DNA of 64,000 bases, taken from positions 128,001 through 192,000 of the forward strand of contig CAWBMV010000001.1 of the NCBI GenBank assembly GCA_963789955.1. Reading direction: 5' to 3'. How positions within the stretch are numbered: position 1 is the stretch's first letter; every line of letters begins with the position of its first letter. The translations under genes and the position numbers were made by a program. This DNA is from an uncultured Candidatus Rokubacteria bacterium (GTDB lineage: Bacteria; Methylomirabilota; Methylomirabilia; Rokubacteriales; CSP1-6). The notes beneath the pieces are model-generated. The model was given only the letters and a program-made list of their open reading frames with translations, searched no databases and was not told the origin of the DNA. This document shows, piece after piece, positions 1-64,000 of the stretch.

Positions 1-506
1 ACGCTCGACGACGGTGGGGAGATCGTGTTTCGCGACGCGCGGCGGCTCGGCCGCGTGCGGCTGCGCCACGATCCGGCGGGCCGAGCCGCCCATCAGCTTG
101 CTCGGCTTCGACGCGCTGCACGACCTGCCGCCCCTCGCCCGGCTGGCCGAGCTCTTCGGCAAGCGTGCCGCACCGGTCAAGGCGGTGCTGCTCGATCAGT
201 CGTTCTCGGCGGGGGTCGGCAACTGGATCGCCGACGAGGTGCTCTATCAGGCCCGCATCGATCCGCGCCGCCGCACGCACATGCTTGACGCGCGCGGAGA
301 TCGGCCGGATTCGTTCGAAGCTGCGCTCGGTCATCTCGACCGCGGTTCGCGCCGGCGCCGACAGCGACCGCTTCCCGCCGAAGTGGTTGTTTCATACCCG
401 GTGGAGCAAGCGCTTGCAGCGCCCGGTGACGGTGCGCGGCGAGCGGATCCGCTACCTGACCGTCGGCGGGCGAACGACCGCGTGGGTCGCTGAAGTCCAG
501 CGCTAG
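1..506 (+). CDS. mutM: Fpg/Nei-family DNA glycosylase, C-terminal part (5'-truncated by window; two apparent frameshifts near 78 and 288)
   Basis: Joined frames give FRDARRLGRV..LGFDAL..KAVLLDQSFSAGVGNWIADEVLYQARIDP (H2TH) ..VGGRTTAWVAEVQR*; no Cys zinc finger. Confidence 0.85.
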   Translation, partial: ARRRWGDRVSRRAAARPRAAAPRSGGPSRPSACSASTRCTTCRPSPGWPSSSASVPHRSRRCCSISRSRRGSATGSPTRCSIRPASIRAAARTCLTRAEIGRIRSKLRSVISTAVRAGADSDRFPPKWLFHTRWSKRLQRPVTVRGERIRYLTVGGRTTAWVAEVQR

Positions 507-509
507 CTT

Positions 510-1739
510 CTATCGGTCAGGAAACAGGCCCGGCATCCACCTGGAAGCGTGCGCGGCTGGAAGAGCAAGACGCAGCGGTGCTCGGGTACTGTCAGAAAGC
601 AAAACCTGCTTGTCCATGAGCGCCGAAATAATCCTTCGAGCCTGACGCTCGCCAGTGCCGACGATGGGCGCTGCATCGGCGCGCGGCAGCTCGCCGCGGT
701 AGAGAACCGCCTCGAGGATGGCATCCGATTTCTGCGGCAAATGACCCAGCCTGATTTCTTCCGCCGCCCAGAGCAGGATGCGGGCGCGCAGGCGGTCGGG
801 TTGGATCAGGGACTCCATGAAGCTGACCTGGTCGAGACATGTCGTCAAGAAAAACCGGGTGAACGCGGTAAGGTTCTCTTCGCTGAGGTGACCGCGCCCG
901 TCCAAGTCATTGCGGCGCGTCTGGTCACAGGCGGCAAGATGGCTCTTGTAGCTCCCCTCGCTGCGGGCGAGCCCGCGGGCGACTGACCACACGGCGCCGG
1001 TGTCGAGAGTCGCGAGCAGTATTGCGTGCGAGAGAAGTCGTACGACGCGGCCATTACCGTCGGCGAACGGGTGGATCCACACGAGGCGGTGATGCGCGGC
1101 CGCCGCCGCGATGACGGTGTCGATAGTGCCGAGGCTTCCGTAGACTTGCTGATAACGGTTCAGAAAGCGCGGCACCGCGCCCGGACTGATGGCAACGTGC
1201 TGGCCGACCTTTACGTCGCGCGCCCGGAGTTCTCCCGGGAGGACTCTGGCTCGGTCGTTGGTGTCCGGATTGTCGACCAACAGCAGGTCGTCGGGCAGGG
1301 GCTCGCAGAAGCGGCGGTGGACCTCACGGATCGACCCGGGGTCGAAGGCCCGGCCCGTGAGGCTCCCGGCATCGATCCATTGCTGGACGGTGACGTGCGC
1401 TTTGGCCTCGAGCTGCAGGTCGCGCTTTTTCGGCTCCCGGCTGTAGTCGTTCTTGAGGGCGCGCTCGATGTCGATCGGGTGCGTAGCGTGGCCTTCGATG
1501 ACGTTGCTGTAGTAGCAGTTCATCGTTCGGACAAGCGAGGCAAGTGACTCGAGGAGGCTAGGTGGCAGCGATCGTCGGAAGCCCGCGCTCTGTTTCGCGA
1601 GCTCGAGGGCGAGGTCCGGCAACCCGGCCCGCTTGAGAGCGGATTCGCTGATGAGCAACGGCTCCATCAGGGCCGTGGTCTCACCACGGTCCTTGACCGC
1701 TTTGATGTCCGGTTTTATGTCCGCTTTGTTTCTGGTCAT
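510..1739 (-). CDS. Fic-domain protein with C-terminal winged HTH
   Basis: Fic motif HPFADGNGRVVR; N-terminal inhibitory-type SNVIEG; C-terminal GTGERQARRIISALMDKQVL HTH-like segment; start at 1739 is a best guess. Confidence 0.9.
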   Translation of the reverse strand: MTRNKADIKPDIKAVKDRGETTALMEPLLISESALKRAGLPDLALELAKQSAGFRRSLPPSLLESLASLVRTMNCYYSNVIEGHATHPIDIERALKNDYSREPKKRDLQLEAKAHVTVQQWIDAGSLTGRAFDPGSIREVHRRFCEPLPDDLLLVDNPDTNDRARVLPGELRARDVKVGQHVAISPGAVPRFLNRYQQVYGSLGTIDTVIAAAAAHHRLVWIHPFADGNGRVVRLLSHAILLATLDTGAVWSVARGLARSEGSYKSHLAACDQTRRNDLDGRGHLSEENLTAFTRFFLTTCLDQVSFMESLIQPDRLRARILLWAAEEIRLGHLPQKSDAILEAVLYRGELPRADAAPIVGTGERQARRIISALMDKQVLLSDSTRAPLRLALPAAHASRWMPGLFPDR

Positions 1740-1815
1740 AAGCAATTGTATATCAGCTACTTGCATGGTCAATGTTGCTGGGAATGCCTCCCAAGATGTC
1801 CGGTATATTGTCCGC
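1704..1815. promoter_or_regulatory. Two copies of TGTCCG-N6-TGTCCG direct-repeat boxes flanking the fic start (putative operators)
   Basis: GATGTCCGGTTTTATGTCCGC (1704-1724) and GATGTCCGGTATATTGTCCGC (1795-1815), 18/21 identical, with AT-rich DNA between them. Confidence 0.5.
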
Positions 1816-1940
1816 CTGCTGCCCTGGTAGGGGCTGACAACTCCCGCCTGGGAACAGCCTCGTCGACCCACGTCGGCTGCTTGTTGGTGCTCGATGGACG
1901 GTCATCCGGGCGCGGCGTAGGATTCGGGCGGGAGGAATCG

Positions 1941-2476
1941 ATGGCGAACATTTCGCCCGTGCACCTGATGAAGTGGATCGACGAGCACAAGACGTCTGTT
2001 CAGCGGGCCGGTCGCGAACAAGGAAGTCTTTCCCGAGAGCGAGTTCATCTACCAGATCGTCCGCGGGCCGAACGCGCGGAACGACTTTCCACATCGATCC
2101 GGGCGACGAGATCTTCTACCAGCTCAAGGGCGACATCACCGTGCGGTGCATCGACACCGACGGCACGCCGCGCGACATCACGGTGCGCGAGGGCGAGGCG
2201 ATGCTCTGCCGCGCCGGCACGCCGCACTGCCCGATCCGTCCGGCCGACACCTGGGGTCTCGTGATCGAGCGCAAGCGCCGGCCCGACGAGCGCGACGGCC
2301 TCGCGTGGTTCTGCGACAAGTGCGGCGCCAAGCTCCACGAGACGACGTTCTCGGTCACGAACATCGAGGTGGAGCTGCTCGACGCCATCAAGAGTTCAAC
2401 GCGAGCCCGTCCCAGCGCACGTGCAAGACGATGCGGCGCCGTGCTGCCGGTGCCCGCGGGAGCGGCGTCGGCCTGA
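1941..2476 (+). CDS. nbaC: 3-hydroxyanthranilate 3,4-dioxygenase (several apparent frameshifts)
   Basis: GGAGGA RBS; joined frames give VRGPNARNDFHIDPGDEIFYQLKG..PHCPIR..GLVIERKR..WFCDKC..C-x2-C (cupin plus rubredoxin-like Cys pairs). Confidence 0.85.
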
Positions 2477-2515
2477 TTGTCGTCGTCGATCGACCGCCGC
2501 CCGGCCGACCCGAGG

Positions 2516-2821
2516 CTACGCGCCGACGTCCGTGTATTTGACGTCACAGCGATACGTCTTGTACTCGCCCACGAAGAACGGCTGCAGCGGCGCCATGATC
2601 TCGCGATAGAGCGCGCTCTCCTCGTACGCCTTCATGTCCGCGGGATTCTCCCAGAGACTCACGGCGAAACCGGTGTCCTTGTCCCCGGAGTCTTGCGCGA
2701 GCCAGCGGCCGCGCAGTCCCTTGAGCCCTTTACCTTTGGTGAGCACGTTGTCCCGGTAGGTCCGCTCGAAGTCGTTCCACGCGCCCGCCCGCAGCTTGCC
2801 CCAGGTAACCCGGATCACCAT
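2516..2821 (-). CDS. Antibiotic biosynthesis monooxygenase (ABM)-like protein
   Basis: 101 aa ferredoxin-like pattern GLRGRWLAQD..AVSLWENPADMKAYEES; GGAGG RBS. Confidence 0.7.
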   Translation of the reverse strand: MVIRVTWGKLRAGAWNDFERTYRDNVLTKGKGLKGLRGRWLAQDSGDKDTGFAVSLWENPADMKAYEESALYREIMAPLQPFFVGEYKTYRCDVKYTDVGA

Positions 2822-2854
2822 GGCTGGCCTCCTTGTTGTGACGACCGATCGAAC

Positions 2855-3088
2855 TCAGGCGCCCGGTGCCTCGGGCGCGGTGGTCTCCGCGGGATCGAAC
2901 GCGACACGATCCCAGATCGCATCGGCGACCGGCCAGGCGCGCAGGATTGCGGCGAGCTGGTTCGCGTCCTGGATGGGCCCGTGCTCGGCGCGAAACCGGA
3001 GAATGGCGCGGGCCTGTTCGGGGCCGATGCCCGGCAGCTCGAGGAGCTCCGCGGGATTGGCGAGGTTGACTCGCACTCGGTTCGACAT
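2855..3088 (-). CDS. Helix-hairpin-helix (ComEA-like) DNA-binding protein
   Basis: VNLANPAELLELPGIGPEQARAILRFRAEHGP. Confidence 0.8.
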   Translation of the reverse strand: MSNRVRVNLANPAELLELPGIGPEQARAILRFRAEHGPIQDANQLAAILRAWPVADAIWDRVAFDPAETTAPEAPGA

Positions 3089-3179
3089 GGGCGCCTCCTA
3101 ACTACATACCGAGTGTGCTCCCGAAACGTCGAACCGCCAGCGATCGGACCATCGGACGACGGAGACGTCGCCCGGAAGG

Positions 3180-4043
3180 TCAGCGCGCGAAGTTGTCGAT
3201 CAGGTAGCGCGAGATGCTGTGGCGCGAGGGGAGGCTCGGGAGGTTCGTGCACGGAAACCAGCGCGCGTCCTCCAGCTCCTCGGCGTCCACCTTGATCTCG
3301 CCGCCCGCGTAGGTGGCGACGAAGCCGACCATCAGCTGGCTCGGGAAGGGCCAGTTCTGACTGCCGACGTAGCGGATGTCCTTCACGTCGACGCCGACCT
3401 CTTCCTTCACCTCGCGCGCGACGCAGCCCTCGAGCGATTCGCCGTTGTCGACGAAGCCGGCGACGAGCGCGTAGCGGCCGGGCGCCCAGATGGCCTTGCG
3501 CGCGAGCAGCACGCGGTCGCCGTCGCGCACGACGACGATGACCGCCGGGTGCAGGTGAGGGTAGTGCTCGTACTTGCACTTCGGGCAGCGCTTGCCCCAC
3601 TCGCCGGCCAGGCGCTCGGTGGGGCCGCCGCAGCGGGGACAGAAGCCGCTCGTCGATTCCCACCAGAGGGCCTGCATGGCCATGCCGCCGAGCGAGAGCA
3701 GATCGTCGGGCAGACGCGTGCCGGCCATCGGCACGAGCGTCTCGCGCTGGAATTCGTCCGGGACGGCGGCATCGCGCGGGAGCGACGCCACCCAGCATTC
3801 GGTGTCACCGCCCAGGGTGCCGAGCCAGATCGGCTCGCCGAGGGCGCCGTCGAGCTTGGCCGGGCGCTGACCCGACGGGAGCCGGAAGCGGTCGCCGTCC
3901 GGAACGACCAGGAGCTTCTGATCCTGGACGATGATCCAGTTGCCGCGCTCGGTCGGCGGCTTCGTCCCGCGCTTGGCCGGAACGAAGGCTCCGCGGAGGC
4001 AGTCGATATTGAACGGCAGATAGACGCTGAGTGGAGTCGTCAT
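3180..4043 (-). CDS. nudC: NAD(H) pyrophosphatase / NAD-cap decapping Nudix hydrolase
   Basis: CPRC/CPKC zinc ribbon, Nudix box AGFVDNGESLEGCVAREVKEEVG, SQNWPFPSQLM. Confidence 0.92.
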   Translation of the reverse strand: MTTPLSVYLPFNIDCLRGAFVPAKRGTKPPTERGNWIIVQDQKLLVVPDGDRFRLPSGQRPAKLDGALGEPIWLGTLGGDTECWVASLPRDAAVPDEFQRETLVPMAGTRLPDDLLSLGGMAMQALWWESTSGFCPRCGGPTERLAGEWGKRCPKCKYEHYPHLHPAVIVVVRDGDRVLLARKAIWAPGRYALVAGFVDNGESLEGCVAREVKEEVGVDVKDIRYVGSQNWPFPSQLMVGFVATYAGGEIKVDAEELEDARWFPCTNLPSLPSRHSISRYLIDNFAR

Positions 4044-5182
4044 GAGCCGAGAAGTCCCACGTCGCCGGGCTGGCCGGCGCGCGAGGCCACCGGCACGCGG
4101 TCGCCGGCCGGCGCCTCGACGCCGAGCTTCTTGAGGGCGGGCATGACCTCGCGGGCGAAGAGGCGCATGTTGGCCTCGGCGTCCTCGTACGGCATGCCGG
4201 CGTAGCTGAAGACGCCGATGTAGTGGCTGTTGTTCGTTCGCGCGTGGATGTCGAGGATCTTCTCGTAGCACTGCTCGGGCGTGCCCCAGACTTGAAGGTT
4301 CATGAAGTAGTCGACGACGGTGTCGGTCCCGTACTGCGTGATCTTCTCCGCCATCTTGCCGTAGTACTCGTAGCCCTTCGTCCGGGCGAGGTGATCGCCC
4401 TGGAACTGATAGTGATCGAGCACCGTCTGGTAGTAGCCGCCGATGAACCGTCGCGCCATCTCCTCGGCGCGCGCCGCGCTCTCGTCGCAGAACGTCCAGC
4501 CCGCCGAGACCGGCGGCGGCGCCTCGACGCCGTTCACGTCGCGGTAGATCGAGCGGTAGGTCTCGAGCTCTCGCGCGACTTCCTTCCAGGGCTTCTGCGG
4601 AATGATCAGGATCCCGACGCCGAGCTTCGCCATGATCGGCAGCGACTCCGGCGAGACCGCGGCGGCATAGGTGCGGCCGCGGAACGATTTGAAGGGCGCG
4701 GGCCGGATCGCGGCGCGTGGCTGCTTGACGAAGGTGCCGTCGTACTCGCAGTAGCCGGTCTCGAGACCGCCCAGCAGCATCTCGGCTGATTCGGTGAAGC
4801 GCTGGCGCGACTCGTCCATCGAGAGGCGGAAGCCGTCGAACTCGACCTTGCCGGCGCCGCGCCCGAGGCCCAGGATCAGCCGGCCGCCCGAGATGTTGTC
4901 GAGCATCGAGACTTCCTCGGCGACGCGCATCGGATCGTGCCACGGCAGCACCACGACCATCGAGCCCAGCCGCGCGCGCTCCGTGCGGCCGGCCATGTAC
5001 GTCAGGAATTGCAGCACGTCCGGGCACATCGTGTAGTCGGTGAAGTGATGCTCGACGCCCCAGATCGACTCGAAGCCGAGCGGCTCGGCGAGGTCGGCCA
5101 GCCGGAGCTCGTTTCGATAGACGTCGCGGTCGGTTCGCGCCTTGCCGGGGTTCTGGAACACGGCCGCCATTCCAACGTGCAT
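4040..5182 (-). CDS. Luciferase-like (LLM) flavin-dependent monooxygenase
   Basis: GFESIWGVEHHFTDY, PMRVAEEVSMLDNISGGRLILGLGRG; stop overlaps nudC start. Confidence 0.9.
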   Translation of the reverse strand: MHVGMAAVFQNPGKARTDRDVYRNELRLADLAEPLGFESIWGVEHHFTDYTMCPDVLQFLTYMAGRTERARLGSMVVVLPWHDPMRVAEEVSMLDNISGGRLILGLGRGAGKVEFDGFRLSMDESRQRFTESAEMLLGGLETGYCEYDGTFVKQPRAAIRPAPFKSFRGRTYAAAVSPESLPIMAKLGVGILIIPQKPWKEVARELETYRSIYRDVNGVEAPPPVSAGWTFCDESAARAEEMARRFIGGYYQTVLDHYQFQGDHLARTKGYEYYGKMAEKITQYGTDTVVDYFMNLQVWGTPEQCYEKILDIHARTNNSHYIGVFSYAGMPYEDAEANMRLFAREVMPALKKLGVEAPAGDRVPVASRAGQPGDVGLLGS

Positions 5183-5218
5183 GGGACGCTCCCCCTTCGC
5201 CGTTGTATTATTGCGCCG

Positions 5219-6676
5219 ATGAGCCCATTCGATCCAGCCCCCTTCGTCGAGCGTCGGCAACGGTTCGCGGCGGCCATCGGTGACGGACTCGCCATCATCC
5301 CGGGCGCCCGGGAGATCCAGCGCAACGCGGATGTGAACTACGAGTTCCGCCAGGCCTCGGACTTCTTCTTCCTGACCGGGTTCGACGAGCCCGACGCGGT
5401 CGCCGTGTTCAATCCGGCGGACGCCAAGGAGCGCTTCGTCCTCTTCGTCCGCCCGCGCGACCGCGAGATGGAGATCTGGAACGGCCGGCGCGCCGGCACC
5501 GAGGGCGCCATCGCCACCTACGGCGCGGACGCCGCGTACACGATCGACCGGCTCGACGCGAAGCTGCGCGAATACATGATCGACCGGCCGGCGATCTTCT
5601 ACCGGCTCGGCAGCGGCGCGTTCGACAGCCGGGTCACGCGGCTGGTCGGCGATCTGCGCGCCGCGCGCGCGCGGGGCTTCGCACCGCCCGTGCGCATCGA
5701 GGATCCGGGGCCGATCCTCAACGAGCTGCGACTGCGCCGCTCGGCCGCGGAGCTGGCGCGACATCGCCGCGCGTGCGAGATCAGTCGCGACGGGCACGTC
5801 GAGGCGATGCGTTACGCGCGGCCCGGACTCTACGAGTACCAGGTGCAGGCGGCGCTCGAGTACGTGTTCCGCGTGAACGGCTCGCCGCGCAACGGTTATC
5901 CCTCGATCGTCGCCTCCGGCGCCAACGCGTGCATTCTCCACTACAGCGAGAACACGCGGCGCATGGAAGACGGCGATCTCCTGCTGATCGACGCCGGCTG
6001 CGAGTACGGCTATCACTCGGCCGACATCACGCGCACGTTCCCGGTCAACGGGCGATTCACGGCCGCCCAGCGCGCGGTCTACGAGATCGTCCTGCGCGCG
6101 CAGCTCGCCGGGATCGCGGCGGCGCGCCCGGGCAACCGGTACGAGGCGGTGCACGAGGCCGCGCGGCGCGTGCTCACCGAGGGGCTCGTGGCGCTCGGGG
6201 CGCTGCCGCGCGGCGTCGAGGAGTCGCTCGCGATGCACCACTATCGCGAGTTCTACATGCACGGCACCGGGCACTGGCTCGGCATGGACGTGCACGACGT
6301 CGGCGACTATCGGATCGACCGCAAGTCGCGCATTCTCGAGCCCGGCATGGTGCTGACCGTGGAGCCCGGCCTCTACTTCGATCCCGAGCGCGAGAGCGCG
6401 ACGTACCATCTGCGCGAGTACAGCGAGGAGGAGGCGTGGGAGCGCCGCCTGCGCCTGGGCGCGGCCGCCGCCAAGAAGATCGAGGACGAAGAGAAGGCGA
6501 AGGCCGAGAAGATCACGCACGCCGTCCCGAAGGAGCTGCGCGGCATCGGCATCCGCATCGAGGACGACGTGCTGATCACCGCGGACGGCTGCGACGTGCT
6601 CACCGCGGGCACACCCAAGACGATCGACGAGGTCGAGCGCGCCTGCGCCGAGCCGCCCCGCCTGCCCCGTCCCTGA
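5219..6676 (+). CDS. pepP: Xaa-Pro aminopeptidase
   Basis: FRQASDFFFLTGF, DAGCEYGYHSADITRTFP, HGTGHWLGMDVHD, TVEPGLY, GIRIEDD. Confidence 0.95.
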   Translation: MSPFDPAPFVERRQRFAAAIGDGLAIIPGAREIQRNADVNYEFRQASDFFFLTGFDEPDAVAVFNPADAKERFVLFVRPRDREMEIWNGRRAGTEGAIATYGADAAYTIDRLDAKLREYMIDRPAIFYRLGSGAFDSRVTRLVGDLRAARARGFAPPVRIEDPGPILNELRLRRSAAELARHRRACEISRDGHVEAMRYARPGLYEYQVQAALEYVFRVNGSPRNGYPSIVASGANACILHYSENTRRMEDGDLLLIDAGCEYGYHSADITRTFPVNGRFTAAQRAVYEIVLRAQLAGIAAARPGNRYEAVHEAARRVLTEGLVALGALPRGVEESLAMHHYREFYMHGTGHWLGMDVHDVGDYRIDRKSRILEPGMVLTVEPGLYFDPERESATYHLREYSEEEAWERRLRLGAAAAKKIEDEEKAKAEKITHAVPKELRGIGIRIEDDVLITADGCDVLTAGTPKTIDEVERACAEPPRLPRP

Positions 6677-6733
6677 TTCGCCGGGCGCCTGGTTCGTCTC
6701 GCCGACGAGCTGGCCGCGCCCGCATCCGCGTCG

Positions 6734-7136
6734 GTGCTGTCAGCCTCTTGTTGGTCTCGCCTGTTCTTCGTCGCGGCGTGCTCGCTGCGCCGGCCGCGGC
6801 GCACCCGGCGGCGCGGTGATGATCACACCCGAGAGCAATGGCCGCACGGTCGAGCTGCGAACGGATCAGGAGCTGTTCGTCCGTCTGCCGGGCAATCCGG
6901 CAATGGGCTATCGATGGTCGCTCGCCGCGGCGCCGGCCGCGGTCCTGAAGCTGGAGGGGCTGCCGCAGCTCGAGAGAGATCCAGCCGGTGCCGGCGTGGG
7001 CGGGCCGGTCGTCGAGATCTGGCGATTCACGACGGCGCACACGGGCCAGCAGGTCCTGGTCTTCGACTATCGCCTTCCGTGGGAAACGGACGCGCCGCCC
7101 GCGCGCCAGCTCTCGTTCACCGTCACCGTTCGCTAG
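6734..7136 (+). CDS. Chagasin-family (I42) cysteine protease inhibitor, probable lipoprotein (frameshift in the N-terminus)
   Basis: LPGNPAMGYRW, GVGG, YRLPWE motifs; upstream FFVAAC lipobox-like segment in another frame. Confidence 0.75.
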
Positions 7137-7142
7137 TCGAGG

Positions 7143-8044
7143 CTAGCGGCCGAGCACGGCGCGGAGCGCGTCCTCCAGGGTCGGGTAACGGAAGCGGTAG
7201 CCGCTCGCCTGAAGCCGCGCCGGCACGGCGCGCTGGCTCGCCAGCAGCATCTCGTCCGCCATCTCGCCGAGCGCCAGGCGCGCCGCGAACGCCGGCAGGG
7301 GCACGAGCGTGGGGCGCCCGAGCGCCCGGCCCAGGGTCCGCGTGAACTCGGCATTGGTGACCGGCGCGGGCGCGACGACGTTCAGCGGCCCGCGGAGCGC
7401 GTCGGTCGTGAGGGCGTGGCGGATCGCGCCGATCACGTCGTCGAGCGCGATCCAGCTCATCCACTGTGCGCCGTCGCCGATGACGCCGCCCAGGCCCAGC
7501 CGGAACGGGGTCAGCATCTTGGCGAGCGCGCCGCCGTGTGCGCTCAACACGACGCCGAGCCGCAGGTTCACCACGCGGATCCCCTGCGCGATCGCCGTGG
7601 CGGTGGCCGCTTCCCACTCGCGGGCGAGATCGGCCAGAAAGCCGGTGCCGGGTCGGCTCTCTTCGCTCAGCACCTCGTCGCCGCGGCTGCCGTAGTAGCC
7701 GACGCCCGAGGCGCAGACGAGCACGGCCGGCGGCTTCGCGAGCCGCGTCAGCGTCTGAACCGAGCAGGCGGGTCGCGATCACGCGGCTCTCGCGGATGCG
7801 GCGCTTCTTCTCCGCCGTCCATCGGAGCCCCATGAGGCTGTCGCCGGCGAGATGGACGACTCGCGTCGGCGACCGACGGGCCGGCCGGCGTGATCGCGCC
7901 GGAGGCCGGATCCCAGCGGAGCACGTCCTCGCCGGGTCTCGGGGCGCGGCGCACGAGCGGGATCGCTCGATGCCCACCAGCCTCGAGGGACGCGATCAGC
8001 GCGGCGCCGATCAGACCGCTCGCGCCGCTGACCGCGACGTTCAC
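7143..8044 (-). CDS. TIGR01777/YfcH-family NAD-dependent epimerase-like oxidoreductase (frameshifted)
   Basis: VAVSGASGLIG, VVHLAG, SGVGYYG, LRLGVVL, GDGAQWMSWI, YRFRYPTLEDAL. Confidence 0.88.
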
Positions 8045-8793
8045 GCCATCGCGCCGCCGTCGACGGTGTAGATCCCGCCGGTGATGTACGTCGCGTCGGG
8101 GCTCGCCAGGAACGCCACGAGGGCGGCGACCTCTTCGGGCGCGCCGTAGCGACGCATCGGGATGGTCGCGGTGAGTCGCTCCCGCTTGATCTCGGTCTCG
8201 AGCTCTTGCGCCATCGGTGTCTCGATCGGCGCCGGGCACACGGCGTTGACGCGAATGTTGTGGCGCGCCAGCTCGAGCGACGCGGCGCGCGTCATGCCGA
8301 CGACCGCGTGCTTGCTCGCGGTGTAGGCGATGATGTTCGGCGAGCCGCGCAGACCCGCGATCGACGCGGTGTTCACGATGGCCCCGCCGCCGCGCGCGCG
8401 CATCAGCGGCGCGACCACCTTCATCCCGAGCCAGACGGCCTTGAGGTTGACGGCGATCACCCGGTCGAACGTCTCTTCGGGATAGTCGACCAGCGGCTTC
8501 AGCGCGCCGAGCACGCCCGCGTTGTTGAAGAAGACGTCGATGCCGCCGAACCGCTTCACCGCCGCGTCGGCGTATTTCTGCACCTCCGCCAGCTTCGTCA
8601 CGTCGGCCTCGACGGCGTGCACCTCGCCGTCGACCTTCTCGACCGCGGCCACGCTCTGCCGGAGCGCCGCCGCGGCCAGATCGACGACCACCACGCGCGC
8701 GCCCTCGGACGCGAAGCGCACGGCGGCGGCACGACCGATGCCACCGGCGCCTCCGGTGACGAGCACGACCTTCCCGGTGAATCTCGCCGCCAT
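8041..8793 (-). CDS. Short-chain dehydrogenase/reductase
   Basis: TGGAGGIG, NNAG, YTASKH. Confidence 0.93.
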   Translation of the reverse strand: MAARFTGKVVLVTGGAGGIGRAAAVRFASEGARVVVVDLAAAALRQSVAAVEKVDGEVHAVEADVTKLAEVQKYADAAVKRFGGIDVFFNNAGVLGALKPLVDYPEETFDRVIAVNLKAVWLGMKVVAPLMRARGGGAIVNTASIAGLRGSPNIIAYTASKHAVVGMTRAASLELARHNIRVNAVCPAPIETPMAQELETEIKRERLTATIPMRRYGAPEEVAALVAFLASPDATYITGGIYTVDGGAMA

Positions 8794-8844
8794 GTCAGGC
8801 GCCATCTTGCTCTTGGCGCCGACTCGACGCAAGCTTGGGGCGCC

Positions 8845-9322
8845 ATGACCGAAGACGAGGGCTTGAAAGCGCTGCTCGGGGACGACGCGGCGGCGGCGGC
8901 GCGCGCCGAGGCCGCGCTGTGGGAGATGTGGCATCGTTCGGGCGATCGCGAGGTCGATGCGCTCCTGCGCGAGGGCATCACCCTCATGGAGCGGCGCGAC
9001 CTGCTCGCGGCCGAGGCGATCTTCGCCCGCATGATCGCGCAGGCTCCCGCGTTCGCCGAAGGCTGGAACAAGCGCGCGACCGTGCGCTACGTCGCCGAGA
9101 ACTACGAAGGCTCGATCTCCGATTGCGAGGAGACGCTCTCGCGCAATCCTCATCACTTCGGCGCGCTGGCGGGCGCGGGGCTCTGCTACATGGCGCTCGG
9201 ACGGCCTCGCGAGGCTGCTGGGATGTTTCGTCGGGCGCTCGCGGTGCATCCTCGGCTTGGGCGGAGCCCGGCAGAATCTTGCCGTCGCTCTTGGGGAAGC
9301 CGTGCGCGGTAACGGTCACTGA
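8845..9322 (+). CDS. TPR-repeat protein (frameshift near the 3' end)
   Basis: LWEMWHRSGD, PAFAEGWNKRATVRY, NPHHFGALAGAGLCY TPR patterns. Confidence 0.8.
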
Positions 9323-9331
9323 GCTTGGTGG

Positions 9332-9495
9332 CGGGGCGCCGGGGCGGGGGTGTGCGGGAGGGGTCGAGCTGACCACGCGGCACGCGTGCGCTGCTCCGCG
9401 GCGGCTGGGCTCCATCCGGGCGCGCGTCGTCCGCCGCTCGCTTGGAGGGAACGGGTCCCTCGACCCCTCCCGCACACCCCCGCCCCGGCGCCCCG
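9332..9495. repeat. Palindromic REP/MITE-like element with perfect 37-bp inverted arms
   Basis: 9332-9368 CGGGGCGCCGGGGCGGGGGTGTGCGGGAGGGGTCGAG is the exact reverse complement of 9459-9495; lies between convergent genes. Confidence 0.85.
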
Positions 9496-9607
9496 ACTCT
9501 CCGTCTCGCCTAGTCCAGTAGCGAGCGACTCGGTCCAGCTGTGAGCAATCTGAGCGGCGGTTGGCGCTGCCGGCCTGGTTTTGCGTGCGCCCGTCGAGCC
9601 CGGGCGC

Positions 9608-10120
9608 TCAGCGCGCGCGGTAGTCACGGTGCCAGAGGTTGAGGTAGTCGCGGGCGTTTTGGAGGATGTCTTCGAGCTCGGCGGCGTCCATTTTTCGGAT
9701 GGGCTTGGCCGGGACGCCCATGAAGAGCCAGCCGGCGGTCACGATCTTGCCCGGCGGGACCAGGGCGCCGGCGCCGACCTGCGCGCCCTCCTCGATGACG
9801 GCGCCGTCCAGGACGACCGCGCCGATGCCGATGCGCACATTGTTCATGACCCGGCAGCCGTGGACGACCGCGCGGTGGCCGATCGTGACGTTGTCGCCGA
9901 CGATGCACGGAAACTCGGGCCTGACGTGCAGCACCGAGTTGTCCTGCACGTTCGAGTTCCGACCGAGCGTGACATAGTTGTCCTGGTCGCCGCGCAGGAC
10001 CGCGAAGGGCCAGACCGAGGCGCCGGCGGCGATCGTGACGTCGCCGATGACGGCCGCCTGCGGATCGACGTACGCCTCGGGATCGATTCGTGGCGAGCGA
10101 CCGGGTACCGAGCGGATCAC
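9608..10120 (-). CDS. Gamma-carbonic anhydrase family (YrdA/PaaY-like) hexapeptide-repeat protein
   Basis: AVLRGD, NVQDNSVLH, TIGHRAVVHGC. Confidence 0.92.
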   Translation of the reverse strand: MIRSVPGRSPRIDPEAYVDPQAAVIGDVTIAAGASVWPFAVLRGDQDNYVTLGRNSNVQDNSVLHVRPEFPCIVGDNVTIGHRAVVHGCRVMNNVRIGIGAVVLDGAVIEEGAQVGAGALVPPGKIVTAGWLFMGVPAKPIRKMDAAELEDILQNARDYLNLWHRDYRAR

Positions 10121-10191
10121 GCGTGCCCTCCGGGAGTGGAAATAGCGCGAGTGGATTATACTGACGCGCGCACGGGAGGAGACCCAGCAAG

Positions 10192-11233
10192 ATGATCGCG
10201 CAGACCGCCGAGGTCCGTGAAGCCCACCGGTTCGACGTGGCCGCGCTCGAGCGCTACCTGCGCGCCCACGTCGACGGCTTCAGCGGGCCGATCGAGGTGC
10301 GCCAGTTCCGGGGCGGCCAGTCCAATCCGACGTATCACCTCGTCGGCCGGCGGCCGCGAGTACGTGCTGCGGCGGAAGCCGCCGGGCAAGCTCTTGCCCT
10401 CCGCGCATGCGGTCGACCGCGAATACCGGGTGATCACGGCGCTCGGCAAATCCGGGTTTCCCGTGCCGCGCACCTTTGTCCTGTGCGAGGACGATTCGGT
10501 TATCGGCACGGCGTTCTACGTGATGGACTGCGTGCACGGTCGGATCTTCACCGATCCGGCGATTCCCACCGTCACACCGCGCGAGCGCCGCGCCATCTAC
10601 GAGTCGCTGATCGACGTGCTGGCGCGTCTGCACACCGCCGACTGGCAGGCGCTCGGCCTCGCCGACTTCGGGCGGCCGGGTAACTATTTCGCGCGTCAGA
10701 TTCACCGCTGGACCCAGCAATACCGCGCGTCGGAGACCGAAAAGATCGAGTCGATGGAGCGACTCATCCCGTGGCTGCCGGAGCACATCCCCGCCGGTGA
10801 CGAGACCACGCTCGTCCACGGCGATTTCAGGCTCGGGAACACGATCATCCACCCGACCGAGCCGCGGGTCGTCGCCGTGCTCGACTGGGAGCTGTCGACC
10901 CTGGGCCACCCGCTCGCGGACCTCGCCTACTTCTGCCTGCCCTATCGGTTCACGCGCGAGTGGGAGGGGCTCGCCGACAAGGATCTGACGGAGCTCGGGC
11001 TCCCGAGCGAGGCCGAGTACGTCGCCGACTACTGCCGGCGCGCCGGGCGCGGCACCATCGGCGACTGGGAGTTCTCTCTCGCGTTCGCCATGTTCCGGCT
11101 GGCCGCGATCGCCCAGGGCATCATGGGACGTGTGGTCGCGGGGACCGCGAACGATCCGAATGCCCAGGAGCGCGGCCGGCGCGCACGCCCGCTCGCCGAC
11201 TCGGCCTGGGCGCTGATCTCCTCGCGCGCCTAG
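10192..11233 (+). CDS. APH-like phosphotransferase (ACAD10/11 kinase-like), frameshift near 10345
   Basis: QFRGGQSNPTY, VLRRKPPGKLLPSAHAVDREY, VHGDFRLGN, VLDWEL. Confidence 0.9.
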
Positions 11234-12357
11234 TAGTCGTAGAGGCGTTCGATGGTGAGGCCGCTTCTTCCCAGGTCGGCGACCACTCCGTTCAGGGATC
11301 TGACGGGCGCCTTCACCGCGATTCGCTGGGCGGCCGGATTCGTCAGGAGCGGTTCCGTCGCGAGAATCTCGCCGGTCTCGAGCCGAAAGTTCAGGGCGCT
11401 CGGCGCGATCACGGTCAGCAAGATTTCGTCGTTGCCGGCGATCTCGCGGAAACGTACGCCTTGCTTCACCAGCTCCGCGACGAGCGGCGTGAAGGCATCG
11501 CGGCGCGGCATGGCGATGACGTAGGACCGGTCGCCGAGCGCCTTGATCTTGCGGATCCGATGGTCGCTGAAGATGCGGTCGGGCACGTCGTCGACCCAGG
11601 CATAGATGACCAGATCCTCCGGCCGCTGAGCGTTCCGCGTGCCGAGCCGGACGATCTCCGCGTAGACCGCCATCAGCGCGTACTCCGCGCTCAGGGTGAA
11701 GCGCCGCTCCCACTTGCGGACGACGTCGAGGCCCCACAAGGGTGTTTCCTTCCACAGGGCTTCGAGACGCTCGGCGAACGGAAACTCGTACCAGGGCGCC
11801 GTGCGCACGAACTCGGCGTACTGGCCGGCGGTCTTGCGCGCGAACACGTCCTCCTCGGTGTGGTAGAAGCCGATGCTCTCGGTGACCACGCCGACCGTGT
11901 TCTCGTACGCGCCCTTGACGGTGTTGTCGAGCGTGAAGGCCAGACCGGTGAGCCCGAGGATCACGTGCGCGCGCGCGTCGAACGGGTAGATGCGCTTGGT
12001 CCCCCCGCACGAGCTCGCGTAGTACCGCCAGTACTGCCGGATCGCCGCGAAGTACGGAAACCGGCTCGGGGCGTGAGACGTGACGAACGTCGCGTACTCC
12101 TCGGCGTTGTACACGACGTACCACGCGGGCAAGGTGAGGAAGGTCGACGACCCGTTTCGGCGGTAGCCGGGCACGTCGACGGTGGCGCTGACGAGCTCGG
12201 GCGATCGCTCGCGCGGCTGGATGCGCACGCTGAAGCAGTGTTCGCCGATGAATCGGGCGGGGACCGCGACGGCGATCAGGCCGAGCACGGCCACCGTCGC
12301 AACCGCGAGCACGACGAACGTTCCGATGCGTCGCCGGGACCGACTCCGACGAGCCAC
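11230..12357 (-). CDS. Hypothetical protein with an N-terminal membrane anchor
   Basis: 375-aa ORF with normal composition, hydrophobic N-terminus and aromatic-rich motifs (TFLTLPAWYVVY, PWYEFPF); function not recognised. Confidence 0.65.
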   Translation of the reverse strand: MARRSRSRRRIGTFVVLAVATVAVLGLIAVAVPARFIGEHCFSVRIQPRERSPELVSATVDVPGYRRNGSSTFLTLPAWYVVYNAEEYATFVTSHAPSRFPYFAAIRQYWRYYASSCGGTKRIYPFDARAHVILGLTGLAFTLDNTVKGAYENTVGVVTESIGFYHTEEDVFARKTAGQYAEFVRTAPWYEFPFAERLEALWKETPLWGLDVVRKWERRFTLSAEYALMAVYAEIVRLGTRNAQRPEDLVIYAWVDDVPDRIFSDHRIRKIKALGDRSYVIAMPRRDAFTPLVAELVKQGVRFREIAGNDEILLTVIAPSALNFRLETGEILATEPLLTNPAAQRIAVKAPVRSLNGVVADLGRSGLTIERLYDY

Positions 12358-12408
12358 TACGGTAAGGTCTCGTCTCCTTCGAGGTTGGTGCTACCGGAGA
12401 GTCTTATA

Positions 12409-13015
12409 TCACGGCCGTGCGTCGGACGGCGGACCTTGTTGGGCCGACGCATGCGCGGTGACCACGTAGCGCAGCGGACCGCCGGCCACGAGCGCGTCGA
12501 ACGGATAGCAGGTCATCAGCACGAGCGCGGCTGACTCCGGGCTCCGTGCGGATCACGGCGGATCTCGAGTCGACGACCGAGAGCTCGTCCACTCGAAATC
12601 GCCCGCTCGGCCGCCCCGGCACGTCGACGAGGATCTCGTCGCCCCGCTGCAGCCGCTCGAGAAAACGAAAGTGCGTGTCGCGATGCGCCGTCACGATCGC
12701 GGTCCCCGGCTCGCCGGGCGCGGCACTCTGCGGCGCGTGGCCGGGACCGAACGCGAGGGTGCGGCCGCTCACGCCCGTGAGGACGATGAGGTCGACGCCG
12801 TGAGCCGGCACCCGCAGCCTCGCGACCGGCCACGTGTCGGCCCACGGCCACGGCTTGGAGGCCGGCTCGCCCCGGAGCGTGCGCGCCCACGCCCGCTGCA
12901 AGAGGTACTGCGCGAGCTGGGCCTTGGCGTGGATCCACGCGCCGTGGCCCAGCTCCCACGCGCCGAGCGCGGCGAGCAGGGCCACGGCGACGACGATGAT
13001 GCTGCGGCGGTTCAG
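12409..13015 (-). CDS. Class GN (proteobacterial-type) sortase, frameshift near 12535
   Basis: HAKAQLAQYLL..KPWPWADTWPVARL..LAFGPGH..TAHRDTHF, then in the next frame LVLMTCYPFDALVAGGPLRY (His/Cys/Arg triad); start codon uncertain. Confidence 0.9.
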
Positions 13016-15069
13016 ATCTTCCTCGGGTGCCGAGCGCGCCGAGCCGCGGCGGCGAGGACCGCCGCGAGCAGGCAGGCCACGAGGCCGAGCATGACGTGGA
13101 CGGGTGCGTCCGTCGCGCCCTGACCCAGACCGAAGACCGCGGTGTAGTCCCAGCCGTCGGGAAGATTCGTCTTCAGCGCGTGACTCTCGAGTGACTGGTC
13201 TCCCGGGCGGACCGGGGTGACGTCGACGGCGACGAGGCTCGTGTACGGGCTCACCAGGTGGTACGTCAGCGCGAGCTCCAGCACCGAGTGACGGATCTCG
13301 TCCTCGGACGTGCCGGTGCGGCGCCGGTCGAGGAGCGCCGCGATCTTTCCGCTCGCCCAGTACGAAGAAAGGCCGGCGCCCTCGCCGGTCGGGTGGAGCG
13401 TCAGCACGCGCTCCCACACCTCGACGCCGAGGCGACCGCGCAGCACGACCCGCGACGGTAACGCCGGCGCTCTCAGCGCGACGGTGATCGGCTCGCCGAG
13501 ATAGACATCGGGGATCCGCTCGGGCACGATCTCGGCCCCGGCCACGGGCTCGATCTCGACGTCGGTCAGCGCCGGCGCCTCGAGCTTCGCGAAGAGCGTG
13601 ACCATCTTCTCTTTGACCTCGTTGATGCTGCCGATATAGGTGAACGTGCCGCGCCCGACCCGCGCGGCCTCGCGCATGAAGTGGCTGTTGGGCGCCGAGC
13701 CGATGCCGATCGTGAAGAGCCGGCTGTCGCCGAGCCGCTCGTGGATGGCCGCGAAGAGCTGCTGCTCGTTGCCGACCGCGCCGTCGGTCAGGAAGATCAC
13801 CTGCCGCAGACGGCCTGGATGCTCGCGGCCGTCGAGGGCCTGCTGGAGCGCCGGCAGCATTTCGGTGCCGCCGTCGGCGTGAATCCGGCCGACGTAGCGG
13901 TTCGCCGTCGCCAGATTCGGTTGCGTCGCGGCCTGCGCCGCCGCGAACACCGCGTCCGTCGTGTGGTTGAACCGAATCACGTTGAAGGTGTCGCCGGGCT
14001 TCAGCCGCTCGAGCGCGAGCTTCAGGGCGGCCTTGGCCTGATCGATGGACGCGCCGGCCATCGAGCCTGAATTGTCGAGCACGAAGATCACCTCGCGCGG
14101 CAGGCGAAGCCCGTCGAGCGCGCCCGGCGCGGGCGGTGTCACCATGAGAAGGGCGAAGGTCTCCGCGCCTTTCCGCTCGGTGAAGAGCGTGGCGATCGGC
14201 GTGGCTTCGATCGACGGTTGCCAGACCAGCTCGAAGTCGCGATCCGCGGGCACCGTGCCCTGGGCGAGCTCGATCCGGTAGCGCCCGTCGGCCAGCGGCG
14301 TCGTGTGGACCGCGTGATACGAGGCCGTCAGCCGCGCGAGCGGTGTCCCCGGATCCAGCTCGACCGCGAGGCTGACGGGATTCAGCGGGCCCCGCGACGG
14401 GTGCTCGACCGGGGGCGTGATCCGCGAGGCGTCGGGCACCTGGACCGTATCGGACGACCAGCCGGTGCCGCCGGACGGTCCGGGCACCGGTGCGCCCGGG
14501 ATGTAGCGTGGACCCACCACCATCGGGAAGCGCAGACGGAACTGGCCCGAGTCGTATCGAACGGTCTGCTGGTACTCGATCTCGATCGTGATCGCGGCAC
14601 CGGGCGCGATGTTCGCGACCGACGTCGTGAAGATGTTGGGCCGCTCCTGCTCGACGAGGCTCGCGCGCCGGCCTTCGTGCTTCGCTTGCTCGTACTGCGC
14701 CTTGGCCGCCGCCCGCTCCTGAATCACGCCCTCGATCAACCGGTCGCCGACCTTCATGCGGAGATGGTCGACCGCGGCGTCCTCGGGCAACGGGAAGACG
14801 TAGATGCCCTCCGCCCACGCGGCGCTGGGGTTCGTGAACTCCTGACGAACGCTCGCCCGCGCGACGATGCCGGTCACGACGATGTTGACGTCGGTCTTGA
14901 GCGTCGGCGCCGGGACGGGCGTGCTCTGCTCGGCGCTTCGCCAGAACAGCGTGCCCTCGGTGACGCGGTCCGTACGTCCACGCGCGTCACCGGCGACCTC
15001 CGCCCTGGCGGCCGAAGCCGCCAGGACGAAGATCAGACTGACGAGGATCAGTCCTCGAACGCACCGCAT
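13012..15069 (-). CDS. VIT + VWA domain sortase target protein
   Basis: Signal peptide; VIT (EGIYVFPLPEDAAV, EQERPNIFTTSVANI); VWA MIDAS DNSGSM..GGT..FLTDG; C-terminal LGQGAT + TM helix + RRARHPRK tail. Confidence 0.9.
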   Translation of the reverse strand: MRCVRGLILVSLIFVLAASAARAEVAGDARGRTDRVTEGTLFWRSAEQSTPVPAPTLKTDVNIVVTGIVARASVRQEFTNPSAAWAEGIYVFPLPEDAAVDHLRMKVGDRLIEGVIQERAAAKAQYEQAKHEGRRASLVEQERPNIFTTSVANIAPGAAITIEIEYQQTVRYDSGQFRLRFPMVVGPRYIPGAPVPGPSGGTGWSSDTVQVPDASRITPPVEHPSRGPLNPVSLAVELDPGTPLARLTASYHAVHTTPLADGRYRIELAQGTVPADRDFELVWQPSIEATPIATLFTERKGAETFALLMVTPPAPGALDGLRLPREVIFVLDNSGSMAGASIDQAKAALKLALERLKPGDTFNVIRFNHTTDAVFAAAQAATQPNLATANRYVGRIHADGGTEMLPALQQALDGREHPGRLRQVIFLTDGAVGNEQQLFAAIHERLGDSRLFTIGIGSAPNSHFMREAARVGRGTFTYIGSINEVKEKMVTLFAKLEAPALTDVEIEPVAGAEIVPERIPDVYLGEPITVALRAPALPSRVVLRGRLGVEVWERVLTLHPTGEGAGLSSYWASGKIAALLDRRRTGTSEDEIRHSVLELALTYHLVSPYTSLVAVDVTPVRPGDQSLESHALKTNLPDGWDYTAVFGLGQGATDAPVHVMLGLVACLLAAVLAAAARRARHPRKI

Positions 15070-15077
15070 GGATCGGA

Positions 15078-15668
15078 CTACCGATCGCCGGCCGGCGAGG
15101 TGGACTCGGCCGGCACCGCGGCGGCGAGCTTGCGAAACTCGAGGTGCACCCGGCGGTTGATCTCCTGGCACTCCTTGCCAGGGTCGTCGCACAGCGACCC
15201 GTCCGGTCCCATCGTGACCATCTTGATCGCCGGCTCCGGGACGCCCAGGTCGACGAGGAAGCGCTTCACCACCTGAGCCCGACGCTGAGCCAGGCCGCGG
15301 TTGTACTCGGCCGGGCCCTGGTTATCGGTGTAGCCCTGGACCATCACGACCCACGAGTTGGTCAGGTCCATCCGTCCCGTCGTCTCCTGGAGCACGCGGG
15401 CCGCGTCGGCGCGAAGGCGCGTGCTCTTGAAGTCGAAGTAGACGTCGGCGTGGAAGACTCCCGCCGGCGGCGCGGGAATCACGGCACGAGGGCCCGTCGG
15501 CGCCGCGGCGCCCTTTCCCGTATCCGCGCCCGTGCCGGACGCCGCCTCGACCCCTTGCGAGTGAACCCAGTACGTTCCGATCGCTCCGGCGATCACCGTG
15601 AAGAGGATCCCGACGAGGATCACCAGCTCCTTCACACCACCGATCTCCTTCCGCTGCATCTCGCCCAT
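15078..15668 (-). CDS. OmpA-like peptidoglycan-binding protein with N-terminal TM anchor (PdsO-like position)
   Basis: VYFDFKS, VQGYTDNQGPAEYNRGLAQRRA, NRRV. Confidence 0.85.
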   Translation of the reverse strand: MGEMQRKEIGGVKELVILVGILFTVIAGAIGTYWVHSQGVEAASGTGADTGKGAAAPTGPRAVIPAPPAGVFHADVYFDFKSTRLRADAARVLQETTGRMDLTNSWVVMVQGYTDNQGPAEYNRGLAQRRAQVVKRFLVDLGVPEPAIKMVTMGPDGSLCDDPGKECQEINRRVHLEFRKLAAAVPAESTSPAGDR

Positions 15669-15760
15669 TGGCCCTGTCCCTTCTTTCTCGAGACGTCGTG
15701 CGTCTCGTTGGTCGGGTCGCTCGTGCCGCCTGTACGGCCGGCGCCCGGCTCGAGATGCAG

Positions 15761-15776
15761 AGCAACGCGCACGCCA
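15761..15776 (-). promoter_or_regulatory. Sigma54 (-24/-12) promoter for the OmpA-VIT/VWA-sortase genes
   Basis: Minus strand reads TGGCGTGCGCGTTGCT (GG-N10-GC), about 90 nt upstream of the OmpA start. Confidence 0.7.
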
Positions 15777-15863
15777 CGCCGGCCGTACGCGTTCGTGGTG
15801 CGGGAATGCAACGACTTCGAGAGACTTGGGCGTGCGAAGTGGCGGGCGGCCGATCGACGGGAC

Positions 15864-15886
15864 GCGGGGAATCCCCGCATCCCCGC
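15864..15886. promoter_or_regulatory. Candidate upstream activator sequence for the sigma54 activator
   Basis: Palindrome GCGGGGA-A-TCCCCGC with a tandem ATCCCCGC repeat, about 90-110 bp upstream of the -24 element. Confidence 0.4.
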
Positions 15887-15914
15887 ACGGCTCCCGCGCT
15901 GACCGGGCGAGCGG

Positions 15915-18419
15915 TCAGACCTTGGCGGTCGGCGAGCGGCGGTCGAGGTGCTGGCGGACGAGGAGCTCCAGCGAGCGGAAGTGGCGCTCGGGGAGGTTCT
16001 TGAAACGCTTCCGGCAGGCGGCGACGGCCTCGTCCGGCGAGCTGAAGCCTTCGACCACCCTCAGCAGGTGGTCGGAGTATTCGCGGAGCTTCAGCTCGAC
16101 CGTCCGGCCGAGCGCCGGGTCGCCCGCCAGGGCCAGGGCGGCCTTGCCGCGATCACCCTGCGCGTCGACCAGGGCCCGGAACCCGAGGCCCTTGAGCCGC
16201 TGGGTCACCGTGCTGCGATCCCAGCCGAGCGCGCGCGCGGTGGCCTGCATGTCGAAGCCGTGCTCGCGCAGGGAGGTCAGGACGGCCTCGTCGCCTCCGG
16301 AATCATCGTGGCTCTGCTCCCGGGCCGGAAGACGCAGGTCGGCGACCGTGAGGGCGGCGCCGTCGGCCAGAGCCAGCGCCTGGCGCAGACAGTTCTGGAG
16401 CTCACGGGCGTTGCCGGGCCAGTCGTTCCGCTCGAGCGCGGCGAGCGCGGCCTCGGACAGGGGCAGGGGCGGTCGTCCGACCTCGGCGGCGGCCTCGCGG
16501 ACGAAGCGCGCGGCCAGGAGCGAAACGTCCCGCGGCCGCTCGCGCAGCGGCGGCAGCCGCAAGACGAGCCCCTTCAGGCGGAAATAGAGATCCTCGCGGA
16601 ACCACCCCTCGGCGCTGCCTCGCTCGAGATCGCGATTGCTCGCGGCGACGATACGCACGTCGACGGTGGTCGGGCGGGTTCCGCCGACGCGATAGAAGCT
16701 CTTGTCCTGGAGCACCCGCAGGAGCTTGCTCTGGTGCTCCGCTCGGAGCTCGCCGACCTCGTCGAGGAAGATCGTTCCACGGTTGGCTTGCTCGAAGAGC
16801 CCTTTCCGGTCGGCGACCGCGCCCGTGAAGCTGCCGCGAACGTGGCCGAACATCTCGCTCTCGAAGAGCTCGGCGGGGATCGCGCCCATGTTGACCGCGA
16901 CGAACGGCGCCTCGGCGCGCGCGCTCAGCCGGTGGGCCGCCCGAGCGAACAGCTCCTTGCCGGTGCCCGGCTCGCCGGCGAGGAGGATCGGCAAGGCGGA
17001 GCGCGCGGCCTTCTCGAGGTCGCGGAAGAGCGCGAGCATCGCGGGATCGCGGGTGACGATGCCAAGTCGTTCGGCCTCGCGCTGCAGGCGCTCGAGCTCC
17101 GCGTCGCCGAGCGGCGCCTCGCCGACGTCGGCGGCGCTCGCCGCCCGCACGCGCTGCTCCAGCTCTTCGAGCCGGGCGCGTGTGCGCTCTTCCTGGTCGC
17201 GCGCGGCCGCGAGCTGCGCCCGCAACGCCGCCTCACCACCGCTCGATCGAGCCACCGCGGCTCGCGCCGCTTCCAGGTCTTCTTCGAGCGCCTCGACCGC
17301 CGACTCTTGACGCACGAGGCCCTCGCGGATCGCCGTGACTTCGCCCTCGAGATGGCGAACCCGGTAGGCCGAGCCGATCTGGGTCCAGACGAGCGCGCTC
17401 GCCGAGGCAACAGCCGTCGCGAGCAGCGGGATCGCTACCGGCAGGAGAAGGCCGATGATCGACGCCGCGAGTGCGACGCTCACGATGTAGCCGAGGGTCA
17501 GGACGGCGCCCGCGATCCCGGCCTTCCACCATCTGGCCGTCAGCCAGAGCCACGCCGCCAGGGCCGAGAGCAGGATGCTGCCGAGCACGGTCACCGGGAT
17601 TGGTGTTTCTCTCAGCCACGTGCCCGCCCGAGCCCTGTCGAACAGCCGCGCGTGAACGAGGGTCCGAGACATTCCAGCCCGGGGCTCGGCCAGGACGAGC
17701 ACGGTCCTGTCGGCGACCAGGCTCCGGAGCGCTTCCGGCTGGCGCTCTTCGATCGGAGACCAGATGTCGGCAAAGTTGACGACCTGGACGCGCGGTATTC
17801 GCGAGCCTCCCGTGGCCACCAGCACCTGTCCGTGTCGATCGACCGGGATTCGAGCGGTATCGACCTTCGTGAGCGCGGCGGCCAGCGCCAGGCCGTATGC
17901 GGGCACTCGTCGCTCGCCCACGCGGACGAACAGCGGCACTCGCCGAACGACGCCGTCGAGATCGGCGACGGTGAGCGTGTGCCCCACGCCGTTCGCGTGC
18001 TGCGCGAATGCCGGTAGCGATGCGGGGGCGGCGGGCTCGAGCGTGATCGCGAGCACGACGTTCTCCGCGTGCGCGATCGCCTGACTCAGGAGCACATCGC
18101 TCGCGGCGCCGCCGCGGCCCGGCGCGCTCGGCTGGTCGAGCGAGGCCTCCAGACCGATGACGGCGGCACCAGCCTGGGACAGCCCCGTGACGAGACGGGC
18201 GAGCACCGTTCGATCCCAGACGCCCTGGCCAAACCGGGATTCGCTCGCCGGGTCACGAACGACCACGATCGGCGGCTGGCCCGAGGGCTGCCGCACGGGA
18301 AGCCACTCGTAGACAGACCACTCGAACGCGGCGACCGCTGCGCCGTCGGACAGGGCCGCGCCGGCGGCGAGAGCGGTGGCTACCAGTGCGATCACCGCGG
18401 CCAGCGCCACGGTTCTCAT
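15915..18419 (-). CDS. Membrane-bound sigma54 enhancer-binding protein: CHASE2 - TM helices - coiled coil - AAA+ - HTH - C-terminal extension
   Basis: CHASE2 motifs (WDRTVLARLV..GAAVIGLE, DLDGVVRRVPL); GEPGTGKE, ESEMFGHVRGSFTGA, FLDEV, WPGNAREL; TARALGWDRSTV. Confidence 0.9.
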   Translation of the reverse strand: MRTVALAAVIALVATALAAGAALSDGAAVAAFEWSVYEWLPVRQPSGQPPIVVVRDPASESRFGQGVWDRTVLARLVTGLSQAGAAVIGLEASLDQPSAPGRGGAASDVLLSQAIAHAENVVLAITLEPAAPASLPAFAQHANGVGHTLTVADLDGVVRRVPLFVRVGERRVPAYGLALAAALTKVDTARIPVDRHGQVLVATGGSRIPRVQVVNFADIWSPIEERQPEALRSLVADRTVLVLAEPRAGMSRTLVHARLFDRARAGTWLRETPIPVTVLGSILLSALAAWLWLTARWWKAGIAGAVLTLGYIVSVALAASIIGLLLPVAIPLLATAVASASALVWTQIGSAYRVRHLEGEVTAIREGLVRQESAVEALEEDLEAARAAVARSSGGEAALRAQLAAARDQEERTRARLEELEQRVRAASAADVGEAPLGDAELERLQREAERLGIVTRDPAMLALFRDLEKAARSALPILLAGEPGTGKELFARAAHRLSARAEAPFVAVNMGAIPAELFESEMFGHVRGSFTGAVADRKGLFEQANRGTIFLDEVGELRAEHQSKLLRVLQDKSFYRVGGTRPTTVDVRIVAASNRDLERGSAEGWFREDLYFRLKGLVLRLPPLRERPRDVSLLAARFVREAAAEVGRPPLPLSEAALAALERNDWPGNARELQNCLRQALALADGAALTVADLRLPAREQSHDDSGGDEAVLTSLREHGFDMQATARALGWDRSTVTQRLKGLGFRALVDAQGDRGKAALALAGDPALGRTVELKLREYSDHLLRVVEGFSSPDEAVAACRKRFKNLPERHFRSLELLVRQHLDRRSPTAKV

Positions 18420-19699
18420 TGCGAGGGTGGGACAGCCTCGGGGGCGATCGAGATCTCCTGGAGGAGCCGCTGGGCGTCTTCGTGCGGTGTCGACTTCAGG
18501 AGGCTGATCGCGCGGGCGGTGTCCTTCGGCACGCCGAGCCCCGCGGCGTAGACCTTCGCGAGGGTGATCCGGGCTCGCACTTGCCCCTCGTCCGCGGCGG
18601 TCTTGAAGTAGCCCAGGATCCGCGCGTCGTACGGAGCGATCTGGGCAGGAGCGCCGTGATAGTAGAGCTCTTCCAGGAGCGCCTGTGCCGGCTCGCTGAA
18701 GGCGAGCGCCTCGGAGATCAGCACGGGCACCGCGTCGGCGCCGCGGCCCTGCCGGAGCAGCGCGCCGCCGACCGTGTCGTCGTCGCCGGTTCGCGTCAGC
18801 TCCGGGTAGTCGCTCCAGAGCCCGGTTCGATAGTCTCGAAAGGCCTGCTCGATCGCGCGACGCTCGGCCGGCGTGCGCCGGGTCCTGCCGAGGGCCGTCT
18901 GCCGCAGCTCGCCGAGGGCGGCGGCGGCCTCGAGCGAGCCCTGATCGGCCGCGCGCGACCACCACGCGATCGCGCGCGCGGTGTCGGGCTCGACGCCGAG
19001 GCCCCTCGCGTACGCGATGCCCGCGAAGAACTGCGCCCGAGGGTGCCCCGCGCGCGCCGCGACCACGAATTCCGGCGTCGCCTCGGCGTCGCGATGGGTC
19101 AGCTTCAGCACGAGGGCCAGGTTGTAGCGCACGTCCGGTTGGTCAGGGCTGCGGGAAATGGCCTGGCGGTACGCCTCGATCGCCCCGTTCAGATCGCCGA
19201 GCGCGTAGCGCACGAGCCCGAGGCTGTAGAGCGCCGAAACCTGATCCGGTTGCCGGCGGAGGACGTCTTCGAGCTCGGAGCGTGCGGCGGGCCAATCCTG
19301 CTTCGCCATGAGCGCCGTGGCGAGGACGTACCGCGCGCGCACGGCGTCCGGCCGCTGGCGCAGGAGGGCCCGAAGCTCCTCGACGGCGCCGTCGAGGTCG
19401 CCCATCTCGTAGAGGGCGAGCCCGAGATTTTCTCGCGCGTCGGCGAGATCGGGCTGAAGGCGGAGCGCCTCGCGAAACGATGCCGCAGCGGTCGCCGCGT
19501 CGCCGCGCGCCATCGCCGCGCGACCGAGCGCCAGATGCTCGCGGGCCCGTACCTCACGCGGTGACCCGCTCGCGGCCGAGGTGGCCGGCGCGGGATCGCC
19601 GATGGCGCCGGTTGGAGTCGTCGAGCGCGGAGCGCTGCCGGTCGAGCACCCGGTTCCGATCGCGGCGAGGAGCGCGAGGCTGACGGTCGTCGAGCGCAT
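18416..19699 (-). CDS. TPR + Sel1-repeat lipoprotein
   Basis: Lipobox-like LLAAIGTGC; multiple TPRs; Sel1 repeats (AQFFAGIAYARGLGVEPD..WWSRAADQG); stop overlaps activator ATG. Confidence 0.85.
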   Translation of the reverse strand: MRSTTVSLALLAAIGTGCSTGSAPRSTTPTGAIGDPAPATSAASGSPREVRAREHLALGRAAMARGDAATAAASFREALRLQPDLADARENLGLALYEMGDLDGAVEELRALLRQRPDAVRARYVLATALMAKQDWPAARSELEDVLRRQPDQVSALYSLGLVRYALGDLNGAIEAYRQAISRSPDQPDVRYNLALVLKLTHRDAEATPEFVVAARAGHPRAQFFAGIAYARGLGVEPDTARAIAWWSRAADQGSLEAAAALGELRQTALGRTRRTPAERRAIEQAFRDYRTGLWSDYPELTRTGDDDTVGGALLRQGRGADAVPVLISEALAFSEPAQALLEELYYHGAPAQIAPYDARILGYFKTAADEGQVRARITLAKVYAAGLGVPKDTARAISLLKSTPHEDAQRLLQEISIAPEAVPPSQ

Positions 19700-19763
19700 A
19701 GGCAACTTCCGATGATAGCAAAGCGGTCCGCGGGAACCTCAGGGCGGGATCGTGCGCGCGGCA

Positions 19764-19808
19764 GGCCGTCGCGCCGTCTCGCGGATCATCCGAGACGGCG
19801 CGACGGCC
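19764..19808. repeat. Perfect 18-bp inverted repeat (hairpin) between thiolase and TPR genes
   Basis: GGCCGTCGCGCCGTCTCG-N9-CGAGACGGCGCGACGGCC; no U-tract. Confidence 0.7.
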
Positions 19809-19828
19809 GAGCTACTCGGACTCGATGT

Positions 19829-21016
19829 CTAGCGGTACGCCTCGAAGAGACCCGCCGCGCCCTGGCCGCCGCCGATGCACATCGTCACCACGCCGTAGCG
19901 CGCCTTGCGGCGAAGCAGCTCGTTGGCGAGGGTGCCGACCATGCGCGAGCCGGTCATGCCGAACGGGTGGCCGATCGAGATCGAGCCGCCGTTGACGTTG
20001 AGCTTCGCCGGATCGATGCCGAGACGATCGCGGCAGTAGATGACCTGCGAGGCGAACGCCTCGTTCAGCTCCCACACGTCGATGTCGTCGATCTTGAGGC
20101 CGTGACGCTTCAGGAGCTTGGGCACCGCGTACACGGGCCCGATGCCCATCTCGTCCGGCTCGCAGCCGGCGACCGCGAAGCCGCGGAAGACGAGCTTCGG
20201 GCGAATGCCGAGGGCCTTCGCGCGATCCATCGACATCACGAGCGTCGAGCTGGCGCCGTCGGAGAGCTGCGAGGAGTTGCCGGCGGTCACCGTGCCCTGA
20301 CCGGAATCCTTGTCGAAGTGCGGCGGCAGCTTCAGGAGCCCTTCGAGCGTCGTGTCCGGGCGATTGCACTCGTCCTTCTCGACGTAGTACGGCTCCTGCC
20401 CGACGACCGCGCCGGTCGTCTTGTCGAGGATGCCGCGCGTGACGTTCATCGGCGCCAGCTCTTCCTTGAAGAAGCCTTCCTGCTGGGCGCGCGCGGTGCG
20501 CTGCTGGCTCAGGAGCGCGTAGCTGTCCTGGGCCTCGCGGCTGATCTTGTAGCGCTTGGCGACGACCTCGGCCGTGTCGCCCATCACCATGTAGATGCCC
20601 GGCAGGTGCTCCTTCACCCACGCGTTCGGGTCGCTGTCGCGCTTGCCCATCGTGATCGACTCGACGCCGCCGCCGATGACCGCGTCGGCGCCGTCGTTGA
20701 TGACGTAGTTCGCGGCGATCGCGATCGACTGCAGGCCCGAGGAGCAGAAGCGGTTCAGGGTGAGCCCCGCGACCGACACCGGGAGCCCGGCGCGCATCGC
20801 GGCGACGCGGGCGATGTTGTGGCCCTGCGAGCCGTGCGGCTGGCCGCAGCCCATGATCACGTCCTCGACCTCTTTCGCGTCGAGCTGCGGCACCTTGCCG
20901 AGGACGTCCTTGATGGTGTGCGCGGTGAAGTCGTCGGGACGCGTCAGGTTGAACGCGCCGCGGAACGACTTGGCGAGCGGGGTCCGCGAGCTGGCGACGA
21001 TGACGGCTTCTCTCAT
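19829..21016 (-). CDS. Acetyl-CoA C-acyltransferase (thiolase)
   Basis: NRFCSSG, ELNEAFA, GHPFGMTG, TMCIGGGQG. Confidence 0.95.
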   Translation of the reverse strand: MREAVIVASSRTPLAKSFRGAFNLTRPDDFTAHTIKDVLGKVPQLDAKEVEDVIMGCGQPHGSQGHNIARVAAMRAGLPVSVAGLTLNRFCSSGLQSIAIAANYVINDGADAVIGGGVESITMGKRDSDPNAWVKEHLPGIYMVMGDTAEVVAKRYKISREAQDSYALLSQQRTARAQQEGFFKEELAPMNVTRGILDKTTGAVVGQEPYYVEKDECNRPDTTLEGLLKLPPHFDKDSGQGTVTAGNSSQLSDGASSTLVMSMDRAKALGIRPKLVFRGFAVAGCEPDEMGIGPVYAVPKLLKRHGLKIDDIDVWELNEAFASQVIYCRDRLGIDPAKLNVNGGSISIGHPFGMTGSRMVGTLANELLRRKARYGVVTMCIGGGQGAAGLFEAYR

Positions 21017-21050
21017 GTAGAGTCTCCTTTTCGGTGGCCCGTCCGAGGGG

Positions 21051-21115
21051 CGGCCCGGCTACGCCGGGCCGTCTCCGAGCGCGGGGGGCTTGGGGGGCCC
21101 TTCGAGGCCCCCCAT
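21051..21115. repeat. Two GC-rich REP-like hairpins between ridA-like gene and thiolase
   Basis: CGGCCCGGC-TAC-GCCGGGCCG and TGGGGGGCC-CTTCGA-GGCCCCCCA. Confidence 0.6.
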
Positions 21116-21119
21116 GAAG

Positions 21120-21471
21120 TCAAACGGCCGCGGTGGCCATGATCTCGACGAGGTACTTCGGCGACGCCAGCCGCGCCTCGACGGTCGCCCGCGCCGGCGT
21201 GTTGGCGGGATCGACCCAGGCGTCCCAGGCCGCGTTCATGTCCCCGTAGACTCCCATGTTGGCCACGTACACCGTGGCGGCGAGAAGCTTCGACTTGTGG
21301 CTCCCGACCGCCGCCAGGGTCTCGTCGATCTTCTTCAAGAGAGATCTGTTGTGTCTGGCCCTTGGCGTCCGCCGACGGATCGGCCGCCACCATGCCGGCG
21401 AGGTACACGGTGTCGCCGTGAACAACCGCCTGGCTCAATCGAGGTCCGACACCGTGCCGCTTGATGGTCAT
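21120..21471 (-). CDS. RidA/YjgF (YoaB-like) family protein, frameshifted
   Basis: RLSQAVVHGDTVYLAG..QTQQI / MNAAWDAWV..PARATVEARLASPKYLVEI. Confidence 0.88.
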
Positions 21472-21596
21472 CGTGCTGGTCCTTTCTGCTCCGGAAATGG
21501 GGGGTCCTTGAACGGTACGGGAGATCATACTCCGACCGGGCCGCCGGATAAACTCGCCTTGCACCGGTCCCGGGCTCTCAGTAGAGTTATGCACCC

Positions 21597-22025
21597 ATGA
21601 GCATCGTCAACGAGTTCGAGAAGGCCTTCAATCGGCAAGACGTGGGCGCGCTGGTCTCGTGCTTCACCGAGGGCGCCAGCTACCGCGACAACTTCTACGG
21701 CGAGCACCGGGGGCACGCCTCGCTCCGCGCGATGTTCGAGCGGATGTTCCGGGAGGGCCGGGACTACCGCTGGGTCATGGACACCGTGGTCGAGGCGGGC
21801 AACCGGGCGACCGCCGAGTGGACGTTCGGGTACGTCGTGACCGACGCGGTGCCGCGGAGCACCGGCCGCAAGATCGGGTTCAGGGGCATGAGCCTCTTCG
21901 AGCTCGAGCGCGGGAAGATCGCGAACTATCGCGAATACTTCGACGTGGGCCAGGCGCTCCTGCAGCTCGGGTTCGCCCCCGAAGGCATCGCAAAGGTCCT
22001 GCGTCGCAAGCTCGAGGGGCACTGA
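21597..22025 (+). CDS. SnoaL/NTF2-like protein
   Basis: AFNRQDVGALVSCFTEGA..GKIANYREYFD. Confidence 0.8.
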   Translation: MSIVNEFEKAFNRQDVGALVSCFTEGASYRDNFYGEHRGHASLRAMFERMFREGRDYRWVMDTVVEAGNRATAEWTFGYVVTDAVPRSTGRKIGFRGMSLFELERGKIANYREYFDVGQALLQLGFAPEGIAKVLRRKLEGH

Positions 22026-22026
22026 G

Positions 22027-22519
22027 ATGGCGCTCGATCGCGCGAAGCGACAGGCGCTCATCCAGCAGTACGCCGATGGTCCCGCTCGCCTCCGCGCGGC
22101 GCTCGGCAAGGTGCCGCCGCCGGCGCTCAAGTGGCGGCCGGCACCGAACGAGTGGTCGGCTCACGAAGTGATCTGCCACTGCGCCGACTCGGAGACCAAC
22201 GCCTACGCGCGCATCCGGTTCCTCGTCGGCCGAGAAGAGCGCGAGCATCCAGGGCTACGACGAGGCCAACTGGGCGAGGGTGTTCGCCTATCACGACTTG
22301 CCGCTCGAGCCCGCGCTCGCCGTGGTCGAGGCCGTGCGCGCGACCACCGCCGCGCTGATCCGCGGCTTGCCCGACGATGCGTGGACGCGGGTCGGGACCC
22401 ACACGGAGTCCGGGCGCTACGGCGCCGAGGATTGGCTGCAGATCTACGCCGATCACCTCGAGATCCATTCGCGACAGATCGAGAACAACCTCGAGCTCTG
22501 GAAGAAGCAGCCGCGCTAG
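22027..22519 (+). CDS. DinB/YfiT-family protein, frameshift near 22232
   Basis: WRPAPNEWSAHEVICHCADSE / YDEANW..GTHTESG..HLEIHSRQI. Confidence 0.85.
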
Positions 22520-22531
22520 CGCGGCCGGCCC

Positions 22532-23254
22532 TCAGCCCCGTACGAGCAGCACCAGCCCCGAGAGCAGGATCATCACGAAGATCAGCTGACGGAAGCGACG
22601 CGGGTCCACGCGGTCGAACAGGAGCACGCCGGCGATCGCGCCGGCGGCCGCGGGCGCCGCGAATCCCAGGGTGAGACTCCACACCTGGCGCGTGAGCAGC
22701 CCGGCCCACCAGTAACCGATCAGGATCGCGCCCTGGTTCACGACGAAGAAGGCCTGGAGGTTGGCCTTGACGGCCCGCGCGCTCCAGCCCTGCGTCGCCG
22801 CGTACAGCACCGCCGGCGGGCCGGGCAGGCCGACGGCGCCGCCGATCGCGCCGGCGAGGACTCCGGCGCCGACGCCCCACCGGCGACCTTCGAGCTTGCG
22901 AGGATAGAGCCCGCGCGCTTCGAGCACGAACGCGACGACGAGCATCAGGCCGATGAGACGATTCAAGGCGCTCGGGGGTAGCGCGGCGAGTCCCCACACG
23001 CCGAGCGGCGTGCCGGCGATCGTCCCGATCAGGAGATCGAGGATCGCGCGCGGCTCGACGTCGTGCCGGAGCTGAACGAGCATCGCCGCCGACATGACGG
23101 CGGCGTAGATCGTCAGCAGCACGATCGCGTCCGAGGCCGACATCAGATACGGCAGGAAGGCGAGCGCGATCAGCGCGATCCCGAAGCCGGCGAGCCCCAT
23201 GACGAAGCTCGCCGCGGCGATGACGGCGGCGGCCACCGCCCACGCGACCGTCAC
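22532..23254 (-). CDS. TauE/SafE-family sulfite exporter
   Basis: Highly hydrophobic; GLAGFGIAL, GGAVGLPGPP. Confidence 0.85.
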   Translation of the reverse strand: MTVAWAVAAAVIAAASFVMGLAGFGIALIALAFLPYLMSASDAIVLLTIYAAVMSAAMLVQLRHDVEPRAILDLLIGTIAGTPLGVWGLAALPPSALNRLIGLMLVVAFVLEARGLYPRKLEGRRWGVGAGVLAGAIGGAVGLPGPPAVLYAATQGWSARAVKANLQAFFVVNQGAILIGYWWAGLLTRQVWSLTLGFAAPAAAGAIAGVLLFDRVDPRRFRQLIFVMILLSGLVLLVRG

Positions 23255-23264
23255 GGCGTGGGAA

Positions 23265-24140
23265 TCAGTCGCGCGATGGCGAGGACGGGCGCGAGCGCCA
23301 CCACGGATAGAACGGCGGCAGGTCGGCGCTCGGCCGCAAGGTGAACCGCGCCGGACGCTTGTCGAGGAACGCCGCGATACCCTCGCGGGCGTCGGCGGAG
23401 CGTCCGGTCCAGAACATCCCCTGCGAGTCCAGCAGGTGAGCCTCGATCGGGTGGTCGGCGCCGAGGAGCTTCCACATCATCTGCCGGGCCAGGGTCACCG
23501 AGATCGCGGAGCTGTTGTCGGCGATCTCGCGGGCCAGCTGGCGCGCGGCCGGGAGCAGCGCCTCCGGCGCGACGACGCGGCTCACGAGCCGCCCGGCCAG
23601 GGCCTCCTCGGCGCTGAAGACGCGCCCGGTGTAGACCCACTCGGCGGCCTGGCTGATGCCGACGAGCCGCGGCAGGAACCACGTGCTGCAGGCCTCGGGC
23701 ACGACGCCACGCCGGGCGAAGACGAAGCCGATGCGCGCCGCCGAGGACGCGATGCGGATGTCCATCGGGAGCGTCAAGGTGATTCCAAAGCCGACGGCCG
23801 GGCCGTTGATCGCCGCGATCACCGGCTTCTTCATGTCGAAGATGCGCAGGGTCACGGTGCCGCCGCCGTCGCGATGCTCCTCGGCGGTGACGGCGCGGCC
23901 GCGCGCGGCGGTGTCGAACGTCGAGCCGCCGGAGCCGAGATCGGCGCCCGCGCAGAACGCGCGGCCCGCGCCGGTGACGATGACGGCGCGCACGTTGTCG
24001 TCGGCGTCGGCGCGGTCCCACGCCTCGCGGAGCTCGCTCAGCATCGTCGTGGTGACGGCGTTGAGGCGATCCGGACGGTTCAAGGTGACCGTGCAGACTC
24101 CGTCCTCGACGTCGTAGCGGATCTCGGAAAAGGTCGTCAC
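23265..24140 (-). CDS. Enoyl-CoA hydratase/isomerase (crotonase) family
   Basis: LNRPDRLNA, AFCAGADL, AAINGPAVGFG, GVVPEA. Confidence 0.92.
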   Translation of the reverse strand: MTTFSEIRYDVEDGVCTVTLNRPDRLNAVTTTMLSELREAWDRADADDNVRAVIVTGAGRAFCAGADLGSGGSTFDTAARGRAVTAEEHRDGGGTVTLRIFDMKKPVIAAINGPAVGFGITLTLPMDIRIASSAARIGFVFARRGVVPEACSTWFLPRLVGISQAAEWVYTGRVFSAEEALAGRLVSRVVAPEALLPAARQLAREIADNSSAISVTLARQMMWKLLGADHPIEAHLLDSQGMFWTGRSADAREGIAAFLDKRPARFTLRPSADLPPFYPWWRSRPSSPSRD

Positions 24141-27112
24141 TGCTCGATCTGGAACTCGATACGACCTTCGGTCACGTCGTCACTAGGCGCCGCCTTGGCG
24201 GTGCCGGGGATCAACCGCTCGGCGGGGATGCCTTCGTTCTTCACGAGGGCTTCACGGACCGCCGCGACGCGGCGCTCGAGCAGCTCGCTCATGAGAGCGT
24301 CGGGAGCGGGCTCGCGCTCGCGCAACGCCGCCAGCTTCGCCTCGCCCGATTCGGGCGGCGGGACGCCGGGCAGCTCCTCCTTGAACGCGGCGGCGACGGC
24401 GGCGCCGAAGTCCGGCAGCTTGCGATCCTTCTGCAGCCGCTGGATTCTCACGGTGACCTCTTGCTCCTTGAGACTCTCGAGGTCGCGCGGCGCCGCCACC
24501 GGAGTCAGCGCGAACTTGATCATCGGCGTCTTGCGCAGGAAGCCCGCGACGTCCGTCAGGTGCTTGCCCATCTCGGGGTCCACGTCCGCGCTGCCGGCGG
24601 CGAACGTCACGGGATCGACCTGCAGTTCGTCGAGCGGGTCGCCCTTGCCCTTGAAGGCTCTGCTGATCGCGCGGAACGGTGCGGCGACGATGTTGGTGAG
24701 GGCGTTCTTGAGCGCGGTCCAGATGGCGTCGCTCGGGTCCGCCTTCACGTGGTCGAGCTCGCCGGAGATCGGGACGTTGACCTGGATGCCGTTGTCCGCG
24801 TCCGTGACGAGCGCGACGATCATGCCGAGCGGCAGGCCGATCTTCTTCTTTACCTCGTCGTTCTGTCGGGTGGGCGCAACGGTCAGGTTCCTGACGATGA
24901 TCTCGTTGTCGGCCGTCAGCTGATTCTTCTCGACCCGGTAGTGGACCTTGAGCGCGAGCTGACCCGTCTTCATCGCCCACGCGATGACCGGATCGGCGTA
25001 CGGGTTCACGGTCGTCAGCTTGAAGTCGCGGAGCTCACCCGCCAGATCGGCGTAGATCTCGCCGAACGGCGCGATCTCACCCTTGAGGTCGAACGCCGAG
25101 CTCCCGCCGATGACCGCCTGCGTCGAGATCCGCGCGCGGCGGCCGGGTGTCGAGCTGAGGCCCTCGATCGTCAGCGCGAGCCGCGAGACCGTCTCGGTGA
25201 AGGGCGGCGTCGTGGTGCGGTCGACGAACTGCGCGTGGCCCTCCTCGATGACGAACATGCCGACTTCGACGGGAATCGGGATCGGCCCCGATTGGGGCTG
25301 CGCCGAGGACGGCGGCGGCGAGGCATCCTTCTTCGGCGCTTCAGGCTTCGCCGCTTCGGGCTTGGCCGCCTTGGCCTTGGCTGGGTCGGTCTCGAACAGC
25401 TTCTTGAGCGAGATGACCCCGTCCTTGTCGCGCTCGACGCGAATGTCCGGCTTCGTCAGGCTGATCCTCGAGACCTTCGCGTACTTCGGCCACGAGAAAT
25501 CGATCCCGTCGAGCCGCAGCCGCTGGAAGCTCGCCGTCGGCGTCTTGTCGCCCGGCGCCAGGATCGCGAACTTCTCGATCCAGTTCTTTCCGCGCGACGT
25601 CGCGGTGAGCGTGCCGTTGTCCAGGGTCACGTGATTGTGGTTGTCGCCGTAGAAGGTGCCGACGAATCGCGCCTTGATCGGGAAGTAGGCCTGGAACGGC
25701 TCGATCGAGCCATCGCGCAGGCTCAAGTCGAAGTCGATGTCGAACGGCAGCGGCGTGACCGATCCTTTCATCTCGACTCGCCCGGACTTCGGCATGTTCA
25801 TCGAGACCGCAAAGGCCGCCGGACCGGTCACCGGCCAGGTGATGTCCTTCACGTCCGCCGACAGGTCGGTGATCGTGAGCGTCGTGAGGGGCTTGACGGC
25901 CTCGTCCTTGAAGCCGAGCTCGGCTTTCCGCAGCGCGATCTGCTCGACTTTCACCTTGAAGTCGGAGCGGGCCGGCTCGGCCGCCGCGGGCGGGGCGGAG
26001 TCGGCCGCCGCCGGTCGGGCGGGTTCGGCCGCGGCCGATCGAGCGGACCGGGCGGCGACCGGCTCGCCGCTTTTCGCCGAATCCGATGGGCCGGCGAGCG
26101 CCAGGAGATCGATGCGCTCCTGAGCGTCGCGGACCGCCCGGAGCGAGAGCCCTTCGACGCCGAGGGAGCCGATCGTCACCGCGCGCGCGACGAGGTCGGC
26201 ATCTTTGATCTCGAGGTCGAGGCGCGGAATCTTGAGGAACGGCTCGGTCTTGCCGGTCTGAAAGACCTCGAGGCCCGCCGTCGTCACCTTGCCCTGGACG
26301 CGCCCACTCTTGAGCCCTGCCGGACTCAGCTCGATGGCCGCGGCCATCGCGAGACTGACCTTGCCGGTCCGGGGTGCGGCCGGGACACTCGGAGGCAGAT
26401 ACGCCTGAACCGGAGCGACGTCGAAGCCCTCGACGGTGGCGCGCGCCTTCGCCGCCAGCGGGGCGAGCACGAGCGAATCGCTCGTGACCGTGATCGGCGC
26501 GTCGTTGAGCTTGAAGCTCAGCTGGAGGCGGCCGGGCCGCGCACCGGGCCCGAACATCAGATTGTTCGCGGCGAGGTTCAGATCGTCGATTCGCCAGACG
26601 CTCTGGGGTGAGGTGGTCTGATCGCGCGCGACGCCCGCCAGACGCTGGACGGTCACCCGTTCCAGGGTCACGACCCACTTCGAGGGCTCCTTGGACGTCT
26701 TGGACGGCTCGGTGCCTTTGAGGCGATCCAGGATGTCGGAGAAGTCGAATTCCGTCGGGCCGCGGCGCAGAACCTGGATCTTCGGATCCACGACCGTGAC
26801 CTCGGTGACGCGCACGTGGTGAACGAAGAACGGCAGATAGTCGAGGCGCACGTCGATGCGCTCGATGTCGTACGCGCGCTCGTTGGTGCCGGCCTTCTGG
26901 ACCTTCACGCCCTTGAGCGCGAGGTGACCCGTGAAGACGTTCAGATCGACGTCGTCCAGGAGCAGGACGCGGCCGGTGAGCTTGGGGACCTGGGCGATCG
27001 CGACGCGGCGCACGATCTCGGGCAGCACGGCCAGAAACACGCCGCCGAGCACGATCACGGCCGCGACGATGCCGATCAGGATCTTGAGCCGGCGGCCGGA
27101 GACGCGAAACAT
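24137..27112 (-). CDS. DUF748/AsmA-like large envelope protein
   Basis: N-terminal TM, repeated beta-rich modules, KKIGLPLGMIVALVTD..VPISGEL..IVAAPFRAI, OmpA-like tail. Confidence 0.75.
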   Translation of the reverse strand: MFRVSGRRLKILIGIVAAVIVLGGVFLAVLPEIVRRVAIAQVPKLTGRVLLLDDVDLNVFTGHLALKGVKVQKAGTNERAYDIERIDVRLDYLPFFVHHVRVTEVTVVDPKIQVLRRGPTEFDFSDILDRLKGTEPSKTSKEPSKWVVTLERVTVQRLAGVARDQTTSPQSVWRIDDLNLAANNLMFGPGARPGRLQLSFKLNDAPITVTSDSLVLAPLAAKARATVEGFDVAPVQAYLPPSVPAAPRTGKVSLAMAAAIELSPAGLKSGRVQGKVTTAGLEVFQTGKTEPFLKIPRLDLEIKDADLVARAVTIGSLGVEGLSLRAVRDAQERIDLLALAGPSDSAKSGEPVAARSARSAAAEPARPAAADSAPPAAAEPARSDFKVKVEQIALRKAELGFKDEAVKPLTTLTITDLSADVKDITWPVTGPAAFAVSMNMPKSGRVEMKGSVTPLPFDIDFDLSLRDGSIEPFQAYFPIKARFVGTFYGDNHNHVTLDNGTLTATSRGKNWIEKFAILAPGDKTPTASFQRLRLDGIDFSWPKYAKVSRISLTKPDIRVERDKDGVISLKKLFETDPAKAKAAKPEAAKPEAPKKDASPPPSSAQPQSGPIPIPVEVGMFVIEEGHAQFVDRTTTPPFTETVSRLALTIEGLSSTPGRRARISTQAVIGGSSAFDLKGEIAPFGEIYADLAGELRDFKLTTVNPYADPVIAWAMKTGQLALKVHYRVEKNQLTADNEIIVRNLTVAPTRQNDEVKKKIGLPLGMIVALVTDADNGIQVNVPISGELDHVKADPSDAIWTALKNALTNIVAAPFRAISRAFKGKGDPLDELQVDPVTFAAGSADVDPEMGKHLTDVAGFLRKTPMIKFALTPVAAPRDLESLKEQEVTVRIQRLQKDRKLPDFGAAVAAAFKEELPGVPPPESGEAKLAALREREPAPDALMSELLERRVAAVREALVKNEGIPAERLIPGTAKAAPSDDVTEGRIEFQIEQ

Positions 27113-27128
27113 CAGACCTCCACGAGGA

Positions 27129-27404
27129 TCAGCTCGAGCGCTGGTACCCGGCGCTCGTCATGCAGTCACTGAATGCATTAGCCTGCCGCGACTCCTGAAC
27201 CGCAATACGACCAACGTCGAGGAGGCCGCCCAGGATCAGATCCGGCCCCGGCCCGATCTCGAACGCCTTTCGCGCGCATTCCGTTTCGATCAGGGACACC
27301 TCCGTGAACATGGCCCCGGGCTTCTGCCACTCGGTTCCCCGCAGATCCAGGGTGCAACCCGTGAGCAGCAGCACCGCCGCCGGCAGCGCGACCAAGGCTC
27401 GCAT
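27129..27404 (-). CDS. Small hypothetical lipoprotein
   Basis: GGAGGAG RBS; MRALVALPAAVLLLTGC lipobox; WQKPG..EC..CMTSAGY. Confidence 0.7.
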   Translation of the reverse strand: MRALVALPAAVLLLTGCTLDLRGTEWQKPGAMFTEVSLIETECARKAFEIGPGPDLILGGLLDVGRIAVQESRQANAFSDCMTSAGYQRSS

Positions 27405-27540
27405 GAGCTCTCCTCCCGTATGGAGCCTAGAGGATACCAGGGAATCGCTCGGGCGGGCCGGCACGCGCCGATCGGGCAATTCACCCGAGCCGCGAGCTCG
27501 CGGCGCGCCAAAAACGCTCGAATTCGATCCGTTCGGTGAG

Positions 27541-27556
27541 TGGCACGGAGCCTGCT
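27541..27556 (+). promoter_or_regulatory. Sigma54 (-24/-12) promoter
   Basis: TGGCACGGAGCCTGCT (GG-N10-GC), ending 28 nt before an ATG with GAGGAGG RBS. Confidence 0.7.
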
Positions 27557-27584
27557 ATCTCGATGCGATCGAGGAGGACGGGTC

Positions 27585-27788
27585 ATGGCACTGGTTAACC
27601 TGATCGCGTACGTGGTCGTGTTCGGACTTCCGATCTGGCTCGTGACCGAAGAGATCGTTCACCGGCTCCTCGCGGCACGGAAGGTCGAGGTGCCTGCGCC
27701 GGCGCCGGCCGCGGCTCCGGCCGCCACGTCCGCCGGTCTCGAGCGGCGCGCCCCCGAGGGCGCGCGCGCTCACGCATCGTTCGTCTAG
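27585..27788 (+). CDS. Small single-TM hypothetical protein (67 aa)
   Basis: Strong RBS; MALVNLIAYVVVFGLPIWLVTEEI then Pro/Ala-rich tail. Confidence 0.65.
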   Translation: MALVNLIAYVVVFGLPIWLVTEEIVHRLLAARKVEVPAPAPAAAPAATSAGLERRAPEGARAHASFV

Positions 27789-27967
27789 TCCGGCCCGGGC
27801 CGGTTTCACCGGCCCTCTCGCGCGCCGCAGGCCGCCCGTTGTAGAGTGGGCGCACTCCGAACCGGAAAGGAGTGTGCCACGCGATGGGCGGATGAGCGCC
27901 CCACCGCTCGCGACCACAGCGACGTCCTGAAGTTCCTCGAACGCATCCAGGGTAGGAGGAGAGGCCA

Positions 27968-28409
27968 ATGTTGAGCGAGTTCAAGACGTTCATCATGCGC
28001 GGCAACGTGGTCGACCTCGCGGTCGGCGTGATCATCGGCGCCGCGTTCGGCACCATCGTCACTTCGCTCGTCAACGACGTCTTGATGCCGCCGATCGGGC
28101 AGGCTCCTCGGCGGCGTGGACTTCAAGGACTTCTTCGTCAGCCTGTCGGGCCAGTCCTTTCCGACGCTCGCCGCAGCAAAGGCCGCCGGCGCCCCGACCC
28201 TCAACTACGGCGTGTTCCTGAACGCGGTGATCAACTTCGCCATCGTCGCGTTCGCGGTGTTCCTGCTGGTCCAGCAGGTGAATCGGCTGTTCCCGAAGCC
28301 GGCCGGACCGGCGGCGCCGGCGATGAAGGAGTGCGCATGGTGCGCGTCGTCGATTCCGGCCGCGGCCAAGCGGTGCCCGCACTGCACGTCGAATCTCTCG
28401 GGCGCCTGA
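27968..28409 (+). CDS. mscL: Large-conductance mechanosensitive channel with C-terminal zinc ribbon (frameshift near 28100)
   Basis: [50 protein letters not shown]. Confidence 0.92.
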
Positions 28410-28460
28410 GCGGAGACTGGAACGACACGAGCGACCGGGCTTCGGCGGCCCGGTGACGCC

Positions 28461-29445
28461 GTGACCGACGTCGGCGCGACGAGTCTCGAGGATCCGTTCG
28501 AGGAGCTGTTCGCCCGCGGCGTGACCGATGGTCTCCCTGCCGTCCCACCGACGCGCGCTCGGGTCGAGGCAGCGATCGCGGCGTCCGGCCGCCCCCGCGA
28601 CGAGCTGATCGCGCTGGTGGCGCCCGCATTCGGGCGCGCGACCGTCGAGCGCATCGCGGTGAACGCGGTGATGGCCGGCTGCCGACCGGAATACATGCCG
28701 GTCGTGATCGCGGGTGTCGAGGCGCTGTGCGACGAGGGATTCAGCCTCGTCGGAATCTCCGGCACGACCGACGCGATCGCGCCCGTCTTCATCGTGAACG
28801 GACCCGTGCGGGACGCGCTCGGCATCAACTCCGGTGCGGGAGCGCTCGGCCCGGGCTACCGCGCGAACGCGACGATCGGCCGCGCGCTGCAGGCTGGTCT
28901 GGGTGAATCTCGGCGGGGCCCGCGCCGGGGCCATCAGCATGTCGACGTTCGGCAATCCCGGCCGCTATGCGTGCTGCTTCGGCGAGCACGAAGAGGCGAG
29001 TCCGTGGCCGCCTCTTCACGTCGAGCACGGCTTCGCCGCGGATGACAGCACCGTCGCCGCGCTGCCGGGGGAGCCACTTCAGGCGGTCGTCGACGGCCAG
29101 AGCCGGACCGCCGCCGATGTCCTCGACACGGTCGCGCGCAGCCTCGAGGTCGTCGCGAGCCACCGCACGGCCTCGCTCGGCGACACCTTGCTCCTCGTGT
29201 CGCCGATGCACGCGCGGACCATCGCGGCCGACGGCTGGTCGAAGGCCGATGTCCGCCGGTATCTCTGGGAGCGCCTCGAGGCGCGACGCCAGGGCCCCGC
29301 CCCGAAATTCCGCGCGCCGGAGCACCTGAAGCTGGTCGTCGCGGGCGGCGCCGCCGGGCCGTTCACCGCGCTGATCCCCGGCTGGCCCTTCGCCGACTCG
29401 CCGTCGCGTCTCGTGCTCAAGAAGATCAGCGCGCCCAGCCGGTGA
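28461..29445 (+). CDS. Conserved hypothetical protein (TDGLP-x-VPPT family), frameshift near 28890
   Basis: GVTDGLPAVPPT, ATVERIAVNAVMAGCRPEY, RANATIGRAL, TFGNPGRY, SPWPPLHVEHG. Confidence 0.75.
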
Positions 29446-30650
29446 CATATCCTCACGGCCTGCGCGCGCTGAATCACGACGAGTTTCGCCGCTTTTACTT
29501 CTCGCAGTTCGCGGCGCAGATCGGAAGCTGGATGCAGAACGTGGCGCAGGCCTGGCTCGTCCTGCAGCTCACGGACTCGCCCTTCAAGCTCGGCCTGCTC
29601 GCGACGCTCCAGTTCTCGCCGGTGCTGCTCTTTTCCATCGTCAGCGGCGCGGTGGCCGACCGCTTGCCGAAGCGGCCGCTGCTGGTCGCCACCCAGACGA
29701 CGCTCGCGTGTCAGGGGCTGCTGCTGGCACTCCTGGTGACGACGGGTCACGTCGAGTACTGGCACGTCGCGGTGCTGGGGCTCTTCCTCGGCTTCGCCAA
29801 CGTCGTCGATCAGCCCGCGCGCCAGTCGTTCGTGATGGAGCTGGTGGGCCGGGCCGACGTGTCGAGCGCCGTCGCGCTCAACTCCGCCGGGTTCAACCTC
29901 GCCCGGATCATCGGGCCGGCGATCGCCGGCGTCGTGATCGGACGCTTCGGAGTCGGGCCGACGTTCTTCGTCAACGGGCTCGGGTTCGTCGGCGTCATCG
30001 TCACCCTCTTGCGGATGAAGGCGCGCGGCATGCCGTCGTCGGCGCCGCGCGCGTCGATCTTCGAAGAGATCGCGGAGGGCGTGCGCTATGCCGCGGGTAC
30101 GCCGCGGCTCCGGCTCGCCATCGGGCTCGTCTTCGTGGTGAGCCTCTGCGTCTTCAACTTCAGCGTGTACGTGCCGCTCCTGGCCAAGAACGTGCTCGGG
30201 CTCGGCGCCGAGGGCTTCGGCTTTCTGATGGCGTCGCTCGGCGTCGGGGCGGTCGGAGGCGCGCTCACCGTCGGCGCGCGCGCGTCGCGCTACCCGTCGG
30301 TGCGGTCGATGCTCGTGTCGGGGACTCTGGCGTTGTGCATGCTGCTGGCGCTCGGCGTGACCCGCCGCATCGAGCTGGCGGTGCCGCTGCTCTTCTTCAC
30401 CGGTTACTGGGGCATCATGCTGATGGCGAGCTGCAACACGTCGATCCAGCTCCAGGCGCCCGACGGGCTGCGGGGCCGCGTGATGAGCATCTACACGTGG
30501 GTCTCGGGCGGAGTCTTTCCGATCGGCGCGTTCATCGTCGGCACGATCTCGCAGTGGTGGGGCGTGTCGGTGGCGTTCCTCTGGAACGGCACCCTCGGCC
30601 TCGTCGCCGTGGCCGCGCTCGGCCTCTGGTGGCGCTACCGGCGAGACTGA
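29442..30650 (+). CDS. MFS transporter
   Basis: About 12 TM; GSWMQNVAQAWLV, GAVADRLPKR, LRGRVMS. Confidence 0.9.
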   Translation: MTYPHGLRALNHDEFRRFYFSQFAAQIGSWMQNVAQAWLVLQLTDSPFKLGLLATLQFSPVLLFSIVSGAVADRLPKRPLLVATQTTLACQGLLLALLVTTGHVEYWHVAVLGLFLGFANVVDQPARQSFVMELVGRADVSSAVALNSAGFNLARIIGPAIAGVVIGRFGVGPTFFVNGLGFVGVIVTLLRMKARGMPSSAPRASIFEEIAEGVRYAAGTPRLRLAIGLVFVVSLCVFNFSVYVPLLAKNVLGLGAEGFGFLMASLGVGAVGGALTVGARASRYPSVRSMLVSGTLALCMLLALGVTRRIELAVPLLFFTGYWGIMLMASCNTSIQLQAPDGLRGRVMSIYTWVSGGVFPIGAFIVGTISQWWGVSVAFLWNGTLGLVAVAALGLWWRYRRD

Positions 30651-30660
30651 CGGCGGTCGT

Positions 30661-32562
30661 CTACTTCTTCGGGTAACCCCGCGTGCCGAGCGCCTCGGTG
30701 ATCTCGGCGAGAATCACCGGGTCGTCGATCGTCGCCGGCGCGACGTACTCCTGGCCGTCGGCGATCTTCTTCATCGTCCCGCGCAGGATCTTGCCCGAGC
30801 GCGTCTTCGGGAGCCGCTTGACCACGAGCGCGGTCTTGAACGAGGCGACCGGACCGATGCGCTCGCGAACCTTCTCGACCAGCTCCCGGACGATCTCGCC
30901 CTCGTCGCGCGCGACTCCGGCCTTGGTGACGACGAAGCCGACGGGCACCTCGCCCTTGATCTCGTCCGCGACGCCGACGACCGCGCACTCGGCCACGTCG
31001 GGATGGCCGGCCAGCACCTCTTCCATCGCGCCGGTCGAGAGGCGATGTCCGGCGACGTTGATGATGTCGTCCACCCGACTCATGATGTAGACGTAGCCGT
31101 CCGAGTCCTTGTAGCCCGCGTCGCCGGTCAGATAGTGGCCGGGATGCTTCGCGAGATAGGACTTCTCGTACCCGGCGTCGTTGTTCCACAGGGTCGGCAG
31201 GCATCCCGGGGGCAGCGGCAGGCGGATGGCCACCGAGCCGATCTGGCCCGCGGGCATCTCCTGGTTGTCCTCACCGAGCACGCGGACGTCGTAGCCCGAG
31301 ACCGGTTTCGTGGGCGAGCCCGGCTTCACCGGGAGCATGCCGAGGCCGACGCAGTTCGCCGCGATGGGCCACGCCGTTTCCGTCTGCCACCAGTGATCGA
31401 CCACGGGCACGTGGAGCCGATCCTCGGCCCAGTGGAGCGTGTCGGGGTCGCAGCGCTCGCCGGCGAGGAACAAGGTGCGGAACCGCGCGAGGTCGTACTT
31501 CGTCATGTACGTCCCTCGAGGGTCTTCCTTCTTGATCGCGCGAAACGCCGTCGGCGCCGTGAAGAGCGCGTTCACGCCGTGGTCGGCGATGACGCGCCAG
31601 AACGCGCCGGGATCCGGTGTGCCCACCGGCTTGCCCTCGTAGAGGATCGTGGTGCAGCCCTTCAGCAGCGGCGCGTAGACGATGTACGAGTGGCCGACGA
31701 CCCAGCCGATGTCCGAGGCGGCCCAGAACGTTTCCCCGGCTCCCATGCCGTAGACGGCGTTCATCGACCACTTGAGCGCGACGGCGTGACCGCCGTTGTC
31801 GTGCACGACACCCTTGGGGATTCCCGTGGTGCCCGACGTGTACAGGATGTAGAGGGGATCCGTGGCGAGGACCGGCACGCAGTCGACGGGGGCCGCGGCG
31901 GCCAGCGCCTCGTTCCAGTCGAGGTCGCGCCCGCGGACCATCGGCGCGGCCTCCTGCGGCCGCTGCAAGATCACGCAGCGCGTGACCTTGTGCTGCGCCA
32001 GCTCGATCGCGCCGTCGAGCAGCGGCTTGTAGGGAATGACGCGATTGACCTCGATGCCGCAGGACGCCGAGAGAATGGCCTTCGGCTTGGCGTCGTCGAT
32101 CCGCTTGGCCAGCTCGTTCGAGGCAAAGCCGCCGAAGACCACGGAGTGAATCGCGCCCAGGCGCGCGCACGCGAGCATCGCGATCACGGCCTCGGGCACC
32201 ATCGGCATGTAGATGATCACGCGGTCGCCCTTCTCGATCCCCAGACGCCGGAGCATGCCGGCGCAGAGCGCGACCGCGTCGCGAAGCTCGAAATAGGTGT
32301 ACGTCCGCACCGTGCCGGTGACCGGGCTGTCGTAGACCAGCGCCCGCTGCTTGCCACGGCCGCGGTCGACGTGCACGTCGACCGCGTTGTAGCAGGTGTT
32401 GAGCTCGCCACCCACGAACCACCGGTAGAACGGACGGCGCGAGTCGTCGAACACTCGATCCCACCGCCGGTCCCAGTGGATGTCTTCCGCGGCCGCGGCC
32501 CAGAACCCCTGGGGGTCCCGCATCGACCGCGCGTATGTCTCGTCGTAGACACTCTTGGTCAT
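30661..32562 (-). CDS. prpE: Propionyl-CoA/acyl-CoA synthetase
   Basis: YTSGTTGIPKG, ASDIGWVVGHSY, LAGERCD, DHWWQTE, LPKTRSGKILR. Confidence 0.88.
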   Translation of the reverse strand: MTKSVYDETYARSMRDPQGFWAAAAEDIHWDRRWDRVFDDSRRPFYRWFVGGELNTCYNAVDVHVDRGRGKQRALVYDSPVTGTVRTYTYFELRDAVALCAGMLRRLGIEKGDRVIIYMPMVPEAVIAMLACARLGAIHSVVFGGFASNELAKRIDDAKPKAILSASCGIEVNRVIPYKPLLDGAIELAQHKVTRCVILQRPQEAAPMVRGRDLDWNEALAAAAPVDCVPVLATDPLYILYTSGTTGIPKGVVHDNGGHAVALKWSMNAVYGMGAGETFWAASDIGWVVGHSYIVYAPLLKGCTTILYEGKPVGTPDPGAFWRVIADHGVNALFTAPTAFRAIKKEDPRGTYMTKYDLARFRTLFLAGERCDPDTLHWAEDRLHVPVVDHWWQTETAWPIAANCVGLGMLPVKPGSPTKPVSGYDVRVLGEDNQEMPAGQIGSVAIRLPLPPGCLPTLWNNDAGYEKSYLAKHPGHYLTGDAGYKDSDGYVYIMSRVDDIINVAGHRLSTGAMEEVLAGHPDVAECAVVGVADEIKGEVPVGFVVTKAGVARDEGEIVRELVEKVRERIGPVASFKTALVVKRLPKTRSGKILRGTMKKIADGQEYVAPATIDDPVILAEITEALGTRGYPKK

Positions 32563-32643
32563 TGGTTGAGTCCTCCTGCGATTCGCCCCCGGGCGCCCGG
32601 GAACGTTAGCACGGCCGGCGCTCGGGCCGCCACCGGCTACCTC

Positions 32644-32673
32644 TTGACAATCTCGATCGACAATGTGTATTTT
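32644..32673 (+). promoter_or_regulatory. Sigma70-type promoter
   Basis: TTGACA-N18-TATTTT in a locally AT-rich patch, overlapped by an imperfect inverted repeat ATCTCGATCGA...TCGATTCGAGAT. Confidence 0.6.
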
Positions 32674-32687
32674 GCCATCGATTCGAG

Positions 32688-32894
32688 ATGACTACGCAGG
32701 TCGAGCACGCGACGTCGCTCCGTTGCCCGGTGTGCCGGGCAAAGGTCGTGGTGGCGCTCCAGGATGAGGTCGTCATCCACAACGCCATCATCAAGGTCGA
32801 CTTTCCCACCGGGCGCGTGACGGCCAAGTGTGCGCGATGTAAAGCGTGGGTGCAGGTTCCACTGCGGTACATCGGAGACGTGACTCCCTCGTAG
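32688..32894 (+). CDS. Small C4 zinc-ribbon protein (68 aa), tentatively Mu Com-like
   Basis: LRCPVC-x31-CARCK; sits directly behind the promoter. Confidence 0.7.
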   Translation: MTTQVEHATSLRCPVCRAKVVVALQDEVVIHNAIIKVDFPTGRVTAKCARCKAWVQVPLRYIGDVTPS

Positions 32895-32918
32895 GCGACG
32901 TCGAAACCAAAAGACATG

Positions 32919-32965
32919 GGCCGGGAGGAGGGCCGACGCGAGGCCCGCCTCCCGGCCTTTTGTTT
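32919..32965 (+). terminator. Terminator/attenuator-like hairpin between the zinc-ribbon gene and sulfite reductase
   Basis: GGCCGGGAGG-A-GGGCC-GACGCGA-GGCCC-G-CCTCCCGGCC followed by TTTTGTTT, then GGAGG RBS at 32968. Confidence 0.7.
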
Positions 32966-32977
32966 CTGGAGGCACTG

Positions 32978-34675
32978 ATGAGCGAAACCGTGAAAGAGAC
33001 GAAGGCACAGCGGGTCGAGCGGCTCAAGCGTGAGCTGAATCCGTGGGAGGCCTATGCCGACATCCAGCGGTTCGCGCGCGAAGGCTGGGACTCCGTGCCC
33101 CCGGAGTGGTTCGGCGCGTATTTCCGCTGGTGGGGCATCTACACGCAGGGCGACGGCGTCGGCGCGATCGGCGGCAAGGGCGGCGAGGGCAAGGCGGTTC
33201 GCCATCTGATGGTGCGGATCCGCATTCCGAACGGTGTTCTCGACTCACGTCAGCTCCGGACGATCGCCGACCTCGCCGAGTGGCACGGACGCGGGATCGC
33301 CGACATCACGGTCCGCCAGAACTTTCAGCTGCACTGGGTGACGCTCGAGAGCCTGCCGGAGGTGTTCCAGGCGCTCTGGCTCAAGGACGTCACCACGATG
33401 GGCTCGTGCGGCGACGTCACGCGCAACGTCACCGGTTGCCCGGTCGCGGGACTCGACGCCGAGGAGCTGGTCGACGCCTCGCCGCTCGTCCGGGAGGCGA
33501 CGGAGCTGGTGAACGGGAACGCCGCCTTCTACAACCTACCGAGAAAGTTCAAGGTCTCCATCTCGGGATGCCGTGCCTGGTGCACGTATCCCGAGGTCAA
33601 CGACATCGGTCTCACGGCGGTTCGCCACCCGGCGAGCGGCGAGATCGGCTTCGCCGTGCGCGTCGGGGGCGGGCTCTCGACCGACCCGCACCTCGGCGTC
33701 AAGCTCGACGCGTTCGTGCCGCGCGCTCAGGCGCTCGGAGTATTCCGGGCGATCGCCGAGATCTTCCGCGACTCCGACGTGCTCCGTCAGAACCGCGAGC
33801 GCGCCCGTCTGAAGTTCCTGTTCCTCCAGCACGGCTGGACGGCCGAGCGCTTCAAAGCCGAGATCGAGGCGCGCCTGGGCGCTCCGCTGGCGCCGGGCGT
33901 TCCCGACGACCCGCCCGACGACGCGTACCGCGACCACGTCGGCATCCACGCGCAGCAGCAGCCGGGCTACTGCTACGTCGGCGTCGCCGTGTTGCGCGGG
34001 CGCCTCACGGCGGACCAGATGCGGGTCGCCGCCGAGCTCGCCGATCGCTACGGCTCCGGCGCGGTCCGGACGACGAGCATGCAGAACTTCCTGATCCCGA
34101 ACGTTCGCCGCGAGAGCGCTCAGGCACTGGCGCGCGAGCTCGAGGGCGCCGGCTTCGCGATCGATGCCTCGCCCTTTCGCCGCGGCACCGTCGCCTGCAC
34201 GGGCTCAGAGTTCTGCAAGCTGGCGCTCACCGAGACCAAGGGCTTCGCGCGCGGGCTCGTCGAGAGCCTTGAGCAACGGCTGCCGGGGTTCGACCAGCAG
34301 CTTCGGATCAACGTCACGGGCTGCCCGAACAGCTGCGGTCAGCACTGGATCGCCGACCTCGGGATCGAGGGCAAGAAGGTCAAGGTGGACGGCGTGGTCG
34401 TCGACGCCTACTACTTCTGCGTCGGGGGCGCCGTCGGCCGGCATCAGGCCGTTGCCCGGCCGATCGGGCTGCGTCTGCCGGCGACCGGGGTGGCGCCGGC
34501 GATCGAGCGCCTGCTGCGCGCCTTCCAGGCCGAGCGACGAGACGACGAGAACTTCCGCCAGTTCGCCGCCCGTCACACCGACGAGGAGCTGCGCGGCCTG
34601 CTCGCCGGCGAGCTCGTCGAGGCCGTGGCGCGCGATGCCGCCGCGGACCGACCGCCGCACGGCGTCGACGGCTGA
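32978..34675 (+). CDS. sir: Siroheme nitrite/sulfite reductase (ferredoxin-type)
   Basis: WWGIYTQG, ITVRQNFQLH, NLPRKFK, ACTGSEFCKLA..TGCPNSCG siroheme/4Fe-4S Cys. Confidence 0.88.
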   Translation: MSETVKETKAQRVERLKRELNPWEAYADIQRFAREGWDSVPPEWFGAYFRWWGIYTQGDGVGAIGGKGGEGKAVRHLMVRIRIPNGVLDSRQLRTIADLAEWHGRGIADITVRQNFQLHWVTLESLPEVFQALWLKDVTTMGSCGDVTRNVTGCPVAGLDAEELVDASPLVREATELVNGNAAFYNLPRKFKVSISGCRAWCTYPEVNDIGLTAVRHPASGEIGFAVRVGGGLSTDPHLGVKLDAFVPRAQALGVFRAIAEIFRDSDVLRQNRERARLKFLFLQHGWTAERFKAEIEARLGAPLAPGVPDDPPDDAYRDHVGIHAQQQPGYCYVGVAVLRGRLTADQMRVAAELADRYGSGAVRTTSMQNFLIPNVRRESAQALARELEGAGFAIDASPFRRGTVACTGSEFCKLALTETKGFARGLVESLEQRLPGFDQQLRINVTGCPNSCGQHWIADLGIEGKKVKVDGVVVDAYYFCVGGAVGRHQAVARPIGLRLPATGVAPAIERLLRAFQAERRDDENFRQFAARHTDEELRGLLAGELVEAVARDAAADRPPHGVDG

Positions 34676-34676
34676 G

Positions 34677-35306
34677 ATGGGCTACTACCCGGTGCTTCTC
34701 GACCTCGCGGGCCGCCGATGCGTCATGGTCGGCGGGGGCATCATCGCCGGGCGACGAGTCGACGGCCTGTTGACGGCGGGCGCGCGCGTGACGGGGATCA
34801 GCCCTCGGTTGACGCGGACCCTGGCGGCGCTGGCCGCCGAGGGTCGCATCGAGCACGAAGCACGCGAGTATCGCGACGGCGATCTCGACGGGGCGGATCT
34901 CGCGTTCGTCGCGACCGATGCGGGCGCGGTGAACGCGGCGGTGGCCCGGGAGGCGCGGGCGCGCGGCGTCTGGATCAACGCCGCCGACGATCCGGCGCGC
35001 TGCACGTTCATCCTGCCGGCGCTCGTTCGCCGCGGCGATCTCACCGTCGCCATCGCGACCGGCGGCTCGAGCCCCGCCCTCGCGCGCGCGATCCGCGAGG
35101 AGCTCGAGACCTACCTGACCGATGACTACGCGACCCTGGCGGCGATCGCGGCCGAGGCCCGGCGCGAAGTGCGGGCGTTGGGACGGCCGGTGGCCGCCGA
35201 CGCCTGGCGGCGCGCGCTCGGCCCGGAAGTTCGACGGCTCATCGTCGAACGGGGCCGCGACGATGCCAAGCAGCGTTTGCTCGAGCTGCTCGGAGTGGAC
35301 TCGTGA
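34677..35306 (+). CDS. Precorrin-2 dehydrogenase/sirohydrochlorin ferrochelatase (CysG N-terminal, Met8p-like)
   Basis: YYPVLLDLAGRRCVMVGGG, NAADDPARCTFILPA, ATGGSSPALAR. Confidence 0.9.
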   Translation: MGYYPVLLDLAGRRCVMVGGGIIAGRRVDGLLTAGARVTGISPRLTRTLAALAAEGRIEHEAREYRDGDLDGADLAFVATDAGAVNAAVAREARARGVWINAADDPARCTFILPALVRRGDLTVAIATGGSSPALARAIREELETYLTDDYATLAAIAAEARREVRALGRPVAADAWRRALGPEVRRLIVERGRDDAKQRLLELLGVDS

Positions 35307-36076
35307 AAGCCGGCACGGTCGCCCTCGTCGGCGCGGGCCCGGGAGATCCCGGCCTCATGACGGTGCGCGGTCTCGAGCTCCTGCGGCGCGCGCACGTCGT
35401 CGTCTACGATCGGCTGGTCGATCCGCGGCTGCTCGACGAAGCGCCGCGCGCGCGGCGCATCTTCGCGGGCAAGGCGTCCGGCAACCACGCGTTGCCGCAA
35501 GAGTGGATCAACGCGCTCCTGATCCTGCACGCGCGGCGCGGCCGGCGGGTCGTGCGGCTCAAGGGGGGCGACCCGTTCGTGTTCGGGCGCGGCGGCGAAG
35601 AGGCCGAGGCGCTGGCGCGCGCGCGGATCCCGTTCGAGGTCGTCCCCGGCGTCAGCTCGGCGGTCGCCGTGCCGGCGTACGCCGGAATTCCCGTCACCCA
35701 TCGCGGCGTCGCGTCCTCGTTCACGGTGGTCACGGGCCACGCGAGCGCATCAGGACGCGAGTCGAAGGTCGACTGGGCGCGGCTCGCACGCTCGGCCGAC
35801 ACGCTGGTGGTCTTGATGGGGGTGGAGAGCCTTCCCCGGATCACGCGCGAGCTGATCGCGCACGGACGCCCCGCGACGACGCCGGTCGCGCTGGTGCGCT
35901 GGGGGACCACGAGCGCCCAGGAGACGGTCACGGGCACCCTCAGGGATATCGCCGCCCGCGCCGCCAGAGCTCGGCTCGAGCCCCCGGTCGTGATCGTGAT
36001 CGGCGACGTGGTCGCGCTCCGCGACCGGCTCCAGTGGTTCGACGACAACCGTATTGCTATGGAGGTCGCTCAGTGA
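35303..36076 (+). CDS. cobA: Uroporphyrinogen-III C-methyltransferase
   Basis: VGAGPGDPGLMT, RLKGGDPFVFGRGGEE, GIPVTHRG. Confidence 0.95.
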   Translation: MKAGTVALVGAGPGDPGLMTVRGLELLRRAHVVVYDRLVDPRLLDEAPRARRIFAGKASGNHALPQEWINALLILHARRGRRVVRLKGGDPFVFGRGGEEAEALARARIPFEVVPGVSSAVAVPAYAGIPVTHRGVASSFTVVTGHASASGRESKVDWARLARSADTLVVLMGVESLPRITRELIAHGRPATTPVALVRWGTTSAQETVTGTLRDIAARAARARLEPPVVIVIGDVVALRDRLQWFDDNRIAMEVAQ

Positions 36077-37047
36077 ACGTTCGACTGTCCGCGCCCATCG
36101 GCATCCTCGACGAGCATCCGGAGTGGTCGGCCAGGCTCATCGCCGAGCTCGAGCATCGGCGGCTGCCGTTCGAGAAGATCGACCACTCGAACCACGGCTT
36201 CGACCCGCGCGATCGGGTCCCGCGCTATTCGGTCATCGTCAATCGCACGAGTCCCTCGTCGCACCGGCGCGGCCACGGCGGCGTCCTCTTCTACGCCGAG
36301 GCGCTGCTCGCGCACTGGGAGTCGCTCGGGGTGCCGGTCATCAATCCGGTTCGCGCCTATCGCTTCGAGAAATCCAAGGCGCTCCAGCTCGGTCTCTTCG
36401 AGCGTCTGGGCATCAACTATCCGCGGACGGTCGTCGTGAACCACCGCGACCAGGTCTTGAAGGCGAGCGCCGAGCTTCGATTCCCGCTCCTCGTCAAGCC
36501 GAACATCGGCGGCTCGGGCGCGCTCATCGAGCGATTCGAAACACGCGCGGACCTCGAGTCGAGGGCGGCCGCGCTCGACTTCGGCCCGGACGGAACGGCG
36601 CTGGTGCAGGAGTTCATCGAGTCCCAGGACGGTGCGATCGTTCGGGTCGAGGTGCTGGACGACCGGTATCTGTACGCGATCCGAATCGTCCGCCCGGCAT
36701 CCGATTTCAATCTCTGCCCGGCCGACATCTGTCGGGTGCCCGATGCCGCGCCGAGCGCCGAGCTCGGCGCGTGCCCGGTCGAGGCCAAGCCGGGGCTCCA
36801 GGTGACGCGCTATGACGCCCCGGCGGCCGTGGTCGACCAGGCCCGAGCCCTCGCGCGCGGGGCGTCGATCGACGTCGGCGGAATCGAATATCTCGTCGGG
36901 CGCGAGGACGGCCGCGTCTATTTCTACGACGTGAATGCCACGTCGAACTTCGTCGCCAACGCCCCGGCGGTGCTCGGGTTCGACCCGTTTCCGCCGTTCG
37001 CGGACTACATCGTCCGCGTGGCGACCCAGGCCGGAGACCGCGCATGA
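36073..37047 (+). CDS. RimK/glutathione-synthetase-like ATP-grasp ligase
   Basis: FPLLVKPNIGGSG, LVQEFI, GGIEYL..FYDVNATSNF; GTGA overlap with cobA. Confidence 0.8.
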   Translation: MNVRLSAPIGILDEHPEWSARLIAELEHRRLPFEKIDHSNHGFDPRDRVPRYSVIVNRTSPSSHRRGHGGVLFYAEALLAHWESLGVPVINPVRAYRFEKSKALQLGLFERLGINYPRTVVVNHRDQVLKASAELRFPLLVKPNIGGSGALIERFETRADLESRAAALDFGPDGTALVQEFIESQDGAIVRVEVLDDRYLYAIRIVRPASDFNLCPADICRVPDAAPSAELGACPVEAKPGLQVTRYDAPAAVVDQARALARGASIDVGGIEYLVGREDGRVYFYDVNATSNFVANAPAVLGFDPFPPFADYIVRVATQAGDRA

Positions 37048-37136
37048 GCTTGCAGCTCGGAGATACCGCTCCCGATTTCACCGCCGTCACGACCGAAGGA
37101 CCGATCAGCTTTCACGAGTGGATCGGCAGCGCCTGA
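37044..37136 (+). pseudogene. N-terminal 30-aa remnant of a 1-Cys peroxiredoxin (Prx6)
   Basis: MSLQLGDTAPDFTAVTTEGPISFHEWIGSA* matches the Prx6 N-terminus but ends before FSHP..FTPVC; no continuation seen in other frames. Confidence 0.75.
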
Positions 37137-37157
37137 CCTCGCAGCCGAGATAGCGAC

Positions 37158-38099
37158 TCAGGGCGCCAGCGCGATCGCCCGCAGCGGCGAGCCGGTGGCG
37201 CCCTGGATCCTCAACGGCGTCAGGATCAGCAGCGCGACGTACGCCTTCGCGTCGGCCAGCGCCTCGAGATTGCAGTTCTCCACGATGTAGATGCCGCTGT
37301 CGGCCAGCAGCATCATGTGGACGCTGAAGAGCTCCTTGCCGTAGGCGGCCGGGCGCTTCTCGAACGTCGCGGTGTCGTCGCCCGCGAGCCGCACGCTCTT
37401 GTCGATGATCCAGCGCGCCCCGTCCTGACCCGGGCCGGGCGACTGCTCACCCAGATACTTCGCGTTGTCCTTGGCGAAGTACTGGCCCCAGCCCGTGCGG
37501 ATCATCACCGAATCGCCCTTGCGCACCTCGACACCCTGCGCCTTCGCCGTCTGCTCGAGGTGCGCGCCGGTGATCTCGAAGCCGGGCGCCAGGGGGTCGG
37601 GGCGGCCGCTCGCCATCTGCCGCGCGACGTCGAGGAGGACCACGCGGTTCACCATGAGATCGGCGGGGAAGTGTTCGATCCCGAGATTCGCGCCGATGCC
37701 GGCCGGCGTGGACGTCGCGGCGACCGCGTCGACGCCGCCGTGGAGCTTCAGGTTCCGCCCGATGTGGCCGATCGCGTCGATCGTCGGCGCGCCGTGCTGG
37801 CCGCTGAAGTACATGATGTCCGACGCCCAGGACACCTGGCTGCCCGGCGCCTGGCCGAAGATCTCGTACGTCATCTTGTGCGTGCGGTTGAGCGCGAACG
37901 AGTAGGGCGGGTTGAGGTTGAGGACCGGCGACTGCTCGTTCCACGTGAAGGAGAGGTCGAACATCCTCGCGCCCTTCACGGTGCGGATCAGATCGTCGGC
38001 CGAGGGACGGCCCTGCGCCGTCGCCGAGCCGGCCAGCGCCGCCGCGACACCGAGGGTTGCCGCCGATCCAAGCCAATGCCGCCGCGAGACGTCGTTCAT
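37158..38099 (-). CDS. Tat-exported cyclase-family (kynurenine formamidase-like) hydrolase
   Basis: SRRHWLG Tat-like signal; QHGAPTIDAIGH, IRTGWG, VHMMLL..GIYIVEN..GATGSPLR. Confidence 0.8.
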   Translation of the reverse strand: MNDVSRRHWLGSAATLGVAAALAGSATAQGRPSADDLIRTVKGARMFDLSFTWNEQSPVLNLNPPYSFALNRTHKMTYEIFGQAPGSQVSWASDIMYFSGQHGAPTIDAIGHIGRNLKLHGGVDAVAATSTPAGIGANLGIEHFPADLMVNRVVLLDVARQMASGRPDPLAPGFEITGAHLEQTAKAQGVEVRKGDSVMIRTGWGQYFAKDNAKYLGEQSPGPGQDGARWIIDKSVRLAGDDTATFEKRPAAYGKELFSVHMMLLADSGIYIVENCNLEALADAKAYVALLILTPLRIQGATGSPLRAIALAP

Positions 38100-38208
38100 G
38101 CGCTCCTCCTCTGTCGATGGGCGAATCGCCAGGGAGCGTAAGCGGCGCGCCCGCCCGGCGCAAGTGCTCATGGGGTAAACTTGCGCCAACCCGTTCCAAG
38201 GAGCGTCA

Positions 38209-39792
38209 ATGAGCGAGTTTCGCCACGTGTATCGCACCGAGCTGTCGCCGCTGAGCTTCCTCACGCGAAGCGCGTACGTGTTTCCCGACAAGACCGCGGT
38301 CGTGCACGGCGCGCGCCGCTACACCTACCGGCAGCTCGAGGAGCGTGTGAATCGGCTCGCCTCGGCGTTGCGCGCGGCCGGCCTCGAGAAGCACGACCGC
38401 GTGGCGTTCCTGTGTCCGAACATCCCGCCGATGCTCGAAGCGCACTACGGCGTGCCGGCCGCGGGCGGCGTGCTCGTCGCGATCAACACGCGGCTCAGCT
38501 CGGACGAGATCGGCTACATCCTCGAGCACTCCGGCGCCAGGTTTCTCTTCGTCGATGCGGAGCTCGAGCCGCTCGTGAAGCCGCTGCCGCTGTCCGGCCT
38601 GCGCGTCGTGCGCGTGGACGACACCGGCGCGCCGGGCGATCCGTACGAGGATCTCCTCGCCGGCGGCTCGCCGTCGCCGGTCGAGAGCTGGCTGAAGGAC
38701 GAAGAAGAGATGCTCGCGATCAACTACACCTCGGGCACGACGGGCCGGCCCAAGGGCGTCATGTATTCGCACCGCGGCGCCTGGGTCAACGCGCTCGGCG
38801 AGGTGCTCGAATCGCAGATGGGCTTCGACGCGCGGTACCTGTGGACCTTGCCCATGTTCCACTGCAACGGCTGGTGCTTCACGTGGGGCGTGACGGCCGT
38901 CGGCGGCACGCACATCTGCCTGCGACGGGTCGAGCCCTCGCGCATCTGGGAGATGATCGACAAGGAAGGCGTCACCCACTACAACGGCGCGCCGACCGTC
39001 CACATCGGCGTCGTCAACGATCCGAAGGCCCACAAGCTCGAGCGCCCCGTCACCGTCTGCGTGGCGGGCGCGCCGCCCTCGCCGACCTTGCTCGGCCGGC
39101 TCAAGGAGCTCGGCTTCCGCCCCGTGCACGTCTACGGGCTCACCGAGACGTACGGACCGCACACGGTGTGCGCGTGGCACGAGGAGTGGGACGCGCTGCC
39201 GCTCGACCAGCAGTCGCGGCTGGCCGCGCGTCAGGGCCAGGGCTACGCGATCTTCGATCTCGTACGCGTGGTCGACAGCGAGATGCGCGATGTGCCGCGC
39301 GATGCCGAGACGCTCGGCGAGGTCATCATGCGCGGCAACAACGCGGCGATGGGCTATTTTCGTCAACCCGAAGCCACGGCGGAGGCGTTCCGCGGCGGGT
39401 GGTTCCACTCCGGCGACATCGCGGTGTGGCATCCCGACGGCTACGTCGAGCTGCGCGACCGGAAGAAGGACATCATCATCTCGGGCGGCGAGAACATCTC
39501 GACGATCGAGGTCGAGCAGTGCGTCGCGCGGCACCCGGCGGTGCTCGAGTGCGCGGTGGTCGCGGTGCCCGACGACAAGTGGGGCGAGCGGCCGAAGGCG
39601 TTCGTCACGCTCAAGCCCGGGCAGAAGGCCACCGAGCCGGAGATCATCGAGTTCTGCCGCCAGCACATCGCGCACTTCAAGTGCCCGGCGGCGGTGGAGT
39701 TCGGCGATCTGCCGAAGACGTCGACCGGCAAGGTCCAGAAGTTCGTCCTTCGCGAGAAAGAGTGGAAGGGCCGCGAGAAGCGGATCAACTAG
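38209..39792 (+). CDS. Acyl-CoA synthetase (AMP-binding)
   Basis: YTSGTTGRPKG, LPMFHCNGW, YGLTETYGP, LPKTSTGK. Confidence 0.93.
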   Translation: MSEFRHVYRTELSPLSFLTRSAYVFPDKTAVVHGARRYTYRQLEERVNRLASALRAAGLEKHDRVAFLCPNIPPMLEAHYGVPAAGGVLVAINTRLSSDEIGYILEHSGARFLFVDAELEPLVKPLPLSGLRVVRVDDTGAPGDPYEDLLAGGSPSPVESWLKDEEEMLAINYTSGTTGRPKGVMYSHRGAWVNALGEVLESQMGFDARYLWTLPMFHCNGWCFTWGVTAVGGTHICLRRVEPSRIWEMIDKEGVTHYNGAPTVHIGVVNDPKAHKLERPVTVCVAGAPPSPTLLGRLKELGFRPVHVYGLTETYGPHTVCAWHEEWDALPLDQQSRLAARQGQGYAIFDLVRVVDSEMRDVPRDAETLGEVIMRGNNAAMGYFRQPEATAEAFRGGWFHSGDIAVWHPDGYVELRDRKKDIIISGGENISTIEVEQCVARHPAVLECAVVAVPDDKWGERPKAFVTLKPGQKATEPEIIEFCRQHIAHFKCPAAVEFGDLPKTSTGKVQKFVLREKEWKGREKRIN

Positions 39793-40800
39793 ATGCTCCG
39801 GCTGGGTGTACTCGACCAATCGCCCGTGCGCAGCGGCGGTGTCGTGTCCGACGCCATCCACGAAACGCTCGAGCTCGCGGAGCTGTGCGACCGCCTCGGC
39901 TACCACCGCTACTGGCTCGCCGAGCACCACTCGACGCCGGGGCTGGCCGGCTCGAGCCCCGAGGTGCTGATCGGCCAGGTCGCCGCGCGCACCGCGCGGA
40001 TCCGGGTCGGCTCCGGCGGCGTCATGCTCCAGCACTACAGCTCGCTGAAGGTCGCCGAGAGCTTCCGCGTGCTCGAGACGCTCTTTCCCGGGCGGATCGA
40101 TCTCGGCATCGGTCGGGCGCCGGGCAGCGATCAGCTGACGGCGCGCGCGCTGCGCGACGACGGCAGCCCCGAATACTTCCCGCAGCAGGTCGCTGACCTG
40201 GTCGGCTTCCTCCACGGCGCCCTGCCGCAGGGCCACGTATTTTCTCAGGTCCTCGCGATGCCGACCGGTCCGACGGCGCCGGAGATGTGGCTCCTCGGCT
40301 CGAGCGACGCCAGCGCCGCGATCGCGGCGCACTTCGGCACCGGCTTCTCGTTCGCGCACTTCATCAACCAGGATGGCGGCGCCGAGGTCACCCGCGCCTA
40401 TCGGCGGCAGTTCAAGCCGTCCCAGTGGCTCGAAGCACCGCGGGCGAGCGTCGCCGTCTTCGCGGTCTGCGCCGACACCGAGGCGGAGGCTCAGCGCCTG
40501 GCGCGGAGCCGCCATCTCTTCATCGTGCGTCTCTACACGGGGCGCGCGGGCCGCTATCCGTCCGTCGAGGAGGCCGAGACGTATCCGTACTCGGAGCGCG
40601 AGCTCGCCATCCTCCACCACGCGCAGCAGCGCACGGTGGCCGGCACTCCCGAGCAGGTGCGCGAGCGGCTCGAGGCGCTCGCCGCCGACTACGAGGCCGA
40701 CGAGCTGATCGTCGTCACGATCACCCACGATCCGAAGGCCCGGCGCCGGTCCTACGAGCTCCTGGCCAAGGTCTTCGGGCTCGAGGAGACCACCGCATGA
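39793..40800 (+). CDS. LLM-class flavin-dependent oxidoreductase (YhbW-like)
   Basis: LGVLDQSP, GYHRYWLAEHH, RVGSGGVML, DLGIGRAPG. Confidence 0.92.
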   Translation: MLRLGVLDQSPVRSGGVVSDAIHETLELAELCDRLGYHRYWLAEHHSTPGLAGSSPEVLIGQVAARTARIRVGSGGVMLQHYSSLKVAESFRVLETLFPGRIDLGIGRAPGSDQLTARALRDDGSPEYFPQQVADLVGFLHGALPQGHVFSQVLAMPTGPTAPEMWLLGSSDASAAIAAHFGTGFSFAHFINQDGGAEVTRAYRRQFKPSQWLEAPRASVAVFAVCADTEAEAQRLARSRHLFIVRLYTGRAGRYPSVEEAETYPYSERELAILHHAQQRTVAGTPEQVRERLEALAADYEADELIVVTITHDPKARRRSYELLAKVFGLEETTA

Positions 40801-41912
40801 CCCGTCGTCTCTGGCTCGTGACCGGCTCGCTCGCGCTGGCATCGCTGATCGCGCTCACCGTCGTCTTCACGAGCACCGTCACGGCCCAGCGGCCGGGCGA
40901 GGGGCAGGCGCCGAAGTTCCAGGTCGATCCGTGGTGGCCCAAGCCCTTGCCGAACAACTGGCTCATGGGTCAGGCCGCCGGCGTCGCGGTGGATCGCCAC
41001 GACCACGTCTGGGTCATCCAGCGGCCGCGGACCCTGACCGAGGACGAACGCGGCGCAACGTTGAATCCGCCGCGCTCGCTCTGCTGCGCCCCGGCGCCGC
41101 CCGTCCTCGAGTTCGACGGCGACGGCGTGCTGGTGCGCTCGTGGGGCGGCCCCGGCGCGGGCTACGAGTGGCCCCTGAACGAGCACGGGATCTTCGTCGA
41201 CTATCAGGACAACGTGTGGATCGGCGGCAACGACGCGAAGGATCATCAGGTGCTCAAGTTCACCCGCGACGGGAAATTTCTCCTCCAGATCGGCAAGGCC
41301 GACCAGACCGGCGGCGACGGCGACACCACGCACCTCGGCCGGCCCGCGAACATGAACGTCGACCCGGCGACGAACGAGCTGTTCATCGCCGACGGGTACA
41401 AGAACCACCGCGTGATCGTCTTCGACGCGCAGACCGGCGCCTACAAGCGGCACTGGGGCGCGAACGGCCGGCCGCCCGGCGATCCGAGCGTGAAGTCGTT
41501 CGGCAATCCGGTGCACTGCGCGCGCCTGGCGAAGGACGGGCTGCTCTACGTGTGCGACCGGATGAACAACCGCATCCAGGTCTTCAAGAAGGACGGCACG
41601 TTCGTGAAAGAGTTCATCGTCGCCCCGGCGACGCGCGGCAACGGCTCGGTCTGGGACCTCGACGTCTCGCACGATGCGCCGCAGACCTGGCTCTACAACG
41701 CCGACGGCGAGAACAACCACATCTGGACCTTGCTACGCGACAACGGCCAGATCGTCGGCAAGTTCGGCCGCAACGGGCGGCAGGCCGGTCAGCTCCACTG
41801 GGTGCACAACCTGGCGGTCGACTCCAAGGGCAACGTCTACACGGCGGAAGTCGACTCGGGCAAGCGGGCCCAGAAGTTCGTGTTCAAGGGCATGGGTCCG
41901 GCCGAGCCCTGA
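40797..41912 (+). CDS. Secreted NHL-repeat beta-propeller (PAL-like)
   Basis: Signal peptide; FQVDPWWPKPLP, EHGIFVD, IADGYKNHRV, VHC, VHNLAVDSKGNVYTAE. Confidence 0.82.
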   Translation: MTRRLWLVTGSLALASLIALTVVFTSTVTAQRPGEGQAPKFQVDPWWPKPLPNNWLMGQAAGVAVDRHDHVWVIQRPRTLTEDERGATLNPPRSLCCAPAPPVLEFDGDGVLVRSWGGPGAGYEWPLNEHGIFVDYQDNVWIGGNDAKDHQVLKFTRDGKFLLQIGKADQTGGDGDTTHLGRPANMNVDPATNELFIADGYKNHRVIVFDAQTGAYKRHWGANGRPPGDPSVKSFGNPVHCARLAKDGLLYVCDRMNNRIQVFKKDGTFVKEFIVAPATRGNGSVWDLDVSHDAPQTWLYNADGENNHIWTLLRDNGQIVGKFGRNGRQAGQLHWVHNLAVDSKGNVYTAEVDSGKRAQKFVFKGMGPAEP

Positions 41913-41929
41913 TCCGGGCGCCGGCGCCG

Positions 41930-42350
41930 CTACGCCGGAGCGTGGACGAAGGGCAGAACGGCGTAGCGCGCCCGCTCCACCTCGATCGCGAGGACGACCC
42001 GCTGCGCGGGGTTGTCGCGGAACGGAAACGGCTTGCCCGTGTACTTGCGCGAGATCCGGTCCATCGTCTTGAAGTCGGCGTCGGGGCGGCGCTCGACGAT
42101 CCGTCCGCGGATCTGCGCCTCTCGATACGGATTGTCCATGCGCGATGATCGAGAGGCCGACGCGCGCGTCGCGCCGGGTGTTCTTCGCCTTCAGCGACCC
42201 CTCGCCGGTGCTGACGAGGATGAAATCCCCGTCGAGATCGACCCAGACCGGCGCGACTTGCGGCGACCCGTCGGGCATCAGGGTCGCGAGATGAGCGAAG
42301 TTCGCGCCGCGCACGAGCGCCTTGAGATCGTCGGACAGCTTCAGCGGCAT
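41930..42350 (-). CDS. PPOX-class (putatively F420-dependent) oxidoreductase, frameshift near 42141
   Basis: FAHLATLMPDGSPQVAPVWVD..KAKNTRRDARV / DNPYR..DRISRKYTG. Confidence 0.85.
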
Positions 42351-42361
42351 TGCAGCATCTC

Positions 42362-43222
42362 CTATGTCTCGATCGGCGTGTCGTCCCGCCCGCCCCACTC
42401 GGTCCAGGAGCCATCGTAGACCGCGACGTCCGGCCGCCCGATCACGTGGAAGCCGAGCGCCAGCACGGAGGCGGTCACTCCGGACCCGCACGACGTGACG
42501 ACGGGCTTGGCGAGATTGATTCCCGCTCCCTCGAGCTTGCGCCGGATATCGTCGGCCGGCAAGAAGGTGCCGTCCTTCTGGTAGAGCTCGTCGTAGGGAA
42601 GGTTGAGGCTCCCGGGGATGTGGCCACCCCGGAGACCCGCACGCGGCTCGGGATCCGTGCCGGCGAAGCGGCCGCGCGACCGGGCGTCGAGCACCTGGGC
42701 CTTGCGCGTCGTGAGGTTCTGGCGCATGCCCGCGAGGTCGCGGACGAGGCTTCGCCGCAGGCGCGCGGTGAAGCGGCGCGGCTTCGGCGCCGGCGTGCCG
42801 GATTGCACGGCACGACCCTCGGCCCGCCACCGCGGGAGGCCGCCGTCGAGCACGAAGACCTTGTCGTGACCGAACACACGAAAGGTCCACCAGACGCGCG
42901 CGGCGCTCGTCACGCCCCGCGTGTCGTAGACGATCACCCGGTCACGGCTGCCGATCCCCAGTCGTCCGACGCTCCCGGCGAAGTCCGCGGCGCGCGGCAG
43001 CATGTGCGGCAAGGTCGTCCCGTGGTCGGCGATCGCGTCGATGTCGAAGAACACCGAGCCCGGGATGTGCGCCTGAGCGAACTCGGCCCGCGCGTCACGC
43101 TTGAGCTGCGGCATGTGCCAGGAGCCATCGAGCACCCGGACGTCGCGCTTGCCGAGATTCTGGGCGAGCCACTCGGTCGTGACGAGCACCGACGCCTTGG
43201 GCGCGCGCGCCGCCGGGCTCAC
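42362..43222 (-). CDS. sseA: 3-mercaptopyruvate/thiosulfate sulfurtransferase (tandem rhodanese)
   Basis: AHIPGSVFFD, GHIPGS, CGSGVTA, VYDGSWTEW. Confidence 0.93.
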   Translation of the reverse strand: MSPAARAPKASVLVTTEWLAQNLGKRDVRVLDGSWHMPQLKRDARAEFAQAHIPGSVFFDIDAIADHGTTLPHMLPRAADFAGSVGRLGIGSRDRVIVYDTRGVTSAARVWWTFRVFGHDKVFVLDGGLPRWRAEGRAVQSGTPAPKPRRFTARLRRSLVRDLAGMRQNLTTRKAQVLDARSRGRFAGTDPEPRAGLRGGHIPGSLNLPYDELYQKDGTFLPADDIRRKLEGAGINLAKPVVTSCGSGVTASVLALGFHVIGRPDVAVYDGSWTEWGGRDDTPIET

Positions 43223-43953
43223 CGGACGACCTTGCGCGGCAGCCGGTCCTCGAGCTGAATCGTCTTGATGTCGTTCATGATGACCTCGGGAAAGAGGTAC
43301 GCGGTCGTATAGATCTCGCGGACGACCGCGTGCTCGTCGAGCAGGAACACCTTGAGGACGTGCGCGAGCGGCCCGGCCGGCCGCCCCTGCGCGTCGATCT
43401 CGACGCGCACGTCCTGGCCGAAGCCGTCGAGCAGCGGCACCAGGGCTCGCGGCCGCTCGGTCGTGAGAAAGGCCCACTCGACGCCGTTCGGCGGGGCTCC
43501 CGCCGCGTAGTGGCGCATCACGTCCGGCGTGTCTCGCGCCGGATCGAAGCTGAGCGAGACCAGGCGTACGCGATCGCGCAGCTCGGCATCCTCGGACACG
43601 CGATGCCGCACGGTGTGAAATACCTGATAGGCGAGGGGACAGCCGCGCGCGTCGGCGCACGAGGTGTAGATGAATCCGAGGAGCGTGATCTTTCCCGCGG
43701 TGAAGCGCGACAGCGGGAGCCGGCGGCCGTCCGGATCGAGCACCGGACCATCCGGCGCCCGCATGATCGCGGGCAGCGCGTAGCTGCCGGCCGGCGGGGG
43801 CACGAAGTCCATCGTGACCGCGCCCGGCACGTCGGGCTCGTGCGCGTCCACGACGATCCCCGGCGCGACGACGATCCCCGCGGCGGCGGCGACCGCCGCG
43901 AGGATCACCGCGAGGCGTGAATCAGCGAAGCGTGGCGGTACGCTCGAGCCCAT
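43219..43953 (-). CDS. SCO1/SenC-family copper chaperone (start uncertain)
   Basis: FIYTSCADARGCP, SFDPARDTP, HVLKVFL. Confidence 0.85.
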   Translation of the reverse strand: MGSSVPPRFADSRLAVILAAVAAAAGIVVAPGIVVDAHEPDVPGAVTMDFVPPPAGSYALPAIMRAPDGPVLDPDGRRLPLSRFTAGKITLLGFIYTSCADARGCPLAYQVFHTVRHRVSEDAELRDRVRLVSLSFDPARDTPDVMRHYAAGAPPNGVEWAFLTTERPRALVPLLDGFGQDVRVEIDAQGRPAGPLAHVLKVFLLDEHAVVREIYTTAYLFPEVIMNDIKTIQLEDRLPRKVVR

Positions 43954-45247
43954 ACGCGGCCTTCATGGCCTTCGAGCCGAGCTTCATGTGGTGCGCGCGG
44001 CCGAGCTTCTCCTTGTAGAAGTCGACCTCGAAGGCCGGCTTGAGCTCCTTGCCGTCCCAGGAGAAGCCGCGCACGAACTGCTCGTCGTCCGCGCCGCCCT
44101 TGTCCCAGTTGGCGAGCAGCGAGGAGGCGATGTAGACGCGCGTGCCATCCCAGCTCTGCGAGATCATGTTGACCTGCTTGCCGGTGACTTTCTCGTACGT
44201 CTGCTTCGGCTGCTCCGGGTTGGACAGGTCGAAGTAGCGGGTCTTGCCGTCCATGAACGTGTTGACCCAGAGCCCGGTCCCGTCCTTGTTGATGCTGATG
44301 TCGACCGGCAGCGGGATCTTCGTCGGATCCCCGATGATGGCGACCTCCTTGGCCTGCCAATCACCCGAGGCGTCGGGCTTGATGAGCCAGAGCTTCGAGG
44401 TGAGGGCGGAGGCGGTGATCGCCCAGCTGTCGCCGTCCTTGAGCGACCAGCGAATCTCCAGCGGGGCGCCGGGGACGCTCAGGACCTTCTTCGCCTTCAT
44501 CGCTTTGAGATCCCAGACCACCATCGTGTTGCCGAACTTCTTCATCGCCTCGCCGTCCTTCACCAGATCGCCGAGCGCGCGCATGTAGTTCGTGCGCCCG
44601 GTGAAGCTCGACGTCAGCATGACGTTCTTCTGCGGGTTGATCGCGACGTCGTAGCCGTAGCCGTCACCGCCGTCGGTCGTCGGCATGGGATAGGTGGCGA
44701 CCAGCTCGCCCTTGTTGCTGTAGAGCGCCATGCCCGTCACGCCGCCGCCGTCCTTGTTGTTCGACAGGCCCTGGACGATCATGCGGCCGGGCATCGCGTA
44801 GAAGGTGTGCGGGCCGACGTACCCGGTCTTGGCCGGCATGTCCGAGATCGTCCGCACGAGCTTGGGCTTGGCCGGATCGGTGCCGACGTCGAAGATCGAG
44901 ATGCGGCTACTGTCGAGGCCGCCGGCCCAGAGAAAGCGCCGGTCGTCGGTGAAGCCCATGTGGTGCGCTTCGCCCTGCCCCCGCACCGAGATCTTGTGGA
45001 TCACCTTGCCGTAGCGACTCGACGCGGGGTTCACGTCGATCGTGACGAGCTTGTCGGAGCCGTCTCCCATGCCCTTCACGCCGAGCGCCCACACGTAGAG
45101 GTAGTCTTCCTGTCCCTTGATCAGGTTGCCCATGTAGGGTGAGTTGCACGTCTCGTCGGCGCCGGCCGGCAGCGTGGCGACGACGGCGAGCGCGAGCACG
45201 CCGACGATCACGCCGGCGCACAGTCCACGAATTCGATTGCCATGCAT
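43922..45247 (-). CDS. mtoX: Methanethiol oxidase-like protein (SBP56/SELENBP1 family), periplasmic
   Basis: Signal peptide then DETCNSPY; GEAHH, GPHTFY, GYGYD, PGAPLEIRW, SSLLANWDK, LGRAHHM; followed by sco. Confidence 0.88.
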   Translation of the reverse strand: MHGNRIRGLCAGVIVGVLALAVVATLPAGADETCNSPYMGNLIKGQEDYLYVWALGVKGMGDGSDKLVTIDVNPASSRYGKVIHKISVRGQGEAHHMGFTDDRRFLWAGGLDSSRISIFDVGTDPAKPKLVRTISDMPAKTGYVGPHTFYAMPGRMIVQGLSNNKDGGGVTGMALYSNKGELVATYPMPTTDGGDGYGYDVAINPQKNVMLTSSFTGRTNYMRALGDLVKDGEAMKKFGNTMVVWDLKAMKAKKVLSVPGAPLEIRWSLKDGDSWAITASALTSKLWLIKPDASGDWQAKEVAIIGDPTKIPLPVDISINKDGTGLWVNTFMDGKTRYFDLSNPEQPKQTYEKVTGKQVNMISQSWDGTRVYIASSLLANWDKGGADDEQFVRGFSWDGKELKPAFEVDFYKEKLGRAHHMKLGSKAMKAAYGLERTATLR

Positions 45248-45285
45248 GCATGGCCTCCTGTCAGCTTCGGGTGAGGGACGTGGTG

Positions 45286-46590
45286 CTACTCGCGCGCGAT
45301 GCGCGCGCCGAGCGCCGTCAAGCGCTCGTCGATCCGCTCGTAGCCGCGATCCACCTGCTGGACGTTGCGAATGACCGATCGACCCTGCGCCGCGAGCGCG
45401 GCGGCGATGAGGGCCATGCCGGCGCGGATGTCGGGCGAGACGATCGTCGCGCCGTGCAGGCGGCTCGGGCCGATCACGAGCGCGCGGTGCGGATCGCTCA
45501 ATAATATGCGGGCGCCCATCGCGATCAGGCTGTCGACGAAGAACAGCCGACTCTCGAAGAGCTTCTCGTGGATCAGCACGGTGCCCTCGCACTGCGTCGC
45601 GAGCACGAGCGCCAGGGGCGTGAGGTCGGCCGGAAAGCCCGGCCACGGCGCGTCGTCGACCTTCGCGATGCCGCCGTCGACATCGGACACGATCGTCCGC
45701 TTCTGCGACGCGGGCACCTGCAGGCTCTCACCGTCGATGTGGGTCTCCACTCCGAGCCGCGCGAACACCAGGCGGATCATCCGGAGGTGATCGGGCGCCA
45801 CCTCGCGCACGCGCAGCGCGCCGCCGGTCATCGCGGCCACCGCGACGAAGGAGCCGATCTCGATGTGATCCGGGCCGACTCGATGGCGCGCCGGCCGGAG
45901 CTCGCGCACGCCGTCGATCTCGAGCACGTTGCTCCCGATGCCACGGATGCGGGCGCCCATCGCGTTCAGGGCATGGCAGAGCCCCTGCACGTGCGGCTCC
46001 GAGGCCGCGTTCAGGAGCCGGGTGGTCCCGTCGGCCATCGCGGCGGCCATGACCGCGGTCTCCGTGCCGGTCACGCTGGCCTCGTCGAGGAACACTTCAG
46101 CCCCGCGGAATCGGCCGGCGAGCTCGAGGCGGTAGTACGCGTCGTCCAGGTTGATCCGGGCCCCGAGCTCGCGGAGCGCCAGCAGGTGGGTGTCGAGCCG
46201 GCGGCGCCCGATCTTGTCGCCGCCCGGCCGGGGCAGGACGGCGAGACCCGTCCGGGCCAGCAGGGGCGCCGCCAGGAGAAACGACGCCCGGATCTCGGCG
46301 GCCAGATCCGAGTCGGGCCGTGACTCACGGAGGCCTCTGGCGTCGACGGTGACCGAGTGCTCCTCCGACCAGTCCACCGAAACGCCGAGAGCCCGAACCA
46401 GCTCGATCAGAGTCGTGACGTCGCGGATGCGCGGCACGTTTTCGATCACCACTGGTCCAGAGGCGAGCAGTGCCGCGGCGAGGAGTGGGAGGGCCTCGTT
46501 CTTGTTCCCGCTCGGGATGACGTCGCCCCCGAGAGGGTAGCCGCCCTGGATTACGAAGCGGTCCCCGGACGTCGAATCCTTAGAAGGCAT
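45286..46590 (-). CDS. murA: UDP-N-acetylglucosamine 1-carboxyvinyltransferase
   Basis: [49 protein letters not shown]. Confidence 0.93.
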
Positions 46591-46644
46591 CGTGAAGGCG
46601 TCGCCAGGAGGAGTCTACGTTAAAGGTCGCTGCGGAAGCCACTC

Positions 46645-46675
46645 AATGTCAGCCAGTCTCAGGCCTGCTGACATT
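46645..46675. promoter_or_regulatory. 9-bp inverted repeat upstream of murA (possible operator/hairpin)
   Basis: AATGTCAGC-N13-GCTGACATT in a lower-GC divergent intergenic region. Confidence 0.4.
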
Positions 46676-46916
46676 TCCGTCATGGCCCGACGGCTCGGAA
46701 GGCTCGATTTGCGCCTCACTATGTAAGGCCTTCATTGCGGTCAGGGATTTTCCAGGACGTTTCGCCCTGGTGCATCAGCTTGAAATTGTTTGCCTGACAA
46801 CGTTCGCTCGACTTTGGTCGCTCGCGACTGCCCGGCGGTTTAATTCTTGCAGGTACGAGCTGCTGGCTACTCTATTATGAGAAAGGAATGGCGATGCAGA
46901 TTCTCGCCATAAACCG

Positions 46917-47153
46917 GTGACGGACTACCTTCCGGACACCCCGTGTGTCGCTCGCGCCTATTGTCCCGGTTGTGAGCCAGATGCCGACCCCAGCCTGGAG
47001 ATTCTCGACGTGCGCTGGTGCGAATCCCACTCGCCGGCCCGAGATGGCACCGACGACGAAGTGGTGACCGCCTCCGCGTACCTCTCGGGAAGCGCCGAGG
47101 CGGGCGGCGACGACAACAGGCGCTGGTGCGACATCCTTCACGGCCGCCACTAG
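46917..47153 (+). CDS. Small Cys/His-containing hypothetical protein (true start may be 46894 with an indel)
   Basis: PCVARAYCPGC..WCESH..WC; GAAAGGA RBS precedes ATG 46894 in another frame. Confidence 0.55.
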   Translation: MTDYLPDTPCVARAYCPGCEPDADPSLEILDVRWCESHSPARDGTDDEVVTASAYLSGSAEAGGDDNRRWCDILHGRH

Positions 47154-47160
47154 CTCCGCG

Positions 47161-47874
47161 CTAGCCGCCGGACGTCGTCAGCTCGTCGAGCGAGCGGATG
47201 ATCCGGTGCGGCTGCACGGCGCTGCCGTGCGGTAGGCCGGCGCCACCGCGATCCATCCAGACGCCGGTGAGCCCGAGCCGCTGCGGCGCGCCCACGTCCC
47301 ATTCGAGATGGTCGCCGACCATCAGCGCCTCGTCCGGGGTCATCCCGAGCGCCTTGAGCACGTGCCGGTACACCGCCTCGTCCGGCTTCCCCACGCCGAA
47401 CTCACCCTCGACCAGGATCGCGTCGAAGAAGCGCGCGAGATCGTGTCGCTCGATCTTGTCCCGCTGCTGGGTGGCGTCGCCGTTCGTCACGAGCGCGAGC
47501 GGGATGCCGCGCCGACGGAGCTCCGTCAGGCAGGCGAGCGAGTCGGGGAACAGGCGCATCGCCGCCCGTCGTCGGGCCGCGTAGTCGCGCGCGACCGCGG
47601 CCGCGAGCTCCGGAGCGGGTCGGCCGAGCCGCTCGAGGGCGAACTCCACGATGTGCTGCCAGGCCCCGAGCATGTTCACGCGCTCACGACGATGGCGCGC
47701 CGGGTCGTCCCAGAACCATCGGCGCGTCTCGGCGATCGTCGCGACGAGCACGGCGGCATCGATTCCCTCGGGCGTGCAGCACGCGCCGCACGCCTCCGTC
47801 CAGCTGCGATCGGCGCCGCCCGAGTAGTCGAGCAAGGTATCGTCGAGGTCGAACAGCAGGGCCTTCACGTTCAT
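47161..47874 (-). CDS. HAD-superfamily hydrolase
   Basis: LFDLDDTL, VTNGD, GKPD, MVGDHLEWDV. Confidence 0.92.
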   Translation of the reverse strand: MNVKALLFDLDDTLLDYSGGADRSWTEACGACCTPEGIDAAVLVATIAETRRWFWDDPARHRRERVNMLGAWQHIVEFALERLGRPAPELAAAVARDYAARRRAAMRLFPDSLACLTELRRRGIPLALVTNGDATQQRDKIERHDLARFFDAILVEGEFGVGKPDEAVYRHVLKALGMTPDEALMVGDHLEWDVGAPQRLGLTGVWMDRGGAGLPHGSAVQPHRIIRSLDELTTSGG

Positions 47875-48206
47875 CGCGTGGGATCGAGCTCGACGACGAG
47901 GCCGTTGCCCCAGCCGTATTTCTTCTCCGACAGCTTCCTCACGGCTCGCGCCAGCTCGGGCTCGGTCTTCGCATCGACCACCCGGGCTCGGGCCGCGAAC
48001 GAGCGGCGCCCGACGCGCACGCCGACCCGCGGCGTGACCGTGAGATTGCGCACCCACTGAGCCCGCTCGCGATGCTCGGCGACCAGGTAGTAGCGGCCGC
48101 CACGTTGCGTGAACCAGATCTCGATCTCTCGCGGCCGGCCCGAGCGTCGTCCCGTGGTCGTCAAGTAGAGGTACTGGGTGACCTTACGCCCGGCCGGCTT
48201 CGCCAT
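47871..48206 (-). CDS. DDN/DUF385-like (deazaflavin-dependent nitroreductase family) protein
   Basis: YLTTTGRRSGRPREIEIWF, WVRNL..PRVGVRVG. Confidence 0.75.
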   Translation of the reverse strand: MAKPAGRKVTQYLYLTTTGRRSGRPREIEIWFTQRGGRYYLVAEHRERAQWVRNLTVTPRVGVRVGRRSFAARARVVDAKTEPELARAVRKLSEKKYGWGNGLVVELDPTR

Positions 48207-48820
48207 CGCCGTGGGCGATGTACACCCAGCACGGTCTCGACCGCCCGGAGCATGAGCGGAAAGTCCATGCTCGCCTGCTCCAGTCCCGTCGCCGCGACCA
48301 TCGCCGGCAGCAGCGGGAAGTGGATGAAGCCGACCCGTGGCGGGCGAGGCATGTTGCGGACCGCGTGGAGCGTCCCGTAGAGGGTTTGATTGCAGAGATA
48401 CGTGCCGGCCGTGTTCGACGTGTAGGCGGGAATGCCCTCGTCGACGAGCGCCTTCACGATGGTCGGTAACGGCAACGTGGACAAGTACGCGGTCGGCCCG
48501 CCCTGGACGCACGGCTCGCCGCTCGCGCGATAGCCCGCGTTGTCCGGCACCTCGTAGTCCATGGCGTTGATGGCGACCCGCTCGAGCGCCACCCGTGCGC
48601 GCCCGGCGGCGAGACCGAGGTGGAGGATCGCCTCGGGATTGGTCTCGGCGAGGAGCGCACCGAGCCGGCTCGCGGTGTCGGCGTGATGCACCGGCAGCAC
48701 CACGCCCATGACGGAGAAGTCGCCGACGCGCCGCCCGTCGATCGCCTTGGCGAGCCCTTCGGTGGGGTTGACGGAGTGAGCGCCGAACGGCTCGAAGCCG
48801 GTCACGAGAATTGTTCTCAC
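48161..48820 (-). CDS. pcp: Pyroglutamyl-peptidase I
   Basis: ILVTGFEPFG, LERVAIN, SNTAGTYLCN, GFIHFP. Confidence 0.93.
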   Translation of the reverse strand: MRTILVTGFEPFGAHSVNPTEGLAKAIDGRRVGDFSVMGVVLPVHHADTASRLGALLAETNPEAILHLGLAAGRARVALERVAINAMDYEVPDNAGYRASGEPCVQGGPTAYLSTLPLPTIVKALVDEGIPAYTSNTAGTYLCNQTLYGTLHAVRNMPRPPRVGFIHFPLLPAMVAATGLEQASMDFPLMLRAVETVLGVHRPRRWRSRPGVRSPSTST

Positions 48821-48844
48821 GCGCCTAGTCTGCCATATCGGCCG

Positions 48845-50035
48845 TCAGCCGCGCTGCACCAGCGGCGACAGGCGCGGAAGGGTGAGGGAGACGGCCACCG
48901 CGACCGTCGTCAGGATGAGCCAGGACACCGCGTAGCCACCCGTCGCTTCGAGGACGAGCCCGAAGATCGGCGGGCCGATGAGCGTGCCGCTCCACGAGCA
49001 GGCCGTGGCCGCGCCGGTGAGCAGACCGGCGTGGCGCGGTCCGCCGATCTCGGCCACGAGGGCGAAGTAGAGCCCGACCCAGCCGAAGGCGCCCGCGCCG
49101 GCGACGAAGGCGAGCGGATAGACGAGCCACGTCGGCAGTGAGCTCCCGAGCGCGAGCGTGGCGTACGCGGCGGCGCCGATCGCGGCGCTGGCGACGACAC
49201 CCGGACGTCGGCGGCCGCCGAAGGAGCGATCCGACACCACACCCCACAGGACGCGGCTGACCGTCCCGCCGATCTGGGCGATCGCGAGGAACTGCGCCGC
49301 TCGCACCGCGGAGACGTCGAACGAGTCCTTCGCGTAGAGGACGAGATAGGCCATCAGCGAGGACTGGGCGATCGAGAGCGCCAGCCCGCAACCGAACACG
49401 ACGAGAACCGGGGGCCGCCGGAGAAACTCGCCGAGCTCCGAGAGACGCGCCCGCTCGACCGGCGCGGCGCTCGGGTGAGCCGGCTGCGAGCGGTAGAAGA
49501 TCGCGACGAGCGTCGCCGATGCGAGCGAGAGAAGCCCAGCCGTGGCGAGCGCGTGTCGCCAGCTCCACGCTCGCGCGATCAGGGGCAAGATCAGGGCCGC
49601 CGCCAGTCCACCCAGGGTGAGGCCGGTCTGCTTCACACCCATCGCGATCCCGCGCTCGCGCGGCGGAAACCACTCGACCACGGCCCGGCCGGTCGCGGGG
49701 TTCAGCACGCTGAAGCCGAACCCGCCGAGCACGAGCAGGAAGAGGAGCAGGCCGTAGTCCGGGCTCCACGCGGCGAGCGCGATCATCGAGCCGACCACGA
49801 GCTGACCGAGCGCGAACGTGAAGCGCACGCCCAGGCGATCGGTGAACCATCCCGCCGGAAGGGCCATCAGCACGCCGCCCAGGTAGACGGCCGGCAGGAA
49901 GAGCCCAGCCTGCACGCGCGAGAGCGCCAGCGACTCCAGGAGAAACGGCGCCAGCGGCGCCACCGCCAGGGCGGTGAGCGCGCCGAGCGCGTGGGCGACG
50001 GTCACGAGCGCGAGGATCGGCCACCGGGACGCCAT
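48845..50035 (-). CDS. MFS transporter
   Basis: About 12 TM; GWFTDRLGVR, WFPPRERGIAMGVKQTG. Confidence 0.9.
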   Translation of the reverse strand: MASRWPILALVTVAHALGALTALAVAPLAPFLLESLALSRVQAGLFLPAVYLGGVLMALPAGWFTDRLGVRFTFALGQLVVGSMIALAAWSPDYGLLLFLLVLGGFGFSVLNPATGRAVVEWFPPRERGIAMGVKQTGLTLGGLAAALILPLIARAWSWRHALATAGLLSLASATLVAIFYRSQPAHPSAAPVERARLSELGEFLRRPPVLVVFGCGLALSIAQSSLMAYLVLYAKDSFDVSAVRAAQFLAIAQIGGTVSRVLWGVVSDRSFGGRRRPGVVASAAIGAAAYATLALGSSLPTWLVYPLAFVAGAGAFGWVGLYFALVAEIGGPRHAGLLTGAATACSWSGTLIGPPIFGLVLEATGGYAVSWLILTTVAVAVSLTLPRLSPLVQRG

Positions 50036-50129
50036 CAGGTCTCGACCCTAGGATAGGAGTTCTCATCCGTCTCTCACCGTTGTTTCATCCGCGCGCGGAA
50101 CCCTGAAGGAAAGCTCCGGGAGGTGAAAG

Positions 50130-50657
50130 ATGCGATCGGGAACCGTCATCGGCGCCGGCGCCGGATTCGTCGGCGGCATCGTCGCCGCGTTCGTGCTGTC
50201 GATCCTGGGCATCAAGGGCCACGAGGGGCAGATCGCTCGCGCGATCACCCTGGTTTCGCACACCGTCCACACGGACAGCCTGGTCGGCGGCTGGCTCGTC
50301 CAGATCGCGGTCGCCACGGCGATCGGCGCTCTGTTCGGCGTGCTGTACACCGCCGCCGGGCTTCGCCGCGAGTCGGCGGCATTCTGGGCGACGATCTACG
50401 GCCTGGCATGCTGGATCGTCGGCTGGTTCTCGGTGATGCCGCCGCCGCTGCGGTTCGCGCCATGGGCGGCCGCAAAGGATCCGGCGCTGTTCCAGCTCGC
50501 CGTCGCCGGCTTGCTCGCCTGCCTCGCGTTCGGCGCGACGCTGGCCGGCGCCTTCACGCTCTTCGGGCGCCCCGAAGGCTCGAACCGCGACGCCCGTGTC
50601 GCGGCGACGCGCTCGCCTGCGCCATCGAACCGTATGCTAGGCCCGAGCAGGCGCTAG
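50130..50657 (+). CDS. Hypothetical integral membrane protein
   Basis: GGAGGTG RBS; four hydrophobic segments. Confidence 0.65.
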   Translation: MRSGTVIGAGAGFVGGIVAAFVLSILGIKGHEGQIARAITLVSHTVHTDSLVGGWLVQIAVATAIGALFGVLYTAAGLRRESAAFWATIYGLACWIVGWFSVMPPPLRFAPWAAAKDPALFQLAVAGLLACLAFGATLAGAFTLFGRPEGSNRDARVAATRSPAPSNRMLGPSRR

Positions 50658-50754
50658 GCACTCGTCGTCAGGCGTTCGACTCTGCTTCGCGCCATGGGAT
50701 CTACCCTGTCGGCTGCCGTGGCCCTCGGCCGAAAGGTGGGCCATACTCTCGACC

Positions 50755-51570
50755 ATGCTGATGGCTCAGATCACCGACACGCACATCAAGCCCGAGGGCG
50801 TCCTCGCCTACGGGCGCCTCGACACGGCGCCCTATCTGGCGCGCGCCGTGAGCCACCTCCTGGCACTCAGGCCGCGTCCCGATCTCGTGCTGGCGACCGG
50901 TGACCTCGTCGACGGCGGACGGCCGGAGGAATACCGCCGGCTGCGCGACCTGCTCGCGCCGCTGCCGATGCCGGTCTACCTCATTCCGGGTAACCACGAC
51001 GATCGCGACGCGCTCGCGGCCGTGTTCACCGATCACGCGTACCTGCCGCGCGGCGGCCGGTTCATGCAGTACATCGTCGAGGGCTACCCGGTGCGGCTCG
51101 TTGCGCTCGATACGCTCGTGCCCGGCCAGGTCGGCGGCCTGCTCTGCGCCGAGCGATTGGGCTGGCTCGCGGCGCGTCTCGAGGAGGCGCCCGAGCGGCC
51201 GACCGTGATTTTCATGCACCATCCGCCGTTCCTGACGGGGATCGCGCGCATGGACGCCCACGGTCTGGCGAACTCGGCCGAATTCGCCGAAGTCGTCGGC
51301 AGGCATCGGCACGTCCAGCGGATCGTGTGCGGCCACCTGCATCGTCCGATCCAGGCGCTCGTGGGTGGCACGCTCGCGACGACCGCGCCCAGCACAGCGC
51401 ACCAGGTCGCGCTCGACCTCGAGGACGAGCCGCTCGCCTTCACGATGGAGCCGCCGGCCTGCCAGCTCCACGTGTGGAGCCCGCAGACCGGCCTCGTCAC
51501 GCACACGAGCTACATCGGCGAGTTCGACGGGCCGTACCTGTTCGCCGGCGGCGCGAAGCGCGCGGGGTAG
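50755..51570 (+). CDS. Metallophosphoesterase (CpdA/GpdQ-like phosphodiesterase)
   Basis: QITDTH, TGDLVD, PGNHD, MHHPP, CGHLH. Confidence 0.9.
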   Translation: MLMAQITDTHIKPEGVLAYGRLDTAPYLARAVSHLLALRPRPDLVLATGDLVDGGRPEEYRRLRDLLAPLPMPVYLIPGNHDDRDALAAVFTDHAYLPRGGRFMQYIVEGYPVRLVALDTLVPGQVGGLLCAERLGWLAARLEEAPERPTVIFMHHPPFLTGIARMDAHGLANSAEFAEVVGRHRHVQRIVCGHLHRPIQALVGGTLATTAPSTAHQVALDLEDEPLAFTMEPPACQLHVWSPQTGLVTHTSYIGEFDGPYLFAGGAKRAG

Positions 51571-51580
51571 GTGCTCCGGC

Positions 51581-52969
51581 TCAGCGAGGCTGCTGCAGGA
51601 GTAACTCGGCGGCCTCCATCAGCGTCTCCGACAGGGTCGGATGCGTGTGGATGGTCATCGCGAGATCTTCGACCGTCATCGCCGTCTCCACGGCGAGGGC
51701 GCCCTCGGCGATGAGCTCGCCGGCGCCCGGACCCACGATCCCGACGCCGAGCACCCGGCCGGTGTCCGCATCCGCGATGATCTTCGTCAGACCATCACTG
51801 CGACCGAGTGTCAGCGCGCGACCCGAGGCCGCCCATTCGCGCTTCGCGATCTTCACGGTGCGGCCGTCGCGCGCCGCCTCGGACTCGGTGAGCCCGCACC
51901 ACGCGACCTCGGGATCCGTGAACACGACCGCGGGCACGACGACGTTGTCGAACGCCGACGGGCGGCCCGCGATCACCTCCGCCGCGACCTTGCCCTGGCG
52001 CATCGCGCGATGGGCCAGCATCGGCTCACCGGTGACGTCGCCGACGGCGTAGATCGCCGGGTCGTCCGTGCGGCAGCGCTCGTCCACCGCGACGAAGCCG
52101 TGCGCGTCGACGCCGGCGTGTGTGTGCTCGAGACCGAGCCCGGCGCTCGCCGGGCGGCGACCGACCGCCACCAGCACGCGATCGAAGGTCTGGACATCGT
52201 CCGCGCCGAACCGCGCCTCGACGGCCGAGCCTTTCTCCACGACCGAGGTCACCTTCGTGCCGAGCCGGATCTTCGAGAAGAGCTTCTCGCACCGGCGGGC
52301 GAGCGGCTGGACGAGTGCCTTGTCCACTCCTGGCAGGAGCCCATCGGTCATCTCGACCAGGGTGACCTGGCTCCCGAGCGCCGCGTAGACCTGGCCGAGC
52401 TCGAGGCCGATGTAGCCGCCGCCGATCACGAGGAGCCGTTCGGGTATCTCCGCGAGCTCGAGCGCCGCCGTCGAGTCGATGACCCGGTCGCCGGCGATGG
52501 ACAGGTCGGGGAGCCGCGCCGGCGCCGAGCCCGTCGCCACGATCGCGTGCTTGAAGCGTACCTTCTGCGGCTCGTCGCCCTCGACCCGGAGCTCGCGCGA
52601 GCTCTCGAACACCGCGCGCCCGCCGATCACGTCGACGCTTCTGGCCTTCGCCCCCGAGGCGAGGCCGCGTGCGAGCCGGCCGATGACGCGCTCACTCTTC
52701 CATTTGCGCAGCGGATCGAGCGATACGCGGGGCTCGCCGAAATCGACGCCGAGCTCGCGCGCCCGCTCGGCGTCCTCGATGAGCGCGGCGACGTGAAGAA
52801 GCGCTTTCGAGGGGATGCAGCCCTCGAAGAGACAGGCGCCGCCGAGCCGCTTGCCGGCGTCGATCACGACGGTCTCGAGCCCCAACTCGGCGCAGCGGAA
52901 CGCCGCCGAGTAGCCGCCGGGGCCGCCGCCCACGACCGCCACGTCCACCTCGATGACGAGGTCACCCAT
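51581..52969 (-). CDS. lpdA: Dihydrolipoyl dehydrogenase (E3)
   Basis: GGGPGG, GGACLFEGCIPSK, GGGYIG, HTHPTLSE. Confidence 0.95.
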   Translation of the reverse strand: MGDLVIEVDVAVVGGGPGGYSAAFRCAELGLETVVIDAGKRLGGACLFEGCIPSKALLHVAALIEDAERARELGVDFGEPRVSLDPLRKWKSERVIGRLARGLASGAKARSVDVIGGRAVFESSRELRVEGDEPQKVRFKHAIVATGSAPARLPDLSIAGDRVIDSTAALELAEIPERLLVIGGGYIGLELGQVYAALGSQVTLVEMTDGLLPGVDKALVQPLARRCEKLFSKIRLGTKVTSVVEKGSAVEARFGADDVQTFDRVLVAVGRRPASAGLGLEHTHAGVDAHGFVAVDERCRTDDPAIYAVGDVTGEPMLAHRAMRQGKVAAEVIAGRPSAFDNVVVPAVVFTDPEVAWCGLTESEAARDGRTVKIAKREWAASGRALTLGRSDGLTKIIADADTGRVLGVGIVGPGAGELIAEGALAVETAMTVEDLAMTIHTHPTLSETLMEAAELLLQQPR

Positions 52970-53005
52970 CACCACGGTCTGGATCCTTCGCTATTCGGTC
53001 CGGCG

Positions 53006-53803
53006 CTATTCGGTCTGGCCGCGCACCGCCCAGGCGCGGGCGATCAGATGAATGCTGCCGTCCGGCTGGACCGGGATCGTCGACCGGATGCGCTCGCGGA
53101 GCGCGGTCCGCCGCTCCTCGGTGAGCGACATGCAGTAGCCGGGCGCCGGCGCCTGGCCGCCGAGGAAGGGCTTCCAGTAGTCGTCGAAATCCTTGAAGAG
53201 CGTGGGCACGTCGATCGCGAGCACGCGCACCTGCGTGAGGCCGGCCGCCTCGAAGAGCTCGACCAGCGGGCCCGGCCGCGCGACCGGGAATCGACGCCCC
53301 TCGTCGAGCTCGAGCGCCGGCGGATCGAGCGCGACCGCGGCGTCCCAGAAGCGACGCATCAGCTGCATCTCGCCGGCGTAGTCCCAGACGTACGCGGCCA
53401 CGGTTCCGCCGGGCGACAGCGCGCGCTTCATCTCTGCGATCGCGCGTGCCTGGTCCGACACGAAGTTCAGCATCAGCCCGGAAACGACGATGTCGTGCTC
53501 GGCGTCCTTGACCGGAAGCGCCTGCGCGTCGCCGGGCCGGAAGCTGACCCGCGGGTCGGTCACGCGCGAACGGGCATGGCCGAGATAGTCCTCGGAACGG
53601 TCGACGCCGACGACAGCGTCGGGGAAGCAGCGCGCGACGATGGCATCGCTCAAGGCACCGGTCCCGCATCCGACGTCGAGCCAGCGCAGGTTCTCGGGCG
53701 CGTCCAGCCAGCGCAGGAATTCCCGCGCAACCAGAGTGCTCCAGCGACCCACATACGGTTCATACGCATCGCCGCTCGACCAGGTGTCTCGATGGTCGGG
53801 CAT
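53006..53803 (-). CDS. Class I SAM-dependent methyltransferase
   Basis: YEPYVGRWS, WLDVGCGTG, GDAQALP, AAYVWDY. Confidence 0.9.
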   Translation of the reverse strand: MPDHRDTWSSGDAYEPYVGRWSTLVAREFLRWLDAPENLRWLDVGCGTGALSDAIVARCFPDAVVGVDRSEDYLGHARSRVTDPRVSFRPGDAQALPVKDAEHDIVVSGLMLNFVSDQARAIAEMKRALSPGGTVAAYVWDYAGEMQLMRRFWDAAVALDPPALELDEGRRFPVARPGPLVELFEAAGLTQVRVLAIDVPTLFKDFDDYWKPFLGGQAPAPGYCMSLTEERRTALRERIRSTIPVQPDGSIHLIARAWAVRGQTE

Positions 53804-53838
53804 CAGAACCTCCTTTTGAAAGCGCAAAGCCACACCAA

Positions 53839-55249
53839 TTACCATTCCAGCAAAAGCTGCTCGGGCCGCTCGAGTCGCCGGACGATCGCCGCGGCGAAAC
53901 GGGCCCCGTCGGCGCCGTCGGCCGTGCGATGGTCGAACGTGAGCGAGATCGGCAGGAGCATGCGGGGCACGATCTTGCCCTCGTGCACGACCGGCTCTTC
54001 CCGCCCGCGGGCGACGCCGAGAATCGCCACTTCGGGATAGTTGATGATGGGGATCGCTCCCGTGCCACCGAGCGCGCCGATATTCGTGATCGTGAACGTG
54101 CCGCCGCGCAGATCCTCGAGCGTCGCCTTGCCCTCGCGCACGCGCTGGGCGAGCTCGGCCAGCGCGCGCTGGAGCTCGACGATCGGCTTCTGGTCGACGT
54201 CACGGATGACGGGCACGATCAAGCCCCGCGGGGCCGCCACCGCGACCCCGAGATGATAGTAGCGCTTGACGATGAGCTCGCCCGCGGCCGGATCGAGGCT
54301 CGCGTTGAACTGCGGGTGCTCCTGCAGGGCGAGCGCCGCGGCCTTGAGGAGAAAGCTCGTGAGGGTGAGCGTGAGGCCGCGTTCCCGCGCCGGCTCGACG
54401 TTGCGCCGGATGATCGCGTCGAGCTCGGTGATGTCGGCGCGATCGAAGTGCGTCACATGAGGAATGAGCATGGCCGAGAGCGTCATGCGCTCGGCGATCG
54501 TGCGTCGCAGGTGCGACAGCGGCTGCCGCTCCACCGGCCCCCACTGCTCGAACCGCGGCAGCGCCGGCGGCTCGACACCGACCGCCGCCAGCGGCCTTGC
54601 CACCAGCGCCCGCTCGGCCGCGTCACCGGCTGCCGGAGCCGGGGCGCTCGCTCGACTCGCGCCGCCGAACCCACGGACGTCGTCGTCGGTGACGCGCCCA
54701 CCAGGTCCGGTGCCACGCACCGAGCGCAGATCCACCCCAAGCTCACGCGCCAGCCGCCGCGTCGCCGGCGTCGCCGCCACCGGCCCCACCGAAACCGGCG
54801 CCCCCAAGGTCGCCGTCGGCGCCGGGCGCCCGCCAGCACGATCGGACGGAGCATTCGTCGGAGCAACCGACGGCCCGCGCGTTCCTGAGGCCGCGACGGG
54901 TTGCCGCCGGGGGGGCGGGGCGGCGTGGCGGGAGGGCTCGCCGGCGAGTGGGGTTCCGAAGCCGGCGGGCCCTCCCGCCACGCCGCCCCGCCCCCCGGGC
55001 GCCGAACCCAGCAGAGTCGTCGAACGTGACGAGCACATCCCCAACCTTGACGCTCTGGCCGGGCCGAACGTGAATGCGAGCCACGCGCCCGCCGAACGGG
55101 GACGGAATCTCGACGGTCGCCTTGTCGGTCTCGACCTCGAGTAACGGCGCGTCTTCGGCGAGCACATCGCCCTCGTTGACGAGAACCTTCAGGATCTCGG
55201 CCTCGGTCAGCCCCTCGCCCAGGTCTGGGAGTACGAACGGCCGGGGCAT
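53839..55249 (-). CDS. pdhC: Dihydrolipoamide acyltransferase (E2), frameshift in the linker
   Basis: Lipoyl domain VETDKA; E3-binding ATPATRRLARELGVDL..GTGPGGRV; catalytic FDHRTADG. Confidence 0.9.
54907..54998. repeat. G-rich palindromic element inside the E2 linker
   Basis: 54907-54945 and 54961-54998 are reverse complements except one G.T pair and a 7G vs 6C run. Confidence 0.8.
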
Positions 55250-55298
55250 GGCTACGAGCCTTGTTCGCCGGTTGCGGACGACACGGCCATCACCACAC

Positions 55299-56279
55299 TC
55301 AGAACGCGAGCGTCTCGCGGACGGCAGTGACGACGCGCGGCACATCCGGGACGTTGGACTTCTCGCGCGCGAAACCGACGAAGGGCACGTCGTACGCGGT
55401 CACGCGCCGGATCGGGGCCTCGAGCGAGAGGAACGCGCCGTCCATGATCGAGGCGGCGATCTCGGCGCCGGGCCCGAAGCTCCGCGGCGCTTCGTGGACG
55501 ACGACCGCGCGGCCGGTCTTCTTGACCGAGGCGACGAGCGTCTCGCGATCGAGCGGCGAGACCGTGAGGAGATCGATCACCTCGACGGCGACGCCGTCCT
55601 CGTCGCGCAGGACGTCGGCCGCTTCGAGCGCCACCCGCAGCATCGCGCCGTAGGCGATCACGGTGAGCGCGTCGCCTTCGCGTGCCACCTGCGCCCGCCC
55701 GATCGCGATGACCTCGCTCTCGTCGGGCACTTCTTCCTTGGCGGCGTGATAGAGCGACTTCGCCTCGAAGAAGATCACCGGATCGGGATCGCGGATGGCC
55801 GCGGCCAGCAGCGCGCGAGCGTTTCGAGGGCCCGACGGAATGACCATCTTGAGCCCGGGAATGTGCGCGTAGAACTGCTCTTCCGATTCCGAATGATGCT
55901 CGAGGGCGCGGACACCGCCGCCGTATGGCATGCGGATGACCATCGGGACGTGAAAGCGTCCCTGCGAGCGCATCCGGTAGCGCGCGCAATGGTTCTCGAT
56001 CTGGTGGAAGCACTGGAACGCGAAACCCGAGAACTGGATCTCGCAGACCGGCTTGAGACCGTAGAGGGCCATTCCGACCGCGGTGCCGATGATCGCCGCT
56101 TCCGCGAGCGGGCTGTCGATGACGCGCTGGGAGCCGTACGTCCGCTGCAGATCGTCGGTCACCCGGAAGACTCCGCCGTCGACGCCGACGTCCTCGCCCA
56201 GGACGAGCACGTCGGCGTCGCGCTCCATCTCCTGGAAGAGCGCCGTGTTGAGCGCCTTGACCATGTTCAGCTTGGCCAT
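55299..56279 (-). CDS. pdhB: 2-oxoacid dehydrogenase E1 beta subunit
   Basis: LGEDVGVDGGVFRVT, EIQFSGF, EHHSES. Confidence 0.92.
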   Translation of the reverse strand: MAKLNMVKALNTALFQEMERDADVLVLGEDVGVDGGVFRVTDDLQRTYGSQRVIDSPLAEAAIIGTAVGMALYGLKPVCEIQFSGFAFQCFHQIENHCARYRMRSQGRFHVPMVIRMPYGGGVRALEHHSESEEQFYAHIPGLKMVIPSGPRNARALLAAAIRDPDPVIFFEAKSLYHAAKEEVPDESEVIAIGRAQVAREGDALTVIAYGAMLRVALEAADVLRDEDGVAVEVIDLLTVSPLDRETLVASVKKTGRAVVVHEAPRSFGPGAEIAASIMDGAFLSLEAPIRRVTAYDVPFVGFAREKSNVPDVPRVVTAVRETLAF

Positions 56280-56283
56280 GGTG

Positions 56284-57426
56284 TCAGCGCCGCGTCAGCC
56301 GCTGGCCCCGCATCGGCGTGGCCCCGGGCTGGGTCGGTGGTGTCGCGTCGGGACGGGCCGGCGTCGCCGGCTCGCGGGCGGCCATCGCGTCGCGCTGGGC
56401 CTGGACGTCCGGCGGGAGCTCGGCGTACGCGTGGTCGAACATCACCAGGGGATCGGCCGAGGGCGTCGCCTCGAAGCGTCGAACCGCTTCGGCGATCTCG
56501 TCGTCTACCCGCTGCTCGAGCCCTTCCTCCAGGAGATTGCGCTTCTCCAGATAGGCCCGGAATCGCGTGAGCGGATCCTTCTGCTCCCACATCGCGACTT
56601 CCAGGTCGCTCCGGTACTTGGTGGGATCGTCCGCCGTCGTGTGCACCCCCAGCCGATACGTCACGCACTCGATCAACGTCGGCCCGTCGCCGGCGCGGGC
56701 CCGCTCGACCGCTTCGCGCGCGGCGGCGTAGACCGCGAGCACGTCGTTGCCGTCCACCTGGATGCCGGGCAATCCGTACGCGAGCGCCTTCTGCGCGATC
56801 GTACGGGAGTGCGTCTGCTTCTTCAGCGGCACGGAGATGGCCCACTGGTTGTTCTGACACACGAAGACCACCGGAACGTGCCAGACGCCGGCGAAGTTCA
56901 TCGCCTCGTGGAAATCGCCCTCGGAGGTCGCGCCGTCGCCGAAGTACGCCATGACCACCACGTCGTCACCCCGGTACTGGGCGGCATAGGCGAGGCCGAC
57001 CGCGTGGGGGAGCTGCGTGGCCACCGGGATCGTGATCGGCAGATCGTGCTGGTCGGGCGCCGGCTGGCCGCCCTCCAGATGACCGGAGAAGAAGAGCAGG
57101 AGCTTCTCGATCGGCCAACCCCGCCAGATCATCGCCGCCGTCTCGCGGAAGGAGGGGACCATCCAGTCGGTCGGCCGCAGGGTGAAGATGCTTCCGACTT
57201 GAGCAGCCTCCTGGCCCTTCGTCGGCGCGAAGGTGCCGATGCGTCCCTGCCGCTGCAGTCGCACCATCCGCTCGTCCAGCCGACGGCCGAGCAGCATGGA
57301 GCGATAGAGCGACCTCAGATCCGTGTCGGCGAGCTTGGGCTCGAGCGCGGTGTCGAGGTTGCCGTCACTGTCGAGGATCGACAGGTATTCGACATGGAAC
57401 CGTGGTTCGAGGGCGATTCTGGGCAT
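56284..57426 (-). CDS. pdhA: 2-oxoacid dehydrogenase E1 alpha subunit
   Basis: LQRQGRIG, FGDGATSEGDFHE..NNQWAIS, HTTADD. Confidence 0.92.
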   Translation of the reverse strand: MPRIALEPRFHVEYLSILDSDGNLDTALEPKLADTDLRSLYRSMLLGRRLDERMVRLQRQGRIGTFAPTKGQEAAQVGSIFTLRPTDWMVPSFRETAAMIWRGWPIEKLLLFFSGHLEGGQPAPDQHDLPITIPVATQLPHAVGLAYAAQYRGDDVVVMAYFGDGATSEGDFHEAMNFAGVWHVPVVFVCQNNQWAISVPLKKQTHSRTIAQKALAYGLPGIQVDGNDVLAVYAAAREAVERARAGDGPTLIECVTYRLGVHTTADDPTKYRSDLEVAMWEQKDPLTRFRAYLEKRNLLEEGLEQRVDDEIAEAVRRFEATPSADPLVMFDHAYAELPPDVQAQRDAMAAREPATPARPDATPPTQPGATPMRGQRLTRR

Positions 57427-57466
57427 GGGTGGCCCAGATCCATTCTAACGCCCGAGACCCCGAACG

Positions 57467-58333
57467 CTACTTCTTCGCGGCTGCTCTTTTGGGGGGTGCG
57501 GGGGCGGCGGCTTCTTCGGTCCGCTTGGCCTTCGCCAGGGGCCTCTTCTCCCCCGAGGCGACCCGCTTGGCCAGGCTTTCCTTGAGCGCCTCCATCAGGT
57601 CGATCACCTGGGCGCGCGGGGCCTCAGGCGCGGCAACGGTCACTTCCTTGCCCTCGACCTTCTGGTTGACCAGGTCGAGCACCCGGTGGCGATACTCGTC
57701 CTCGTATTGCTCCGGGTGGAACTCGTCGTTCGACAGCCCGTCGATGAGCTGGCCGGCCAGGTCGAGCTCGCCCGGCCTGATCTTCGCGGATTGCCCGCGG
57801 TCGATCTCGCCGAAATCACGCACCTCGTCGGCGAAGTACATCGTGTGGAGCATGAGACCGCCCTGCGCCGGGCGGATGAGCACGAGGCTCTCCTTGCCGC
57901 GCATGACGAACTTCGCCAGCGCGACCCGCTTTTGCTTCGTCATCGCATCGGCGAGGAGCCGGTACGCCTTGTCGCCGCCTTTGTCCGGCCCGAGGAAGTA
58001 GGTTTTCTCGAAGTAGATCGGATCGACGGACTCCAGCGGCACGAATTCCGCGATGTCGATCATCTTCGAGGCCTCGCCCTCGAGCCCCTTCAGCTCGTCG
58101 TCGGCCACCCGCACGTACTGATCCTTGGAGAATTCGTAGCCGCGAACGAGCGACGCGCGATCGACGACCTCGTTGCACACCGGGCAGAACGTCTGCTGCT
58201 TGATCCGCGAGCCGCACTTCGCGTGCAGCATGTTGAACGCGACGTTCGCCGACGAGGCCGCGGTGTACAGCCGGATCGGGATCGACACGAGCCCGAACGA
58301 GATCGTTCCCGAGCCGATCGAATGCGGCGCCAT
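57467..58333 (-). CDS. ku: NHEJ DNA end-binding protein Ku
   Basis: GTISFGLVSIPIRLY, VRGYE, IDIAEFV..DPIYFEKTYFL, VIDLMEALKESL, basic tail. Confidence 0.95.
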   Translation of the reverse strand: MAPHSIGSGTISFGLVSIPIRLYTAASSANVAFNMLHAKCGSRIKQQTFCPVCNEVVDRASLVRGYEFSKDQYVRVADDELKGLEGEASKMIDIAEFVPLESVDPIYFEKTYFLGPDKGGDKAYRLLADAMTKQKRVALAKFVMRGKESLVLIRPAQGGLMLHTMYFADEVRDFGEIDRGQSAKIRPGELDLAGQLIDGLSNDEFHPEQYEDEYRHRVLDLVNQKVEGKEVTVAAPEAPRAQVIDLMEALKESLAKRVASGEKRPLAKAKRTEEAAAPAPPKRAAAKK

Positions 58334-58387
58334 GGTTTGCACCATAGCACGGCGATCCCTATGATGCGCGAAGGGCAGATCACACCC

Positions 58388-59848
58388 ATGGATAGCGTTC
58401 CGTCCACCGTCGAGCGGCAAGATGTCGGGGCTCCCGAGCCCGGACGGCGGCTGCTGGTGGGACTGGTCACGATTCTCGCGGCGCTCATTCTCCTCACCTT
58501 CATCGGCGTGATGGTGGGGATCCAGTTCGCCGGATCGCGCGTGGACGGGGAGTCCCAGCCCGAACGCGCGCTCGCGCTGATCGTCGGCCGCACGATGGAC
58601 ATCGACGAAGCGGTCGGTCGCGCGCCGTCGTGGGAGCAGCGCGTGTATCACGTGCTGTCGACCGACCCGGCCGAGGACCTCGAGGAGGGCATTCGCTGGT
58701 ACGAGGAACTCTCGGCCGCGTCATTCGATCCCACCGTCGATCTGCACCTGGCGATCCTCGAGGGCGAATCGGGGCGAATGGACAGCGTGCAGCGACGGAC
58801 GGAAGAATGGAAGCGCCGCCCCGACCCGCTCCCGGCGTTCGCGGTTCTGGTCGGTGCCGCGTATCTCGGCGACGAGCACGCGGACGAAGCGGTGCCGAAC
58901 ATCCCCGGGGCGCTCGCCGACGTGCTCGAGCCCGGATGGTTCAGGGACCGGATGGCGACCCGCCTGGCGGTGCGCGTCGGCGACCGGGATCTCCTGGCCG
59001 CGACGACCGCGGCCCAGGAGGCGCGTTCCACTCGCCTGCTCGCCCGCACGCGCGCGACCCTGGCCATCGAGGTCGTGCTCATCGTGGTCGCGCTGGTGCT
59101 GCTGGTTCGGGTCGCCGTGCGACGCCGCGCGTTCGATCGGATCAGTGTCGGCGTGCTGCCGCCGGCGTGGCGCGGGCGCGACGGAATCCGCGTGCTCATC
59201 TGGGGCGGGGCAATCGGCGCCCTGCTCCTCTTCGGGTCGTCCTTCGTGCCCGAACGCCCGTATTTCCGCGTGCTGCTCGGCGCGACGACGAACCTGTCCT
59301 TCGTACCGCTCATCTTCCTCGCCTGGCTTTTCTTGATCCGACCGTCAGGTCAAACCGTACGTGAGGGCTTCGGGCTCGTGCCGACGTCGCACGGAGCGCG
59401 CCGGCTCGTGCTCGTCATCCTCACCTTGCTGGCGCTCGGCCAGCTAGGGGAAGGCGCGGTGGATCTGGCCGGGCGCTGGTTCGGGCTCTCCGCGCACTGG
59501 ACGGAGTGGTTCGATCGCGATCTGGTGTGGGGATCGCGGGCCGTGGTCGGCATGACGATCTTCGACACGGTCATTCTCACGCCGATCTGCGAGGAGATCG
59601 TCTTCCGGGGACTTCTGTTCGCGACCTTGCGCCGGCGATTCGGCCTGGCTCCGGCCGCGGTGGTCAGCGCCGCCGTCTTCGCGGTCGCGCACGGCTACGG
59701 CACCCTCGGCTTCGCGGCCGTCTTCTGGAGCGGGCTCCTGTGGGCGTGGTCGTACGAGCGCACCGGGAGCTTGCTGCCGTCGATGGTGGCGCACGCGGCC
59801 GACAACCTCATGGCCTCGCTCTCCGTCATGCTGGTCCTGCGTGGCTAG
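58388..59848 (+). CDS. CPBP (CAAX/Abi) intramembrane metalloprotease with N-terminal extracytoplasmic domain
   Basis: PICEEIVFRG, FAVAH, HAADN motifs; start 58361 or 58388. Confidence 0.88.
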   Translation: MDSVPSTVERQDVGAPEPGRRLLVGLVTILAALILLTFIGVMVGIQFAGSRVDGESQPERALALIVGRTMDIDEAVGRAPSWEQRVYHVLSTDPAEDLEEGIRWYEELSAASFDPTVDLHLAILEGESGRMDSVQRRTEEWKRRPDPLPAFAVLVGAAYLGDEHADEAVPNIPGALADVLEPGWFRDRMATRLAVRVGDRDLLAATTAAQEARSTRLLARTRATLAIEVVLIVVALVLLVRVAVRRRAFDRISVGVLPPAWRGRDGIRVLIWGGAIGALLLFGSSFVPERPYFRVLLGATTNLSFVPLIFLAWLFLIRPSGQTVREGFGLVPTSHGARRLVLVILTLLALGQLGEGAVDLAGRWFGLSAHWTEWFDRDLVWGSRAVVGMTIFDTVILTPICEEIVFRGLLFATLRRRFGLAPAAVVSAAVFAVAHGYGTLGFAAVFWSGLLWAWSYERTGSLLPSMVAHAADNLMASLSVMLVLRG

Positions 59849-62580
59849 CCGCGACCTGCAGGAGTATCGGCGCAAGCGCGATCCAGCCGCGACCCCCGAG
59901 CCCTTCGGCGGACCCGGCCCGCCCGGCGGGAGCCGGTTCGTCGTCCACAAGCACTCGGCGCGGAGGCTCCACTACGATCTGCGGCTCGAGATCGACGGCG
60001 TGCTGAAGAGCTGGGCCGTGCCCAAGGGCCCGTCGGTGCGTTCCCACGAGAAGCGTCTCGCCGTGCACGTCGAAGACCATCCCATCGAGTACGCCGACTT
60101 CGAGGGGCTCATTCCCGAGGGGAACTATGGCGCCGGACCGTCGATCGTGTGGGACGCCGGCCGCTTCCAGCTCCTGAAGCCCGAGCCGGCGCGCGAGCAG
60201 ATCGAGCGGGGCAAGCTCGAGTTCGAGCTGTTCGGCTTCAAGCTGCGCGGACGATGGACGCTCGCGCGCATGAGCGGCAAGGGCCGCGACTGGCTCCTCC
60301 TGAAGAAGTCCGACGAGTACGTCGGCGAGACGGAGCCGACCGAGCGCTATCCCGAGTCGGTCCTGTCGGGGCTCACGATCGAGGAGCTGCGCGACGGCAC
60401 CGGCCGGGTCGACGCGCTGCGGCGGCGTCTGGCCGAGCTCGAGGCTCCGCGCGGGGACATCGCGCCGAGCGGCGATCTGCTGATGCTCGCGACGATTGTC
60501 GAGGAGACGCCGTCGGATCCGGTGTGGCTCTTCGAGATCAAGTACGACGGCGTGCGGGTTCTCGCGTCGCGCGCCGGCGACGACATCGAGCTCCGCGGGC
60601 GGAGTGGCCAGCTCGTCACCATGCGCTACCCGGAGGTGACGGCCGCGCTGCGCGCGCTGCCGCTCAAGAGCTTCGTGCTCGACGGTGAGATCGTGGCGCT
60701 CGACGACCGCGGGCGCTCGCGCTTCCAGCGACTCCAGGAGCGCATGGGCCTCACGCGGCCCGCTGACGTCGAGCGCGGGCGCGGCGAGGTGCCGGTCAGC
60801 GCCGTCCTCTTCGACGCGCTCGGGCTCGACGGCCGCGATCTGCGGCGCCTTCCCCTCGAAGCGCGCAAGGAATGCCTGAGGCTCCTGCTGCCGCCGCGCG
60901 GCGTCGTCTACTTCGGCGATCACGTGCTCGAGCACGGCGCGGATTTTCTCGCGGCGGCGTGCGAGCAGGGGCTGGAAGGCGTCGTGGCCAAGAAGCGCGA
61001 GAGCCCGTACGCCGCGCAGCGGTCTCGAACTGGCTGAAGATCAAGTGTCAGCTGCGGCAGGAGTTCGTGATCGGCGGCTACACGGCGCCGCAGGGCACCC
61101 GGGCGCACTTTGGCGCGCTGCACCTGGGTCTCTACGACCGGGGCGAGCTCGTCTATGTCTCCAAGGTCGGCACGGGGTTCGACGTGCGCACGCTCAAGGA
61201 TCTCAGCGGGAAGCTGCGGCAGCTCGACCGATCGGCGTCGCCCTTCGTGCGCGGCACGCCCGTCGGGCGTGGCCATCACTGGGTCGAGCCGCGGCTCGTC
61301 GCAGAGGTTCGCTTTTCCGAGTTCACGCGCGACGGCGGGATTCGGCATCCGTCCTTCCTCGGGTTGCGGGATGACAAGCGTCCCGAGGATTGCTTGCGCG
61401 AGACGCCGGTGGTGGCGCGTGGCGAGGAGGCCGGGGTGGGGGGCAGGGGTCGGGCTGAGTCGGACCCGCTCGTCCCGCCCGCGGCGCGTCGCGCCGCGGA
61501 GAGCGGGCGAGGGGGTCCACGCCGCCCGACCCCTGCCCCCCACCCCGGCCTCCTCGCCACGCGGTGACATCGGCGGTCGCAGGGCAACATCTCGACGGTC
61601 TTCATCACATGCCGTGGAGGCTGCGGGTGCGGATCAGCGGCGCGCGGGCGTCGGGGATCAGCCGAGGACGGGCTCGGTGGATCAGACGCGGGTGACCATC
61701 ACGAATCCCGCGAAGCTATTTTGGCCGGAGGAGGGGTATACGAAGGCGGAGCTGGTCGAGTACTACGAGGTGGTGGCGCCGTGGTTGTTGCCGTATTTGA
61801 AGGAGAGGCCGCTGGTGCTCACGCGGTATCCCGACGGGATCAACGGGAAGTCGTTCTTTCAGAAGGATGCGCCGGAGTGGACGCCGGCCTGGATCCGGAC
61901 CGAGCGGATCCATGCCAGCGACGTGGACCGCGAGATCGATTACTTCATCGTCGACGATCGCGAGAGCCTGCGCTACGTCGTGAACCTCGGGACGATTCCG
62001 CTGCACCTCTGGAGCTCGCGGCTCTCGTCGCTCGACCATCCGGATTGGCTCGTGCTCGATCTCGATCCCAAGGGCGCGCCGTTCACGGATGTGGTCAAGG
62101 TCGCGCGCGCGCTCCACGCGATCCTGGACGACCTGGCGCTGCCGAGCTACGTGAAGACATCCGGAGCGACCGGGCTGCACATCGTGCTGCCGCTTGGCGC
62201 CGGCTACGACTACGAGGTCACGCGCACGTTCGCGCGGCTCCTGGCGGTGATGGGCGTCGAGGCGGAGCCCGAGATCTCGACGATCGCGCGGCCCCTGCGC
62301 GCGCGCGGCGGCAAGGTCTACATCGACTTCGGCCAGAACGGCCGGGGACAGACGGTCGTCGCGCCGTTCTCGGCACGCCCGCTGCCGGGCGCGACGGTCT
62401 CGTGTCCGCTGCGCTGGGAGGAAGTCACCGGCCCAGCTCGATCCGGCGCGCTTCACGATCAAGACGGCCCCGGCGCGCTTCGAGAAGCTCGGCGACCCGC
62501 TGGCGCCGGTGCTGAAGGGGCGCATCGACGTCGCGGCGGCCCTGCGCAAGCTCGCGCACCGCGCACCGGCGCGTCGCTGA
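59841..62580 (+). CDS. ligD: NHEJ DNA ligase D (phosphoesterase - ligase - polymerase), frame breaks near 61020, 61416-61565 and 62430
   Basis: HSARRLHYDLRLE; EIKYDG..DGEIV..EGVVAK..WLKIK; RYPDG..FFQK..DLDP..KTSG..GLH..YID. Confidence 0.92.
61416..61563. repeat. Palindromic element with perfect 40-bp inverted arms inside the LigD ligase-polymerase linker
   Basis: 61416-61455 CGCGTGGCGAGGAGGCCGGGGTGGGGGGCAGGGGTCGGGC is the exact reverse complement of 61524-61563. Confidence 0.85.
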
Positions 62581-62599
62581 ATCTCGTCGTCGCGACCTC

Positions 62600-63772
62600 T
62601 CAGCCGCGCCGCTCGCCGAGACTCGCGGTCAAGATCGCCAGCATCTCGTCGATCTCGTCGCGGGTCACCGTCAGCGCCGGCATGAAGCGGAGCGTGTCCG
62701 GGCGCGGCGCATTGACGAGCAGGCCGTAGTCGAGTGCGGCGGCCGCGACCTTCTTCGCGTCCTGGCCCTTCAGCTCGAGGGCCTGGAGCAGCCCTCGGCC
62801 CCGGACTTCGCCGTGCCCCAGCTCGCCGGCCAGCGCGCGCAGGCGCGCCATCAGGTACGAGCCGTTCGAGGCCACCGACTCGAGGAATTCCGGCTGCGCG
62901 ACCGTCTCGACAACGGCGCAGCCGACGGCGGCCATCAGCGGGTTGCCGTTGAACGTGCCGCCTTGATCGCCGTACTCGAAGCAGCTGACCGGACCGGAGG
63001 CGATGAGCGCGGCGAGCGGGACGCCGCCGCCGATGCCCTTGCCGACCGTGACGATGTCCGGGCTGAGCCCGGCATGCTGGTAGCCGAAGAAGCGGCCGGT
63101 CCGTCCCACTCCGGTCTGGATCTCGTCGAGGATCAGCAGCAGGCCGTGCTCCTTCGTCAGGGCCGAGAGCGCGCGGAGATAGTCGTCGCCCGCCGGAAAC
63201 ACACCGGCCTCACCCTGGATCGGCTCCAGCATCACCGCGACCGTGCGCGGCGTGATGGCGGCGGCAACGGCGCCGAGGTCGCCCAGCGGGACCTTCCGAA
63301 AGCCGTGGACCTTTGGCGGGAAGATGTCGTCCCAGCCCGGCTTGCCCGAGGCGGCCATCGTCGCGAGCGTGCGTCCGTGAAAGCTGCCGACCATCGTGAT
63401 GATCTCGTAGGCGCCGTCACGATGGCGGCCGCCCCACTTCCGCGCGAGCTTGATCGCGCCCTCGTTCGCCTCGGCGCCGCTGTTGCAGAGAAAGACCTGA
63501 TCGAGGCCCGACGCGCCGGCGAGGCGGCTGGCCAGCTTGGCCATCGGCTCGTTGTAGTACGCGGGGCTGCAGTTGATCAGCCGGGATCCTTGCGCGCTCA
63601 GCGCGTCGAGCACCGCACGCGGCGAGTGACCGAGGCTGTTCACCGCCCAGCCCTGGACGAAGTCGAGATAGCGCTTGCCGTCGCGATCCCAGAGCCACGA
63701 GCCCTCGCCCTTGACCATCACGGGTGACGGCCGCTCGGTGATCTTCATGATGTGATCGAGCTCTCGCTTCAT
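62600..63772 (-). CDS. argD: Acetylornithine aminotransferase
   Basis: [46 protein letters not shown]. Confidence 0.92.
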
Positions 63773-63809
63773 GACTCGGTCCTCCTGTGATCCGGGTGAA
63801 GGGGTTCGG

Positions 63810-64000
63810 TCAATCGAGACGTCGCTGCACGATCGCGACGTCGTGCCAGCGTCCGAGCTTGAACGCGGACTCGCGCTCGACGCCGACCGGCCGGAAGCCG
63901 TGACGCGCGTGCAGGCGAAGCGACGCGGCGTTCTTCGCGGTGATCCGGGCCACGATCGAGTGGTGCTCGAGCATCCGGGCGCGCCGGATCAGCTCGGTGA
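63810..64000 (-). CDS. GNAT N-acetyltransferase (PAT/YncA-like), 3' part only
   Basis: [36 protein letters not shown]. Confidence 0.8.

Follow-up and report, generated by a model that had tools for sequence, protein, structure and literature searches.

We identify in this window, a 64,000-nucleotide stretch of an uncultured Candidatus Rokubacteria genome, what is probably (we would give it about two chances in three) a conserved one-component regulatory module, in which a membrane-bound sigma-54 activator, prompted by a TPR protein, binds a palindrome and switches on an operon led by an ompA gene. The observed basis for this is the domain order of the activator, the gene linkage, a conserved enhancer and sigma-54 box, and an invariant recognition helix. 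The module itself is real and conserved. Its five genes, assigned from open reading frames and domain searches, are all on the minus strand and are arranged as in the preliminary description: a TPR/Sel1 repeat protein, the activator, an OmpA-like protein, a VIT-VWA sortase target and a class GN sortase, with the TPR/Sel1 and activator genes overlapping at an ATGA (18419-18416). The source organism is a soil bacterium. Parts of the window are contained in six RNA runs (best share 0.35), which has no bearing on expression.

The activator (15915..18419, minus strand) is an 834-residue protein with a transmembrane segment, a CHASE2 domain, three further predicted transmembrane segments, a coiled coil, a AAA+ domain with a GSFTGA loop, a Fis-type helix-turn-helix (HTH) and an extra helical C-terminal domain. 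CHASE2 had been proposed at the N-terminus, and the Pfam match is clear (PF05226, residues 17-242, E 5.1e-27, 95.5 bits against a cut-off of 26.3); the sigma-54 AAA+ domain (PF00158) spans residues 454-619 (E 5.5e-63), and the HTH (residues 717-743) is followed by about 90 more residues. No receiver domain was found in the domain search, and the protein is below every NCBIfam equivalog cut-off among the matches listed. Hydrophobic segments at residues 4-22, 276-294 and 312-330, together with model helices at 2-24, 274-294, 297-321 and from 329, place one membrane helix ahead of CHASE2 and three behind it, and the activator is predicted to traverse the inner membrane and expose its sensor on the outer side; a continuous helix is modelled over residues 329-427. 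In the full-length model the AAA+ domain is poorly predicted, the alignment having reached the first 400 residues only, and a Foldseek search with this model retrieved activators alone, with no match for CHASE2; a sequence search for a solved CHASE2 structure also gave none. Walker A and Walker B are conserved in the activator family, and although the loop in the window reads GSFTGA and not GAFTGA, 64 of 77 activator sequences share the former and eight have the latter (72/77 together), with retention of the Phe and Thr that are the critical residues of this loop (PMC3162934). All 56 sequences compared have the same HTH residues, WDRSTVTQ, and rpoN is present in the genome.

The TPR/Sel1 protein (427 aa; 18416..19699, minus strand) has Pfam matches to both repeat types and is a predicted lipoprotein, with a lipobox pattern match (IGTGC) ending at Cys18. 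Its earlier description as a lipoprotein suits the Rokubacteria, where the pattern is typical (27/33 Methylomirabilota-type loci), and fails to extend to Nitrospirota (2/29 loci); judged by this pattern the lipid anchor is a Rokubacteria-specific feature, and because it is rare in Nitrospirota the relay cannot depend on it. The gene lies directly upstream of the activator gene in 64 of 65 loci across two phyla; one locus, L055, lacks it, and comparison of relatives shows many invariant residues in the protein. A complex with CHASE2 had also been suggested, and three model runs score 0.51, 0.41 and 0.51 against 0.01 for the best of three controls, sharing at least 76% of their contacts and with a pLDDT of at least 89 for the partners; the mark used for such scores is reached by 116 of 157 solved pairs and by 2 of the 215 that were mismatched. 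Of the pairs that reach it with a score of 0.60 or less, however, only 18 are solved ones, and both mismatches are among them; the models lend the contact weak support. Linkage and modelling together suggest that the TPR protein is likely the periplasmic partner of the CHASE2 domain. In S. meliloti it is a separate envelope protein, NsrA, that mediates the activation of CHASE2 adenylate cyclases (PMC13001267). A rather unlikely alternative, though the strongest of those considered, is that the activator drives the ompA operon while CHASE2 itself senses a small ligand or the envelope state, the TPR protein being a scaffold, chaperone or inhibitor. The weakness of the model support and the patchy lipid anchor would suit such an arrangement, as would the facts that ligands of CHASE2 are not known (PMC5192318) and that a search near four divergent CHASE2 activators (L143-L145 and L149) gave no TPR match. 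It accounts poorly for the near-constant linkage in two phyla and the ATGA coupling in the window, for the invariant TPR residues, and for a model score that greatly exceeds that of each of the three controls.

In the mechanism that we favor, the TPR protein would touch CHASE2 in the periplasm, and the resulting change may run along the final membrane helix into the coiled coil of 100 residues, permitting the AAA+ ring to form. For bacterial enhancer-binding proteins, a hexameric ring that loops DNA is harder to assemble while tethered to a membrane, a consideration that favors a form of the activator that works only once proteolysis has freed it, as a soluble coiled coil-AAA+-HTH fragment. 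The conserved extra C-terminal domain could be counted on the same side, being well modelled (mean pLDDT 86) with no structural match at E 0.001 and no Atlas match at 0.9. We nonetheless consider such release improbable, as no protease gene recurs among the annotated clustered neighbours of 24 representatives scanned, and a predicted 100-residue helix that runs on from the last membrane segment fits mechanical transmission.

The sigma-54 promoter proposed earlier is present as a -24/-12 box TGGCGTGCGCGTTGCT (TGGCGT-GCGCG-TTGCT; 15761..15776, minus strand), recognized by pattern and conservation and with a predicted transcription start near 15750. It is the sole match to the pattern in the window, but 4 of 100 shuffles also gave a match, so the box alone is modest evidence and it is conservation that carries the assignment. 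A candidate upstream activating sequence had been placed about 100 bp upstream, and there is indeed a palindrome there, TGCGGGG-ATT-CCCCGCG (15879-15863), 86 bp 5' of the box; with an extra half-site 8 bp upstream it forms the putative enhancer (15863..15887, minus strand). Between the two is a partly conserved AAGT-containing box seen by eye (15805..15829, minus strand), which we take to be a possible candidate IHF site. Other genomes repeat the arrangement, with a sigma-54 box 5' of ompA in 60 of 62 loci and the palindrome (family consensus TGCGGGG-N3/4-CCCCGCA) as well in 56 of them; the motif conservation that the preliminary description proposed to look for is found. Palindrome and box are separated by 42, 52, 62-64, 74-76, 83-87, 92-93, 102-106 or 116 bp, whole helical turns with a period of 10.4-10.5 bp (R 0.61, 18 distinct values, permutation p 0.0003); three further sites have distances of 42, 64 and 93.

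An extended palindrome occurs in 35 of 200 Methylomirabilota genomes, comprising 35 of the 47 with the activator and none of the 153 without (reversed control 0), and in Nitrospirota the perfect palindrome is found in 17 of 31 genomes with the activator, as against 4 of the other 170 (reversed control 3/201); these counts include related loci and genomes that are not independent, and as the pattern was taken from loci found through the activator, the co-distribution is partly built in where activator and palindrome adjoin. The palindrome stays with ompA and not with the activator gene, within 9 kb of the latter in the fetched loci but about 14 kb away in G205, 12 kb in G208 and 2.1 Mb in G367. 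It is usually present once per genome. The window's genome has three palindromes with at most one mismatch, of which only that of the cassette has a sigma-54 box, and a genome-wide regulon was accordingly rejected; there are also six two-mismatch sites with loose boxes. These patterns argue strongly that activator and palindrome are a cognate activator-enhancer pair, with the activator binding the enhancer and reaching the sigma-54 polymerase through a DNA loop, both on the same helical face. It is very improbable that the palindrome acts as a terminator or RNA hairpin, or is just a repeat, beside a promoter run by another sigma-54 activator in a merely historical neighbourhood, for although in Rokubacteria it is G+C-rich and just past the activator stop codon, and about two dozen other sigma-54 activators in the genome (24 matches scored) could read the promoter, no T run follows the palindrome, it moves with ompA where the genes are far apart, is as a rule single-copy, is helically phased to the box, and in its extended form is missing from the 153 Methylomirabilota genomes lacking the activator.

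The first gene of the target operon (15078..15668, minus strand) encodes a protein that has an OmpA_C domain and, near its N-terminus, a membrane helix at residues 15-33; its identification as PdsO was rejected (TIGR03789, 35.8 bits against a cut-off of 152.2). Next is the VIT-VWA target (13012..15069, minus strand), a member of the SO2195 family (TIGR03788, 770.4 bits against 551.65), whose C-terminus has a sorting signal, a membrane helix and a basic tail. The signal is LGQGAT and not of the LPxT[GA] type; among 36 rows, 25 have xGQGA[TS], seven have LPxT (six from Nitrospirota and one from the sister family), two have LPQGAT and two are unreadable. The class GN sortase gene (12409..13015, minus strand) has a probable CTG start overlapping the target's stop, and the first piece of its ORF alone passes the TIGR03784 cut-off (165.9 bits against 158.25). 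A frameshift near 12534 separates the catalytic His from the Cys and Arg, which lie in a second frame. This is most likely an assembly error, since near-identical contigs lack one base there in three of four runs, the fourth having no depth at the position; the His-Cys-Arg sortase is intact in these contigs and in most relatives, and a pseudogene was rejected on the intact frame. Whether the sortase cleaves and anchors its target is treated as an open question even for Shewanella in the discussion of PMC13712847.

The preliminary description presented a self-contained sortase system, and here it has to be revised: the near-constant unit is the TPR gene, the activator gene and the promoter with ompA, and the sortase is exchangeable cargo. 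Target and sortase lie behind ompA in 25 of the 47 loci that could be judged, and a search for the target gave no match in 22 of 47 activator-bearing Methylomirabilota genomes. Two loci have an alpha-2-macroglobulin behind the same ompA (with PBP1C in L117), two have YfaA/YfaT/YfaS-like cargo, two have uncharacterised proteins and 14 have nothing recognizable; one cargo protein (c16) gave no match in Pfam, NCBIfam or Atlas. In G128 a second enhancer-promoter precedes an SPFH lipoprotein gene. In four Nitrospirota loci ompA was not found within about 10 kb, and L081 and L087 have it farther on. The regulon would usually be one promoter with interchangeable genes behind ompA, here a sortase target and its sortase. 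The cargo suggests that the trigger may be envelope or peptidoglycan damage and the output envelope protection, the latter resting on 29 of the 47 loci and two sortase remnants; the Shewanella homologue SO2195 keeps the envelope intact under cell-wall stress (PMC13712847).

Relatives of the module are present in Rokubacteria and in Nitrospirota, including members of Nitrospira, and the expected co-occurrence of activator and cassette is seen in 25 of the 30 genomes of the window's family that carry the target and in 16 of 16 from Nitrospirota. In a sister family this target-sortase pair is accompanied by a ChvG/PdsR-like two-component system instead of the activator (4/4). In the window's genome (87% complete) the best matches to PdsS (TIGR03785) and PdsR (TIGR03787) are 114.8 and 137.6 bits, with 612.2 and 335.7 needed. 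The suggestion that the activator replaced a kinase/regulator pair is therefore sustained as regards these missing proteins and the alternative system in the sister family; the tree is a quick, midpoint-rooted one, and we claim neither the direction of transfer nor the order of replacement. A mostly open-access literature search, in which some papers were judged by abstract, returned no paper describing a CHASE2 sigma-54 regulator, or combining CHASE2 with an enhancer-binding protein, CHASE2 with sigma54 and transmembrane, or Rokubacteria with sortase; the gene neighbourhoods in Fig. 7B of PMC13712847 may show the activator.

A broader reading, to which we assign a little less than an even chance, is that these loci constitute a new class of envelope-stress relay, in which the TPR protein docks on CHASE2 and the integral-membrane AAA+ activator, forming its ring and looping DNA while still tethered and without phosphotransfer, drives plug-in envelope-protection cargo (the sortase target, alpha-2-macroglobulins or the SPFH lipoprotein) in Nitrospirota and Rokubacteria. 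Such a relay would also define a protein that partners CHASE2, and would mean that a Gram-negative sortase has a signal lacking proline. The module offers a candidate CHASE2 partner and a direct transcriptional read-out within five genes, and it would be unusual for the periplasm to be coupled to transcription by a sigma-54 activator embedded in the membrane. That the same sortase cargo is naturally found with either this relay or a two-component system points to envelope damage as an input common to both, and the series of signals LPxTA, LPQGA and LGQGA bears on the role of Gram-negative sortases.

Among the closest known systems is the Shewanella dedicated sortase system, PdsS/PdsR (PghK/PghR)-pdsO-SO2195-SO2196 (PMC13712847; bioRxiv 10.1101/2023.05.05.539549; PMC11580497), which shares the operon order of OmpA-like protein, TIGR03788 target and TIGR03784 sortase, both cut-offs being passed, and an adjacent dedicated regulator. 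The window's genome differs in having a one-component membrane activator in place of PdsS/PdsR, a sigma-54 promoter with an enhancer, an optional sortase pair, the LGQGAT signal, and an OmpA protein with an N-terminal membrane helix that is not PdsO. PrsK/PrsR/PrsT (PMC1569441), likewise inferred from genomes, is another case in which a sigma-54 box preceded by an enhancer motif governs protein sorting, with a co-distributed sigma-54 activator and TPR lipoprotein. However, PrsK/PrsR of the PEP-CTERM/exosortase system is a histidine kinase with a receiver-domain activator, whereas here there is one chain without a receiver, a true sortase and one target, and the window proteins are below the cut-offs for PrsR (TIGR02915, 277.5 against 502.6) and PrsT (TIGR02917, 70.2 against 312.2). 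With NtrC1, NifA, ZraR and PspF the activator shares the AAA+ domain, Walker motifs, Phe/Thr loop and Fis HTH; as in their sigma-54 systems, the target operon has a -24/-12 box preceded by an enhancer, and the genome encodes rpoN. Unlike them the activator is a predicted integral membrane protein with a periplasmic CHASE2 input, a long coiled coil and an extra C-terminal domain. The S. meliloti NsrA-CyaK/CyaD1/CyaD2 system (PMC13001267, PMC7529298) similarly pairs an inner-membrane CHASE2 sensor with a separate envelope protein. There the output is cAMP and the partner an outer-membrane beta-barrel. NsrA is also said to contain TPR repeats. Finally, in regulators of the ToxR/ToxS and CadC type a single membrane protein, as here, both senses and binds DNA and has a partner in the periplasm or membrane, but they are winged-helix, sigma-70 regulators without an ATPase.

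The minus strand carries all five genes of the preliminary description, arranged as it stated, including the ATGA overlap between the TPR/Sel1 gene (19699-18416) and the activator gene (18419-15915), the latter assigned by its domain matches. The promoter and upstream candidate site that it proposed correspond to a sigma-54 box (15776-15761) and a palindrome that is a candidate enhancer (15879-15863), both recognized as sequence patterns. Downstream of the box are, in order, the genes for an OmpA_C protein (ompA) that carries a membrane helix at its N-terminus, a VIT-VWA target (770 bits to TIGR03788 in a profile search) and a class GN sortase (166 bits to TIGR03784). The sortase reading frame changes near 12534 in the window assembly. 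Contigs from three of four sequencing runs compared lack one base there, so an assembly error is the most likely cause of the break; one of these contigs, of 2,179 bases, crosses the site with 30 differences. No ATG, GTG or TTG precedes the sortase membrane helix, and translation probably starts at a CTG overlapping the target stop codon (CTGA, window 13015-13012), 3' of GAGGAAG; one relative (L017) has the same CTG, and others have ATG or GTG there. In the ORF list, neighbouring genes at about 9270, 10200, 21300 and 22200 (by eye, a small TPR protein, a phosphotransferase, and RidA-like and DinB-like proteins) also appear to shift frame, which suggests that the assembly is prone to indels.

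The N-terminus of the activator is a CHASE2 domain, as first described (residues 17-242, E 5.1e-27 in a profile search), and is followed by a sigma-54 AAA+ domain (454-619, E 5.5e-63) and then, at 717-743, by a Fis HTH. The structure model, confident across about the first 420 residues, contains an N-terminal helix, CHASE2, two further helices at 274-321 and a single helix from 329 to 427; together with hydropathy it predicts that the protein crosses the membrane four times, placing CHASE2 outside and the ATPase inside. The region of about 90 residues that follows the HTH is a conserved helical domain, for which a structure search returned no match. The HTH recognition residues are invariant (56/56 activator sequences), and the activator is a true enhancer-binding protein in the terms of the available part of PMC3162934. 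Literature searches did not find this architecture in print.

The C-terminal part of the activator has 1,076 related proteins and 297 related stretches in species genomes. Among the best 79 of these 297, on which our locus counts rest, nearly all titles are Rokubacteria/Methylomirabilota or Nitrospirota, with two Myxococcales bins and one unclassified bacterium; with the best 79 inspected, the taxonomic range may be wider than seen. The activator is present in 47 of 200 Methylomirabilota genomes, all 47 within the window's family, and in 31 of 201 Nitrospirota genomes. A TPR gene lies immediately upstream in 64 of the 65 loci (of the best 79) with enough DNA, and ompA is found in 56 of the 79; 19 others end <9 kb from the activator, and four have no ompA within about 10 kb, two of which carry it farther on. 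The module is real and conserved, and the literature searched does not describe it. Nitrospirota also have CHASE2 sigma-54 activators of greater divergence (27-43% identity; L140-L145, L149); a longer TPR protein precedes three of them, the other four have no TPR match, and ompA is not nearby in any. A Nitrospira genome has a tandemly duplicated TPR-activator pair with both activator copies apparently broken (L093:3943-10435), and the window's genome has a second, distant CHASE2-like match (G000:C3:164029-164712, E 1e-6).

Upstream DNA was available for 62 ompA loci, among them the window's own and five Nitrospirota loci added to the set. A sigma-54 box is present in 60 and a box plus palindrome (≤2 mismatches) in 56, counts that are inflated by kinship. 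Both elements remain at ompA even with other genes intervening, and in one genome (G367) with the activator gene 2.1 Mb distant. A terminator is one reading of the palindrome; it would not predict that the palindrome-to-box distances, ranging from 42 to 116, cluster near multiples of 10.5 bp (R 0.61 over 18 distinct distances; permutation p 0.0003). Such phasing is the prediction for a protein bound on one helix face and looping to the promoter; three sites read later have distances of 42, 64 and 93. Among 200 Methylomirabilota genomes, 35 have the extended palindrome and each of these 35 has the activator; the perfect palindrome is present in 17 of 31 Nitrospirota genomes with the activator versus 4 of 170 without it, which is the level of a reversed control (3/201); these counts too are inflated by kinship, and the pattern was derived from activator loci. 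The window's genome encodes rpoN and has one strong enhancer-promoter site, and from these patterns we consider it very likely that the activator drives the ompA promoter. In another genome a second enhancer and sigma-54 box lie far from the activator, before an SPFH/Band 7 lipoprotein gene (L150:4117-5055; G128:C320), a predicted extra regulon member. One region (L022 and L120, G014:C27) has three enhancer-promoter copies, the first preceding a gene other than ompA; ompA itself is present twice there, along with part of a second activator. Several Nitrospira (L075:10580-13732; L078; L087) have a glycosyltransferase-2/polysaccharide deacetylase gene and an acyltransferase between activator and ompA, with no enhancer seen ahead of them.

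The genes behind ompA vary. Among 47 loci with sufficient downstream DNA the target follows in 25; sortase remnants, alpha-2-macroglobulin, YfaA/YfaT/YfaS-like genes and uncharacterised proteins are each found in two, and 14 have nothing matching the cargo queries used. Alpha-2-macroglobulin with PBP1C (which follows it in L117), or YfaA/YfaT/YfaS-like genes, replace target and sortase (L117:4379-12576; L044:11960-18763; L055:7431 onward). Within the window's family, 30 genomes bear a target, and 25 of them have the activator. Among the remaining five, ompA precedes the target where a contig begins in three, one match begins at a contig end and one is weak. In Nitrospirota the activator is present in 16/16 genomes with a target above cut-off, 14 of which have the target ≤20 kb downstream. 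Conversely, 22 of the 47 Methylomirabilota activator genomes have no target match. The target is nearly always accompanied by the activator, and the activator does not depend on the target; the sortase pair is therefore cargo of the module, which is not primarily the sortase system first described. Two close relatives have tandem paralogues of 215-324 aa behind ompA or sortase (L016:7404-9903; L120:138-2382; L022:13094-13921), with no match in Pfam, NCBIfam or Atlas.

No PdsS or PdsR above cut-off is found in the window's genome (87% complete). The sister family f4 lacks the activator (0/16 genomes), and in 4/4 of its genomes with a target above cut-off the target is without ompA and points away from genes for a response regulator and a kinase, whose best matches are PdsR (245 of 336 bits) and ChvG (245 of 740); neither of the two promoters examined there contains a sigma-54 box. 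The four targets group in a separate clade (SH-aLRT 100 in a quick, midpoint-rooted tree), apart from activator-linked Rokubacteria and Nitrospirota targets. Within a single order, therefore, the same cargo is found with either of two regulator types, which agrees with the replacement of a kinase/regulator pair proposed earlier, although we claim no order of events.

The TPR protein was first described as a lipoprotein, and a lipobox-like Cys is present in 27 of 33 Methylomirabilota-type loci versus 2 of 29 in Nitrospirota. Because the Nitrospirota proteins have an ordinary signal peptide (by eye), mostly without this Cys, export appears to be conserved and lipidation not. Complex models of CHASE2 (26-272) with TPR (48-420), the pairing proposed earlier, score 0.51, 0.41 and 0.51 (best control 0.01), with contact agreement between runs of at least 76% and partner pLDDT of at least 89. 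They weakly support a complex, since passes at ≤0.60 comprise 18 of 157 solved pairs together with both passing mismatches of 215. Added to the prior 64/65 linkage, they make the TPR protein a fairly probable physical or signalling partner of the activator. For the whole explanation, a TPR-CHASE2 relay to an activator driving the ompA operon, we estimate a probability of about 0.65.

The OmpA domain retains Asp and Arg, which we take to be peptidoglycan-binding residues. The alternative cargoes and the SPFH lipoprotein are envelope proteins too. In the available parts of three reports (PMC13712847; bioRxiv 10.1101/2023.05.05.539549; PMC11580497), the Shewanella pdsO-SO2195-SO2196 operon is induced by PghKR upon peptidoglycan damage, SO2195 keeps envelope integrity, and SO2195 homologues are noted in Nitrospira. 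Given this response and the nature of the other cargoes, envelope damage is the likely input of the module. Across 36 C-termini (near-duplicates counted), activator-linked Rokubacteria targets have xGQGA[TS] (25), those of Nitrospirota LP[QRK]T[AG]T (6) and the sister family LPKTAT or LPQGAT (3), with two unreadable; the Rokubacteria sortase keeps its catalytic motifs and so probably reads a proline-free signal.

Tests for PdsO, PdsS, PdsR, PrsR and PrsT were negative, which places the module outside both the Pds/Pgh and PrsK/PrsR/PrsT systems, and it is not a member of NsrA-CyaK either. It is alike in output to Pds/Pgh, shares sigma-54, an enhancer and a TPR protein with PrsK/PrsR/PrsT as described in the available part of PMC1569441, and resembles NsrA-CyaK, where the accessible portions of PMC13001267 and PMC7529298 describe a CHASE2 domain fed through an envelope partner.

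Follow-up and report, generated by a model that had tools for sequence, protein, structure and literature searches.

A zinc-ribbon ORF and conserved RNA hairpin ahead of sulfur assimilation genes in Rokubacteriales look more like a cysteine-sensing leader than a Mu Com switch

Introduction

In mycobacteria, polycysteine leaderless small ORFs (sORFs) attenuate cysteine operons, as described by Canestrari et al. (bioRxiv 10.1101/834739). In these elements (Ms5788A, Rv0815A, and Rv2334A), a Cys-codon ORF, often leaderless, precedes genes for cysteine or sulfur metabolism, and a highly stable RNA structure adjoins the downstream ribosome-binding site (RBS); an upstream Cys-codon ORF and such a structure are also present at the locus described here. 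The gene order of the phage Mu com-mom system, as outlined in PMC6483171, is also found here, namely, a small (62 to 68 aa) four-Cys zinc-ribbon gene, a hairpin that adjoins the start region, and then the regulated gene. Moreover, the classical attenuators (trp, his, leu, and thr) resemble this locus in that a terminator hairpin with a U tract separates the leader ORF from the first structural gene, and the riboswitches and other cis-regulatory leaders in Rfam that have terminator expression platforms resemble it in that a conserved RNA and its terminator-like hairpin abut the RBS of biosynthetic genes. We know of no cysteine riboswitch.

Here, a window of 64,000 nucleotides from an uncultured Candidatus Rokubacteria bacterium was analyzed, for which an original prediction had proposed a Com-like switch controlling sulfur assimilation. 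Judged by its conservation and coding content across related genomes, the cassette resembles a cysteine-sensing leader more than a Mu Com switch. It nevertheless differs from the mycobacterial attenuators in its phylum, in mostly encoding a conserved, folded 60- to 68-aa zinc-ribbon protein with separated Cys codons, and in carrying a self-contained terminator-like hairpin with conserved sequence.

Results

The features of the locus are as follows.

32644..32673, + strand: sigma-70-type promoter TTGACA-N18-TATTTT with a conserved spacer (TTGACAAT..CGATCGACAAT)
32688..32894, + strand: 68-aa four-Cys zinc-ribbon ORF, CPVC-x31-CARC, serving as the leader's upstream translated ORF
32829..32840, + strand: second zinc knuckle, TGT GCG CGA TGT, with Cys48 and Cys51 both encoded by the rare TGT
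32893..32916, + strand: conserved 5' part of the RNA element, GGC-N3-5-GUCG and then AAGAC, with invariant or nearly invariant columns in alignments A2 and A5
32918..32958, + strand: long GC hairpin whose GCCG/CGGC base is invariant and whose interior covaries
32958..32965, + strand: U-rich tail TTTTGTTT, which reads as a terminator tail and is listed as a terminator-like site
32968..32980, + strand: start of the sulfite reductase gene, with the Shine-Dalgarno sequence (SD) GGAGG at 32968-32972 and ATG at 32978
32978..34675, + strand: NirA/Sir-type ferredoxin sulfite (or nitrite) reductase (Pfam NIR_SIR and NIR_SIR_ferr), the presumed first regulated gene
34677..35306, + strand: precorrin-2 dehydrogenase/ferrochelatase of the CysG N-terminal type (siroheme)
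35303..36076, + strand: uroporphyrinogen-III methyltransferase (siroheme)
36112..37047, + strand: RimK/LysX-family ATP-grasp ligase, which closes the operon in closer relatives

Every element named in the original prediction was found in its place, including the promoter at 32644-32673, the 68-aa ORF with LRCPVC...KCARCK at 32688-32894, and the hairpin (32918-32958) with its U-rich tail before the GGAGG of the sulfite reductase gene. The view that the sulfur assimilation operon forms a conserved unit with the small four-Cys ORF and hairpin before it was likewise borne out: both recur at the same position in dozens of genomes, and across the genomes compared, this recurrence far exceeds chance. 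The promoter is the sole promoter-like site between 32000 and 35500 (10 of 12 matches; shuffles give 0.1), and a promoter of sir's own, which the prediction had named as an argument against itself, has no space downstream of the hairpin. Given the conserved ORF-hairpin-operon unit and this lack of space, the leader probably regulates the sulfur genes. The sulfite reductase has its top NCBIfam matches in the NirA family, at scores under that family's cut-offs; its counterparts in relatives adjoin cysH and sat, and siroheme genes lie downstream of sir in every locus long enough to show them.

The same promoter box, with CGAT in the spacer, stands upstream of most related leaders, and no further copy of it was detected in the own genome at ≤3 mismatches. 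Its spacer is unusually conserved, CGATCGACAAT being a near repeat of TTGACAAT. RNA-library contigs provide a weak hint of transcription, as metatranscriptome contigs that cannot reveal 3' ends: they span the ORF and hairpin (32695-32990) and cross into sir (32822-33133), with the uncovered sir stretch at 32991-33031 in metatranscriptome run X1 being uninformative.

With 94 homologue clusters and a dN/dS of 0.27 over its whole length, the 68-aa ORF qualifies as a real gene, and its zinc-ribbon family has 95 representatives among 1.84 billion proteins. Given this purifying selection, the zinc-ribbon protein probably carries an additional function of its own. Such protein-level selection is needless for a pure leader peptide and, as an observation, runs against an attenuator. 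AF2 models the protein as an all-beta ribbon (pLDDT 80.6). Searches of the window ORF against Pfam and NCBIfam returned no family above its cut-off; Foldseek against the PDB gave no match at E ≤ 0.001, the leading rows being generic zinc ribbons (Elf1, NrdR, and Rpp21), and the wide fold search with VIA-align reached a best Z of 3.4. In addition, the ESM Atlas, queried with the homologue P0011, yielded unnamed clusters only, and viral contigs, queried with a phage-like distant homologue, yielded one weak locus. Complex predictions of the zinc-ribbon protein with Sir, run without controls, scored on both sides of the 0.32 mark (0.49, 0.23, and 0.00). The C-terminus reads RY.G or ..TPS. Among the 53 zinc-ribbon ORFs with a TTGACA box, 31 have an in-frame start 31 to 41 nt past the box, which is the pattern expected of leaderless mRNAs; for the window ORF, this distance is 44 nt.

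In the 68-aa form, the 5' part of the RNA element overlaps the ORF stop codon, and GGC..GUCG/AAGAC is kept when coding, when noncoding, and without a preceding zinc-ribbon ORF. Approximately 20 nucleotides, located in the stem base and beyond the stem, are invariant. The conserved stretch 5' of the hairpin covers only ~25 nt and has no consistent local fold across variants; a GGC/GUC mini-stem would have loops of 2 nt in the window group, and in three genomes it shows uncompensated changes. A sigma-54 promoter or DNA operator was considered for GGC..GUCG and rejected by eye, its spacing varying by 3 to 5 nt. The window hairpin has 16 pairs, one A/G mismatch, and the loop GACGCGA. For the 101-nt stretch, the folding energy is -49 kcal/mol (z = -4.4), a value equalled by none of 200 shuffles. 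The proposed stem extension by 32907-16 over the U tract to the RBS appears with both of its pairings in the minimum free energy (MFE) fold, AGACA (32912-16) pairing with UGUUU and CCA (32907-09) with the UGG of the RBS region; the tail TTTTGTTT can also pair with AGACA. At least five of the eight bases after CGGC are T in 36 of the 57 leaders, and leaders without that T-rich tail keep the pairing to the 5' flank (e.g., GACGAGAG with CUCUCGU).

Covariation was assessed in A5 (58 rows), a covariance-model alignment that is fitted to its model and leans to its structure. Both-side changes were observed in 12 of the 16 pairs of the window helix and in 19 of 24 pairs of the alignment, pair 68-113, for instance, being GC (32 rows) or AU (24 rows); 78.6% of cells pair, versus 71.2% in shuffles, none of 500 of which attained the former value, and slid controls scored lower. 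The interior cannot be aligned by sequence, so MAFFT with RNAalifold on A2 recovered only the five pairs of the stem base, and the covariance model was therefore used. On these compensated changes, the RNA element is a selected structure. Rfam contained no family at its gathering score, the best being Chloroflexi-1 (19.6 bits versus 80; E = 0.29).

Within the phylum, the RNA element was detected in 46 of 151 genomes, in 37 of them together with the zinc-ribbon gene, and it is single-copy in its own genome. A Sir homologue lies directly 3' of the zinc-ribbon ORF in 32 of 33 related loci, and in 29 of those 32 the hairpin occupies the 83- to 111-nt spacer, with only a few bases separating its tail from the SD. 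The cassette also stands ahead of cysH (L010, L011, L078, and L116), sirC (L113), a 1-Cys peroxiredoxin gene (L069), and the operon's ATP-grasp gene (L047); in six loci, it is followed by a beta-CA-like gene, which in two of them (L074 and L082) precedes a gene for a luciferase-like monooxygenase. The cassette is portable on this distribution, and the genes annotated after it are mostly sulfur or thiol genes. Four genomes without a NIR_SIR protein (G108, G138, G150, and G019) keep both the zinc-ribbon ORF and the RNA. Zinc-ribbon genes without a hairpin directly after them occur in L010, L011, L013 (on the same contig as L092; G035), L093 (G031), and L095 (G065); L013/L092, L093, and L095 have lost the hairpin, and in L010 and L011 it lies before cysH instead. 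Hairpins preceding cysH without an upstream zinc-ribbon gene also occur. Where the hairpin is absent, the ORF and sir are spaced by 14 to 28 nt.

The C-terminal Cys codons of the zinc-ribbon ORF are biased toward TGT, which encodes Cys3 in 26 and Cys4 in 31 of 48 unique homologues (54 to 65%), compared with Cys1 in 8, Cys2 in 1, and a background of 46 of 683 Cys codons (6.7%) in Sir ORFs. Unlike the mycobacterial polycysteine sORFs, the window ORF has no consecutive Cys codons, its 68 codons including four for Cys, the last of them ~80 nt 5' of the hairpin. Cys codons this few and separated make it a weak sensor, which is a point against an attenuator. In seven genomes with a strong RNA match (G040, G100, G033, G106, G127, G043, and G068; completeness of 84 to 100%), the search for a zinc-ribbon gene found none at E ≤ 0.001, and in five of them its place is taken by a short ORF, preceded by the same promoter and containing two to five Cys codons. 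All 11 Cys codons of the short replacement peptides MKQVMISVAQHFCCCPAGDRGAF, MKKAVVSRRAHRCCCPGCCPGAPQAF, and MKKATGRALEHRCCCPGAA are TGT; one short replacement ORF reads MRCSCIGRCPG, and the MKK..CCCPG peptide is likely leaderless. Truncated zinc-ribbon remnants of 23 to 28 aa retain the second knuckle, and some acquire a Cys codon close to the stop (RY.G to RCLG). The variant ORFs hold three to five Cys in 11 to 26 codons, with consecutive Cys codons in L066, L067, and L070 and with CCC or CCCPGCC peptides in three Rokubacteria genomes. The RNA is kept without any Cys ORF in two leaders, L076 (M-D-stop) and L078 (MILPKSI). Two crude scans for poly-Cys leader ORFs elsewhere in the own genome (756 raw candidates and then 38 intergenic-like ones) gave none that was convincing. 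These two leaders, the zinc-ribbon genes without an adjoining hairpin, and the lack of a wider poly-Cys regulon in those scans are further observations that weigh against an attenuator.

As to Com, the statement in the original prediction that its site is a repeated GAG-N2-CC agrees with the SELEX motif NGAGNNCC(N)2-3GAGNNCCNN in PMC6483171, and the GAGGGCC (32928-34) and GAGGCCC (32940-46) that it pointed out are present in the window hairpin. A Com-type RNA site is not supported by the comparison of leaders, in which the tandem GAG-NN-CC occurs in 1 of 57 (the window alone), a pair with the 2- to 3-nt SELEX spacing in none of 57, and a single copy in 14 of 57. Of the proposal that homologues precede sulfur genes with a covarying GAG-NN-CC hairpin, the sulfur context and the covariation stood, and the motif did not. 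The Cys spacing is, as had been noted, longer than in Mu Com (IRCKNC..IRCPRCK), being C-x2-C-x31-C-x2-C here versus x16 in Com. Homology to Com found no support: PF10122 (Zn_ribbon_Com) matched neither the window ORF (P0001) at E ≤ 0.1 (Mu Com control, 2.7e-9) nor any of the 43 zinc-ribbon family representatives scanned, and the Com PHROGs 13819 and 6417 did not match P0001 (Mu Com control, 4.6e-45). In hhalign, A1 versus Mu Com gave a probability of 37% over 13 columns covering the second CxxCK knuckle only, and the sequence and profile similarity found does not extend past that one knuckle. Dependence of the hairpin on the protein is at odds with the seven genomes that have a strong RNA match and no zinc-ribbon gene, with the short Cys-codon ORFs that replace the gene in five of these, and with the hairpins ahead of cysH that no zinc-ribbon gene precedes.

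Discussion

We tentatively favor, at somewhat below an even chance, a conserved cis-regulatory leader for Rokubacteriales sulfur assimilation, that is, a cysteine-responsive leader or attenuator whose sensor would be translation of the upstream Cys-codon ORF. A strong promoter would drive a small, often apparently leaderless, Cys-codon ORF (here the 68-aa zinc-ribbon gene), to be followed ~26 to 57 nt past the ORF stop by the conserved RNA element ending in a very stable terminator-like hairpin. The speed of the ribosome through rare UGU Cys codons near the ORF end would then set transcription or translation into sir-sirC-cobA. We infer that the leader responds to cysteine and that termination occurs at the hairpin (about 32965). 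Pairing of an antiterminator type was sought between the 96 nt upstream of the hairpin and its 5' arm and was no better than in shuffled sequences (57 leaders; z from -1.9 to +2.5, centered slightly above 0). Pairing with the SD flank gave a mean z of 0.16 for the Cys-codon region (0 of 56 leaders below -2) and -0.24 for the 5' motif (3 of 56 below -2). The Rokubacteria Cys codons therefore differ from those of the mycobacterial attenuators in having no SD-region pairing, and the leader differs from the classical attenuators in that no antiterminator pairing was found, in its long, protein-conserved ORF, and in the distance from the last Cys codon to the hairpin.

That the RNA element itself is the sensor, as a small riboswitch or as the target of another protein or sRNA that stabilizes or opens the hairpin, with the ORF an add-on, seems to us rather unlikely, although it accounts for the ~20 invariant nucleotides, for the element being kept in genomes lacking the zinc-ribbon gene and, immediately downstream of the promoter and with no Cys ORF, in L076 and L078, and for a terminator beside the RBS, the classic riboswitch layout. 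Against it, the conserved part 5' of the hairpin is very short and has no consistent fold, the hairpin loops are not conserved, and there is no match to an Rfam family, which also sets the locus apart from the riboswitch leaders; the Cys-codon ORFs and their TGT bias would be left unexplained. The latter objection, for the Cys-rich replacement ORFs, applies equally to the absence of any switch, in which the hairpin would be a leaky terminator, insulator, or mRNA-stabilizing stem and sulfur control would lie solely at the promoter through a transcription factor on the conserved spacer (TTGACAAT and CGATCGACAAT). The unusual conservation of that spacer, the RNA-library contigs crossing the hairpin into sir, and the failure to find an alternative RNA pairing would fit such an arrangement, which we consider unlikely: ordinary terminators do not hold an invariant base and flanks at 64 to 70% neighbor-protein identity, the element in L076 and L078 is a 5' untranslated region with no upstream gene to terminate, and pairing of the 5' flank is retained where the U tract is lost.

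The Com-like switch of the original prediction, in which the zinc-ribbon protein would bind its own mRNA, either at the hairpin or at the conserved 5' sequence, and its Cys4/Zn site would report sulfur, zinc, or redox status to set termination or translation of the sulfur genes, now appears improbable. It shares the com-mom gene order, and it is consistent with the purifying selection on the protein, with the co-travel of ORF and RNA before different genes (both in 37 of 151 genomes, including four without NIR_SIR), and with the invariant GCCG/CGGC base and GGC..GUCG, which resemble a recognition site more than a generic terminator. Unlike in com-mom, however, the hairpin persists without the protein, the seven genomes without the zinc-ribbon gene still keeping the invariant RNA positions, and the GAG-NN-CC site is not conserved. 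Furthermore, the protein has no supported homology to Com and a generic zinc-ribbon fold without an informative match, and a trans-acting protein does not predict short Cys-rich ORFs at the same place. A role of the protein as a sulfur-pathway accessory, either a Sir partner or a LysW-like/sulfur-carrier substrate of the ATP-grasp ligase, with the hairpin unrelated, would be very surprising. It would explain the tight adjacency to sir, including where the hairpin is absent, the ATP-grasp ligase in the operon (directly 3' of the ORF and RNA element in G115), the Gly-ending C-terminus of most short forms, and a weak similarity to Pfam Zn_ribbon_LysW (16 bits versus a cut-off of 27; E = 0.0095). 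Yet the gene is kept in the four genomes without a NIR_SIR protein, the ATP-grasp gene is absent from most of the more distant loci extending far enough downstream, and the acidic C-terminal tail ending in Glu that LysW-type amino-group carriers have is missing.

The cysteine-responsive leader may also be combined with a protein function, although we regard this as doubtful: the zinc-ribbon gene would be both the leader ORF of a cysteine attenuator and the source of a protein binding the stem base and GGC..GUCG, sulfur being read twice, in cis through UGU decoding and in trans through Cys4/Zn, and the short poly-Cys peptides would be stripped-down descendants. If true, such a dual-reading leader would be a chromosomal protein-RNA switch for sulfur assimilation, Com-like but unrelated to Com.

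In the literature found, leader-ORF control of cysteine genes is described for mycobacteria only (10.1101/834739). Our searches on cysteine leader peptides with sulfite reductase returned mycobacterial work only, and those on riboswitches in Methylomirabilota returned no paper. The Rokubacteria leader is a candidate second system of this kind, in an uncultivated soil lineage, and its RNA element could serve as an annotation marker for sulfur starvation genes in Rokubacteriales. Moreover, nature offers a series of variants (full zinc-ribbon gene, truncated ORF, poly-Cys peptide, no ORF, no hairpin, and no sulfite reductase) that comes close to an evolutionary mutational analysis and makes the contribution of the ORF, through its translation or its protein, testable. 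The cassette suggests how a leader peptide and a protein-coding gene may interconvert.

The ORF, hairpin and sulfur operon form a conserved unit

The arrangement of a small four-Cys open reading frame (ORF), a hairpin and a sulfur operon was confirmed as a real conserved unit. Inspection, translation and folding of the window placed the promoter, ORF, hairpin, tail and ribosome-binding site (RBS), together with two GAG-NN-CC words, where the original prediction had put them, and the stem extension into the RBS that it proposed was seen in the fold (AGACA:UGUUU, and CCA with UGG of the RBS region). The features are as follows.

30661-32562, upstream and divergent: propionate/acetate-CoA ligase homologue
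32644-32673: promoter TTGACA-N18-TATTTT, the sole promoter-like site within 3.5 kb
32688-32894: 68-aa zinc-ribbon ORF with LRCPVC...KCARCK (from translation)
32918-32958: GC hairpin of 16 pairs (from folding)
32958-32965: U-rich tail TTTTGTTT, 3' of the hairpin
32968-32972: GGAGG, ahead of the NIR_SIR gene
32978: ATG of the NIR_SIR protein (sir)
34677-35306: CysG-N-type precorrin-2 dehydrogenase/ferrochelatase, 3' of sir
35303-36076: uroporphyrinogen-III methyltransferase, 3' of sir
about 36112-37047: RimK/LysX-family ATP-grasp ligase, last gene of the sir operon in closer relatives

The 101-nt stretch with the hairpin folded at -49 kcal/mol, with a z of -4.4 against shuffles. The best-scoring models for the reductase belonged to the NirA family, all below their cut-offs, and the sequence context would favour sulfite rather than nitrite as substrate, because the operon contains siroheme genes and relatives have cysH and sat as neighbours. 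The promoter box was unique in the source genome at up to 3 mismatches; its spacer, in the window (32644-32673) and in related leaders, was conserved well past both hexamers as a near direct repeat (TTGACAAT-NN-CGATCGACAAT) and could be an operator for some transcription factor. Long open frames (34718-35125, 35122-36100, and 36054-36815) that overlap the siroheme and ATP-grasp genes out of their reading frame gave no family matches and appear to be high-GC artefacts.

Species-representative genomes yielded 33 related loci, and in 32 of them the gene directly 3' of the zinc-ribbon ORF encoded a Sir homologue (identity 64-94%), the sulfur-gene context that the original prediction called for. 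The spacer measured 83-111 nt, hairpin included, in 29 of these 32 loci and only 14-28 nt in the other three (L010, L011, and L013). The lone locus without an adjacent Sir (L034:3977-4165, Gammaproteobacteria MAG contig JAJFJV010000013.1) encoded a distant 62-aa homologue (KCRCKAWVPVPLRY, 41% identity), flanked by a head-morphogenesis gene and a Mu-like prophage protein I/protease gene and therefore inside the head module of a Mu-like prophage; Com models did not match it. More distant members of the family came from low-GC sources.

Two contigs from RNA libraries of soil and sediment, which give neither ends nor strand and may reflect DNA carry-over, are a hint of transcription here and of molecules that read through into sir: one (run X1, 296 nt, 10 differences) spanned 32695-32990, reaching from the ORF across the hairpin and 12 nt into sir, and the other (run X2, 15 differences, from a relative) bridged 32822-33133.

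The zinc-ribbon protein

A search of 1.84 billion proteins returned 95 representatives of the zinc-ribbon ORF at an E value of ≤1e-3, with homologues falling into 94 clusters at 60-96% identity; named relatives of the ORF and locus were Candidatus Rokuibacteriota/Methylomirabilota MAGs. The gene was single-copy in the source genome, and the four Cys residues and a KC.RCK.W..VPL block were conserved across homologues. Median dN/dS was 0.27 for 43 equal-length cores, with 0.45 in the N-terminal and 0.18 in the C-terminal half. By these sequence measures, the small four-Cys ORF is a real gene. The AF2 model was a six-strand all-beta zinc ribbon (pLDDT 80.6) for which no informative structural neighbour was found, and no Pfam or NCBIfam family passed its cut-off. 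The protein probably also has a function of its own, because selection is purifying over the whole protein and the gene is retained where the hairpin has been lost. A carrier-protein relation with the operon's ATP-grasp is hinted at by the position of that gene in the operon or directly after the cassette of promoter, ORF, and RNA (genome G115), by a sub-threshold similarity to the LysW ribbon, and by a Gly at the C-terminus of short forms.

The original prediction had likened the protein to phage Mu Com. The Com site that it named was correct, being NGAGNNCC(N)2-3GAGNNCCNN in PMC6483171. Mu Com from AF083977, the positive control, gave E values of 2.7e-9 for PF10122 and 4.6e-45 for its PHROG. 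Neither model recognised the window protein, and hhalign against Com aligned 13 columns around the second knuckle only (probability 37%). The GAG-NN-CC pair occurred in the window alone among 57 leaders. Com homology and a Com-type site were thus removed by these comparisons and by genomes that carry the RNA without the zinc-ribbon gene.

A conserved RNA element precedes the downstream gene

Thirty leaders shared AAGGC-N3-5-GUCG.AG, AAGAC, and then a hairpin with an invariant base, (A)GCCG...CGGC(U), and U-rich 3' sequence; the stem interior varied between genomes yet remained paired. In a 58-instance alignment, which was fitted to a covariance model and is hence biased towards that model's structure, 78.6% of cells were paired versus 71.2% in shuffles (0 of 500 as high), and two-sided changes affected 19 of 24 pairs overall and 12 of the 16 of the main helix, one of the latter with 32 rows of GC and 24 of AU. 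Sliding the 3' partner lowered the pairing score much. Rfam held no family for the stretch. The element was single-copy in the source genome; in samples of 151 genomes each, it was present in 46 for the phylum and 56 for the family, counts that take in the unpublished G058. At L047:1501-1643 (G115), the model matched full-length on both strands of one hairpin (72.9 bits forward, 44.7 reverse).

RNA, ORF and downstream gene are separable

The most informative result is the separability of ORF, RNA, and sir. Across genomes, RNA and zinc-ribbon gene occurred together in 37, the RNA alone in 9, and the gene alone in 7. Seven of the nine RNA-only genomes (G040, G100, G033, G106, G127, G043, and G068; completeness 84-100%) had strong RNA matches. 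In G033, G127, and G106, the zinc-ribbon gene is replaced behind the same promoter by MKQVMISVAQHFCCCPAGDRGAF, MKKAVVSRRAHRCCCPGCCPGAPQAF or MKKATGRALEHRCCCPGAA, whose ATG lies a few bases past the -10 box and whose 11 Cys codons are all TGT. A 28-codon ORF in G040, G100, and G193 retains the second knuckle and acquires a Cys codon two positions before the stop, further truncated forms occur in G068 and G197 (G193 and G197 come from the family rather than the phylum sample), and G043 has only M-D-stop in this position. Inspection of the gene-only genomes, apart from the unpublished G047 and a weak G107 match, revealed loss of all or half of the hairpin in G035 (L092, on the same contig as L013), G031 (L093), and G065 (L095), and a hairpin missed by strict filters in G049 and G014.

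The downstream gene was also exchangeable. At L010 and L011, cysH (or cysH-sat) follows the RNA element, which has its own promoter copy and an 11-codon ORF (MLHSCPGELPS and MRCSCIGRCPG) in front of it, the zinc-ribbon gene still lying directly ahead of sir; without a zinc-ribbon ORF ahead, the element precedes cysH at L078 and, right after the promoter, sir at L076. ORF and RNA are followed by a 1-Cys peroxiredoxin in G019, the operon's ATP-grasp in G115 (directly, at L047:1562-2593), sirC in G151, and cysH in G154, and no NIR_SIR domain was found in G108, G138, G150, and G019 (95-100% complete) despite ORF and RNA. In six sister-family genomes (genus g40; L073, L074, L075, L077, L079, and L082), a 163-aa beta-carbonic-anhydrase-family gene follows the cassette, with a luciferase-like monooxygenase next in L074 and L082; a family search of three of the six found no NIR_SIR protein. 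The carbonic-anhydrase-family gene might code for an enzyme of the COS/CS2-hydrolase type that serves when sulfur is limiting. Between cassette and gene, these loci carry a second small hairpin (GGCUCC..GGAGCC). L114 (G206:C27:65345-66412) is a decaying copy that has lost the promoter and poly-Cys ORF and kept the RNA element, with an apparently broken sir frame downstream.

Cys codons and start position

Among 48 unique zinc-ribbon ORFs, TGT was used 8 times at Cys1, once at Cys2, 26 times at Cys3, and 31 times at Cys4, compared with 46 of 683 Cys codons in Sir ORFs at the same loci, a bias rather than a formal test because the sequences are related; the window ORF has TGT at both C-terminal Cys (32829-31 and 32838-40). 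From stop codon to stem base the distance was 26-27 nt in 68-aa forms and otherwise about 38-57 nt. An in-frame start 31-41 nt past the TTGACA box (peak 35) was present in 31 of 53 zinc-ribbon ORFs with a box, the spacing expected of a leaderless mRNA; the window ORF starts 44 nt after it. Elsewhere in the source genome, the only poly-Cys candidate that was even mildly suggestive was VMQMSCCRCSKTRGSIPLPMET (C37:85385-85453, minus strand) behind a TTGACA-like box, and the gene after it begins with a four-Cys ribbon (MEKLNGLRCRECGRHY..).

Mechanism and alternatives

We tentatively read the cassette, at just short of an even chance, as a leader that responds to cysteine and senses it through translation of the upstream ORF. 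A ribosome-to-structure link through RNA pairing was looked for and not found: neither the upstream 96 nt with the hairpin 5' arm nor the Cys-codon region with the Shine-Dalgarno (SD) flank showed complementarity beyond that of shuffled sequence. A sensor borne by the RNA itself, or another binder, is unlikely. That the hairpin is a plain leaky terminator and control lies at the promoter is decidedly unlikely: 36 of 57 leaders have five or more T among the 8 bases that follow the stem, but others (e.g., L015, L018, L024, and L076) have lost the U run and retained the 5'-flank pairing (GACGAGAG with CUCUCGU), so that selection extends beyond a terminator tail to the long helix.

A switch in which the protein acts in trans as Com does is improbable, since the RNA is present in genomes without the zinc-ribbon gene; a trans role of the protein is possible, and the RNA does not require it. 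That the protein is a pathway accessory is very improbable. The original prediction of a regulatory leader for sulfur assimilation was right in kind and wrong in family, and its Com-like mechanism was probably wrong as well.

The RNA element and a folded zinc-ribbon gene in the leader-ORF position were not found in Rfam or the literature searched. The closest tested precedent for a translation-sensing leader is the mycobacterial polycysteine leaderless sORFs, where ribosome stalling on Cys codons is reported to block the very stable structure in which the SD of the next gene is hidden (bioRxiv 10.1101/834739). The Rokubacteria cassette resembles these sORFs in its Cys-codon ORF, sulfur genes, very stable structure adjoining the SD, and likely leaderless start.
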